A stretch of DNA of 64,000 nucleotides from Zygnema circumcarinatum SAG 698-1b. Its lineage: Eukaryota > Plantae > Zygnematophyceae. A program made the translations under genes and the position numbers. Within the stretch, counting starts at the first letter, position 1, and every line of letters begins with the position of its first letter. Below, in pieces: positions 1 through 64,000 of the stretch. The stretch is taken from assembly GCA_037447605.1 (NCBI GenBank), contig CM074804.1:248001-312000 (forward strand). Direction: 5' to 3'. Under the pieces are notes generated by a model. That model had not been told where the DNA came from. It saw only the letters and a program-made list of their open reading frames with translations, and made no database searches.

Positions 1-699
1 CAAATGACATTCCACTTCAGCTCTCATTTAATTCTATTCGAAAGTGCATTTACATTCAAATTCATTCATACGTCATTTTCCTAGAAAGAATGAACAACTA
101 GACGCTCACACAGACGCCCAGCAGAGAGCTTCCTGTCGTCCGCATCTCCTCCCCTTGCTCTTGTTACTTTCATCATCGCCCATCGCCACTTCCACACAAT
201 CTCCTTCCAAGGCAGGCGACGACCAGGAGCACCGGACTCTCTCCCGGCCCCTCTCACTGCTCCCTCCCTGCCTATCTTTTTCTCACCCTTCTTTACCCTC
301 GTCACTCCCTCCCATCACTCTCTTTCTTCCCTGGACCATCTCCCCCCACTTTCTACTTGTCAATTCCTCTCCTCCCAATTCCTGTCCATCCCTACCGCCT
401 TCAATTTCCCTTGCACCGTCCGCCTTTTCCTCTGCCTCCCTCCCCATCTTGCTCCCAATTCACCACTTGCTCTCCCCCACCCTCCCTTCTCTTTCCCCTC
501 TTCCCGCCCCATTCACTCCTCCCCTCCCTCTCCCTGTCCCTCTCACTCGCCCTCTCCCTGTCCCTCTCGCTCGCCCTCTCCCTCTCCCCATGCTCTCCCT
601 CTCCCTCCCTTCCCTCCCCCGTCACCCTTGCATTTTCTCGTCCGCCTCTTCCCCCCTCATCCCCACTCCTATCCATTTCAACCTCCACTCCCCTCTCAC

Positions 700-1059
700 C
701 TGTCTCAGGGTCGTACTTAGACCACAGCTTGCTCCTGAACTCATGGTCGGCGTTCAGCAGCCGCACCCAAATGCGCTCCGACTTCTTCCCGTCCTCCGTC
801 ACCGCATTCAAAATGGACCCTCCGATGCCGGGCACCTGACAGAGGGAGATGCCGTTGTATATGAACAGAGTATTTTAGGGTGGATGCATTCGTATGATTT
901 TACACGTACCAAATCGTAAGTAAGAAACACATTCACTTTCTGCCCGTCACCCACCAAAAGCACCGGCGGAAGCTCTGCCCCCTCTCCCTCCTCCTCGTCG
1001 GGGGGGTCCCTCCTGCGCGGCCATGGAAGCGGCCATGGCAGGAAGCTCCGCGGCGCCAT
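700..1059 (-). CDS. LCAT4: LCAT-like 4 / phospholipase A (LCAT family), 5' exons only; gene continues leftwards out of the window
   Basis: Exon 1059-955 (MAPRSF...ELPPVLL) and exon 835-700 (VPGIGGSILNAVTEDGKKSERIWVRLLNADHEFRSKLWSKYDPETG), joined by a GT-AG intron at 954-836. PVLLVPGIxGSIL and ADHEFRxKxWS match plant LCAT4 as I recall it. Confidence 0.85.
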
Positions 1060-2179
1060 GACAGTGGTAGAGAGGCGAGAGGAGAGATAGGACAGGAAGG
1101 AACAGATGACGCCATTAGATTAAGAGGAAAATTTGGGCTGGCGAGGAGCAGGTTCCATGAGCTCCTGTTCGGCTGTCCGTCAACGACAGCACGTTCATAG
1201 AATTTGACCGCTCTGTTCCGTAACGCAATTACTGCCACGCGATAGAGCTCGCGAACCAGTCGGCTTATAGTTAAAAGCACCACTGTGTTGAACCAACCAT
1301 TGAATCTGAGTGAATCTTAACATGGTCATCTTGGTTCCCCATGTTGCTTTTGTCCATGTACATTTGATGGCCTCGCCGTCGTGCGACCAATGCCACTTCC
1401 CCCTCAAACATGGCCTTTCAGTAAGAAATAATCCAAGCCAATAAATTGAGACAAAAAAAGCAAGCAACTTGCAGGAAGACTTGCAGCAATGAAATGTTTG
1501 AAAGAGCCGCATGGCTAAGAGGGTGGCCACGTGTCAAGCCGGCTCGGATCGTAGGGCCTGGATTGCCGCTGACATGTAAAGTTTGACGGCTGAGATTTAT
1601 TTATTAAAATCCGTCAAAATCTGAGGGTTGATCCGTGGATCAGCGACCTAACCAACCATTGGCTTCAATGGTTGACAGACGTGACTACGGTAGTGGTTGC
1701 AACCAGTGCCATTGCCAACTATTGCAACCATTAACTGAGTTCACCGTACTGTACTTGTGTCCGTATACAGTATTGGCACGTACAGTACAGTACAGTATTG
1801 TACGATTTCATATTTTTTCGTACACGTGTACGGTCTGAGTGAGCAGTTGCAGGTGTGCAGGACAGGAGGGCGGAGAAGACAGCGCGGGGAGGGGGAAGCC
1901 ATGGCTGCCCCGGAGGGAAGCTGGGAGCGGCGCAGATCCGCCATGGCTGCTGCTGTACGAAAGCAGATCCATTAAGGGCGTCTCCGTAATCCTAGGAAAT
2001 CCGGAAAGCTGCGAGCTTTTTCTTTTCTGGGCCTCCTCCTTCTGCTACTAGTACTCCGCAGCCCTCTCTCCCTCCTTTATTTTTTCTTTCTTCCTACCTC
2101 AACATTCTTTCTTTTATCCTCCATCTCACTTTCCTCCCCTATCCCTCCGTCTTCTCATCCCCCTTTCCCTCCCCGTTTC

Positions 2180-2411
2180 CCTCTCCCCCTCGCTCTCGCT
2201 CTCCCTCTCCCTCTCCCTCTCCTTCTCCCTCTCCCTCTCCTTCTCCCTCTCCCTCTCCTTCTCCCTCTCCCTCTCCTTCTCCCTCTCCCTCTCCTTCTCC
2301 CTCTCCCTCTCCCTCTCCTTCTCCCTCTCCCTCTCCTTCTCCCTCTCCCTCTCCCTCTCCCTCTCCCTCTCCCTCTCCTTCTCCCTCTCCTTCTCCCTCT
2401 CCCTCTCCCTC
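2180..2411. repeat. (CCCTCT/CCTTCT)n hexamer microsatellite directly upstream of the ATG at 2422
   Basis: Read directly; it produces the spurious poly-GE ORF 2139..2546. Confidence 0.95.
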
Positions 2412-2421
2412 CCGCCCGGCG

Positions 2422-2762
2422 ATGAAAGCGGCCATGTCAGGGCGGCGCGGAGCGGGCCGGCGCGGCCCTGCAGGAGGGAAGACGCGGCGCGTGACAGTTG
2501 TCGGCGTGCTGGCTACGCTCGTGCTGCTCTGGCTGCTCGGTGTCACCGTCTGGCACTTTGGGGACCCCAGGTACTGCCATTCGGGACTCTTTCCCTTCTG
2601 CTATTTCACGCAGCTCTTGCTGATCATTCTGATGTTTAGTTGTTCGGAGCATCCGCATCACTCGAATTGTTTGAATTTTCGTAAAAAATGTTCAAATGTC
2701 TGGTGGCAAGTGTGGATGTGAGGTTTCTCCTGGCTGTTGCATTCTGTAGGTTTCGTGTCCGT

Positions 2763-2851
<89 letters not shown>

Positions 2852-5800
2852 GGAGGGGGGGGAGAGAGGGACATGCGATAAGAGATCGAGCGGGAGAGGA
2901 GAGATGAAAACGAGAGAGAGAAAGGGAGACAGAGAAATAGAGATGGAGATAGAATAAACTGGCCGAAAGCGCTTGAAATGTACAGCTTGTCCTGTATATA
3001 CTCATTACATGTGCAAGAAGCTAGAGCACATCACTTGAATAGTGAGTCTGTGATCCTTTTGAAAAGAAATGGGCCGTTTTTTAATGGTCAAATAGTTTCG
3101 CAAACTTTGAGATCTGTCTTTTTTAGGCTTTCCGATTTTCAGGAGTGTCGGACAAACAGCAGTCGATCAACTTGATACAGAAAGGGCATAAACCCTTCCT
3201 TGGGTTTTCCATGTAATACCTCGGTGTTTGCTTTCTCAACATCCTTCTCATAACTCTTCCTATTCCACTGCTTTTGAGGGTGCTTGCAGTTCCTTATTTT
3301 TTTCGTCGGTTAAAAAGGAAACGCCTCAAGTACCGTTGGATGAGACTATTAAAGTAAGCAGCCCAGAGATGGGAAATGTTGATATCTCTCAGAGGCTTCC
3401 GGCACCGGAGGATACTATAGAAAACGGAGAGGAGAAAAAACCAGAGGGGGGTTTAGATTCACCGTCTGGCCCGCATGATGTTGTGGAGGATGAGGCGAAA
3501 GTAGGAGAGATCGATGCGAGTCAATTTCTTGATAAGGCGGAGGATGGCAAGGTGTTGGGTACTGAGGAGAAAGAAGAAGAGAGAGGGAGGGAAATTCAGA
3601 AAGAGATTGAGATTAAGATGGCGGCAAAAGAGGCAGGCTGGGGGGATGAAGGAGGTGATGAAGGAAAAGGGGAGATGAGGAATATGGGCGAGAGTGAGAC
3701 GGGAGAGGCGGTCGATAAAGGAGTAGCTGAGAAAGAGCAGGGGGATAGCAGTCGAGGTGGTGAAAATTTAGGGCTTTCTGAGGAACTTGAGAAAGGGGAG
3801 AAAGGGAGGAGTAGAGTAGGAGTGACGTTTGGAGATGAGAAGGAGGAGGCTAGTGAGGAGGGACTCCCGAAAACTCTGGAAAACATAAGAAGTGAGAAGG
3901 AAAGGAGGCAGAGAGAAGAGGAAGGCTTTGGGGATGAGGAGGAAGGTGAAAAGGTAATTGCGACAGGCGGGAGGGGTAGTGGGAGGGACAGCAAAATGAG
4001 TGGAAATGGTTGGGATGAGGAGGAGAACGAGGAAGGTCAGAATGCAAGGAATGATGGAAGGCAGGTTGTGGACGACGAGGAGGGAGGGCTTGGGGAGAAT
4101 GAAAGAAAAGAGAAAGAGAGAATTGAGGAAGATATGAGGAATGAGATTGGAGGGCGAGAAAGTTTTGAGAGAGCCAAGTTGCGCTTTAGTCGGAAAATGT
4201 TGCCAGATTTCCGTGGAAACGAGGATGACTTTTCTAAGGTAAAATTGGAGAAGGAATCAGGCTTTGGAAGAGGTCAAACTGCAGGAAATGGAATGGATAT
4301 GGAAGGACGTGAAGGTGTTGATCAGGCGGGAGATGCTGAGGACGGAGACGAAGCTGGAGCCGGCGATAAAGTTAGAGGGACGAGAGAGGCGCTGGAAGTC
4401 AGAGAGAGAGCCTTAGGAGAGGAGGAGGATGAGAGCGACGGGCAATCAGAAAACGGTCGAGGTGGATTCTCAAGTCGAGGAAGGGAATATAGGGGGGCAT
4501 CACAGATGCAAGAAGACGAAGAGAAAGAAGGTTTTCCATCTCGGCGAGGTCAAGAAGTGGAGGAACAAGAGGAACATACTGCAGATATACCCAAGGAGGT
4601 TGGTGAAACTAGAAGGCGCACAAGAATTCCTGTCGATGGAGCGGGAGAGCGAAATGTTGAGGACGAGGGAGAGTGGAGAAAAGGCCTTGTTGATGAAGAC
4701 GGAGTGGGAAATGGTGCAGGTGGAGAGAAAGGAGGTGAGGGACAGCAAGGAGAAGAGGGAGATAGAGCAGGAGCAGGAGTGAGAGTGGGGGATGGCGAGA
4801 GAGAAGGAGAGGATATAGGTGTGAAGGTAGAGGACGGTGGTTCAGTGGACGATGATGATGACTTCGAAGGTGAAGCTGAAGGAAACCTGCGGAAAAGCCT
4901 CATAGGCTCCAATGACGTCAAGATTCAGGAGGCGAAAATTGCAGGTAAGATTATATAATGGTCACCCCCTTCACCCACCTTTTCTCTCTCTCCCTCCACT
5001 CTCTCCCTGTCCCACCCCATCCGTCCCCGTCTTCGTCCACCTTCCGCTCCCCCTCCCGGTTCCCCTCCCGCTCCCCCTCCCTCTCCCTCTCCCTCTCCCC
5101 CTGCCTCCCCCGCTCCCCCTCCCCCTCGCCCTCCCCCNNNNNNNNNNTCTTGTCCTCTCGCTCTCTGTCTTTCTCCCTCTTTCTAACTTTGCAGCCCCTC
5201 TCCCTTTCCCCAATCCAATTGGGACGTTCGCCCATACACCACACCTCCTTTTCTTATTTTGACTTCACTGAGATAAGGATTTGTGAGAAGGTTTTTGTAA
5301 GACTCTTCACCTTAGTGATTTTGACCTAAAATTGACCTAGGATGCTCATGCTACTGTAGGTGAGGGAGAGGAACATGATGAGGAGCCTGAAAGGCTGAGC
5401 ATTCCGGGAAGCAGCATTAAGGACGCTGCGGAGGTGATAAGGGTTGAGGAAACTCTGCATTGCCTCAGCCACGAGGGAAGATGGATATACAACTCGGCTC
5501 CTCGATGGCTCCCATGGGACTTGAATCCGTTGGATAATCCCGAACACCCGAACTATCAAACATGTGACGAGCTCTTTGTTAAGGAGTAAGTGCTGCGAGG
5601 TTGAAATGGAGTAACTCACAACCTTTTTATAAGCTATTGATGAATTGCTAAACTATGAGGAGAGGCTTTTGGTCTGTAAGTTGCTGACGGAGTTCTGGAA
5701 TTTTCTTGTCCATATCATTCAGACTGACAGAGAGAGAGGGGAAAAGAGATAGAGAAGGATGGTTGCAGAGGGAGAGAATGCCTGGTAGGGAAGGTAGAAA

Positions 5801-8800
5801 GAGAGAGAGGGAGACTGCTGTCTTCAGAATCTGTAACCGAACGAGAGGCTTGAATAAAAATGCCTCGAGACTGAGAATTCTCAAAATGTCCTGCAGGTCT
5901 GGAGGCGTATATGGGGAAAAAGCAGAGATGGCTCGCATCCATGGGCGAACCTGGAAAGTCCGCGAAGCGTTGCTGTATGAATGGCATACGGTTGGGCATG
6001 GCTGCTCCTTTGAGCAGTTCAATAGGGAGGGATTTTGTCAAGTAATCGGAGGTCGGAATGTAGTGGTAGTGGGTGATTCCTTCTCTCTCGACTTTCATGA
6101 TGCGCTGCTGAACCATCTCGTGACTGCAAAGCAGCGCTCTACCTCGGGCTGGCTCGCAGACGCTTGGTGAGTTCTCTCTTTCTCCCACTCTCCCTCCCTC
6201 TCCCTCTCCCTCTCCCTCTCCCTCTCCCTCTCTTACTCTCTATATCTCTCCCTCTCTTTGTCACTCTCTTCCTTTGCCCCCCCAGTTGTGGCCACCACTG
6301 GCAACTCATATGTTGAGTGAAAAACATACATAGACTTCTCCGGTGCATGAACAGGCGAGAGAGAGAGAGATAAAGAGAGGAGAGAAAAAGAGAGGGAGGG
6401 AAAAAGGAGACGTGCATACCAAAGTTGAATCACACACCTATTCGCCCTCCAAATTTCTTAGCTCTTAAAGTTGGTAAACCTGCGGAATCTCCAAAATTAT
6501 TACAATTTGAGGACCCTCAAATACGCAAAACATTCACTAACTGTGAGGCTAGATGTGTGGAGCAGGGGAAAGCACATCAGGCAGCCATGCCATCTCGAGG
6601 GCCACCAACTATGCACTGATGTTCAAGGAGCTGCCGGAGGTTTTGAACTGAGGGTGGTTCTGAACCCTTTCCTCACTCCTGACACGGGTGAACCCTCCTG
6701 GCACAACAAGCGATGGGTTCACAAACTTAAGGAGTGGAATACAGGGGTTCTTGTTCTGAATCGAGGAAGCCGCTTCCGAGAAAGTGAGCCAACATTTCCC
6801 TTCAAAATGGAACCTTTGCAGCTCCAATGAATTATGTACAACCCTTCAAACTTAGGAAGTTCCAAGTGTGCTCGAAACCTTTACTTTTCAGCTTTAATTT
6901 CGAGAAAAGGGCTAAATGGAAGGGACAATGGCGATCCTTCTGTTCACTTGATCTTGGAGGCGCTTTGTTTAGGCTTATGCAGTGTAATTTGATAGGGAAG
7001 TGCATGCAGGGTTTTTTCGGGTTAAACATTAAAAGACACAAGTGGAACAGTGAAGGAATAGCAGCAGATGTTTTAGTCAATAGTGCAAGCTGAGACTCGT
7101 GTGTGATTTAGAGTCTCGAGGTTTCTGAAGGCCTTTGCATAATGGATTTTTAATGCTTTTGGCATTTTGTAAAGCAATGCTCGTACAAGTGGGCTTGATT
7201 CTTACTTGGAGTTGCGGTTGCGCGGTTGCCGAACGCAGCGGAGGAGCTCCTTCGGGATGTGCGCGAAACTCTTACAGCTGTCCGTACACTCTTTCCGGAT
7301 TTGCTCATCATTTGGAGGAACACTGCAGGGGGGCATCCCAGCTGCCATGTGCACTGGGCACCCTTATCAGAACGCATGGACCCGAAAAATGTGGTGTTTC
7401 CTCTCAACTGGCATAGACATCCCGAGCAGAACGAAGCGATACAACCTCTACTGAAGGTATGTTTGAATGTCTTTATACTAAAGAACTGAACTTAAGAACT
7501 GAAGAACTGAGGAACTGAGGTTAAGAACTGGTTATAGTAACATAGCGCTTGTAAGGCCTTGAGCATTGGCAGCCAACATGATTCACTACGATGCTGCAAT
7601 ACGTTTAACTATCCAAGTTATCCAGGAAACCTGAAGTGTTCGAACTCGAAATTGCAGGAATTTGGAGTGGTGTACATGGACATAGAGACCGCTACTTCGT
7701 TACGACCGGATGGGCATCATGTGCGGTTTGATGGAACTGTTGACTGCCATCATTACTGCATGCCGGGACCCCTCGACCACTGGGTATCCATGTTTTATAA
7801 CGTCCTTCTGCAATTGGAACGAGGGAAGTCGGAGAAGGAGTTGGAAGAGGAGGAGGAGGCAGAGGGGAAAGAGACTGGAGGAGGTGACTCCTTCAGAAGG
7901 GAGGGGACTGTCAGAGCCATCACCCCCCATCACCTCGATGATGACGAGAGGAGAGGAGAGGCTACAAGTAAGGGTGAAGACTCCATAGGGAGTGAGGAGA
8001 AAGGAAACAAGGAAACTTGGCGTGAAGGGAGGACTGAAGTCGTGGATGAGGAGGAACGGGGTAGGGGATTGTTGCCAGGGACGAACAAGAATACTCAGTT
8101 TCAAATGGGAATGCGTCAAGAACGAGCAGAAGGAAATGTGGAGCGCAGAGATCAGGAAGATGCATTCGATTTCACGGAAAGGAACAGGGGTTTTGAGGGG
8201 CAGGGCTTGGAACGAGGAGCTGAGCAAGAGAGGATACTAAAGGTTGGAGGGGAGAAGTGGGAAGCTGGTGAGGGAGAGGAGGAAGGCAAGAGGTTTGTCA
8301 AGGGTAAGCCTCTTGGTGACAAATCTGGAGCATCCGAGAGAGAGAATGAAAGGGAAGATGAAGACAATGATGAGGACTTGGAGGGGAGGGAGAAGGGAAG
8401 AAGTGAGACGAACGAGAGAGGAAATGAGTGGACCGCCGAGAAAAGCAATGTTTCTGAAGAGAAAGTGGAGGGGGAGGAGGCTGAACGACAAGGTGTGGGA
8501 GAGAAGCGGGTGACGATAGTTACTGAGCGAGGAGGCCGAGAGGAGGATGAGACGCGGCAGAGGGTGGTGACTGGAGAAGGAAAGGAGGAAATGGAAGAGA
8601 AGGAATGGAGAGAGGCGCTTGAGAGGTCTAGAAATTCTAAAAATGAAGACATTCCCGAGGGAGACATGGTGACGACTGTAGACAGTGAGAGGGAAGTTGC
8701 GGATGTGAGGGATGCTGACGACAGTGATTTTGGTGATGCAAGAAAGAGTGGTCAGGAAGAGGCGAAAAGCACCACTGGGGAGGCAGAGGAAAGCAGTGAT

Positions 8801-11130
8801 AGCAGGCTACAGGGTTTGCTTGGCAAAGAAATAGATATGGGAGGGGGTGTGCGAGAGAGGATTCGAGAAGATGGTGAGAGAGATGTTGATGGTGGTGTTA
8901 ATGATGCAAAGAAGGGTGAGCAGGAGTCTGAAAGCAGCACAAGCGGAGAAGGCGGCAATCGTTCAAGCAGGATGAATGACTCCCAGGTTAATGAAATGGA
9001 GTTGAGAGGGGTGGTTGTGGGAGAGGAGGGGGCGGAGACGGTGAGAGGTGTGGGGGGAGAGGAGGATGAGGGAGGCGCTCAATCTTCCTGGCGTGAAACT
9101 GCAGATGGTGGTGATGCGATAAGAGGAGGTGAAGGTGTGTTAGGGAAAGGGGATGGTGTGATAATAGGTGGTGAAAGCGATGTGCGAGGTAGGGAAGATG
9201 AAGGTGGGCAAGCTGCTGGAAAGGGTACAGGAGGAGATGATGAAGTTGGTAAAGGTGATGTGAAGGATGTTGGTGATGTTGGTGGAGATGAGGCATCACA
9301 AGAGAAGGAAACGGGAGAGGAAAAAGAGAAGCAACCGGAACCGATGAATCAAGATCAGAGCTTACAACTTGATGGCGGTTCCACTTCCCAACCACTTGAA
9401 AAGTCTGGCGATAGTCAGGAGAGTCTGATAGGGGCTGAAGGGGCTAAGCAAGGAAATTCGACTGAAGAGGAGGGTTCTTCTGCAGAGAACAGCAGCAGCC
9501 GACAGGAGACAGGAGGTGATGTGATGGAAGGGAAGGTGGAAGTGAGTGATGTTAATGTGGGAGACGTTGTTAGAGAGGCAAAGGAGGATGAGGCAGTAGG
9601 GGAGAAAAGAGTGGAGGATGCGGATGCAGAACAAGTGCAAGGGCAGAGAGAGGCTGCTGAGAAGATAGGGGAAGCGGAGTCGAATGTCAAAAGTATTGAT
9701 AACTCTGGAAACACAGGATTTGGTGAACTTACGGCTATTAACGCGTCCGGCAATGCTACTGAGACTGCAGTGACAGGACCGCAAGGGGATAAGCAGGGAA
9801 GCTTGTTGTCTGAAGCAGGGGTGCTTCCAGAAAGTAAGGAGGAAGAGGGGAAGACTGTCGTACATGATGCGTCGGAAGATATCGAATTTCTTGAGGTACA
9901 ACCTGCGACTAAGGAGGGAGGTGCAGACGAAGTGAAAGGAGAGGGAGAGGGTGCGAAGGACGGCGAAAAAGGGAAGAGCAGCGCTTCTTCTGAAGGTGAG
10001 ACTGTGAGAGCGAGAGTCGTAGGCTTAGGGCTAGCAGTTGGGTGGGTTCTTGGATGGAAAAACAAAGTTATGGGTCCTATTCCTATTTTGTTAAAGTGTC
10101 CAACCTTAACTGACAATGGAAACAACCTAAACTTCTTTAACGTTAAGAAGCCCACAAACCTGAAAACTCTGATAAATCGGTCGGTTAATCGGTTAATAGC
10201 AATTATAAACCTGGTTTTATAATCGTGTGCAGGCTTGCCAGCAAAAGTTTCAAGACCGCCTGTTGCGAACGCTACCAAGTTCAGTGCTTACATTCCGGGG
10301 ACCAATGTGAACAGCCCAGAGCAGGTTCAGAGTGTGGAAAGGACCCTTTCATGCTTCAGTTCTGAAGGGCGTTGGGTGTACAACAAAACTCCTCGATGGG
10401 TTCCATGGGATTTAAATCCTCAAGATCATAGACAGCAACCCGATTATAAGTCGTGCGATATCGACCACAAGAAGTAAGTCAACTGTACTCTTTGTTTTTT
10501 TAGGGCTTGTAGTATTTAAGCCATTTGATAGTTTCGTAGAGCGTTGAGGTTTCTTAATGTTTACACACTTGCTGTGACCATCGTATGGATGCTATCAACG
10601 GGAAGTTACATCTTCGCTCTCGTTCCTCTTCCTCTGCCTTCGTTCCTCTCCCTCCCTACCTTTCCCTTCTCCATGTCGCCCATTCTGCACTTTCACACAC
10701 TCCCGCTTGCTGTCCCTCTCCCTTCTTCTCTCTCATTTTGGGCTCACTCTCTCACTTCGTCCCTCTTCCCGACCGCTTGAACTTGAAACTCATAGAAACA
10801 GATATAGAAACTGATCAAGGTAAGGAGGGTCGGTTTTGGCCTTTCAGACACCACGGTGGTGTGTACGGCGAGGATGCGGACAAAGAGTGGAAGAAGGGCG
10901 AATCTGGAAAATGGAGGGTTCGCAGGGAAATTAAATATGAATGGCGAACGAAATCTTGCAATTTCGAACAGTTCAACCGGGAGAGATTTTGTCGCGAGGT
11001 CGGAAAGCGGAACATAGTGATAGTGGGAGACGCTGCCCAACTGCAACTTCATGATGCCATGCTCAATCATCTCGTGACAAGCGAAACGAGAGCCGCAGCA
11101 GGCTGGCTAGGGGACGCCAGGTCTCTCCCC

Positions 11131-11200
<70 letters not shown>

Positions 11201-12135
11201 TCTCTCTCTCTCTCTCACTCTCGTTGATCCTCGATTTTCTAATTCCCGTTTGTTCACATAGTTGTTACGTTGCTCCGTTGAAAGTAAGAAGAAAAGCTTA
11301 GCTCAGATCTAGTCACAGCGATGGCGCGTGCGGGCGGGCGCATGAGAGAAAAAGGGGGAGGGAGAGGAGAAAGAGTGAGAGAGCGGGAGAGAGTGTGTGA
11401 GAGAGAGAGGGATTAGGTTACTCATTTGAGAGTATGTCTTTTTGTGTGGAGCAGAGCAAACAAGTCGGAGGGTGCTTGCGCTTTAAGGGGTCATCAGCTC
11501 TGCGGAGACATCCTTGGAGGAGAGGGAGTGAACGTCCGAGTAGTAAGGAACAACCTCCTCTCTCCCGACAAAGCGGGAGGAGGGGGAGCCAACAACAAGT
11601 GGCTCCGCCAACTCGGGAAGTGGAATGCCGATATTGTCATTCTCAACAGGGGAGCGGTGTACAGACCAAGTAAGGAGGGAGAGAATGGGAGATGGGAGTG
11701 AGTGGAGCGGGCAGAGGGAAATAGGGAAGGGTGAGAGTGACCAGGCAAGAGACAATGCGGGCGAGAGAAAGGGAGGTTTGTGGTTCAAAGCTGCGAGATA
11801 GATTTCTTCGGTTTGGGGGAATGAAAATTTATCGTTTTTTACCACTGTGGTTGATTTCTTTGAACTGAGATTGGTCTCGTTCTATGTGGTTGCTGCAGTG
11901 GGCGTATTTGTTGAGCAGTTAAGGGAAATGCTGGAAAAGCTCCGTTCGACTTATCCGGAAGTTCTCATCCTGTGGCGAAACACTCCTCAGGGTCACCCGG
12001 AATGTGGAAAATATGTTGAGGCGTTGAAGAAGCCGTTAGTGAATATTACAGGACAGAATTGGGAGCACTATCCTGCGCAGAATGATGCAGCAAAGCAGCT
12101 CATGAAGGTACCAAACCCACTTCTCTCTCTCTTTC

Positions 12136-12173
<38 letters not shown>

Positions 12174-12525
12174 GTGCGTGTGTGTCAGGGTAGGTGTGGG
12201 GGTGGATGTGAGCAAGCGAATGTGAGCGTTTGCAGGAGCGGAGTGTGAGTGAGGGCCTTAAGGAACTGATGATGATTTGTCCGAATGCTAATTCTTACCT
12301 TTGCATGGAGGAATGGAATTTCAGGAATATGGAGCTGTGTATGTGGATGTGGCTACTCCCACAGCCCTAAGACCGGACGGGCACCACCTTCTCCCTGACG
12401 GCACACGCGACTGCGTAAATTATTGCTCTCCCGGACCCATCGACCAATGGGTGACACTCATTTACAACACAATCCTCACCCTTAACAGACATTCTTCCTC
12501 CCCGAAATCAGCAGTCAAAGCTTAA
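2422..12525 (+). CDS. Type II membrane protein (~2070 aa) with two tandem TBL/PC-esterase (SGNH) domains, each preceded by a long acidic low-complexity stem
   Basis: 12 exons, all GT-AG with matching phases: 2422-2570, 3290-4944, 5360-5585, 5897-6166, 6566-6783, 7239-7456, 7658-9995, 10233-10473, 10848-11120, 11455-11669, 11899-12107, 12325-12525 (6213 nt). N-terminal anchor VTVVGVLATLVLLWLLGVTVW. Domain 1: GCSFEQFNREGFC..VVVGDS, WRNT, RPDGHH, DCHHYCMPGP. Domain 2: SCNFEQFNRERFC..VIVGDA, WRNT, RPDGHH, DCVNYCSPGP. Confidence 0.88.
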
Positions 12526-13080
12526 GGGTGGGGAAATCTGGCGCAACCAAAAGGGTAAGATACTCAAGCTCGATGGGGGGAGAGAGAGGGAAAGTGAGAC
12601 GGAAAGGAGGGTAGGCAGAGAGAGACAGAGAGAGGGGAAGAAAGCGGGGGAAGGGACCTGTTCTTTGTTGCTGAGAAGGGCACGTCTTCGACATAATCTC
12701 CTTTTGTCGACGTGTTGGCATTCGCTTGCTCTATAAGAACATGGGTTTCCTGAACCCCTACTCCCCTTAACTGCTAAGGACAGCTTTACTTCACAGATTC
12801 CGAGTGCCTTTGCGTTCACCTCAAATGAAGTGCTCACCAAGGGAAGTGGACTCGACTTGACTTGTGCGAGAATGTGATCCTATTGACTTAGGGCTTCGTG
12901 ATGAGGGAACAGGTGGCTTCCTCCTGATTGGTCCATTTCCTACCAAGTGTTGTTCCATGTAGGAGCTAGTTCCTTGCGCCGATGTAGAGGACGGAGGTCT
13001 GTCATTCTTAACTAGCCTGGTAAAAGTAGCACCTGAATTTTGCCCTAGATGATTTAGTGGCTGAACGAGTGTCAGGAGCT
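12508..13080 (-). other. Candidate 3' exons of an unrecognised minus-strand gene, overlapping the TBL stop codon
   Basis: Phase-consistent chain 13080-13033, 12998-12838, 12770-12658, 12537-12508 (ends ISPPLSFDC*). Two implied introns (34 and 67 nt) are shorter than any in the well-supported genes here, and I recognise no homology. Confidence 0.2.
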
Positions 13081-14819
13081 GAGAGAGGAGGGGGGGGAGG
13101 AGAGAGAGAGGAACGCTCAGCGTTAACTGTGAGGAGAGATAAGTGAGTGAACGTTAGTTGTGAGGTGGTGGGAGAAACACTAGTTGTAAATTGCTCATTT
13201 TTTTTATCATTCAGAAATGGGGGCTTTGGTATGGGAGGTATTCTGTTGGTTGCTCCTTTTGTGAATGTATGCTCTTGTGACACTAGAAGCCCTCCTGTTA
13301 CCTACAAACACTATAAACCTTTAGATTGGGTTAGATTATAAAACTTGCACCTCTTCTTCTTCCCACGTCCGTTGCAGTCCTTCACTACCGAATTTTCTCA
13401 CTCTCTCTCTCTGTCTCTCTCTCCCTCACTCTCCCTTACTCTCCCTCTTACACCAGCTACCCATCTCCACTGCGTTTTCCCCTCTCAATTAGCTCTCCCT
13501 CTCTTCCTCTGACAGTCTCCCACTCGCTCTCCCTCTTTAACTCCCGCACCTTCTCCCCCAACATCCCAGTTTCCGTAAAAAAAGCGATTTGACGTACGAT
13601 TTTTTCAATCAGACAGTTAACAAAATTATCAGAGTGACAAAGTGGTCCAAATTGGCCAGGAAGGATGCTTGGCTAACAGCTTCACTTCCCCTTGAAGCTA
13701 AGTTACAGCCAAAAAATGAAGTTCACCTAATATGCAACCCCAAAATAAACTCTTAAACATGACCTGATCCTGAATCTGAACATCCACAGGGAACACCTGC
13801 ACGCGAGAGAGACAGAGCCTCTCCCCCTCTCTTCTGCGACCTCTCCCTCCCTCTCGCGGCCAGTCAGTGAACGCCGTGCCCTGCCCTTAGAGGAGGACCC
13901 GGCACGCATGTGCGATCTCTCTAACCGGCTTGATTCTTCTCCAGCCTCTTCACCCAAAACCCCCCCGAGTCGTTCATATCGCGTCACCCCTACCAAGCCA
14001 GCCTGCTAGCTAGCTAGGGACTAGGGTAAAGGGAAGGGAACGGGAAGGGGTAACGGGAAGGTGAAGGGGAGACGAAAAGGGACGGGAAAGGGAAGCGGAA
14101 AGAGGAAAAGGGAAGCAGAAAAGGGAAAAAGAAGGGGAGGGAAAGGAAGGGGGAAAGGGAAGAGAGAAGGGAAGGGGAAAGTGAAAAATGAAGGGATGGG
14201 AAGGGGGAAGGGGAAAGGTTAGGGAAAGGTATGGGGAAGAGAAGGGAAAAGGGAAGGGAAAGGGACGAGAAAGGAAAGGAGACAATGGAGGAGGAAAAGG
14301 GAAGGGAACGAGGAGTGGAAAAGGGAAGGACGAGGGAAGGATGCATGTGACTCCTGCCATTGCCGGTGGTACTCACATGCCGCACATACATGTGATACAA
14401 CACAGAATCGCCTCTGAGCGAAGTGTTAAGCATCCACACTCACATCCACGATGTCCTCTATTCGCGCAAAGCATGACATTTTCATTAAAGAAGGACCTTT
14501 CCACAACAAAATAGAGGTAACACTTCACATCATTACATAAAGGGGAAGCCTCCCCCCAACATTCTTCCCAACTCACACCCTACTGTCGCCGCCACTACTA
14601 TAGACCTTTTTTCTATCTCTCTCACACTTTTCTTCCTCGTCTTCTCTTCCTTTTCTCTCTCTCTCTACTTCTTTTGTACACACCTACTTTTCAATTTGAT
14701 TAAACGGCAGTGTCCCATCAGATACGTGAAAGCGAGATCGTTCACTCGCTTAGGTTTGGCCACATTGACATTTCCCATAATTTTCTACTCCTATCCTGTG
14801 GAATAATTAGGCTTAATGC

Positions 14820-16100
14820 CTAGGCAGTGACAGTCTGCACCACCTTCACCCCCTTCCCCCCGGGCGTGACCTGCAGCTCAAAGCGCTTTCCGCGGAGCAC
14901 CACGTACATAGTTCCCGGGCACACGTAATCGATCAGCCGGTCCAAGCGGAAGGGCTCGCCGGGTTTCTGCAACAATTTCCACATAGAATAGACTCTTTAA
15001 AAAAATATGGTAAAACAGTAGGGGACTGTGAAGCAAACCGTGAAGGAACGCAGGAAAGAACAGGAAAGCGCTGTCTTTAATACTGTGGTGGAGGAAGAAA
15101 TAAAACAGCTAACCAACCCAAACCAAACCAGGAGGGCAAGGGGAATTGATAAAATCTAAGTAGAAGCGAAAGTCACCTGAGCACCCGAGTGGATCTGGAT
15201 TCCAGTGATGACTGCATAGTCAGAAGTTGCAGGGTTAACGGTTTGACGGATGAGGGACTCCACGTCTTCAGTGATAACCTGCTCGCCAGAAGTACACCAC
15301 ACAAACACTATTAGCTATTTGCACCGAAATATCTTAAATAGTTCCTCGGTGCTTCTCATCCAAATAGTTGCGGGTAAGAAAAGCATTCAGCTGTAAGCAG
15401 ATCCTCACGTTCAGAGCGGCGTTGGTGACGTCAACAAGGCTCGGCCCACCAGGACCCGCATTGACGCACTGGGGCTGCATCACAGCAAACAACCCAAAAT
15501 CAGCTTTGAAATTTATCTAAAGAAACAAAGAAAACCCACATTCCGATTCACCAACCTTTTCCCTTCCCGTAACATATCACAACTATTACACATCTGGGGT
15601 TCCCTCCAATTTCTGAACTAGGTTCACTTTTCGAAAGCTGTACTTCCCGAAAACTCCATTAAAGAAGGGCTCCAACAAAAATGTCTTGAACTTTCACCTG
15701 CTTGGCAATCTTCTTCTTGAGAGTGATGTACTCCGCATCGAGCTCGTCATCGACAATGGCGCCCCCCTTGGTGACGTCATTCTTGATGGCAATAAGGGCA
15801 CCACAAGCGTTGGAGGGCTTTCCGCGGCCTCTGCGGAGGAGGGATCCGACCTCGCCCGACTCGCCCACTGACACGTGCGGGAATGCAAAGAACACGTCTG
15901 CACAGATTCGAACATAGAGCGGCCGTTATGGGGAGGGGGAAAAAATGTTGATGGGTTCGGTGAGCTATGGCGGGAAGAGCGGTGGGGGGAGAGTAGGGCG
16001 ACAGAGAAATAATGTGCCGCTTGAAAGAGAAGCAGTTGTGGAGAGGAGAGATCAAGAGATGGAATGTAAAAAAGCGGGAGCTGTGTCAGAGAAAGGAAGG

Positions 16101-16178
<78 letters not shown>

Positions 16179-17905
16179 CTCACATCGTTCACGGGGGCGG
16201 CCGTCCACGTCGCAGGGAAACTCGGGGCTGTGGGACATGCCCGCCCTGAGCCCCGTCTTGCCGCAGTTCACGAGACCGCCCAAACCGGAGATGTTGAAGG
16301 ACATGCCGAACTGCTGGTCGATGTACGAGGCGAGAGGGCGGCACACCTGCGAATAGGAAAGGTAGGGCGTTTGATTATAATAACTGCTAAGCATTTTTTT
16401 TTTACGCCAGCTATTTTCTTCACTATGAAAACAGAAAAAGATCAGAGGGTACAAGGAGCAATAAACGTGGAGACGAGGAATGTACCTCATCACGGCAGGT
16501 GTTCACGAGAGCAATGCAGTTCTCCCTGCAGTTAAAACGATAAAAGTAAGCTTCAGCTGAAACAGACTTAAGTGAGGTAAACTGCTGCATCCAGTAAAAG
16601 TTCAGCAAAGAGATTACAGAGTAACAGAAGAAGAATACATAGAATAATATCACATTGCATGCTTGAGCTACTCACTGGGTGAAGCCGAGGGAGAACAGCT
16701 CCTTAGCTACGGCGCGGACGAAGACATCATCCGGCATGGAGTTGGGGAACTTCTCGGAAATCACTTTCACAGCAGTAGGGGCAGCCTGCATTCACACCAA
16801 TCATTTTCTTTCATTACTTTTCAAGTTCGCATAGTCTTTCAGGGTACTTTTCACATCTTTAACAATAAATGAAAATGCACATCACCCCCCCTCTCAACGC
16901 CTACCTCCCTCCCACTCCCCCTCCTCCCACCCTTTCCTCCCACTCCCCCTCTCATCACCTACCTCAGTCACACTCCTCGGAGGAAGGTAGAGGGGGCTTG
17001 AGGGACCCGGGATGTGGGAGGCAGCTTCCACTCCCGCGAACTTGGAGGCGACGGCGGCAGTGGCGGCGGGAGCAGGAGCCTTTTTGTCCTCCTTCTTGAG
17101 GACGTAGGCGAGGCCCGCAGCAGTCAGGAGGGCGGCGCCCGCGAGGAGGGGGACGGAGCTTTGGGACGAGGAGGGGGCGGCGGCGGAGGAAGAGACAGAG
17201 GCGAACTGCAGGGAGGAAGCAGCGCCTGCATGCGGGCGGAAGGGGGGGGGTGAGGGAGAGAGGGAGGGAGAGAGAGCGAGGGAGGGGGACGAGAGTGAGG
17301 GGAAGGGGGGGAAGAGAACGAGAGGAACGGCAATGAGAAACAGGGGCAGAAGTGGGAGACGTAAGATAAGAGGGGAGGGATGGAGGAGCCCTAAGAATGG
17401 AGAAAGCGAAAGAGAGAGTGAAAAGAGAGGAAGAAAGAAAATAGTCTGAGGGTGGAAAGAAAGTGAGATGAGTGAGGGGGGGGAGAGGGAGAGAGAGCGA
17501 GAGAGAGAGGTAGCCTGAGGGTAAACTTCGGGCGTACTTTCATTGGTGTTCTCAGTGGCCGCTGCGCGCACGACAAGGCTGGGGACCGCGGCGCGGCTCT
17601 TCCGGGACTGGGTCCCTGCTAAGTGCCAGAGACAGAAAACAGAAAAAGAAATTACCTTCCATTTTGCTGGCGGGCTGTGCGAATAGACCAGTACCGGGCG
17701 AGGTTGAGGCGAACAGTGTAACCACAAGACACTGCTGCTTCTGATCACGTCTCATTTCCAGAAGCTTACAGGGGGGCAGAGGTAATCCCTAAGCTTCTGG
17801 AAGCATCGAGAAGAGTGGGGCAAGGTTCCCACCTTGGAGGAGGCTGGAAGCATCCCGGGAGAGGCTCACGGTTCCGAAAAGCTGGCTCACTTGGAGGGCG
17901 GCCAT
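14820..17905 (-). CDS. LCIB: LCIB/LCIC-family (beta-carbonic-anhydrase-like) chloroplast protein, ~413 aa, with an N-terminal hydrophobic segment
   Basis: 10 exons in phase: 17905-17833, 17615-17538, 17225-16963, 16785-16676, 16525-16486, 16346-16184, 15897-15698, 15474-15409, 15278-15177, 14966-14820. Motifs NTCRDE, ISGLGGLVNCGKTGLRAGMSHSP, RERYVFFAFPH, SNACGAL and DYAVITGIQIH match the LCIB family; the Cys/His/Cys zinc ligands are present. Confidence 0.92.
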
Positions 17906-18179
17906 GGTTCCGGCTTCGAAGCGGATACGAGCTGTGGGAGGAGAGAGAGGGAGAGAAAGAGAGGGAACGGAGATGATAGCGAGAGGGAGGAGGAGACAGC
18001 GAGGGTGCGAGAGTGCAGATAGGAGCTTTCTCGCTCTACTTATAATATGGGGAGTTGGGGAACCCCGGAACCGGTTCCGCGTGTTCACACTATGGCCGCG
18101 GAACTTTCCCCAAATTTGGGCGATCGACATGAGGTCGGATTCCATGGAGGGTGCTATGGAAGTATTTGACCAATCGTAT

Positions 18180-18700
18180 GGCGCCACGTGTAGCTTATGT
18201 CCTACATGGCGAAACCTGATTGGCTGATATGAACAACAATGGCCAGTTTTGCGTGTTCACACGTGCCAGTGAATCCGAGCGTGGTTCGGCGGCGACATGC
18301 ATTCCCGAGGACGCGGCGGTGTGGCTGCGGCAGAGGGTTCCTATTGGCCCACACGCGCCACGTGGCGTCCGAAGTGGCACTCGAGGCGGATATGTCACCA
18401 CGTTGGACACCACGTGGAGAAATGGGAAGTGCGGATTGGGTGACAGCGAATGAGGGGATTCGATGTGGATATGGCTGGATTCACACAGGTCGGTGGAGTG
18501 CGTGTCGTGGCACAATGGAGAAACCTGATTGGTTATCTTAGTGAGTCAATGTCACGTGACGGTGACATGGCGCGGAATTGAACTTTGATTCGAGAGCCGG
18601 GGAAGGTGCTTTCTGGATGGGCCTCCGAGTGACGTCATCATGGATCCGGCCGCGGACGCCAAGTCAAGTTCGTACTACAGGGAGACTGCGACACGTGGCA
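18180..18700. promoter_or_regulatory. Cluster of G-box/ACGT and CCAAT motifs upstream of LCIB
   Basis: CACGTG at 18185, 18359 (inside palindrome CGCCACGTGGCG), 18411, 18553 (GTCACGTGAC) and 18692; TGACGTCA near 18630; CTGATTGG near 18217 and 18525. Function is inferred. Confidence 0.45.
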
Positions 18701-19249
18701 CTCTTTGGCGCGACATAAGTGACGCTCATGTACGGTCTGTTTTGTCCTTATTGAGACAAATCTGGTCCAGAACCCATGAAAGGGGAGCCCCTGGAAAGCA
18801 ACCGACAACGCGGGGAGGTAAGGCCCTGAAAGGAAAGGTTTATCTGGTGGAGGGTGTCGTACAAATGGAGGTTTGTACGGACATTCAGATGTACGGATGC
18901 ATAAATGTACGATCATACGGCACATTAATGGATGGTTCCCAGGTACAGTTCCGTACCTCCAGCGGGGCACCTCGTCGTCGTGTGGTGCCCGGCTGTGCCC
19001 CGACATAGCCGTTGCATGCATGTCAAGGGCCCACAACACATTGTTCAGTTCTAGTTCGTTGCACTATCTTTCTAGCACGAATTCGCATGAAATTTTCGAC
19101 CATCTTGATGTCTTGTGGCAATCGCGGGACAGAAGTTAGTGACGTGAGGACGTGGCATACTTTATTCTATTCGATTGTATTTTACTCACATTTCCTATTG
19201 TTGCTTCACATGTTTGGTTTGTGAAAAAGCGTCCAAACGATGTGCTACC

Positions 19250-19259
19250 GATGATGATG

Positions 19260-19342
<83 letters not shown>

Positions 19343-19364
19343 GGTGATGTTGATGATGATGATG
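19250..19364. repeat. (GAT)n microsatellite
   Basis: Read directly; source of the poly-M, poly-D and poly-I ORFs. Confidence 0.97.
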
Positions 19365-19923
19365 CAGTGAGTTAGTGATGGAACCACAAGCCCACCATCA
19401 CGAGGGAGCCATGGAGTGAACCGGCCCATTCCCACACACTGAATGCATACGAATGAGAAATGGCTTAAGTGGTGTTCCATGGACTAGGCCGTGCGTAGGG
19501 GCATGACTGCTCCCTTACAAGGAGCCCTGCTCTACACCATGGCGCCGTCCTTCAAGTTCTCCACCCTCTACTCCTATCATCTCTCGATATGGTCATTACA
19601 ATTTCAAGGGCGGCATAGTTGTGCCATTTGGCAGCCACCTCTTCTTAACCTTCTCCTTCCCTCCTCCCTCCCTCCCTCCTACACCTAAAATGCTTTCTCT
19701 CTCATAGGCAGTCCCCATCAGTCCGACTCCAAATCCAATAACCAGCTTCTGCCACTTCGCGTCACGTCACGTTTCTTCAAGATTCCGTTAAAGAAATCAG
19801 GGGCCCCTGTCTTTAATCCAACGTCGAATGAGAATTTTCGATCCAAAAAGTACCCTTGCTCAATATTCACATGCCCACATGCCAAGGAGAAATGAAGTCG
19901 TGAGTTCGCTTTATTTGAGTCGC

Positions 19924-22900
19924 TCAGAACCCTGCTCCAGTGGTCCGCTCCCCCACCGTCTCCCCGTACTGCGGCCCGCCGGTGCGGTACGCATACAGGT
20001 ACTCGATGGCCACACCTTTCAGCTTTTGGGGAACAATTCCGAGGTCGGCGAACTTCAAAGCTGCAGCATTCAGCTCAGCTCAGCTCAGCTCAGTTCAGTT
20101 CAGTTCAGTTCAGTTCAGTTCAGTTCAGTTCAGTTCGTTTCAGTTCCAGTTTCAGTTCAGTTCCAGTTTTAGTTTCAGTTTCAGTTTCAGTCCAAGCCGG
20201 TGTGGTACAAGTACGCTTTTGAGAGAAGCAGACGACCGTGATGAAGCAAGGAAGGGATAGGTAGGTCGATTGTGTCACGTCACGCGGTCACATAGACGTT
20301 AGCATGAGGAGGGATGGGGTCATCGGCTTTACCATCTTCCGCGACAACATGATCAAATGCGAGCGATTCGATGAAGTCGAGTGTGAACATGGTCGGGGCA
20401 GGAATTGGGAAGGGGACTCGGCGAAGCAGCAATTCCCGAGGGGTGGCCAAAACCTGTAATTTGAAATATCCCTCGAGGCCAATCAGGGAGTGCCAGCTGG
20501 CCACACGGGAAAGCTGCTTCTCCCCGTATCGTTATTTGGCTCAAATTCCCGACAACTGGCAACCAGGAAAGGGAGGAGAGAGGGAGAACTAGCAGAAAAA
20601 CAGAGCAGGGGGGACTCAAAGGAAGGGCTATTGCAACACTGGCCTTAGCTGAAAACAAAAGTTCTACTCAGAACTTTTTGTTTACCTTGGCAACTGGGAT
20701 CGGAATGCTGGTAATACGCGGAGTTTCTCGGATGGTCTCAAACATAAGCTCCACCTGCTCACAACTCCCCCCCCACCACCCCCCATACTATGATAATGCA
20801 CAATTCAGAACCCCCAACCCCTGTGAATCCCAGAATGAAAAAAACCAGAAAGTCTCAAAGTTCATCAAACTCCAAAGCTCCATATTTTCTGATACTTTTA
20901 ACGCACCATGTCTCTTATGGACATGACATCGGGTCCTCCAAGCTCATACACTCTCCCAATGCTCCTTCCGTCGTCCATTGCAGCCGACAGAACGGCTTTG
21001 GCCACATCCGCCACATGGACAGGCTGGAAACTGCCAAAAACCGACAACACAATGAAAGATAAGATGATGCAATGAGAAAAACAGTTTATGTATTGCAAAT
21101 TCAGAATCGAAATTATAAGTTAAAAATAAACGACATGAAAGAGATAGAGAGATAGGTGAGAGAGAGAAAGCAGGAAGGGGGAGGAGGGATGATTGCGAGA
21201 GCGAAGAACGGGAGGACAAACCGTTGATGAGACAGGTCTGAGGAAGTAAAAAGGAGAGAATATGACAAAGGGGTATGTGGAGAGAGAAGGCGAAACATGG
21301 AGGGAGAGACGGTATCTCCCTGCATGCACACTCACAGAGTCACTCCTCCTCCGATCAACGGAACAGCGGGCAGCTTCTTTGCTTGAATCGCCCACGAATT
21401 CAGCAAACGATCTTCCGTTCCAATCAACGGAGCCGCCCTCAACACAGTCGCCTGCAGACAGCTCCGCCATTCCCACAATTCCTACTCAGACGCTATGACA
21501 CTACAAAAATTCTGAACATGTAAGTGTTTCGGAATCTAAAAAGTGAAACGTGGAAATAACATTATTCTTATATCGATACATTCGCATGCAGAGTTAGGCT
21601 CGTGCATGCCTGCGGGAAGGCCTCAAAAGCAGCGGCCTCTCCTGCCGCCTTTGTTCGGTGCTGCTTTGAAGGCGCATGCGGAGAAGCCCCGAGACAGGAC
21701 AGCTGGATATACCGCGCTACATTTCCTTGCTCCGTCGAGAACTGGAAATCCGCCATAGAAAGAGCGTCAAATCACCTGGTTACTCGAGAGTAAACATTTC
21801 TCTCTCTCTATATATATATCTCTGCAAACTCCAGAGATGTACCAATATGACTTCAAGAATTGGGATGTACCCTGGCGATTTTCTCAGCTGCGGCGATGTT
21901 GATATCTTCAAAGCTGAAATTACGAGTCTCCCAATCGCGCCCTGCGTCCTATTCAGCATGTACCGCCAGTCAACTCCACAGCGAACAATCTAGGTACGCT
22001 GAAAAGGCGAGTACACATGGTAGATACACAAAGAACATGCCAGTTTAAGAGTTTACATGGAAAGGAAAAGGCCATAGTTCTCCACGAGAACAGAGTGCTT
22101 CTATGAGGCATACCGATTAAGTTGATGACTACATTCGACTTTGCCATAACTGAACGGATAGAATCATCGTCCCTGAGGTTGTACTTCAAAGGTAGCACCT
22201 GCTCCTCTCCCACCCCCACCCCATCTCTTTGACTTTAGTGAAATGCAGAAAGGTCCAGCTGAAGCACAAAATGTCTTTGAAAGGTTGATGGCAAGGGAGA
22301 GGAAGGGGTGGAAGGAGGGAGATGGGGAGGGCGGGAAGGAGGGAAGAGAGGGAGGGTTGAGGATAAATGAGAGACCACGCTAACAGAGGGGATCGAGGGG
22401 AGGACGAGAGAAAGGGACAGTCGAGAGAAACATAAACAAGGCAGTGACAGTGAGAGAGGGAGAGGGAGGGAGGGAAAAAAACACCTGTCCAAGGTCACCC
22501 ATGAGCTTCAGGTGGCGAGGCTCGTCATCCACTCCGCGATACGGAACCATCACTTGTGAACCCGTGCGAGCTGTCCTCACAAAAAACAAAATCATGCAGA
22601 AGGTGAGCTGAATGTGCGTCAAATTCTCCGCACTAAACTGATAGACAGAGAGACATTAGCAGAAATGACGGTACACTAAGAACAGTGATCTTTCTCTTAG
22701 ACTGCCAATAGTGATCTTTGTCTCAGATAGCCATTCATGCCGCATAGAACCTCAGTTCAGAGAAGAGCACCTACCAAGCATCTGTACAACGTAGCGCCCA
22801 AGGAATCCCGTCGCTCCGAACACGGTAGCAACCATTCCACTGCATATGAACCATAACCCATATGAAGTTTCAGCATAATGAACAGGGTTTGTAAGCCTTG

Positions 22901-23656
22901 TTAACGTACTCAGGTTTGAAACTCAGGGTTTCAAGTTTCGGGCACTATAAGGTACTCGTTTCATAAAATACACATGTTAACTCGCATAATCCAGACAATG
23001 TGAGCGCGTGGACTTTCAAGACGAAAAGCTTCACATAAGTTTTCAGTTGTTCAAGCAATACTTCCTGGAACGGGGGTAAAGTGCTTCAAATATTGCAAAA
23101 AAGCACCCAAAACTCTGCTTCCACGGGCTCCTCCACATGCAAATCCTAATCCTTTCCACGTGCGAATCTTCATCGTTTCCCACCTCATGAAACACTTATT
23201 CCTTCTCACTCAAAATCAAACGCGAGCTCTGATCCATCCGCCCGTCGGCTTTTGTGCAAACCCTAATAGACCACTTCAAACGCAAACCCTAATCCATCCC
23301 CCACTGCCAACCCTAACCGATCCATCCAAATATAAGGCCTAATATTTCCACTCTCTAACATGCGAAATCCTTCACCTTGCAAACTCTGCCATTAATGCAA
23401 ACCCTAATCCTACTCTCCCCTGCCGTCTGACACCCGAACCCTAATCATGGACGCACCTCACTGAGGACCTCCCACCCGGCCCCTTCGCTGTGATGTTGCT
23501 GCGTACTGCCAGAGATGACACGTGGCGCGCAGTCAATGCCTCGCTGCATCCGAGCTGCGGGATGGGCTCCTCGCGCAGCCCCGCCGCCACGGCGGGGCAG
23601 CGAAGGAGTGGAGAAAGGAGCTGCGCTCTACGCGCCAGCGGGCGGGCGGCAGCCAT
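19924..23656 (-). CDS. NDUFA9: Mitochondrial complex I 39-kDa subunit (NDUFA9, SDR fold)
   Basis: 11 exons in phase: 23656-23457, 22839-22775, 22570-22485, 22198-22114, 21941-21871, 21741-21610, 21451-21336, 21030-20907, 20754-20686, 20453-20333, 20060-19924. Motifs [72 protein letters not shown]. Intron 6 needs a GC donor. Confidence 0.96.
20070..20191. repeat. (CTCAG/TTCAG/TTTCAG)n array in the last intron of NDUFA9
   Basis: Read directly. Confidence 0.92.
23258..23445 (+). promoter_or_regulatory. Five telo-box-like motifs (AAACCCTAAT/AACCCTAA) in NDUFA9 intron 1
   Basis: Copies at 23258, 23284, 23309, 23399 and 23437, all in the same orientation. Confidence 0.5.
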
Positions 23657-24682
23657 GGCTGCTGCCAGACCCCTCCGGCGAAAGGGAGAGAAGGGGGAGT
23701 GAGGGAGAGGGAGAGGGAGAGGGAGAGAAGGCGGAGGGAGGGAGGGAGGGTGGGAGGGAGGCAGGGAAACAGCACGTTGCTGGCCCTAATGAATCCACAA
23801 TGTAAATACTTTTCAGCGCAAAATATCATTTGTCCCTGCCAATTTTGAAGGAATAATTCCAGTCCTAGTCCAATTTCTTACGATATACGGAAGCGAGGGA
23901 GGATCATTTCCGTGTCCGGCAGTTGAGCGTTTCGTAGACTTGAACATGTATGACCATAGACACGGCTTCAACGATTGTAAACGATAGATCCCGATATATC
24001 TTAACCGTATCGCGTACACGATATCATTCCGATACGAACATCACCTCCAGAAGGCTCGCAAGTTGCATCGCATGCATGTGTTGAACAACGGCCATGAACT
24101 ATGTCAATGTCGCTTGTTGAGTGCAATCGCTCTAGATCCAAACATCTAGACAGGCCTTGAAAAGTACTTCACCGTAGTGCAGTACTTCTGAACAAGTTCT
24201 ACAATGTCGGTAACTTCGGTAAGTCATTGTCAACAAGGCAAATGACTGCAATCGCACACATGAAACAGCAACGCAAACAAGCACAAACATCCCATGCTTC
24301 AATGTAAGGATGAACCACTGAATGCTTTTGAGACGCACCAAAACTTAACATAAATCGTCTCGAAAAATGGGACCCAAATGATGCATGCGAACATTGCGAT
24401 CCTTCTGGGAGGATTTGACGGCTCAATTGAGCTTCGTCATGGCTCCCTCGACCATCATCTAAACTCCGTTCTTTGTATGAATGGATGGCTCAAAAATTTA
24501 AATGAGAAGGGAAGATAGATAGGTTATATGCACATGTCCGACTTAGGAGTGGCGGTAACCGAAAATCGAAGGGAGGGCAGGGGCCCTGCCTGGTGGGGGC
24601 GAGTTCTCTATTCCAGAGAGGAGAGAAATGTGACTAAAAATGTTTAAAATTCTCTTAAATGTTTCTAAAGTGAAGAAAAAGC

Positions 24683-27600
24683 TCAGGGTCCGATCGTGAT
24701 GACGCGGTCGTTGAGAGCTTGAACGGGCCGCTGCTCCCCTCGCCCACGCCCCCCCCAAAGGTTGGTACAATGGAAGGAAAGGAAGGAAAGGAGGAGGAAA
24801 GAAAGGAGGAGGAAAGAAAGGAGGAAGGACGAGGTAGGAAAGTAATAGAACAAGGCAGGCACCTAATAAGCACACCCATTCAGTGCAGGGCTTCTGAAAC
24901 TTGCACGAAAAGACAAAGCACATGTTAAAGAAAGTGCTCACAGAGTTCAGTCCGAGCGTTCTTTTGTCTCCGACATAAGTCATGAACTCCACCACCTGCT
25001 CTCCCGGAATCTTGAGCGGATTCGCTGCACGGAGAAACACAGCAACACGTTGAGAGTTAAGCATTTCAAGCACGAGGAAATGGAGCAAGAACAAGTGAAA
25101 TCTAGTTAGATAGAGAGGGATTTGAAGCCATGGAAGGTGTGATGATGATTCTCCTCTCACCCAGCAGAAACCAGTCCACTCCTTCCGAGCAGGGAGGCGT
25201 TGTAAGGGACCCGCTATAGTTCATGTATGAGTACTTGCCACCCTGCATGCATGCAAATGGCCAGAGAGGGGAAAGGAGAGAGGGGAGAGATTAGAAGGAA
25301 AGGATGGGCAGAAGGGAGATACGGGGGAGAGGCAGAATCAGGAACTGCGGAAGGGGAGACGAAAGGGGAGAAGGAGAGCGAGAGGGAGAGAGGGAGGTAG
25401 AGTGATAGTGGGAGAGGGTATGAGAGCTGGGTGGGCAAGGATAATGAGAAGGGGAAACTGTGGGGTTGGGTGGGCAGAAGGAGACGGAAAACCCTAGAGT
25501 TAGAAAGACATGCACGACAATTAAAGGTTACGCCAGTTGGAGAAAGAAAAATGAGATGAAAGCAGTGGAATAGGAAAACAGCAAAAAGAGAGAGCGAACG
25601 GATTAAAGAGGGCGGGAGCAGAAGTGAAGCCGAGGGACTGCGAGAGCCTGTTGTACGGCAGTTCAAGAGGGAGGAGTGGAAAGACATACAGAAAGGAAGA
25701 ACGAAAAGGAGCTGACAGAGGAAGCAGGCTGAATTGGGCGAGGATGAACATGGAGAGACCAGAGAGAGGGAGGGAGAGAGAGGGAGAGAGATAGAGAGAG
25801 GGAGAAAGAGAGAGAGGGAAAGAAAGAGAGAGAGAGAGAGGGAAACAGAGGGAGGGCGCACCTCTTCTGGCTCTGGAAGAAGCTGAGCAGGATTGATTTC
25901 TAGGGAAGGGCAAAGCCTCTGCTTTGGATCAGGTCTGAAGAAGCACGAAACTGGAGCAGCACTGCACACAAACACCGTTTTTCAAAGTTTAACATCATAA
26001 AGTCAACTGTACGTTTTTCTAAAGAAGTTGAACAGGGAAGCATGTCTGCCGGACCCAAAAGCTGCATTGGTTTAAACCATAAAAGGAGGACTTCCAACAA
26101 GCGTAATGGACAGTACCACATTAATTTCAAGTATAACAAAGGAAGCCTTTCGCTACCGACCTCCTCAAAAATTTCCAGAGAGAAGGTCCAAGTCTGAAAT
26201 ACTTACACTCGTTTGCTCTTCACGTCAGGTCCGAACTCAAGGCCTGCTTGAAGGCAAGGGTTGCGATATGCCCTCGGATCCGAAAAGAGCATCACCCTGC
26301 AAAAGGCCAAAAACTATATCAGGAAAGGGAAATCAAACTCTGCATTAACATTTACAGTTTGTTTGAAGATGTCTTTTCTTCTAGATATGTTGTGTTTTTC
26401 GAACCAGCTTCTGCCACTTGTCATGAAACTATTCGTCCTCACCCGATCACCGCCAGCTTCCCCCTGGAGTCACCTGCACCGAAAGGAAATAAACCCACAA
26501 TCGGTCATTGGCATTTTCCCTTTGAATAGCCAAAAACAGTTCAAATAAACGAGCATTCAAACAACCAAATGATGGAATTACATATTAGGAAAGAACATGA
26601 AAATGCACGCCTCCCCTTTCGCCCTCGCCCTCTCTCGCTACCCCTCTCCTTCCTCCTCTCCTTCCCATTCCCGTCCTCCTCCCACTCCCACTCCCCCTTC
26701 CCCTTCCCCTCCACCTCCGTCCCTCTACCCCTTACCCCCCATCCCGCTCCCTCTTTTCCTCTCTAACCGCCCTCTCTCCCTCGCCAACAGAGGACGGATC
26801 CGTACGGTGCACGAGATGAGCCTCCATGGCGGAGCGTTGTCCCGCGAACGAGTGTTCGCTGGGCGCGTGGAAGTGGTACTGAAGGAGGTCCAAAGTGCGG
26901 TCGGCGATCTGGACCCGGTTCACTCCGCTCAGGAAGTCCACCTGCGAAGGAGGGAGGGAGGGGGGGAGAGAGTGGGAGGGGCGGGGGGGAGAGAAAGAGA
27001 GAGAGAGAAAGAGAAGATGAGTGAGCGAGAGAGAGATGTGAAGGAAAAGGGAAGACTGAGAGGAATATGGATGCAGTCAACTCTGACTTGATCACTTGAT
27101 CACATTCTTTTCGTAAAGTACTTTCCTCTATTCCCTCTCATGTGCACTATCGCCTTCCTGCGTCTCCTGTCTTTCACAAACTCGGCCACTCTCCCTCTTC
27201 CCTTCCACTTCCTTGTCTCCTCTCCGCCTCCCCCTCCTTCTGACACCCACATCCACTCCCGCCTTCCTTTCTTTTCAGCGATCTACCTCTCGATCACTCC
27301 CTCCCTCTTCCTGATCCTCCCCTTGTCCCCTCCGTCTTCATTCCTCCCTTGCTACCTCCCCTCCTATTTGCCTCCCTCCCCCCCTCTCCCTTCCTACCCC
27401 CTCCCCGACCTTCCCTTCCCTCCCTCCCTCCCACACGCCATCCACCCCCTCTTTCGCCCCCCTACTTCTCTTTACCCCCCCCCCCCCGCCGTCTCCAACC
27501 CCGCCCACCGCAACTCTTCCACCGACCTGCATAGTTCCGTGCCCCGTGTTAAAGAAGCTGGGAGCCTCCGGGCGGTACAGAAAGCGCAGCTCCCCAAAGT

Positions 27601-28102
27601 CCGACTTCGCGGTGACCGACGAAGAGTCCTTGGGCATGTCGATCGGAGACTGCTTCGTTCCCGTGGCGCAGAGAGACCCCCACTGCGAGGGACCCGCCAT
27701 GCTTCCATAGCTCCAGTCCTCCGCCATGGCGGGAGCAGGGCGGCTCAGAAGGGCGCAGGCAGGGCAAGCCATGGCGGCGGCGGAACCGGCGAGGGAGATG
27801 AGCTGGCGACGGCGGATAGGCCCACGTGGAGGGCAGGGTGTGGGTGAGTGGGAATGTGGGGTGGTGGGGGGCGGGGACGGAGGAGGAGGGGAGGAGGAGT
27901 TGATGGAGAGAGAGCGTGGGGAGCGAGAGGAGAGGTGGTGGATGGGGAGGAAGTTGGCGGGCCACGTGGCGGCGGCATTGGAAAGGCTGCCGGGAAGTGA
28001 GAGAGTATCGGGGGAGTAGGAGTCGTCGAATCTATGGTGACCGGGAAGGAAAGCGGAGCATTTTGAAAAGGAGAAGGCGACGGAAGCCATGGCTGTTGCC
28101 AT
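24683..28102 (-). CDS. CAH3: Alpha-carbonic anhydrase with a bipartite chloroplast/Tat lumen presequence (CAH3-like), ~372 aa
   Basis: 8 exons in phase: 28102-27527, 26941-26806, 26473-26443, 26296-26207, 25934-25862 (acceptor could also be ~25960), 25242-25161, 25024-24942, 24730-24683. Motifs WSYG..GPSQW, QSPID, QYHFHAPSEH, EAHLVH (three Zn-His), YSGSLTTPPCSEG, NSRPVQALNDR. Signal RRRQLISLAGSAAAMACPACALLSRPAPAMA|EDW. The alpha-CA call is firm; orthology to CAH3 is inferred. Confidence 0.9.
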
Positions 28103-28199
28103 GGCTGCTGCAGTGGGCGAGATAGTGGAAGAGGGAGAGTGGGAGAGGGAGAGTGGGAGAGAGGTGGGAGCGAGGCCCGACATAGAGCCAGAGGTGGGC

Positions 28200-29005
28200 T
28201 GAGCTCATGCGTGACGTTATGTCATGTCACGTCACGTCGCATAAACCTACGTCGTGTCACGTAGCGTAACGTCACGCCACGCTGACACGCGGGAGTTTGG
28301 GCCACAGATTGCGGATGAGCCGCGGGCCGACGCGGATAATCCGACCGCAGGAGGTGACGTGGTGCTGCGCCATTGGCTGACCTCCACATATGGCGGCTCA
28401 GCCAATGAGATGCGTTAGAGGCAAGTGCGAGTAAGTCATCTGATTGGGGCCCCGTTAGAAAAAACATGTAAGCCAATGATCTGCTGCCTTTACACGTGCA
28501 AAAGTACGATCTTATCGGATTTATGTCGGTCAAGCGCCGGATGCGGGGAGTAATTCACAATTTGGAAACGTGGCAAACAGCGATTGGCCTGAATTTCTGG
28601 AAGCCAAAAACTTCCGTACGCAAAAAGTGCACGCGGTTTTGAAGAGGGTGATGACGTGGCAATCTCCCATTGGATAGACACAAAAATGTAAAAGCCCTTG
28701 TCGGATTTCGAATCGCTTTTTGACTTTTTTCCGAATTTCGCAGATCTTTTGCGGCGATGCTGTTACTGTCGAAATGTTGCGCATGGAACGGCGTTGAAAT
28801 TGAATCACGGGAAGAGGAACTGTCGGCATGGATACAACCGTTACGGGCGAACGGAACTTAGCGGATGCATGTCGGGGCACGCGGCCACGTTGTTGTGCCC
28901 GTGAATGGTTCAAACTTGGAGAGTGAATTGCTAGTTCAACAACATCTTGCGCTTCCTAAAATATCGAGATATTCCTCTTCAAACCGTCCTTGGTAATGAC
29001 GTGGT
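28200..29005. promoter_or_regulatory. ACGT-core and CCAAT-rich region upstream of the alpha-CA
   Basis: Repeated GTCACGT at ~28225-28275; TGACGTGG near 28355, 28652 and 28997; CACGTG at 28493; several CCAAT/ATTGG motifs. Confidence 0.4.
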
Positions 29006-29158
29006 AATCGCAAAAATGGCACAACAAGAACAATCATGTAAATTCCGACCAAAAATCTCGTGGTTCATGGTTCACAGACATTTGTTGTAGGGTTTACTTG
29101 CATGGGCCTACGGTACAACGGGTCGCATGTCGCATAAAATGTTGCATTTTACGCAATA

Positions 29159-29291
29159 GGGGGTGTCAGACTTGAGGCTTGTTCGTAAGTTTCAGACCAG
29201 AACGAGTACTTCGGTGAAATCGCGACCCTAGAGCGGCGGAGTACTTCCGCAACTTTTTTATTCATAAGATTTTGTTGAATTTGACACCCCC
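29159..29291. mobile_element. 133-bp MITE-like element
   Basis: Terminal inverted repeat GGGGGTGTCA...TGACACCCCC, with TA on both flanks. Confidence 0.5.
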
Positions 29292-29488
29292 TAATTCGGT
29301 TGCTACTGAAGACTTGATACCGACGGAAGCTTTTCCTTTTTACGGAAATACAGATACTGTCCTAACGCTTTCTCCGATACACATGAACATGCTCTGCAGC
29401 TGTGAGAGCTCCATTCAAAATCGACATAGACTCTCAACAGTAAGAGCGAGAGAGAGAGAGATAGAGAGCGAGAGAGAGAGCGAGCAAG

Positions 29489-32429
<2,941 letters not shown>

Positions 32430-32446
32430 CTCCCTCCCTGCAGAAT

Positions 32447-35400
32447 TCAAGTCATGTTCGCCGCCCACTCCATGATGTGCGAGTACACCCGATTCCCCCC
32501 AATGTCCTCCCCGGAACTCCCCGTCGCCACTCTCAGTATATCCTCTATGAGAGCGAAGTTCCCCATGATGTCGACATGGCTCGCGCTTTGTGTCCCTCTC
32601 CCCTCCAATAGGCTCGTGGGGGGAGCGTGGTTGTACTCCCTCAAGTACACCTTTGACCCGGAGGGGTTGAACCTGGTCCTGCCCTTCCATCCCTTTGCGC
32701 ACATGAACCCCGCGCTAAGGGCGGGGACCGTTTCGTCGCCGTCGACGAGGAAGGCGCCGTCTTGAAGGCAGCCGACCTGCTCGCCCTTCACGCTGTTGGA
32801 GTCGACGGAGGCATCAATACGGAACGGGATCAAGCATGTGTCGTTGTAGGGGGAGAGCTTGTATATGTAGGCTCGTTCCGTTAGGAGGCCGACTCCGTAT
32901 AGGCAGTAGATTTCCAAGTCGGGAGCTTCGGGTAGTCTGTAAGAGTAAGCAATGCTAGAGTGAGAAAAAAAAACTGCCAAGAAACGAAAGATACTGCACA
33001 GATTACATGTAATTAGAAAGAGGAAAAGTACCGAAAAGACCAAAAAACCCACACAGAAACAAGGAGAGAGAAACCCTGCATTCATACCTTGTTTCAAGAG
33101 GGTTCGACCAATGTTTTGGGTGCGTGTACTTTGGGTCATCTAAATCGTCGGCGATTCCAAGGCCCCAATTTGCATCCGATCTCGCCATCATTTTGGGCGC
33201 CACTCTCCTTAGGAGGTCCGGCAGGTCCCCCGCGGTGTAGACTCCCCTCTGAGCCACGTCCTGAACTGTGCGCCAAGACATTTCCTGATACTCCGTCCAC
33301 ACCTCTCCACAGGTCAAATTCCGCGCCTTTCCAGAAGCTTCCGAGCCTTCTCCCGCCTGTACCGTAGCTCAAACGAAGGCGGAGAGAGACAGACAGAGAG
33401 AGAGAGAGAGAGGAAAAAAAGGTGGAGGAAAGAGGAGGGGGGGGGAGGGGAGTGAGAGTTGCAGGGGTTGAAGGAGATTAAGGAGGTTTAGAGTACTCTA
33501 GGTTGATGGGGTGTAAGGAAGAGTGGACGGGAAAGTTCTCTATAGAACAAAGCTGCTTTGATGGTAGCATGCTGAAATCAGCAACATGCACTACGGTGAA
33601 TCACAGTATCACTCTGATCTAACCTCTCTTCCCTTCCCTCTCGCCCTCTCGTCCTACCACTCTCTTCCTCCGATCTCTCTGGAACTGTTGCTCCCCCTCC
33701 CCCCTCTCCGCTCCCTCTCCCGCTCTCCCCCTCCCCCCTCCCCCTCCTCCTAACCCTCCCTCCCTCCCCCCTCTCTCTCTCTCACCTGCAAGTTTCCATA
33801 GGCAACCGGCTTTGGTAGCTCCTCAGCCGGAAGCAGCGATGCATCCCTTCCAAAGGCCACCTGTCATCATCCCATTTGGAGACCCTTCTCATACTCAGAG
33901 AGATATTTCACCTCCCACCCCCGCCCGTAAAAAAAAAGGGAGCTTCCAACATCCCCTACCTTCCCGAAAGCGATAAAAATGCTCTCTACTCACAATTCTG
34001 CCATAATGTGCTCTCCTCGTCCGCGGAGCGTCCTTGGCTGCTCTTCTATCTCCTCTCTCCTTCTCTCCTTCTGTCACATTGGGACTGTTTGGACAGCCAC
34101 AGTCAAAGCCCTGTTCTGGGGACCAATCAAGGCCTCCCCATATGGCATCTCCTCCCTTGGGAATCATAGACATAGTGGAATCCCACGTACGGGAGACTCT
34201 CATCACATGTTGGAGAGTCTGCAGGGTGTCCAGGAGTGGAGCAGGAGCTATTTCCCTGATCCAAAACAAAAGGAAGGCAAACAAGGGTGGACATGGTTGG
34301 AATGGAGTGTCTGAACTGAGCAGCAGGGAGGCAAAGTTCTTACACTGTCTCTCTCTCTCTGCTTGTCTCTACTCCCTCTCTCGCTCTCTCTCTCCACTTT
34401 CACTTCTTTCTCTCGCTCGTCTGATCTCATTCCTTTGACTGCGTTCACTATTTTCTTCGACTTCGCAGCACCTTCATTCAACTCTCCTCTCCACCTCTCC
34501 TTCCATTAAACTACGTCTCACTCACCCTCTCCCTCTACCATCCTTCCTTCTTCTCCATTCTCCCTTTCCCATTACTGTACTGTTCCTCTCACTGATACCG
34601 CTCTCCGTCTTCCCCTCCCTCTCCCCGTCCGCTTCCCTCCCATTGCTATCCCTTTCCACATTAGTTACCCCACTTCCTCTCACTTCCCTCGCTGCCTCTT
34701 CCACTCCCTTCCACTCCCTTCCACTCTTTCTCCCAGATAGACACTCTCCAGCTCTTTCCTGTTCTTCCGAGTTCTCCCCCACCTCCTACCTTTCCCTCCT
34801 CCCTCTCTCTCCCTCCATTCGACCGCACACTTTGCTCGCACACCCCCCATCTCTCTCTCTCTCTCTCTCTCCCTCTCTCTCTCTCACTCCCCCCGGAGCG
34901 GGTACCTTGCCACAGCTATATCCTTCGCTTCCGCAGAGAAGATTCCGCTAAAGGCTTTCGGAACGCCAAGGAGAGGACCTCCAATGTTCATCACCGCCTT
35001 TATGTTATTGGCGACCCACTGAGGGCCTCCCCCTCCTCCCGCAGGCGGAGGAGCTTCAACCCATTTAAGAAAAAACAGAAAATAAAGCGCTCCCATAGAA
35101 TGGGGTACCACAACCACTTTTTGGCCATAGTTGCTCTGCATAAAAACCGCTCCTTTCCCTCATCATTACTAAGTTTTACACTCTGATTGTTTTGCACGAA
35201 ACAATTAGTTGCGGGTTTGAAGATTTCAGCTCTCGTTTATTTCAAGCTAAAAGGTGAAACTCTAAAGGACATGTTTCTTGCGTAGCTATAAAATTCTATG
35301 ATGTTTAACGTTTCAGGGTACAAAAAGCAGAAAAAAATGTTCTTACCTCCACGAGAACTTCAATGGCTGCTTTGAGTCTACTCAAGCTTCGGTCCCGCAC

Positions 35401-35625
35401 CTGCAAGTAAACACATTTTCCACATGCAGATAAGATGGAAATCCTGAAAAGTCCCCATGCTATTGCACACTAAAGAGAAAGAGAGACAGAGACAGAGAAA
35501 GAGAGAGAGAGAGCGAGAGGAGGGGGGGGAAGAGTGAGAGAGAATGCTGAATTACTTGATCGCGCATACTAGTGCTTAAGACTTTGAATCTTACCTGCGT
35601 GTTGAGAAATGACAACCGCCAATCA
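32447..35625 (-). CDS. PDAT: Phospholipid:diacylglycerol acyltransferase (PDAT), 3' portion; 5' portion is lost at the scaffold gap
   Basis: Exons (gap)-35595, 35400-35347, 35135-34906, 34255-33994, 33860-33786, 33356-33088, 32936-32447. Motifs [28 protein letters not shown] (Ser), [36 protein letters not shown] (Asp), SHVDIMGN (His). Confidence 0.95.
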
Positions 35626-35725
35626 NNNNNNNNNNNNNNNNNNNNNNNNNNNNNNNNNNNNNNNNNNNNNNNNNNNNNNNNNNNNNNNNNNNNNNNNNNN
35701 NNNNNNNNNNNNNNNNNNNNNNNNN
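35626..35725. other. 100-N scaffold gap
   Basis: N run; it cuts a PDAT exon. 10-N gaps also occur at 5138, 57302, 58523 and 59744. Confidence 1.
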
Positions 35726-36700
35726 CGCAAGGGCCTGAGGCCACAAAGAGGCCACAAGGGCCACAAGAGGGCCTGAGGGCCATAGGGCCACCAAAGGGCC
35801 TAAGAGGCCACCAAGGGCCCTGAAGGCCACAAGGCCTGAGGCCACAAAGGCCCACAAGGAGCCTGAGGCCTGAGGCCCTAAAAGGCCTCAAAGAGGCCAC
35901 CAAAGGGGCCACCAAGAGGCCCTAGGGCCACAAGGGCCACCAAGGCCACAAGGGCCACAAGAGGGCCACTAAGAGGCCCACAAAGGGCCTGAGAGGCCAC
36001 AAAGGGCCACAAGGGCCACAAGGGCCACAAGGGCCACAAGGAGCCCACAAAGGGCCACAAAGGCCCAGGGCCACAAGGGCCTGAGGCCAACAAGGGCCAC
36101 AAGGGCCACAAGGGCCACAAGGGCCATAAGGGCCTGGGCCACAAGGCCACAGGGCCTGGGGCAAGAGGCCTGAGGCCATAAAGAGGCCACAAGGGCCACA
36201 AGGGCCACAAAGGGCCTGAGGCCGCCTTTAAAGGCCTGAGGCCGCAAAGGGTGCAAAGAGGCCACAAGGGCCTGAGGCCTGAGGCCACAAGGCCTGGGAC
36301 CACCAAGGGCCACTGAGGCCTGGGAGGCCACCAAAGGAGCCCTGAGGCCATAAAGGGCCTGAGTACAAGACCCTGAGAGGCCCTGAGGCCTGAGGCCACT
36401 GTGACACAAAAGGGCCACAAGGGCCACAAAGGCCTAGAGGCCGCAAGACCCGCAAGGGCCACAAAGAGGGCCGCAAGACCCAAGGCCTGAGGCCACCAAG
36501 GGCCTGGGGCCTCAAAGGCCATAGAGGCCACAAAGAGGCCTGAGGGCCTGGGCCTGAGGGCCACAAGGGCCACAAGGGCCTGAGGCCACAAAAGGCCCTG
36601 AGAGGCCACAAGGGCCTAAAGAGGTAGGAGCCCTAAGGGCCTGAGGCCACAAAGAGGCCTGAGGCCCTGAGAGGCCCTGAGGAGCCACAAGGCCTGAGGC
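35726..36700. repeat. Degenerate GC-rich minisatellite built from AAGGGCCAC/GGCCACAA and GGCCTGA units
   Basis: Read directly; includes runs of perfect 9-mer AAGGGCCAC. Confidence 0.92.
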
Positions 36701-36879
36701 CAGGTTTGTTCTTAGAGTGGTCTTAGCAGGTTCTTGCTGATGTGGATGGATAATCTGAGATAACTTCTTCTCTTTAGGCCTTGTTCCTCTCCGTCTCTTT
36801 CCCATACTCCTTTTTCTTGCCACCCCCATTTTATCCTCGTCTCCCTCCTCTCCTTCCTAATTTCCCTATTCCACCTATG

Positions 36880-39800
36880 CATGCATTATGAATACTCGAA
36901 CATCGCGTTTCTTTCATCAACGACGTGGCGCAACTCCCAATTCGTACCCCAATCCACACGTCTACTTCGGCACCTGCGTTTGGAAACACCTCTTATTTGT
37001 TGTCTAGGGAGAGGGAGCGGGAGAGAGAGAGGTAGTGAGAGTGGGAGATGGAGAGGGATAAAGAGAGGGAGAGGGAGAGGCAGTGGGATAAGAAGAGGCA
37101 GTGGGAGAGGGAGAAGGTAAGAGAGAGGAGGCAGTATGGGTGTTAGGTGGAGAGGGAGAGACAGTGGGAGGGGGGGAGGGATAAAGAGAGGGAGAGGGAT
37201 AAAGAGAGGGAGAGGCAGTGGGAGATGGAGAGGGAAAGGGAGAAGCAATGGAAGATGGAGAGGGAAAGGCAGTGGGAGATGGAGATGGAGAGGGATAGGG
37301 AAGATGGAGAGGGAAAGGCAGTGGGAGATGGAGATGGAGAGGGATACAAGAGAGGGAGATGCAGTGGGAGATGGAGAGGGAAAGGGAGAAGCAATGGGAG
37401 ATGGAGAAAGAAAAAGGGAAAGAGCAGTGGGAGTGGGAGAAAGGAGAGAAGCTGATGGGAGAAGGGGAGGGAGGAGGGAGGAGGGGAGGGAGAAAGGGGA
37501 GGGAGGGAGAGGGAGGAGGAAGAATAGTAGGAAGAAAAGGAGAGGAATAAAAGAAGGAAAGCGGTTGGAGCTGGTGAGGGAAAGGGAGAGGCAGTGGGAG
37601 TGGGAGAGGGAGAGGCAGTAGGAGAAGGGAGAGGGAAAAGGAGTAAGAGCGGTAGTCAGCGAGAGTGAGGGAGTCGGGGGGAGAGAAAAAGAAAGAGAGG
37701 GAGAAAAAACAAGAGAGAAAACAAAAGATAGAGAAAGAACTAGGAGGGAAAAAATAGAAAACTCACCAAGCAAACGAGGACACTATCCATCAGTGATAGG
37801 AAGCCGACCGTTGTTGTTATTCGTTTCCAAGCATACTCTCTTGATGCTTTCACAGAAATTGTTGTGCCGACCCTCTTTCTGCCCACTCTTTGTCTGGCAA
37901 TGTAAACGTGTTACTTGTCTCCCCATCATCTTCTCCCTCTTCCCATTCGTCTCTCAAATCAGCAAGCATGTTGTGTAAGATAACACATGCTTCTACTCTC
38001 TCTATAACAGGTAGTAATTCTTTTTTCTTTCGAACTTGTTGTGGTAGCAATTTTAAAGATGCGAATCTACTCTTAATAATCCCTATTGTGTGCTCATTTC
38101 GCACCCTAACTTTTGCAATACAGTAGTTAAATTCTGTATTTTCTCGAAAGATAGTGTGGGGATGCTTATATGGAACTAACATCCTTGTAGTTAACTTATA
38201 GCCTGCATCCCCTATAAGATACTGTCCTCTTGAGAAGAACTTTTCAGGCTGTTGACTTATAGCCATAGTACTAAAGACATAAGAATCTGCACATGAACCA
38301 GCGTAACCAACTTGAAACCCTATGATACGCTTATCCATATCACAAATAACTTGCATGTTAAGTGAGTATCGACATTTTCTGTCGAAATAAACTTCCCCAT
38401 CTTCCCCTGGCCGTTGTGATAAAGGTAAAACCGTCCCATCTATAAACCCAACACAGCCTGGAAATCCTTCTTTTTCTAAAGTCTTTGATATTTCTTGTCT
38501 TCTGCAAGCATTTGGCCACACAACCCATTCTTTTGAAAGAGATCTAAGTGCCTTTACAACTCGCTTTGTGAACAAAAATGTAGTCCCTTCTCCAATCCCA
38601 AACAATCGGGCTATCTCCCCGTGACTTGCCCCATTCCCGTTATGTCCTAATCTATATAATGCTATAGCTACTTGATAATGTACAGCAGTTTGAGGACACC
38701 TACTACCATTTTAAAAGCTTTATCTTTTTAACTAATTTAACAAGTTATTGCAAATGCGGTTGTCTTGATGCGAAAAGGTTTGCGAAAGCTACTTTAGATC
38801 CATATATAAGCTATGGTAAAATGAAATGCTTGAGAACTCTTCTTCAAGTTTAGACGGTCATGAAGATACCGTGTACCTTCAATATTCTTGTACAATCCAA
38901 ACAAAAATTGTATCTCTCTTACTTCCTTTGAAGACTGCATGTTGTTCCTCTCTTTCTTGCAAAAAGCGTAGACTATCAAGCCCATCTGATGAAGCATGTG
39001 TGATGCTTTATGTGGTGGAGGCATGGTGACACGGCCTTGATGTTATAAAAACCAAAGACAAAGGGAATAATGACTATTTGAAAGTCACGATAGAGAGGAG
39101 GAGAATAGAGAGTGGGAGTGGGAGAGAAGCTGATGGGAGAGGAGAAAGGAGAGGAGAGGGAGAGTGCAGGAGAAAAGGGAGAGGGAGGCAATGGGACAGG
39201 AGGGAGAGGGAAGGCTGATGGAAGAGGAGAGGGAGGGGGGGAGAGGGAGAAGGTAAGAGGGAGGAGGCAGTATGGGTGTTAGGTGGAGAGGGAGAGATGG
39301 AGATGTAGTGGGAGAGGGATAAAGAGAGGGAGAGGGATAAAGAGAGGAAGAGGCAGTGGGAGATGAAGAGGGAAAGGAGAAGCAATGGGAGATGGAGAGG
39401 GAAAGGCAGTGGGAGATGGAGAGGGATAAAGAGAGGGAGATGCAGTGGGAGACGGAGAGGGAGAGGCAGTGGGATAGGGAGAGGCAGTGGGAGAGGGAGA
39501 AGGAAAGAGATAGAGGCTGTGGGAGTGTTAGGTGGAGAGGGAGCGGCAGTGGGAAAGGGAGAGTGAGAGGCTGGCGTGGCTAGGAGTATGACATTAATCT
39601 TTGTAGCTGGACGTGATCTTTTTACGGCTCCTGACTTTTGGTCTTCTATGTTTAGGTTTCATCCTCCTTGTTTTCTAGAGAGTAGAGTCTTACGGGAGAG
39701 TCCGGCGGGAGCCAGTCGGAAGAGTCGACCGTGTGTGGTTGTGGAGGCGAGGCCCTCCGAGGTCCCGGTCAATGGCGCCCACAGCGAGCGTCTGCGAGAG

Positions 39801-40250
39801 CAGCGCCAAAGCAAAGCAGCGGCAGTATGGCGAATGAGAGAAGCTGGAAAGGAGGGTGACCGCTTGGAAACCGCAAGGGGAGGAAAGAAGAGAGCCCGAG
39901 GGGAGTCAGATTTGCAATTCAAAATTGCGGTATCTGGCGTCAGGTATCGGCGATCTACCGCCGTTAAGCCTTTTTAAGTTTGAGACCCGCGCACTGAAGC
40001 GAAGTTGGTCACATCGCGCCTTTGGAAATGGTCATACCGGCAAATGCGGAGTGGTGATAAAGTCACGTCGCGTCACGATCACGGTTACGTTCGGGGGGCG
40101 CGAGACTGGTGAAGTTGACTCGAAAACTTGGTAATCGTACAGCTTGGTAATTGGTAATCGTTTTTTAAGTCTGAGACCCCCTATTGGTTGTATGGTAAAT
40201 TGGTAATAGCGTAGGGGTTGTCAACTTTAGCGAAAAGTTACGAAAAGTCC
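36880..40250 (-). mobile_element. PIF/Harbinger-type element, copy 1 (boundaries approximate)
   Basis: Central DDE transposase flanked by GA-rich tracts. Sequence from ~37230 to ~40200 is collinear with copy 2 at 50353-53250. No clear TIR/TSD pair identified. Confidence 0.75.
37850..38710 (-). CDS. HARBI1/ALP1-like DDE_Tnp_4 transposase; catalytic region open, N-terminal part frameshifted
   Basis: GFIDGT (D), GDAGY (D), VRNEHTIGIIKSRF (E), ACVILHN. The frame extends upstream to NGSRCPQTAVHYQVAIALYRLGH; a stop and frameshifts lie further upstream in A/T runs (~38711-38790). Confidence 0.85.
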   Translation of the reverse strand, partial: NGSRCPQTAVHYQVAIALYRLGHNGNGASHGEIARLFGIGEGTTFLFTKRVVKALRSLSKEWVVWPNACRRQEISKTLEKEGFPGCVGFIDGTVLPLSQRPGEDGEVYFDRKCRYSLNMQVICDMDKRIIGFQVGYAGSCADSYVFSTMAISQQPEKFFSRGQYLIGDAGYKLTTRMLVPYKHPHTIFRENTEFNYCIAKVRVRNEHTIGIIKSRFASLKLLPQQVRKKKELLPVIERVEACVILHNMLADLRDEWEEGEDDGETSNTFTLPDKEWAERGSAQQFL

Positions 40251-40362
40251 GCGATGAATACCGTGACGCTGCTGACGAGGATCAGTTCACGCGGCGTTTC
40301 CTCCTTTACTTTGCTCTGTCGACTTCCTTCTTTTGTTTTCTCAATCGCCGCCAGCCATAGCC

Positions 40363-43300
40363 ATGGATCTCCCCACCGCAACCTCCCGTACTTCACCAAC
40401 TCGGTGCCACTACTCCCTCCGCCCAGCGCCTGCCGGTTCCTCTTCGGGGCCCGGCCATGGCTGCTGGATCCCTCCTCGCTTCCTCTCTCTTGTTCTCCTC
40501 CTCTCCATCGCTCGCCGCCATGGCGGGTCCTGGGCAGCCGCTGCAACACCTGTCCTGCGCGCATACGACACTAGAACGCTCCCCGGCCTTCCCACGGAGG
40601 TGCTGCGTGACACCCCCCCGCCATTCCAAGGCGAGGCTTTACACTCCGACACGCGGAGTTTGGAAAATCGCACTTCTGGTACTTCACAGCGGAGGGGCGG
40701 TTCAAAGGAAGGCCATGGCTTCCGAGGCTTAGAGCGGAAGGGCTCAGGGCGGAGGAAGGAGCTGGAGACGAAAGAGGAGGAGTGCTGGGAGGGGGTGGCG
40801 GAGGGCTGGAGGGAGGGGGGCGATGATTTCGAACACCACGTTCGAATCGTAGGTGTGCTCTTCTTTCTCTCACACTGTCCCCCCACCCTCCCTCCCTTCC
40901 TCCCTGCCTCCCTCCCTCTCCCTCTCTCTGTCTCTCTCTCTCTAGCTCTCTCTCGCCCTCGGTCTCTCTCTCTCTCTAGCTCTCTTTTGCTCTCTATCGG
41001 CCTCTCTCTCTCTCTCTTTCTTTCTCTCTTGCCCTCCTCTAGTTCCTCCCCTCCTGTATGTGGACCTTATGCTTCACATATGCTGCCCGGCCGCCGTTCA
41101 TATGAGGATGTTATGATGCATATAAGCTTTAATCTCTTTTTTAACGGTCTCCTGGTTCTCCTGCCTGTTTTTTTCTGGTTCGCGAAAAATATCGCCATTG
41201 AATCACATTTTGTGCAAATTCATTTGAATGATGAGATTTTCATATGATGACTGGGGTCGAATTTCGATGAATCAGAGTCAGAGTCAGAATCAGAGTGTCG
41301 CTTGACGTTCCATTCCCTCAAACGTTCCCTCATGTCTTGAGAATTTTAACTCATTTTGTGCGTTTCACAGGGGAGGGCTGCCGGAGGTGTTCACTTGGCC
41401 ATCGCTGTTCCTTCATTCTCCAAATTGGAAGTCCGATTATTTTTAATAGACTTGGCGGTCCTGAAAAAAGAGTCGAAGTGATTCCACGTGATCGGGAAAT
41501 AATGGCAATCATGACCGGTGACTTAGACTTCCCCCTTGTTTTAACGTTGTTTTTTCGTTTTTGTGTTTGCAGTTGCTTTGATGATCATTGAACATGCAGT
41601 GGTGGCTAAATTGTTGGAAAATAAATAATGCATCCGAGTCATGGGGAGCAGGACCGACGAAGCATGCTGCGGACGTTTTACCCCATGAGAGGGAACCCGG
41701 AGGCCCCCGATACAACGTTTCTTTTAAGGTATCTTATCAAGTGTGGGACGCTGGAGAGTATGAAATGGAGATTTTCTCCGACTGTTCAATGTGAGTGAGC
41801 GTCCTAAGTAATATGGAATATGGAAGTAATATGAGTTTTCGATCAGTTACATAGAGCTGCAGTTAGCTATTCACGGTCTAGCGTTGGAATCCGCGCTGGA
41901 GTCGTTAGCCTGTGGACTCCATCTCAAACCTTAAAATCACGTCCCCGCCCGCTCCCTCTCTCTCTCTCTCCCTTCTCCCTGCTTTCTTTTCCTCTTTCCT
42001 ATCTTGAACAGGGGGCCGAGGGCAGATTTTGGCTACCACACCATCGCTAGACTCTCGATAAGTGTCGTTATTTCCGCTCAAAACTTTGAAAACTCCACCG
42101 CAACATTGCTGCCTTGCACCTTTCGGCAGTTTGGACGGTGGGTCGACAGCACGTTGGGGGACGGAGTTCAAGGGAAAGAGGAAATCGTAGATGCAAAATC
42201 TTCGACATCGAAATGGAAATTTCAGTCATATGATTGTCGGGGTCAATGGACCCACTCCGTTTCGGAATTTGTCCGGCGAATGCATGCGAAGGGTTTGAAA
42301 GAAATCTTTTTGGCGGGAGATTCCATGACTCGAGTGTTGGCCCATCATCTCCACTTCCTCATGGCAGGTAGAGCACTTCATTTGTCTTTTCGACTTGTCT
42401 TTCTCTGTCTCTCTTCCTCTCGTTCTCCTCTCCCTCGCCTCCCTCTCTCTCTCGCTCTTCCTTGGTTTCTTCCTCCCATCCTCGTGCTCTCTCTCCCTCT
42501 CTACCTTTGCATCCCATTTTTCGTTCGTCTATCTTCCCACTTTTGTCCCTCTTGATCGCCTTTCCTTCTCGCTGAACTTCTGTCTCCCTCTTCCACTATC
42601 ACTCTTTCTCATTTTCTGTCCCCTCTCCCTCTCTCTCCCTTCCCTCCCTTTCCCTCTCCCATCAAACATCGCCCACCACACTCTCACTCTCTCTCCACAT
42701 CCCCCAGTTTCTGAGCTTTCTGAATCTCTTCCGTTCCCACTAACGCACCCCTCCTTGCCATTGGATCCAGGACCGGATCCAGAGCCAATTCAGAGACACT
42801 TGCCACATGTGTGGGAGATAACTGATCCCAGTTCAAATCTGAGCGTTCGACTGAACTATCATTTGGTTGACGGAATTTATGTAAACGGCGAACATGGATG
42901 CATCAATCAGGGCCACTTCACACATGGGTCTTATCGAACTGCTGTTGTCGTACCGGAAACAGCCGACTTGATTGTTTTGGGATCGGGCACATGGGCCGAA
43001 ATGGTAAGCACTTCAATTTGCTTTACTAGAAGGTCGTTTTTTTTAACGCTTATGCATATGCATTATGCTACGTGGAAAGCTCCTTTTACTTGGTGATGTA
43101 ATGACCCAACACGCGGATGATTTCTTGTCAACTTCAATTCAGCTTTGTGAGCGGGGGGACCTTGCTTACTCGGAACATCTTCCTGCATTCGTGGATTTTA
43201 TTTTGAGCCAACCTCGAAAACCGACAGCGCGTGTGTTTTGGAGAAGTATCCCACCTTATCCAGTGCGGGTATATGAACGTTTCGAACATTGCCGTGTTCA

Positions 43301-44056
43301 CAATAGCGCCATTCAATGGATGAATGCTTTTGCCAGGTATTCATTTGTGGATACCGTAAACCTGAAACCTCTTCAGCATCGAGATGTATGCTTTCTTCTC
43401 TTTTCTTTATTCTTGAGACTTTCGGCCCATTCCGCATTGTTCCTATCTGCCAAAACGCAGCGTAAATGTGTCAAAAGTTTTTGAATGAAGCTTCAAAAAA
43501 AGCAAATGACAAGCCCTCGGAGGTGTTTGCCTCCATGAAGACGAGAGAGAGAGAGGGACGGGGAGTGGGAGGGGGAGGTGGGAGAAAGTGGCGGATCTAC
43601 ATAAACAAGTTGGGGGGACTTGGCACCTCCTCGATTTTTATTTTTATTTTTTTTTATTTTACATATGTATTTTATGCTGAAGGGGGACATACACCCCCCC
43701 TCAGCAAATATTCTGGATCCGCGACTGGTGTGAGAGGAGGATGTTGGAGGCCTGCTCACTGCATTTCTGTCAGAGCCTAAACGCGAAACGCCTTCTTTTG
43801 CCCATTTTTTTGCACAGCCTTGATGTGGATTTACTCCGATCTGTGCAGACGATTGCTGGAAAAGCGTGGCGACGTTAAATACATGGATTTTTGGCCTATT
43901 GAAGCTGCGAGATATTTAGACACGTGTGAGCGCCAGGAGGGGGGCACGTGGCTGAAGGATCTCCACTACAGCTGCGTCCACTCCGACATGCGTCAAATTC
44001 ACGGCGCTGTGGGGGAGGCCGTGGTGCGCGCATTCGAGCATTACCTTCTCGCGTAG
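40363..44056 (+). CDS. Membrane-anchored SGNH-hydrolase-fold protein (PC-esterase/NXPE-like O-acyltransferase or esterase)
   Basis: Exons 40363-40852, 41371-~41480/41517, 41600-41790, 42012-42367, 42771-43003, 43080-43336, 43849-44056; the exon 2/3 junction is unresolved and the others are in phase. Motifs IFLAGDSMTR, DLIVLGSGTW, VFWRSIPP, NAFARRLLEKRGDVKYMDFW, KDLHYSC. N-terminal hydrophobic segment FLSLVLLLSIA. Confidence 0.78.
43586..43727. mobile_element. 142-bp hAT-type MITE in the last intron of the SGNH gene
   Basis: TIRs (A)AGTGGCGGATCTA and TGGATCCGCGACTG; 8-bp flanks GTGGGAGA and GTGTGAGA (7/8 identical), as expected for an hAT TSD. Confidence 0.65.
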
Positions 44057-45223
44057 GCGTGGCTTGCGTGGACAGGCAAGGCATCCCTCACTGAGTCGGT
44101 CCATTCATTTGCCTTCCAGTTGCAAGGGTTTGGTGAAACCACCGTTAATTTTGGATACGGAGATTGAAGGTCAGGAGAGGCCACTGGGTTGTCAACGTTC
44201 AAGATATTTTTTTTTTCCAAAGTATTTTTTGGTTTTGAAACAAGGAGAAAGTTTGATTTAGGGGGCTGAATAGAGGTAAAGGCAGTAAGAGGAAAGCGAA
44301 GACAGGAGAATCATCAGCGGCAGAAGTCCATATTATGGAAATGCTACCCCCGACACCTGCGCATTGCTTTACGTGTAATGATCGCAATGTTGTAAAGTAA
44401 CAAAAAAATATACATCAGGTTTCATACCACTGCTCGTTTATAGGCGCTAATCCACTGTTAATGCTCTCTTCTCTATATGCTGATAGAGACAGACAGACAG
44501 ACAGACAGCTCTACAGACTCTCACTACCAGCCTTTACAAACCCTCTATCTCCCAAAGTATATGCTACAGGCTGTCATACAAGCTTGGACCACTCCCCTCA
44601 CTCAGCCCCCATACAAGGGGCTGATCTTAAAGGGAACAGAGAAAGGGTGTCAGTTTTTCCAAACCCTAATCCTATTTATCCTACACTCTACATGCGGCTG
44701 CTCCTACTCAGCGCCTGCTCCACGACTTCACGTCCTTTACGACGCCTCCATGTCCCGGCCGCCGCCCGGCTATGGCGGCCACCCTCGCTGCGTGCCTCCC
44801 TCTGCCCGCAGCTCTTGCCCCCGAGGAGGGAGGGCGAGGGGGAGGGGAGAGAGTGAGTGAGTGTGAGAGACAGAGAGAGATATGGGTGAAGGAAAAGTTT
44901 GGAAGCGAGTGACAGATTGCAGGCGAGATAGGGGGAGAGAGAGGAGGGGCCAGAGAGCGAGCGAAGGAGGGCCCTAGAAAGTGGCGGAGGATAAGGGGAA
45001 GTAGGGAGAAAGTAAGAGATGTGGAGAGTAGGGAGTGCAGAAGGAGAGAGTGAGTGGGGAGTGAGTGGAGGCAGAGAGAGGCGAAGCGAGAAGAGGGACA
45101 AAAGTGTATGGACGAGGTCAGAGATAAGGGGACACGAGGGAGGAGAGCGAAAGAAAAAGGGGGAGTAGAGTCAAAGAGACAGAGAGAGAAAAGACAGAGA
45201 GGAGGGGAAGTCAGACGGGGAGA

Positions 45224-45267
45224 CCCTAAAAACCCTAAAAACCCTAAAAACCCTAAAAACCCTAAAA
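45224..45267 (+). repeat. Interstitial telomere-like array (CCCTAAAAA)x4 + CCCTAAAA, i.e. TTTTTAGGG
   Basis: Read directly. Confidence 0.85.
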
Positions 45268-45639
45268 TCAATGTTAAAACATGATATTATTTGCATTTAG
45301 AATTGCTTAAAGTAGAATATAGGAAAACTCAAAAAAGTGTGCACAGAGAGAGGGAGGGAGGGAGGGAGGGCAAGGGGGGGTGTCTTAGTGACACCAGTAT
45401 TTACTAAATTGAGAATGAATGGCATAAGTTTTTATAATGAGACATGGTTTTTATTTTGTATACAAGAAGTATTTTTATATATGTTTGTGTGTATGTATAT
45501 GTGTATGAATTATTTGTGTTAATGTGTTTTTATAAGGACAAAGAAAGAGTAGTAGTTGTGTACGCTAAAAGGAAGATTCAGAAACATTTATACAATCTCA
45601 TCAATTGAAACAAATAAAGGCAAAAAGCAAAAAAGACAA

Positions 45640-48600
45640 TAAGAAAATAACAACAAATATTTGACATATGAAGCAAAAACACAAAAACTATAAATGAATA
45701 AAAATCAAATAAACACTACAAGTTGAAGAGGGAATTTGACCCCTTTTATTACTGTTTTGCAATAATTGCGTAACCAATCTACCACTTCGACTTAATTGGA
45801 AGGGGAGGAATAACATACACTCATACACACAACACAAGCATAGGCAAAGGAACTGGAGGCGGTAGACTGAGGCAAGGGCAACATAGTAAGGGGCAAAGGC
45901 AAGGGAGGCAGGGGCAAGGGCAAGGGAGGCAGAATGCGGAATGCGGAATGCTGAATAGGGAATGCGGAATGCAGAATGCAGCAGCAAAAAAAAAAGCATG
46001 CTGCAACAGCAATAGCAACAATAGAAGCAGATAGAATAAAATATAGAATAAAGAATGGACAGATAGAATAAAAACAATTAGAAAAAATAACATATGTTTG
46101 GCATATGAAGCAAAAACACAAAAACTTTAAATGAATAAAAATAGAAGAATAAATAAACACTACAAGTTGAAGAGGGGATTTGAACCCTTTTATTACTGTT
46201 TTGCAACAGTTGCGTAACCAATCTGCCACTTGGACTTAATGGGGAGGGGGAGGAATAACACACACTCATACACGCAGCAAAAGCATAAGCGAAGGAACGG
46301 GAGGCACAAGCACAAGGAAGGGAAGACAGAGGCAAGGGTAACACAGCAAGGGGCAAAGGCAAAGGAGGCTGGGGCATGGGCAAGGGAGGCAAAATGCGGA
46401 ATGCGGATTGCGAAATGAGGAATGCAGAATGCAGAATACCAAATGCAGCATCCAAAAAATAATAAAAATTGCTGCAGCAGTAACAGCATAAAAGCAAAAG
46501 CAGAAAAAGCAGAAAAAGCAGCACCACTAAAAGCAGCAGCAGCATCATCAACAATATCAGCAGCATAAATAGCAGCAGCAATAGAAAAAGAAGAATAGCA
46601 ACAGCAGCAGCAAGAGTAACAGCAGGAACACTGCAATAGCAATAGCAGCAGAAAAAGAAGCAGCAGCAGGAGCAGCAGCAACAGCAACAGCAGCAACAAC
46701 AGCAGCAACAGCAGCAACAGCAACAGCAGCAACAACAGCAACAGCAGCAACAACAGCAACAACAGCAACAACAACAGCAGCAACAAAAGCAACAGCAGCA
46801 ATAGCAGCAGGAGGAAAAGCAAGAGCAAAAAAAGCAACAGCAACATCAACAGCAGCAGCAGCAACAGTAGCAACAGCAGCAATAGCAACAACAGCAAAGA
46901 AAAAGCAAGAGCAGAAAAAGCAGCACCAGAAAAAGCAGCAGCAGCATTAACAGCAACAGCAACAGCAGGAGAATAAGCAGCAGCACAAAAAGCAGCAGCA
47001 ACATCAACAGCAGCAGCATGAGCAGCAGCACGAACAGCAGCAAGAACAGCAGCAGCAAAAATAGCAAAAGCAGCAGGAGAAAAAGCAGCAGCAACAGCAA
47101 CAGCAGCAAGGGAGACAAGGGAGGCATGGGCAAGGGCAAGGGAGGCAGGAGCAGGGGCAGGGGAGGCACGGGCAGGGGCAAGGGCAAGGACTCACCGTTG
47201 CTCAAGTCCGCCGTCGTCACTTGCTCACCGGTCGCACTTTTGTCGTCGTCGCCGGCTCACCGCTCACCGATCAGTGGGGGGAGGCGAGAGGTCGCTCTGC
47301 TCGCTCCGCTGCAAGGATGTCTCGAGCGGTGGCGAAGGAGGAACCCTAAACCCTGAACCCGTGCTGATCTGAGCGAGCAGCGAGCAGGCGGGCAGGCGGC
47401 GGGAGCGAGGCGCCGCGGCGGGACGCCGCTCGCGCGGTGGTGACGCGCGTGGCGACAAAACGGAGGGCGGCGGGCTGCGGGCGGCGGAGGGAGCGCGGCG
47501 GGGCGAAAAGGGGGGAGTCAAACCTGGCCCGGAGATACCAAGGTAAAATAATTGCTCTCTTGAATTCGCGGCGCCCGAGCCTGTCGAACGTCCACTTTTG
47601 GCGAAAAAGGCCTGCCGTACAAAGCAGAATTGGCCCGACGGGCTTGCGGGGAGTCAGACCTTGACCATCGCCAAATCAATTTCGCCAGCCCTTCGGGCCA
47701 ATTCTGCTTTGTACGGCAGGCCTTTTTCGCCAAAAGTGGACGTTCGACAGGCTCGGGCGTCACGAATTCAAGAAAGCAATTATTTTAGGGTAGTGATATT
47801 TCCACCCCTTTTTTGGATCCAAACACCCCTTCCCGGCCGGGCAGATTTCAAAAGGGATTAAAAACAGAAAATGCTCTTTTCACACCTTTTTGGAATCGAT
47901 ACCCACCTTCTTCCGTCGGCTGATTTTATTTGCTAACCAAGGAAAATGATACCCCGTCACCGCATTTTGGAATACTGTATCCCGCCTCCCTGAATTTTTT
48001 TTTTGAGGGAAAGAAATATCTGCCTGCCCGAATCCGCTCGGAGCGGAAGATCCGTCCCCCACGAGATCGTACGCGGGTGTCCGTCCTTCACACGTGTGTG
48101 TCAATCGCATGTCGATTTCCCTCGCAGATCGCACCACTGCAGATCACCGTTCGATCTGCAGCCGGGCTCGATCTTAGCGAATGGAAAGCGCCCACGAGTC
48201 CCGTCAAAGCCAAACCGCACGTGCGAGTGCGCGCGTCCCTCGGCCCGAGATCTCGTCATTGTTACCTCCCAGCCAATCAACATCTTCCACGTGTTACATT
48301 TTGACGTGGAAATTTTTGATTGGTTTAAGATCTTAATGTACGAAATTTTGGGTTCCTCAAGTTGCGACCGTACGACATTTGTACGGACATACTTTTGAGA
48401 GGACTTTGGCGGGATACGTGGGCACCTGCCATGCGCTGTGACAGAGCCCGGCTGCCGATCAAATAGTGATCTGCCGTGTGGCGATCTGCGAGGGAATCGA
48501 CGGCTGCGATTGACCGCACGCGTGAAAAAAAAATTCAGGTAGGCGGGATATGCAAATTGGGTGACGGGTTATCATTTTCCTTGTTTCGCAGAAATAAAAT

Positions 48601-50352
48601 CTGCCGATGGAGGGTGGTATCGATTCCAAAAAGGTGTGAAAAAAGCATTTTCCGTTTTTAATCCTTTTTGAAACCTGCCCGGCCGGGAAGGGGTGTTTGG
48701 ATCCAAAAAAGGGGTGGAAATATCACTACCCTTATTTTACCTTTGTATCTCTGGCCAAGGTTTGACTCCCCCCTTTTCGCCCCGCCGCGCTCCCTCCGCC
48801 GCCTGCCGCCCGTCGCCCTCCGTTTTGTCGCCACGCGCGTCACCACCGCGCGAGCGGCATCCCGCCGCGGCGCCTCGCGCCCGCCACATGCCCGCCTGCT
48901 CGCTCTCAGCGAGCTCAGATCAGCTCGGGTTTAGGGTATAGGGCTCCTCCCTCGCCATCGCCTGAGCCATTCTTGCAGCGGAGCGAGCAGAGCGTCCTCT
49001 CGCCTCACCCCAGTGAACGGTGAACGGTGAGCGGTGTGCCGTCGACCACGGCAAAAGCGCGATCGGTTTTTAGGGACGACGGCGGACTTGAGCAGCGGTG
49101 AGTCCTTGCCCTTGCCCCTGCTTCCCTTACCCTTGCCCCTGCCTCCCGTGCCCTTGCATCTGCCTCCCTTGCCCTTGCCTCTGCACCTGCCTTCCATGCC
49201 CTTCCCCCTGCCTCCCTTTCCCTTCCTTTCCCTTACCCCTGCCTCCTGTGCTCTTGCACCTGTTCTTGCCTCCCTCGCCTTTGCTCATGCCTGACTCCCT
49301 TGGTGCTCTTTTTGCTACTGCTGCTGCTGCTTTTTATGCTGCTGTTGTTGATGTTGCTCCTTTTTTTTTAAGCTGCCGCTTTTTTTGCTCTTACGTTTTC
49401 TGCTCCTGCTGCTTCCTCTTCTTCTTCTTCATCTCCTGTTTTTGCTGTTGTTGTTGTGCTGCTGCCGCTGCTTTTGCTGTTGCTGCTGTTTCTGTTGCTA
49501 CTGCTGCAGCTCCAACGGCTTCTTATCCTCCTGCTGCCGCTACATCTCCTGCTGCTGCTGTTGATGTTGCTGCTGCTGCTTTTTTTGCTCCTGCTGCTTC
49601 CTCTTCTTCTTCTTCTTCTTCATCTCTTGTTTCTGCTGTTGTTGCTGTGCTGCTGCTGCTGCTTCTGCTGTTGCTGCTGTTTCTGTTGCTAGTGCTGCAG
49701 CTCCAACCGCTTCTTATCCTCCTACTGTTGCTACATCTCCTGTTGCTGTTGTTGATGTTGCTGCTGCTTTTTTTGCTCTTGCTTTTTCTGCTCCTGCTGC
49801 TTCCGCTTCTTCTTCTTCATCTCCTGTTTCTGCTGTTGTTGTTGTGCTGCTGCCGCTGCTTCTGTTGTTGCTGCTATTTTTGTTGCTACTGCTGCAGCTC
49901 CAACCGCTTCTTATCCTCCTGCTGCTGCTACATCTCTTGCTGCTGCTGTTGATGTTGCTGCTGCTTTTTTTGCTCTTGCTTTTTCTGCTCCTGCTGCTTC
50001 CTCTTCTTCTTCTTCATCTCCTGTTTTCGCTGTTGTTGCTGTGCTGCTGCCACTGCTTTTGCTGTTGCTGCTGTTTCTGTTGCTACTGCTGCAGCTCCAA
50101 CCGCTTCTTATCCTCCTGCTGCTGCTACATCTCCTGTTGTTGTTGTTGATGTTGCTGCTGCTTTTTTTGCTCTTGCTTTTTCTGCTCTTGCTTTTATGCT
50201 AATGTTGTTGTCATTCGTCATTCCGCAGTCCGCATTCCACGTTCCGTATTTTACCTCCCTTGCTCCTGCCCCGACATCCTTTGCCTTTGCCCCTTGCTAT
50301 GTTGCCTTTGCCTCAGTCTTCACTTCCTTTGCTTGTGCCTCTCGTTCCTTCG
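45640..50352. mobile_element. Foldback-type element: long inverted arms (~46289-48212 and ~48400-50352) built from tandem subrepeats, spacer ~190 bp
   Basis: Reverse-complement matches at several points, e.g. 47786-47961 vs 48560-48731, 47170-47215 vs 49075-49120, 46289-46360 vs 50280-50352. CAG/CAA and GGGCAA subrepeats; a ~435-bp tandem unit at 45650-46520. No ORF. Confidence 0.75.
47544..47787. mobile_element. 244-bp palindromic hairpin (MITE-like) present only in the left foldback arm
   Basis: ~100-bp near-perfect inverted arms around a ~45-bp loop. The equivalent site in the right arm (48731-48742) lacks it. Confidence 0.8.
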
Positions 50353-53250
50353 GAAGGGAGAAGGGAGAAGCAATGGAAGATGGAGAGGGAAAGGCAGTGG
50401 GAGATGGAGATGGAGAGGGATAAAGAGAGGGAGATGCAGTGGGAGATGGAGAGGGAAAGGGAGAAGCAATGGGAGATGGAGAGGGAAAGGCAGTGGGAGA
50501 TGGAGATGGATAAAGAGAGGGAGATGCAGTGGGAGATGGAGAGGGAAAGGGAGAAGCAATGGGAGATGGAGAGGGAAAGGCAGTGGGAGATGGAGAGGGA
50601 TAAAGAGAGGGAGAGGCAGTTGGAGCTGGTGAGGGAAAGGGAGAGGCAGTGGGAGTGGGAGAGGGAGAGGCAGTAGGAGAAGGGAGAGGGAAAAGGAGTA
50701 AGAGCGGTAGTCAGCGAGAGTGAGGGAGTCGGGGGGAGAGAAAAAGAAAGAGAGGGAGAAAAAACAAGAGAGAAAACAAAAGATAGAAAGAAAGAACTAG
50801 GAGGGAAAAATAGAAAGCTTCATGAAGCAAGCGAGGACCTTTATCAGAGTCCCATTGAGTAGGGAAGCCGGCCAGATTATTTGTTGTCGTTTCCCGAGCA
50901 TCTCTTTGATGCTTTAGCGAGGTGTTGTGCCGACCCTGCTTTGCCCAGCTCTTTTGTGCGGCAATGTAAGCGTGTTCACTTGTCTCCCACGTCATCTTCT
51001 CCCTCTTCCCATTCGTCTCTCAAATCAGCAAGCATGTTGTGTAAGATAACACATGCTTCTACTCTCTCTATAACAGGTAGTAATTCTTTTTTCTTTCGAA
51101 CTTGTTGTGGTAGCAATTTTAAAGATCTTGAGATCTCTTTCTTAATAATCCCATTATTGTCTTTCATTTAAGCACCACAGCTTTTCTTGACTCTGATGGG
51201 GTTAAATTACGTATTTTAGAAAGAATAGTGTGGGGATCTTTATAATAGGTAACGTCCTTTGTAGTTAAACATAGCTGCGTCCTATATGAATCTTGTCTGC
51301 TTGAGAAGAACTTTTCATTTTGTTGAACATAGCGTAGTGCCCAAAGGCATGGGAATGCAGCGTGAACAGTGGCAGGTGGTATACCTGATAAGCTTTGCGT
51401 ATTAAGAGTGAGTATCGGCGATTTTTACTACATTAGAAATAAACTTGTCTTTCCGGCGTTGTGATAAAGGTAAAACGTCCATCCCATAAACCAACCACGA
51501 CACGGAAATCCTTACTTTTAAAAGTCTTTGATATTTAACTGTCTTACTGTGAGCATTTGTATGCATGACCCGTTCTTTTGAAAGAGATCTAAGTGCGCTT
51601 TCTGGCTAAACTTTGTGAACAAAAATGTAGTCCATACCGTCGAAAGCAATCCCGAACATCTCACGTGACTTTTGCCCATTCCGTTATGTCACAATACATA
51701 TAATCTCTTTTCTTTACATAGGCCTAGCGATAATGCAGTGAGTTTGAGGGGCGCTACTTACCGTTTTTAAAAACTTTATCTTTTTACATTAATTTTCTGA
51801 GTTGTCTGAGAATCAGGTTATCTTGATGCGAAAGGTTTGCGAAAGCTACTTTAGATCCGTATATAGCTATGGTAAAGTAAGAGATGCGAGAACTCTTCTT
51901 GAGTTTTAGGCGGTCGTGAAGATGCAGTGTACCTTGATATTAGCATGCGATCGAATAAAGAAATTGTATCTCTGCTACTTCCCTTTGAAGGCTGCGTGTT
52001 GTTCCTACGTCTTTAACACCAAAAAGGTAAAACTACGAGCCATTGATTATTGAGGCGTGTAGTGCTTTATGTGTGATTGGGCGTGGGTGGAGCGGCACTT
52101 GATGCTACGTAAAAACCGGAAGGCAAGGGAATAATGGTATTTTGAAAGTCATTAAGGAGAGGATGAGGGAAGCGATGAAAGTGGGAGAGAGAGAAGCAGT
52201 CAGGAGAGGAGAAGGAGGGAGAGGGAGAGGGAGGCGATGGGAAAGGGAGAGGGAGAAGCGATGGGGCGGGGAGAGGGAGGCGGTGGAAGAGGGGGAGGGG
52301 GGGGGAGTGGGAGAGGGAGAGGGAGAGGGAGAGGGAGTGGGAGAGAGAGAGAGGGATAAAGAGATGGAGATGTAGTGGGAGAGGGATAAAGAGAGGGAGA
52401 GGGATAAAGAGAGGAAGAGGCAGTGGGAGATGAAGAGGGAAAGGGAGAAGCAATGGGAGATGGAGAGGGAAAGGGAGTGGGAGATGGAGAGGGATAGGGA
52501 GAGGGAGATGCAGTGGGAGAGGGAGAGGGAGAGGCAGTGGGATAGGGAGAGGCAGTGGGAGAGGGAGAAGGAAAGAGATAAATTTGTGGGAGGGTGTTAG
52601 GTGGAGGGAGGCCGTGGGAAAGGAGAGTGAGAGAGAAATTTGGTACATTAATTTAGGAGTATAGCGTTAATACTTGTAATTTGGGCGTGATCTTTTTGAC
52701 TCCTGAAACTTGGAGTATGTTTAGGGTTTAAATCACTCCCACTTTGTTGTTTTACAGAGTAGAGAGTCTTTACAGGAGGGTCAAGCGGTCGAGGAAGGAA
52801 TCCGACCGTGGTTATCAGAGAAAGCGAGCCTAGAGGTCCCGATCGATGGCCCGGCGCGTGAAACGTCTGCGGGGGCCCGTATAGCCAATCCCAGCCTTGG
52901 TGGCAACCAGATGAGAAGTATTTGGAAGAGGGTCGGCTTGACGGAAGCATGAGGGAGGAAAGAAAGGGGAGACGAGGGGTCGGGTTCTGATTCAAAATTA
53001 CGACCATCGGCGTCAGTGCTCGGCGATCTACCGCCCGTTAGCGGCCTTTTTGGATTTGAGACCGTAGCGGTAGTTGAGATGCGTCAGCGCGCTGGAAATT
53101 GAATTAAATGCCAAGCGAATCACGGTGGTGATAAAAGTCCGCGATAAATCCCTTGTCATGATTACGTTGGTATGAGGCTGGTGAGACATTGGTACGAAAA
53201 CTTGAAGTATCGTCTGACTTGGTAATTGGTAATGGATTTTTAAGTCACGA
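50353..53250 (-). pseudogene. PIF/Harbinger element, copy 2, with a transposase riddled with indels
   Basis: 50976-51135 is nearly identical to 37920-38060 (SLKLLPQQVRKKKELLPVIERVEACVILHNMLADLRDEWEEGEDD). The rest aligns to copy 1 with many 1-2-bp indels. The left part is missing where it meets the foldback arm. Confidence 0.8.
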
Positions 53251-53814
53251 GACCCACTAACTGACTTGGGTATAGGAATGAAAATTGTCGAACTAAATCA
53301 GTAGGCTGGTTTCACTACTAGAAGTTTAGGGGATACAGGGACTTAAAAGCGATTACGATTACCGAAATGGTGCGAGGTTTCGTCAAACCAGCGCCCGAGC
53401 ACGTAACTTTACATTATCCGCATTATTACGATATTATATTTCATTCAAAACGCATTGTCGCTTTCACCGTCTCAGCACAAAAGCACAACAGCTATCCTCA
53501 AATCTCTGCTATTACAATTATTAGCGGCTGGGGAGGGATATGGGGCGAGGTGTGGGCGTGTGGTGGCCGCCCGTTTAAATTTACCATTCTTTTGTGAGGC
53601 CAGAAAACCACCGTTTTTGGGTGGTGATAAGTTTGCAGTGATAGAGTACATGCGATTACCAAGTCACAGGCCCGTGACCAATTTCGGACATGCGATTACA
53701 GCGTTGGCTGCATTTGGTTAAAGCGTAGCGGGTTAAACCCAAAGTAATCATTATTACCAATTTACTACGCTCCCCGATTACCAATTACCAAGGTACATGC
53801 GATTACCAAGTTTT
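53197..53814. mobile_element. ~620-bp segment bounded by ~38-bp imperfect inverted repeats at the end of Harbinger copy 2
   Basis: Left AAAACTTGAAGTATCGTCTGACTTGGTAATTGGTAAT; right CGATTACCAATTACCAAGGTACATGCGATTACCAAGTTTT; internal GATTACCA subrepeats. The left-arm motif also occurs at 40123-40160. Confidence 0.55.
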
Positions 53815-54861
53815 GTTTAAGTCACGAGACCCTGTTGGGAGACTTTTGGCGGCTTTGCAGCGACAAAGCCTTGATCTTTGTAAGCCCATATGACGGAGCG
53901 GCGGGCGAACCTCCCGTGTGACCCGAGGCGTGTCAGCGCATGTAGATTAAATGACGTTGGCGAGGAAACAGCACGGAGTCGCTGGCGTGTTTTCCGGCTC
54001 GCGTCCGAGAAGATGGACAAATGGCGGCTGCGGTGGCGAGTGCGTGGGCGATCGATCGTTGAGCTTGACAAGAAAATATGTTTGTATGGGGCGTGTCCGG
54101 CTGACGGGAAGCGATGAAGAAAGTCCTTGGGATCGCTGACGTCAATAGCAAACAAGAAAACCAAAAAACTTTTATAAAACCAGTTTTTTGTAAAATGACA
54201 AAAAAAACAAAATGCATAACTGTATATAATTCGGTTCAATGAAGTTTGAGAACAAGAACTGGAGTCCACCAGAATTTTGTTCAACACGAATCCTACACGG
54301 TACGGTATACGAAACCAGTTGAACTGTGACTTTGTGAGCAGTTGAACTTCCGGTCGTGTTCAGATTGGATTCTCTTTTTTGAATCCAAAGATCAACCATG
54401 AGATTCTGCACATCCTGTCTACAGTACTGTCGCCTTCGATTGACCATTTCGTTGACTTGGAAAATCGGCCCCTTCACATTTTTCATCGCAATCATTGCCA
54501 GTGCTCCGATCCTTATTCGGTCGAATGATTGCACCTACAGAAAATCTTGATGTCGTCCTTTGTACAAATACGTACAGTTTCTTGTCGGTTGGTGCCGAAT
54601 GACGACATGAAAGTCATCGAAAGTGCGGGAAAAACACGACAAAGTTATCGTACACATTTGTCGGCGTTCGGCACCGACAATATATACACGTCCAGGCTGG
54701 CAGGTACAGCTTCAGACCGACAACGGTAACCGCTGCTAACGATATATCTCGATTCTGGGGTCGGAGCCAACGGCCCGTCCTGCGGTCGTCTCCCTCCCTC
54801 TCTCCCTCGCCTGTCGAGACCCTCCCTGTCTCCCTCTCTCTCCCCTCTATCTCTATCTCTA

Positions 54862-54970
<109 letters not shown>

Positions 54971-55439
54971 CTCGCCCTCAATATTCGACCCACTTCCTTT
55001 CTTTCCCCTATTTCTCTCCCCATCTCTATCTTCCCCCTATTTTTCCTCTCCCACCATCTCTCCCCTCTCTTTTCCTTACATCTCCCCCTTATCTCCGTCC
55101 CTCTCCCTCGCCCTCGTTCTCTTCCCCCCCTCTCCCTTTCTCCTCACTGTCACTTCCTCGGTCTCTCCCTGTCCCATCATTGCCCCTTTTATTCCTCCGC
55201 CGCCATTTGTCTCCCACCTCTGTCTTTCAATCTCTCTGTCGCGGTCTCTCCCCCCTCAATCTTGCTTTACCGCCCTCCATCTCTCGCTCCCCCGCTCACT
55301 CTCTCTCGCTCCTCCTTTCTCACCCCACCTCTCTCTCACTCTCTCTTCGTCTCCTCTTCTCTCACTCCCTCTCATCCTTTCCTATCTCTCCCCCCTCTCT
55401 CTCCTTCTTCTTCCCCCGTGTGTGGTGTGTGGCGGAAAT

Positions 55440-64000
<8,561 letters not shown>

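Follow-up and report, generated by a model that had tools for sequence, protein, structure and literature searches.

The forward strand of the window, by which we mean the whole 64,000-nucleotide stretch of Zygnema circumcarinatum DNA analysed here, carries a gene that encodes two PC-esterase modules in one protein. The first module retains the catalytic residues Ser, Asp and His, and the second has lost both Ser and His. We hold it somewhat more probable than its opposite that the product is one membrane protein in which module 1 is a candidate enzyme and module 2 serves as a non-catalytic glycan-binding or substrate-positioning unit. The pattern in which plant cell-wall polysaccharides are acetylated is set by TBL/PC-esterase proteins. 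To our knowledge, XOAT1 is the only one of them with a structure, and the way in which polymer substrates are held is poorly understood. A natural pairing of a live with a dead module would allow substrate binding to be studied separately from catalysis.

Gene structure and transcript

The gene (2422-12525) is modelled with 12 exons that form a single open frame of 2,070 codons (Table 1). A sequence-only reading of this DNA had described its splice sites as intact, and all 11 introns do have GT-AG ends. The same reading placed both modules in one gene with one transcript and named the junction 9995/10233 as the point to check. RNA evidence, in the form of assembled contigs from four runs of four studies rather than reads, agrees with this on both counts. 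Every intron from 4944/5360 through 9995/10233 is removed at GT..AG borders in spliced contigs of the four studies, the last of these joints being present in all four runs. One X1 contig of 6,941 nt also agrees with the length of the whole mRNA, as the sum of about 20, 6,213 and about 708 nt. Its 1,679 nt upstream of window position 4800 correspond to exon 1, exon 2 and about 20 nt of 5' UTR, and after 10473 it continues with the opening letters of exon 9. Together, the spliced contigs and this long contig indicate a single transcript.

Table 1. Features of the two-module gene (window coordinates)
Feature	Position	Strand	Content and evidence
Exon 1	2422..2570	+	Start codon, basic cytosolic tail and sole membrane anchor; gene model, hydropathy
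Exon 2	3290..4944	+	Acidic spacer 1; gene model, joint 4944/5360 in 4 runs
Assembly gap, 10 N	5138..5147	.	Within intron 2 (4945-5359)
Module 1	5360..7830	+	Exons 3-6 and start of exon 7; PC-esterase domain
Exons 3-6	5360-5585, 5897-6166, 6566-6783, 7239-7456	+	Gene model, splice joints in contigs
Module 1 GDS	6072-6080	+	GGT GAT TCC; Ser738
Exon 7	7658..9995	+	Module 1 end, then acidic spacer 2; continuous contig in X1 and X3
Module 1 DCHH	7742-7753	+	Asp941 and His944
Intron 7, phase 1	9996..10232	+	Between spacer 2 and module 2; joint 9995/10233 in 4 runs
Module 2	10233..12525	+	Exons 8-12, stop included; PC-esterase domain
Exons 8-12	10233-10473, 10848-11120, 11455-11669, 11899-12107, 12325-12525	+	Gene model
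Module 2 GDA	11026-11034	+	GGA GAC GCT; Ala1834
Module 2 DCVN	12409-12420	+	GAC TGC GTA AAT; Asp2033 and Asn2036

The contigs were compared with the window letter by letter over 4800-10799, and none of the four runs shows a difference. Exons 9-12 are supported by the run-on into exon 9, by the contig-length arithmetic and by the share of 31-mers. Of the 31-mers sampled from 7239-12525, X1 contains a share of 0.72, where 0.66 is expected from exon-only words and about 0.52 if exons 9-12 are left out. The assembly gap has no effect on the coding sequence because each of the four runs has intron 2 spliced out. From 5005 onward, unspliced contigs no longer agree with the window sequence, and the low-complexity letters beside the gap are therefore unreliable.

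It is conceivable that the giant protein is an artefact of two separate products, with module 1 translated from an mRNA in which intron 7 is kept, and module 2 from a transcript or start of its own. An unspliced contig (9967-10260, depth 26) does exist in X3, the frame of such a transcript would run on to a stop at 10219, and contigs are no proof of full-length molecules. However, the spliced joint occurs in the four studies at depths of 169-398, 7-15 times that of the unspliced form, exon 8 supplies no Met, signal or anchor, and related proteins carry both modules in one ORF (see below). Low-depth unspliced contigs are found at other introns too, which suggests pre-mRNA. We consider two products extremely improbable. 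Isoforms with internal starts, or proteolytic separation of the modules, may nevertheless occur.

Protein architecture and family placement

From its N-terminus, the protein consists of a basic segment, an anchor, an acidic spacer, module 1 (GDS, DCHH), another acidic spacer and module 2 (GDA, DCVN). The cytosolic tail (aa 1-23) is rich in Arg and Lys, with a pI of 12, and is followed by the only segment of the whole protein with a hydropathy above 1.6 (aa 24-46). This protein is presumably of type II (N-in) topology and resident in the secretory pathway. Spacer 1 (aa 50-625, rich in Glu, Gly and Asp) and spacer 2 (aa 969-1720) each have a pI of 4.4 and no cysteine, and these long acidic stretches are probably disordered. 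The modules (aa ~626-968 and ~1721-2070) have nine cysteines apiece and contain two complete domains, at aa 630-966 and 1726-2059. FEQFNRExFC, WRNT..GH, LRPDGHH and YCxPGP motifs are common to both, and the earlier claim that the scaffold (FEQFNRExFC, WRNT, RPDGHH, YCxPGP) is retained was thus correct. Module 2 was also rightly described as lacking a start and an anchor; no Met precedes its domain, and the anchor at aa 24-46 is the only one.

Both modules exceed the gathering cut-off of Pfam PF13839 (27 bits), at 53.3 bits for module 1 and 35.4 bits for module 2, in alignments limited to the C-terminal half of the profile (positions 172-283 and 192-283, respectively). PMR5N (PF14416) has no match at E <= 1 in either module, and C-x4-G-x-W..PR..PW is the sole motif that resembles it. 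A family profile searched against the PDB matches only XOAT1 (6CCI; E 1.3e-8), with alignment at VGDS and DCxHWCLPG. The AlphaFold model of an orthologous module 2 (P0001:917-1264, not one of the window's own modules) has a pLDDT of 87 and a pTM of 0.89; among known folds it again matches 6CCI best (E 4e-9, TM 0.57). The structure alignment with 6CCI has about 12% sequence identity.

XOAT1 (ESKIMO1/TBL29 of Arabidopsis), which we take to be a xylan 2-O-acetyltransferase of the TBL/PC-esterase family, resembles the window protein in having a type II anchor and, after it, an SGNH-like domain rich in cysteine. The two also share a C-x4-G-x-W start motif, a GDS block and a DCxH[WY]C.PG block. In contrast to XOAT1, with its one domain in about 490 aa, the window protein has two domains and acidic spacers of about 575 and 750 aa. 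It also lacks GDSxxRN and a detected PMR5N, and its module 2 is without Ser and His. The nearest kin of the modules are algal, protist and fungal proteins, and by its sequence the protein is a distant TBL relative outside the land-plant TBL clade. The original designation as a TBL protein therefore needs qualification: PF13839 is present in both modules, but PMR5N goes undetected and the link to XOAT1 is a profile match at about 1e-8.

Catalytic residues of the two modules

The PC-esterase catalytic triad is formed by the Ser of GDS and the Asp and His of DxxH (Anantharaman & Aravind 2010, PMC2824669). Module 1 has the complete triad (Ser738, Asp941, His944), as well as the GD Asp, the NRG Asn and the RPDGH His, and retains 55 of 60 family-conserved columns. 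All 48 canonical relatives have the His of NRGAH; module 1 has Arg there (LNRGSRF) and module 2 has Val (LNRGAVY), and no orthologue keeps this His in either module. This column probably corresponds to the block III position, where W/H is nearly invariant in PC-esterases (PMC2824669). Module 1 had been called catalytically intact; this holds for Ser, Asp and His but not for the NRGAH position. Module 1 is a candidate O-acetyl-transferase/esterase that would act on some glycan.

Module 2 has Ala in place of the nucleophile and Asn in place of the catalytic His, and the coordinates first given for these two motifs, like those for GDS and DCHH in module 1, are exact. Module 2 of the window and its counterparts in other species depart from the canonical motifs in different ways, the motif pairs being GDA/DCVN, GDH/DCWS, GDT or GDQ/DCYY, and GDA/DCYF. 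Ser is missing in six of the six sequences that cover the position (window, P0001, P0005, P0006, P0012 and P0027), and His in five of five, the DCYM block of P0027 being incomplete in the alignment. Since both nucleophile and base are missing in every orthologue, module 2 should be unable to form an acyl-enzyme.

Loss of both catalytic residues, together with branches longer than those of module 1, might suggest that module 2 is a functionless, decaying relic or the product of sequencing errors. Its five exons are intact, though, with conserved splice sites, and it shares 40-46% identity with the module 2 of distant species, between which the spacers cannot be aligned. All cysteines and 51 of the 60 family-conserved columns are retained, as had been anticipated of a domain said to keep its scaffold, and the orthologous module is predicted to fold with confidence. 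The four runs agree with the window letter for letter over the interval compared, and an error at the two codons is very unlikely because every orthologue lacks Ser and His as well. No relative above 47% identity was found, so synonymous sites would be saturated, and constraint at the protein level was used in place of dN/dS. There is very little probability left for a relic or an error. Because fold, cysteines and conserved columns persist where Ser and His are always absent, module 2 is best described, at the level of sequence, as a maintained pseudoenzyme domain.

A further alternative is that module 2 remains an enzyme through non-canonical residues, for example the GD Asp, RPDGH His and DxxH Asp, which are invariant across all module 2 sequences. 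Asp215 and His437 of XOAT1 contribute to the active site (PMC9487903), which lends this idea some substance. However, no conserved candidate nucleophile exists at or beside the Ser position, which is occupied by A, H, T, Q, A or G among the orthologues. Catalysis by this route is accordingly a long shot.

Origin of the pair

The modules share the intron phases 1,2,2,1,0, as first reported. The introns fall at the same or adjacent alignment columns (module 1/module 2: 1/1, 82/81, 174/174, 247/247 and 319/319), in keeping with the proposed intragenic duplication of a multi-exon block. Proteins with the same plan exist in four Closterium strains (P0006, sp. NIES-53, contig CASDOC010169683.1; P0005, NIES-65; P0002, Naga37s-1; P0011, Yama58-4, CAI5472652.1) and in a EukProt Trinity transcript (P0001). 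Both modules lie in one ORF in this transcript and in the Closterium gene models. Two-domain orthologues, for which a search had been proposed, thus exist in public databases, and the architecture, of which the sequence-only reading knew no description, is not confined to this genome.

In trees, module 2 is monophyletic (support 97/93 and 95/88), and so is module 1 (99/96), with internal branching that matches that of module 2. The trees also identify the Closterium proteins and P0001 as orthologues of the window protein. In every lineage, module 1 has changed less rapidly than module 2. The intron positions also match those of the Closterium gene, as located by tblastn boundaries. The grouping of all module 2 sequences in one clade makes the duplication old, and the pair appears to be a tandem duplication of a five-intron block that predates the split from the Closterium lineage. 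A 'Q-L-x-L-H-D' string after GDx might be taken for an innovation of module 2, but this reading was rejected. The string is also found in the fungal clade described below and in P0042, a single-domain Mesotaenium protein with GDS, DCFH and NRGAH. It is thus ancestral, and it is the tree that shows module 2 to be monophyletic.

The Closterium proteins follow the order of the window protein (anchor, spacer, module 1, spacer, module 2), and their module 2, with DCYY, is likewise dead. Unlike the window's module 1 with its GDS and NRG, that of Closterium has GDA and SRT and bears a large low-complexity insert. The Closterium entries are uncharacterised, and their gene models are visibly scrambled.

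We found no published account of the Closterium proteins and no description in the literature of tandem or inactive PC-esterase/TBL domains. An exon 7 word search, the P0001 search and HMMER against 1.84 billion representatives returned no entry identical or nearly identical to the window's own protein, which is either unannotated or missing from the searched protein collections. A gene of this kind is prone to mis-annotation.

Proposed function

In the reading that we favour, one gene would give rise to one mRNA of about 6.9 kb and a 2,070-aa type II membrane protein of the secretory pathway, with two disulfide-rich, TBL/XOAT1-like SGNH modules borne on long acidic spacers. Module 1 would be the putative acetylating or esterase unit acting on a glycan. 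The cleft of module 2, its former active site, would bind glycan or position substrate in cis to module 1. Non-catalytic glycan binding or substrate positioning is the most likely role for module 2. An analogy is offered by Clostridium thermocellum, where the active-site cleft of the SGNH acetyl-esterase CE2 reportedly also binds cellulose non-catalytically (work attributed to Montanier et al. in 2009). In CE2, as proposed for module 2, an SGNH cleft would serve as a carbohydrate site, although CE2 is bacterial, belongs to a different SGNH family and is still catalytic.

Alternatively, what has been conserved may be a non-catalytic role of the entire protein, given the Arg at the NRGAH position of module 1 and the GDA and SRT of Closterium. 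Both modules would then be glycan-binding or scaffold units on stalks, and the triad of module 1 would be a leftover or only weakly active. Loss of the GDS Ser and the NRG Asn from module 1 in four Closterium strains favours this, as does the replacement, in both modules of all orthologues, of a His that is invariant in canonical relatives. However, module 1 of the window has all six catalytic and associated residues listed above, that of P0001 keeps DCAH and LNRG, and module 1 is everywhere the slower to change. We judge a wholly non-catalytic protein unlikely, while granting it appreciable weight. The same features of module 1 in the window and in Closterium weaken the earlier idea that the dead module regulates the live one. 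Module 2 may bind glycan or acyl donor, the other roles first proposed for it. Should the doubly degenerate protein of Closterium be functional, PC-esterases would count wholly non-catalytic glycan binders among their members.

Inactive domains elsewhere in the family

A second class of tandems is found among EukProt/Logan transcripts (P0014-P0016, P0018-P0020, P0028 and P0079). As in the window protein, each comprises two complete modules, one without Ser and His and one canonical. The dead half has GGE, GGD or GDE with xCxN/D, and the live half GDS and DCLH. These proteins differ from the window protein in their reverse order, with the dead module first, in their short linkers and in their total length of about 750-1150 aa. 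Their halves form sister clades, which indicates an internal duplication there too, one that took place independently in a different branch of the family. The live-dead pairing has been conserved in the algal lineage closest to land plants, and a similar one arose again elsewhere in the family. PC-esterases would in this way join the enzyme families with maintained pseudoenzyme members. More tentatively, obligate enzyme-pseudoenzyme pairs, live-dead among zygnematophyte algae and dead-live in a different group of eukaryotes, could be a recurrent outcome of internal duplication, with the dead module a clamp on the acceptor polymer that sets the site or processivity of wall-glycan acetylation by the live one; we would not expect this broader scheme to hold.

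Dead PC-esterase domains also persist alone, a further point for the wholly non-catalytic alternative. Standalone proteins of Mucoromycota (for example Rhizopus delemar RO3G_08279, EIE83574.1; Umbelopsis; Calcarisporiella) carry GD[LIE]..Q.H and DCxR. They belong to the same subfamily as module 2 and, like it, retain the scaffold with Ser and His replaced. Unlike the window protein, they are fungal, have a single domain in 420-460 aa and form a clade of their own (100/99).

Gene structure and intragenic duplication

The gene for the double TBL-like protein can be rebuilt from raw sequence as 12 exons that join into one 2070-codon open frame, with GT-AG borders at 11 of 11 introns. All four catalytic-site motifs proved exact on re-check at the positions assigned by the sequence-only reading. 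Its finding is real and well observed; its interpretation is partly supported.

Exons, modules and motifs of the double TBL-like gene
Feature	Position	Strand	Basis or codons
Exon 1	2422-2570	+	gene model
Exon 2	3290-4944	+	gene model
Exon 3	5360-5585	+	gene model
Exon 4	5897-6166	+	gene model
Exon 5	6566-6783	+	gene model
Exon 6	7239-7456	+	gene model
Exon 7	7658-9995	+	gene model
Exon 8	10233-10473	+	gene model
Exon 9	10848-11120	+	gene model
Exon 10	11455-11669	+	gene model
Exon 11	11899-12107	+	gene model
Exon 12	12325-12525	+	gene model
Module 1	aa about 626-968		
GDS (module 1)	6072-6080	+	
DCHH (module 1)	7742-7753	+	
Module 2	aa about 1721-2070		
GDA (module 2)	11026-11034	+	GGA GAC GCT
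DCVN (module 2)	12409-12420	+	GAC TGC GTA AAT

Modules 1 and 2 share 46% identity across 364 aligned positions. Each carries the intron phase series 1,2,2,1,0, and the five introns of one coincide with those of the other to within one alignment column. These shared phases and positions indicate DNA-level duplication of a block of several exons, bearing out the intragenic duplication proposed earlier. Most introns of the gene contain (CT)n or (GA)n arrays.

Transcript structure and expression

Assembled contigs from four runs, each of a different study, were aligned to 4800-10799. All four are spliced, RNA-type assemblies that skip every intron in this interval (4944/5360, 5585/5897, 6166/6566, 6783/7239, 7456/7658 and 9995/10233, each with GT..AG ends), and their exon letters show zero differences from the window. 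One contig of run X1 (6941 nt) reads uninterrupted from exon 2 to exon 8. Its 1679 nt upstream of 4800 comprise exon 1, a portion of exon 2 and about 20 nt of leader, and past 10473 its letters match the first ones of exon 9. The 6941 nt add up as about 20 + 6213 + about 708 nt and so represent a full-length mRNA on contig evidence, which is not proof of full-length molecules and leaves room for minor isoforms. The single transcript postulated from sequence thus holds at its critical joint, 9995/10233, and across exons of both modules. In addition, 0.72 of sampled 31-mers from 7239-12525 are present in X1. By our arithmetic, exons only would give 0.66 and loss of exons 9-12 about 0.52; the observed share therefore shows expression of the exons of module 2.

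Several introns also occur in low-depth unspliced contigs (for example, 9967-10260 at depth 26 versus 183-398 for spliced forms), which look like pre-mRNA. Intron 2 contains a 10-N gap (5138-5147). Unspliced contigs of all four runs depart from the window at 5005, within 5005-5137, and continue with 155-255 unlike letters (ATTTCCCTCCACCCCCATC...). This divergence makes the low-complexity, intronic window letters beside the gap unreliable, and the CT-rich letters just upstream of it are probably mis-assembled. In intron 3, low-depth contigs from three runs (about 5560-5810) go on at 5810 with 255 non-window letters (AAGCTGATAGGTCTAGG...), which may reflect structural divergence between strains, or else a chimeric or alternative RNA. 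At 2180-2415 a long (CTCCCT/CTCCTT)n microsatellite abuts the start codon; the apparent 5' end of the mRNA contig, a mere 20 nt or so ahead of the ATG, coincides with the edge of this repeat.

Protein layout and fold

A basic N-terminus (pI 12) precedes the sole hydrophobic segment, aa 24-46, and together they predict a type II anchor. The two spacers (576 and 752 residues) are rich in Glu, Gly and Asp, have a pI of 4.4 and are free of cysteine; each module has nine cysteines. Pfam detects PC-Esterase (PF13839) above the cut-off of 27 in both modules (53.3 bits in module 1, 35.4 in module 2) and PMR5N in neither.

Among solved structures, the family profile matches only Arabidopsis XOAT1/ESKIMO1 (6CCI, E 1.3e-8). 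The alignment takes in VGDS and DCxHWCLPG, confirming the GDS Ser and DxxH His as the catalytic positions. For module 2 of an orthologous transcript, P0001, AlphaFold gives a confident model (pLDDT 87, pTM 0.89). In a fold comparison with this model 6CCI again ranks first (E 4e-9, TM 0.57), ahead of further carbohydrate esterases and acetyltransferases of the SGNH type.

Orthologues and age of the duplication

The anchor-spacer-module 1-spacer-module 2 plan recurs in unnamed Closterium proteins (P0006, with 1903 aa, P0005, P0002 and P0011) and, N-truncated, in P0001, a EukProt Trinity transcript. Two-domain orthologues, the object of the HMM search suggested earlier, therefore exist. Scanning 1.84 billion representatives with HMMER yielded 3445 family members, among which the orthologue group otherwise comprises only fragments (P0012, P0027, P0003, P0004 and P0085). 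The window's own protein is absent from the protein collections searched, including these representatives.

In trees, module 1 forms one clade (99/96), as does module 2 (97/93; 95/88 in a larger tree). Both branch alike internally, with the window and P0001 together and the Closterium lineage separate, which places the duplication before that split. A 303-aa single-domain protein from Mesotaenium endlicherianum (P0042, ME000293S04929), with intact GDS, DCFH and NRGAH, takes a position immediately outside the pair (98/99). It is likely the unduplicated form, or else a truncated gene model.

At a Closterium genomic locus, tblastn places exon boundaries at homologous positions in both modules. 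In the Closterium sp. NIES-53 locus L001, three consecutive copies of the homologue of exon 4, which encodes the GDx block, lie at 6274-6597, 6672-6875 and 6995-7141. Local repeats of this kind account for the scrambling of Closterium gene models (P0005, P0011 and P0002).

A second tandem class, on another branch of the family, has its dead module first (P0014-16, P0018-20, P0028 and P0079). The first module reads GGE, GGD or GDE with xCxN/D; the second is canonical (GDS, DCLH). Its two halves form sister clades whose topologies match, which indicates an independent internal duplication. Standalone GD[LIE]/DCxR domains form a clade in the Mucoromycota fungi Rhizopus, Umbelopsis and Calcarisporiella. 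Tandem or inactive PC-esterase/TBL domains are not mentioned in the founding PC-esterase paper (PMC2824669), an SGNH review (PMC9487903) or the results of full-text literature searches. The two-module architecture thus appears undescribed, as first supposed, but it is not unique to this genome.

Lost catalytic residues and retained scaffold in module 2

Ser and His are both lost from every module 2 compared, with replacements that vary by lineage: GDA and DCVN in the window, GDH and DCWS in P0001, GDT or GDQ and DCYY in Closterium, GDA and DCYF in P0012, and GDG and DCYM in P0027. Such variation fits positions long ago freed of constraint. Of 60 columns at least 85% conserved among 48 canonical relatives, module 2 retains 51 and module 1 retains 55. 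Also intact in module 2 are every cysteine, the Asp of GD, the Asn of NRG, the His of RPDGH and the Asp of DxxH; in XOAT1, according to the SGNH review (PMC9487903), Asp215 and His437 contribute to the active site. Across distant species module 2 remains 40-46% identical whereas the spacers are unalignable, strong protein-level evidence for purifying selection on module 2.

Possible functions of the two modules

We propose a type II membrane protein of the secretory pathway in which long acidic stalks would carry both modules. Module 1 would be a candidate O-acetyl-transferase/esterase. Module 2 would be a maintained pseudoenzyme whose former active-site cleft may bind or position glycan in cis.

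The description of module 1 as catalytically intact stands for its triad in the window (Ser738, Asp941 and His944), but the NRGAH His, invariant in canonical relatives, is replaced by Arg in module 1 (and by Val in module 2). In four Closterium strains, module 1 has GDA for GDS and SRT for NRG, so that both modules look non-catalytic in that lineage. This state favours the main rival, that the entire protein is non-catalytic, which we still judge rather unlikely for a protein whose module 1 triad is intact in the window. It also argues that the protein may be conserved for binding instead of catalysis, and it weakens the case for a dead module whose purpose is to regulate a live one.

Other features of the window

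A pure (AG)n dinucleotide array of about 3 kb (1490 copies, 99% matches) occupies 29443-32424. Three 10-N gaps in 57302-59753 (at 57302, 58523 and 59744) follow one another at intervals of exactly 1221 bp, and the 300 nt 3' of the first two are 100% identical. Assembly or gap filling seems to have copied one segment repeatedly here; the pattern does not look like a genuine tandem repeat.

Follow-up and report, generated by a model that had tools for sequence, protein, structure and literature searches.

LCIB and LCIC of Chlamydomonas reinhardtii (PDB entries 5k5w and 5b5x) are plastid proteins of the CO2-concentrating mechanism (CCM); their complex is soluble in the stroma and moves to the periphery of the pyrenoid. 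The LCIBs of both Chlamydomonas and Ulva are described as stromal, and models of pyrenoid-based CO2 concentration depend on the position of the stromal carbonic anhydrase (CA). In the hornwort Anthoceros agrestis, a C-terminally tagged LCIB::mVenus overlaps with TIC40 at the chloroplast envelope and was termed “membrane-bound” in a preprint, and a second, independent preprint describes the A. agrestis LCIB as a thin ring beneath the envelope. The hornwort work argued that an envelope position of LCIB is optimal where thylakoids, not starch, form the diffusion barrier; no molecular reason for this position was given, and neither of the two Anthoceros preprints mentions a transmembrane segment in LCIB. 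A further member of the family is the theta-CA Pt43233 of the diatom Phaeodactylum, which has an LCIB-family core and an N-terminal extension that sets its location within the plastid (Kikutani et al. 2016, as cited); this enzyme is lumenal and soluble.

The sorting of single-pass proteins to the inner envelope is relevant in this respect. Stop-transfer proteins have their N-terminus in the stroma, while TIC40 and TIC110 are imported fully and then re-inserted into the membrane. The re-insertion signal of TIC40 is a Ser/Pro-rich stretch with a conserved proline ahead of the transmembrane domain (TMD), and this is absent from the stop-transfer protein ARC6. Between envelope and thylakoid, the TMD itself is the sorting determinant, as TMD swaps alone can redirect single-pass proteins from one to the other.

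The protein encoded in the window, by which we mean the whole 64,000-nucleotide stretch of DNA that was analysed, resembles C. reinhardtii LCIB/LCIC in family, fold, the Pfam domain PF18599 and the Cys/His/Cys and CRDE motifs, and like them it would be a plastid protein of the CCM. It differs from the soluble, relocating Chlamydomonas complex in what we consider a probable membrane anchor: the gene is likely to be a nuclear gene of a streptophyte alga, encoding a plastid-targeted LCIB-type CA whose single N-terminal helix stays uncleaved and holds it on a chloroplast membrane. The identity of the core to chlorophyte LCIBs is only about 30-35%. The protein is a streptophyte LCIB like that of A. 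agrestis (AagrBONN Sc2ySwM_368.2612.1), with the helix compared via the Nothoceros sequence P0206, but it is no hornwort ortholog and groups with zygnematophyte-like algal sequences. Its predicted layout is that of TIC40 and TIC110, namely a transit peptide, a Ser/Pro-rich stretch with a conserved proline, one TMD close to the N-terminus and, C-terminal of it, a large domain in the stroma. There is no sequence homology to TIC40, nor is any claimed, and the second processing step belongs to TIC40. LCIB, its family and the hornwort envelope localisation were already known. In the literature searched, no mention was found of an LCIB transmembrane anchor, of its conservation in streptophytes, of a pedinophyte occurrence or of a TIC40-like layout; an earlier mention in other papers is possible.

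Gene model and exon structure

The gene occupies positions 17905-14820 on the minus strand. It comprises ten exons, all introns are of the GT-AG type, and the product has 414 aa. Its features are the following.

17833 to 17905, minus strand: exon 1, with the ATG at 17905 in the context AACCATGGC; first 24 residues of the leader; GT donor
17538 to 17618, minus strand: exon 2, remainder of the leader; ends with ...AVPSLVVRAAATENTNE; reads ...SLVVRA↓AATENTNE, a stromal processing motif of the V-x-A↓A type
16963 to 17225, minus strand: exon 3, 263 nt; encodes AASSLQFASVSSSAAAPSSSQSS, then VPLLAGAALLTAAGLAYVL, KKEDKK and an Ala/Pro-rich linker
17155 to 17225, minus strand: first part of exon 3, Ser/Ala/Pro-rich spacer (aa 52-75) with the conserved (Q)FASVS motif and no Lys/Arg
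17098 to 17154, minus strand: predicted transmembrane helix in exon 3, VPLLAGAALLTAAGLAYVL, aa 76-94, called from Kyte-Doolittle (KD) hydropathy, AlphaFold2 (AF2) and relatives
17080 to 17097, minus strand: basic flank in exon 3, KKEDKK, immediately C-terminal of the helix
16963 to 17079, minus strand: last part of exon 3, Ala/Pro-rich linker of about 40 residues, to ...LPPRSVTE at the junction with the core
14820 to 16785, minus strand: exons 4-10, LCIB / theta-type beta-carbonic-anhydrase core
16785-16676, 16525-16486, 16346-16184 and 15897-15698, minus strand: exons 4-7, core
15474-15409, 15278-15177 and 14966-14820 (TAG stop), minus strand: exons 8-10, core

An earlier note on this DNA had quoted several peptide strings, which all lie on the minus strand, and the interval that it described, 16963-17905, corresponds exactly to exons 1-3. 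Exons 1 and 2 were placed by splice signals and reading frame only. The leader encoded by these two exons is rich in Ser, Ala and Arg, contains one acidic residue and is transit-peptide-like, in agreement with the earlier reading of a targeting region that ends near VVRA↓AATE. Cleavage would take place near VVRA↓AA, and in relatives, comparable motifs (VRA↓A or VRA↓S) are found 25-35 residues ahead of the helix.

For comparison, the exon maps of the Closterium gene P0012 and the Klebsormidium gene P0207 were resolved exactly. A phase-1 intron between RE(R/K)Y and VFFAFPH and a phase-0 intron before (P)QC are common to the window, Klebsormidium and Closterium genes, and four further intron positions and phases are held in common with Klebsormidium, including a phase-1 intron just 5' of the ASV motif. 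These common intron positions and phases lend support to the gene model. The statement that the anchor lies in a single exon holds for the window gene, but it does not extend to a conserved exon module, because neither the Klebsormidium nor the Closterium gene has the intron that closes exon 3. An exon-shuffled origin of the anchor module is ruled out for the same reason.

Skipping of exon 3 had been named beforehand as a way in which the anchor could be lost, and this could be answered from the sequence. As exon 3 has a length of 263 nt, its skipping shifts the frame, and in silico the frame was broken with a stop after 70 aa. A soluble isoform generated through exon 3 skipping is thus ruled out by the resulting frameshift. 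The first methionine downstream of the helix lies within the core.

Catalytic core

Exons 4-10 encode what by its sequence is an intact LCIB-family CA core, and catalysis is predicted. PF18599 (LCIB_C_CA, cut-off 25 bits) matches exon 6 with 43.9 bits, exon 7 with 49.4 bits and exon 9 with 27.1 bits. Among PDB sequences, exon 7 alone matches the Chlamydomonas LCIB 5k5w with an E-value of 5.9e-10 and LCIC 5b5x with 2.6e-08. Single exons and the retrieved relatives served as queries in the searches. In an alignment of the family, all 46 columns that are invariant among 38 members are kept in the window protein. The zinc-binding residues of LCIB have been assigned by Jin et al. 2016, as cited elsewhere; the motifs CRDE at 186 (C186), FPH at 249 (H251) and ACGAL at 274 (C275) are all kept.

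Structural support comes from an ortholog, P0188, which is 74% identical to the window protein. In its AF2 model the core has a pLDDT of 85-97, and a Foldseek comparison of this modelled core with 5k5w gave an E-value of 2e-20, a target TM-score of 0.85 and an rmsd of 2.7 Å. The earlier identification as an LCIB homologue is therefore well founded: the domain is matched on three exons, the Chlamydomonas protein 5k5w is found by sequence, the ortholog has the fold, and the protein groups with those of streptophytes.

A hydrophobic helix with a basic flank

Exon 3 had been described as encoding a 19-residue hydrophobic helix followed by KKEDKK and an Ala/Pro linker. The translation agrees with this, and the 19-residue KD mean of 1.98 at aa 76-94 is the sole value in the protein above 1.6, the usual threshold. 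The predicted helix is Gly/Ala-rich and only moderately hydrophobic. When aa 1-139 were shuffled, the peak was equalled in 602 of 20000 cases (3%), and with aa 45-139 in 133 of 20000. On the window sequence alone, such a peak is only moderately unlikely to arise by chance, and the shuffle test is weak.

AF2, when given the exon-3 peptide together with the family alignment, predicted a single helix at peptide residues 24-45 (aa 76-97, 22 residues), with a pLDDT of about 88 at its centre and coil in the rest of the peptide. The AF2 model of the ortholog P0188 has its N-terminal 150 residues detached from the core. In this model the segment equivalent to the helix is unstructured (pLDDT <50) and not packed on the core, and the region equivalent to the linker is disordered. 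As a prediction without a helix, this model counts mildly against the anchor.

The distribution of charges and of Ser and Pro around the helix is distinctive. There is no Lys or Arg and no RR within the 25 residues upstream of the helix, while four Lys are found in the six residues after it. The combined fraction of Ser and Pro is 0.52 in the 25 residues that precede the helix, compared with a family mean of 0.32 and with 0.12 in the core. The typical elements of a lumen signal were looked for as well. A basic n-region or a twin-Arg motif before the helix is absent, and so is a short polar c-region with AxA directly after it; the first AxA (AVA) occurs about 17 residues further on, within the Ala-rich linker.

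Conservation of the proposed anchor module among relatives

Relatives were collected by an exhaustive search with exon 7, which gave 215 hits, and by word searches seeded with Closterium and hornwort sequences. In each relative the core was located by HMM, and the region ahead of it was scored for hydrophobicity. The top two hits of the exhaustive search, P0001 and P0004, were rejected as spurious, being tandem-repeat proteins with RRRGRPSS-like motifs. The closest relatives are at most 77% identical to the window protein, apart from one match to a fragment of 27 residues, and the search brought up no sequence of the same species.

About 60 sequences (44 distinct segments) possess a Gly/Ala-rich hydrophobic stretch with a KD value of 1.5-2.4, located 22-63 residues before the core, and the length of the anchor linker among relatives varies accordingly from 22 to 63 residues. 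The helix module occurs in nearly all full-length streptophyte LCIBs that were retrieved and in one pedinophyte. Carriers are Klebsormidium nitens, K. subtile, Mesotaenium endlicherianum, Netrium digitus and many Closterium paralogs, as well as the hornwort Nothoceros aenigmaticus (P0206), where the helix is followed by KFRSK. Transcript-derived relatives, namely P0188 and those from EukProt transcriptomes, carry the module in frame. Mesostigma viride has a weaker motif (LPLAVGGSLATVGW...SKAR), which was recognised by eye only. Among chlorophytes, a tandem-LCIB protein of Pedinophyceae sp. YPF-701 contains the helix, then YKMGKK and then an Ala/Pro linker. No hydrophobic peak ahead of the core was found in the Volvox, Parachlorella and Chlorella-like LCIBs (KD <1.3), and the LCIBs of Chlamydomonas and Ulva are likewise without a hydrophobic segment. 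The N-terminus alignment that the earlier note had proposed shows the helix in nearly all of these streptophyte LCIBs, hornwort included, and not in the Volvox, Chlorella and Parachlorella types. In Coleochaete scutata one of two paralogs has the helix and the other, P0197, is without it, so the helix is dispensable for some LCIBs.

The order of the module is fixed in the alignment: FASVS, the Ser/Pro spacer, a helix initiated by proline, an aromatic residue, Lys/Arg, the Ala/Pro linker and the start of the core (AAPAAL). Of 63 sequences, 56 have a proline at the N-terminal edge of the helix and 51 have an aromatic residue in its last third, close to the C-terminal edge. Typically, relatives have no Lys/Arg in the 25 residues upstream of the helix and one to four within the 12 residues downstream of it; P0194 is the only relative with a helix that has RR. 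Length, position, edge proline, aromatic residue and basic C-flank are hence kept, whereas the flanks diverge freely. It is this conservation across about 60 relatives, more than the shuffles of a single sequence, that gives weight to the helix call.

In the tree of the cores, the window protein is sister to P0188, a transcript from SRA run SRR8128902, with 74% identity and an SH-aLRT value of 99. It groups with the streptophyte LCIBs, among transcriptome and metagenome sequences that adjoin the Netrium and Closterium clade. Two relatives, P0013 and P0003, come from metagenome samples. More distant are Coleochaete, Mesotaenium, Klebsormidium and the hornwort, the last on a long separate branch. 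Presence and absence of the segment require two changes on this tree, one where the chlorophyte outgroup parts from the streptophyte clade, the other a single loss in the lineage of the Coleochaete paralog. As judged from these sequences, the predicted anchor is shared among streptophyte LCIBs, occurs in one pedinophyte as well, and is no peculiarity of the window gene.

Proposed membrane, topology and route

According to the positive-inside rule, the basic flank of a membrane helix stays on the stromal side. As basic residues and a twin-Arg motif are lacking upstream and Lys/Arg follow directly, the hydrophobic segment reads as an uncleaved anchor with a stromal enzyme and not as a lumen signal. 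The following sequence of events appears plausible. The leader encoded by exons 1-2 would direct import and be removed near VVRA↓AA. After this removal, about 30 residues of uncharged Ser/Ala/Pro sequence would form the N-terminal tail of the mature protein, ahead of the helix and KKEDKK. As expected from the positive-inside rule, this short tail would pass through the membrane, while everything C-terminal of the helix, from the basic flank through the flexible linker (about 40 residues) to the catalytic core, would remain in the stroma. By analogy to TIC40, the membrane would most likely be the inner envelope, reached by full import and subsequent re-insertion from the stroma, and the Ser/Pro-rich stretch together with the helix would act as the re-insertion signal. 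The TIC40-like route is favoured because the LCIB module has this Ser/Pro-rich layout ahead of the TMD. Once anchored, LCIB could convert CO2 into bicarbonate along the edge of the chloroplast, far from Rubisco, and in this position it may both trap entering CO2 and recapture leakage from the pyrenoid.

The hornwort data fit well to this. The membrane association of hornwort LCIB, which the earlier note had mentioned, is borne out by the A. agrestis LCIB::mVenus signal at the envelope together with TIC40. Since the LCIB of Nothoceros has the helix followed by KFRSK, an anchor is the simplest explanation of the Anthoceros images, and the built-in helix probably explains the envelope position of hornwort LCIB, with the link made via the Nothoceros sequence. 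The stromal location of the Chlamydomonas and Ulva proteins fits a split into anchored and soluble LCIBs.

The main rival to an inner-envelope location is the same uncleaved anchor with a stromal catalytic domain, placed in thylakoids, either in stromal lamellae or around or through the pyrenoid. The sequence does not discriminate between the two membranes, given that TMD swaps alone can redirect a protein from one to the other. In addition, the algae of the zygnematophyte type have starch-sheathed pyrenoids, unlike hornworts, so that the optimal position of LCIB could differ from that in hornworts. However, in the sole experiments on a helix-bearing clade, LCIB was seen together with TIC40 at the envelope and not on thylakoids, and the Ser/Pro-rich stretch ahead of the TMD with its conserved proline matches the inner-envelope re-insertion signal. 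We therefore regard a thylakoid location as rather unlikely and favour, by analogy, the inner envelope with the enzyme in the stroma; the helix would be kept in the mature protein, and the membrane would be envelope rather than thylakoid.

It has also to be considered that the segment does not enter a membrane at all, being instead a Gly/Ala-rich patch of moderate hydrophobicity within a disordered N-terminal extension, which either mediates contacts between proteins or is removed together with the transit peptide. The P0188 model without a helix, KD values in the family as low as about 1.5 and the 3% obtained with shuffles of the window sequence would be compatible with such a patch. Against this stand the 22-residue helix that AF2 predicts for the window's own module, the co-localisation of hornwort LCIB with an integral envelope protein and the retention of length, position, N-edge proline, C-edge aromatic and basic C-flank amid divergent surroundings, which make a non-membrane patch improbable.

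The hydrophobic stretch could further be the H-domain of a cleavable bipartite presequence, which would yield a soluble CA in the thylakoid lumen similar to the diatom theta-CA. LCIB-family enzymes of diatoms can indeed be lumenal (Kikutani et al. 2016, as cited), and the stretch in the window protein comes after a stromal-type transit peptide and is followed by Ala-rich sequence. But the window extension has neither the basic n-region nor the AxA c-region and carries a basic C-flank: in the window protein and most relatives no Lys/Arg is found in the 25 upstream residues, with RR confined to P0194, and four Lys stand directly after the stretch in place of a short polar c-region that ends in AxA. 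The C-terminally tagged hornwort LCIB is moreover peripheral and not in thylakoids. We think that a lumenal enzyme is very improbable. Equally little likelihood is given to TIC stop-transfer, a known route for single-TMD inner-envelope proteins with stromal N-termini such as ARC6 and APG1, in which the helix would be arrested in the inner envelope with the LCIB domain in the intermembrane space, because the basic flank C-terminal of the helix points to the stroma, the helix-edge proline and the Ser/Pro-rich stretch are those of the post-import class and absent from ARC6, and CCM models agree poorly with CO2 hydration outside the alkaline stroma.

Our preferred reading thus remains an anchor that is not cleaved and keeps the enzyme on the stromal side. 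A streptophyte-type, membrane-tethered LCIB, as first suggested from the window alone, has gained support from the clade-wide conservation of the helix and from the charge pattern, while the identity of the membrane is deduced.

Gene surroundings and putative promoter

One further feature is found upstream of the gene.

18185 to 18697, no strand assigned: putative promoter, with the palindrome CACGTG (G-box) in six perfect copies, 280-790 bp upstream of the ATG

CACGTG occurs 22 times in the window, against 4.0 occurrences expected, and six of these lie within 513 bp upstream of the LCIB gene. The neighbours of the gene encode a plant-type NDUFA9 and a PC-esterase (TBL-like). All three genes are of plant or algal kind, and the window represents a nuclear locus of a streptophyte alga and not human DNA. 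A bestrophin neighbour as in Klebsormidium was sought in the window, and none was found. Rfam detected one tRNA only in the window, and Pfam gave no match for eight long ORFs of the window.

Implications

A conserved anchor would provide the molecular reason for the envelope position of LCIB. The anchored design would then be of early origin and widely distributed in the line from which land plants arose, and no novelty of hornworts. It is also predicted that a streptophyte LCIB of this kind is unable to relocate with the CO2 level, unlike the soluble Chlamydomonas complex.

As Klebsormidium, Coleochaete, the zygnematophytes, the hornworts and a pedinophyte carry the anchor, and Mesostigma probably does, one may go further and speculate that the anchor is the ancestral state of green-lineage LCIB and that the soluble LCIB/LCIC of the Chlamydomonas type is derived; we consider this possible but on the whole doubtful. 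If it were true, the green CCM would have started out with a CA tethered to the envelope that traps CO2 passively, and an LCIB at the pyrenoid periphery would have come later; the combination of Ser/Pro stretch, Gly/Ala helix and basic flank would represent a portable envelope-targeting tag for crop CCMs. The module of about 50 residues could in this way place a CA at the envelope of engineered crop chloroplasts.

Upstream region and genomic surroundings of LCIB

The hexamer CACGTG (G-box) occurs 22 times in the whole window, where 4.0 occurrences are expected, and its main cluster lies upstream of the LCIB gene, with ATTGG/CCAAT motifs interspersed among the G-boxes, as judged by eye. This arrangement of motifs suggests a putative bZIP/bHLH-type regulation of LCIB, possibly by light.

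CACGTG clusters in the window
18185-18697: six perfect palindromes in a 513-bp stretch, preceding the LCIB ATG by 280-790 bp
27823-28498: lesser cluster
43921-43950: lesser cluster
48091-48293: lesser cluster

Two protein-coding genes adjoin LCIB. For the gene of the complex I subunit NDUFA9, one tested exon matches plant complex I structures (E 6e-11), and the other gene was assigned by a Pfam domain (PF13839) on its final exon. In Klebsormidium nitens (DF237159.1, retrieved stretch L003:1-1471), a bestrophin-family gene (PF25539) is the divergent neighbour of LCIB. LCIB and bestrophin are both core components of the CO2-concentrating mechanism. A bestrophin-like sequence was also sought in the window, and none was found there.

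Genes and tRNA match in the window
10235-12525, (+): PC-esterase/TBL-like gene
19900-23660, (-): plant-type NDUFA9 (39-kDa subunit) gene, extent by eye
46165-46235, (-): sole tRNA match, Rfam 30.2 bits, just over the gathering score of 29 bits

Within a long purine tract, positions 30001-32000 reach a GC skew of 1.0 and an AT skew of 0.998, and the tract yields artificial ORFs of 1000 aa on both strands.

Repeats and skewed tracts in the window
16100-16175: (GA)n microsatellite within LCIB intron 6
19255-19365: long intergenic (GAT)n run
20065-20190: TCAGC/TCAGT pentamer repeats in the 3' region of the gene adjoining LCIB
~29300-32700: purine tract of ~3 kb, nearly pure purine on the plus strand

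Domain and anchor variants among LCIB relatives

Among land plants, LCIB has been described as confined to hornworts (Li et al. 2020). The lycophyte Diphasiastrum complanatum possesses LCIB-family proteins of 256-269 aa (P0219 and P0111) that begin right at the LCIB core, without leader or anchor. In the tree built from this core, the lycophyte protein groups with that of the hornwort Nothoceros, but both are on long branches and the lycophyte placement is therefore unsure.

Tandem two-domain LCIB proteins are found in Pedinophyceae sp. YPF-701 (P0027, 774 aa, L006:1001-4432) and in Mesostigma viride (P0023, 866 aa). The pedinophyte protein resembles the streptophyte module in its succession of helix, basic flank and Ala/Pro linker. 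Coleochaete scutata encodes two LCIB paralogs, P0198 with the helix and P0197 without it, and these may represent a natural pair of an anchored and a soluble LCIB within one species.
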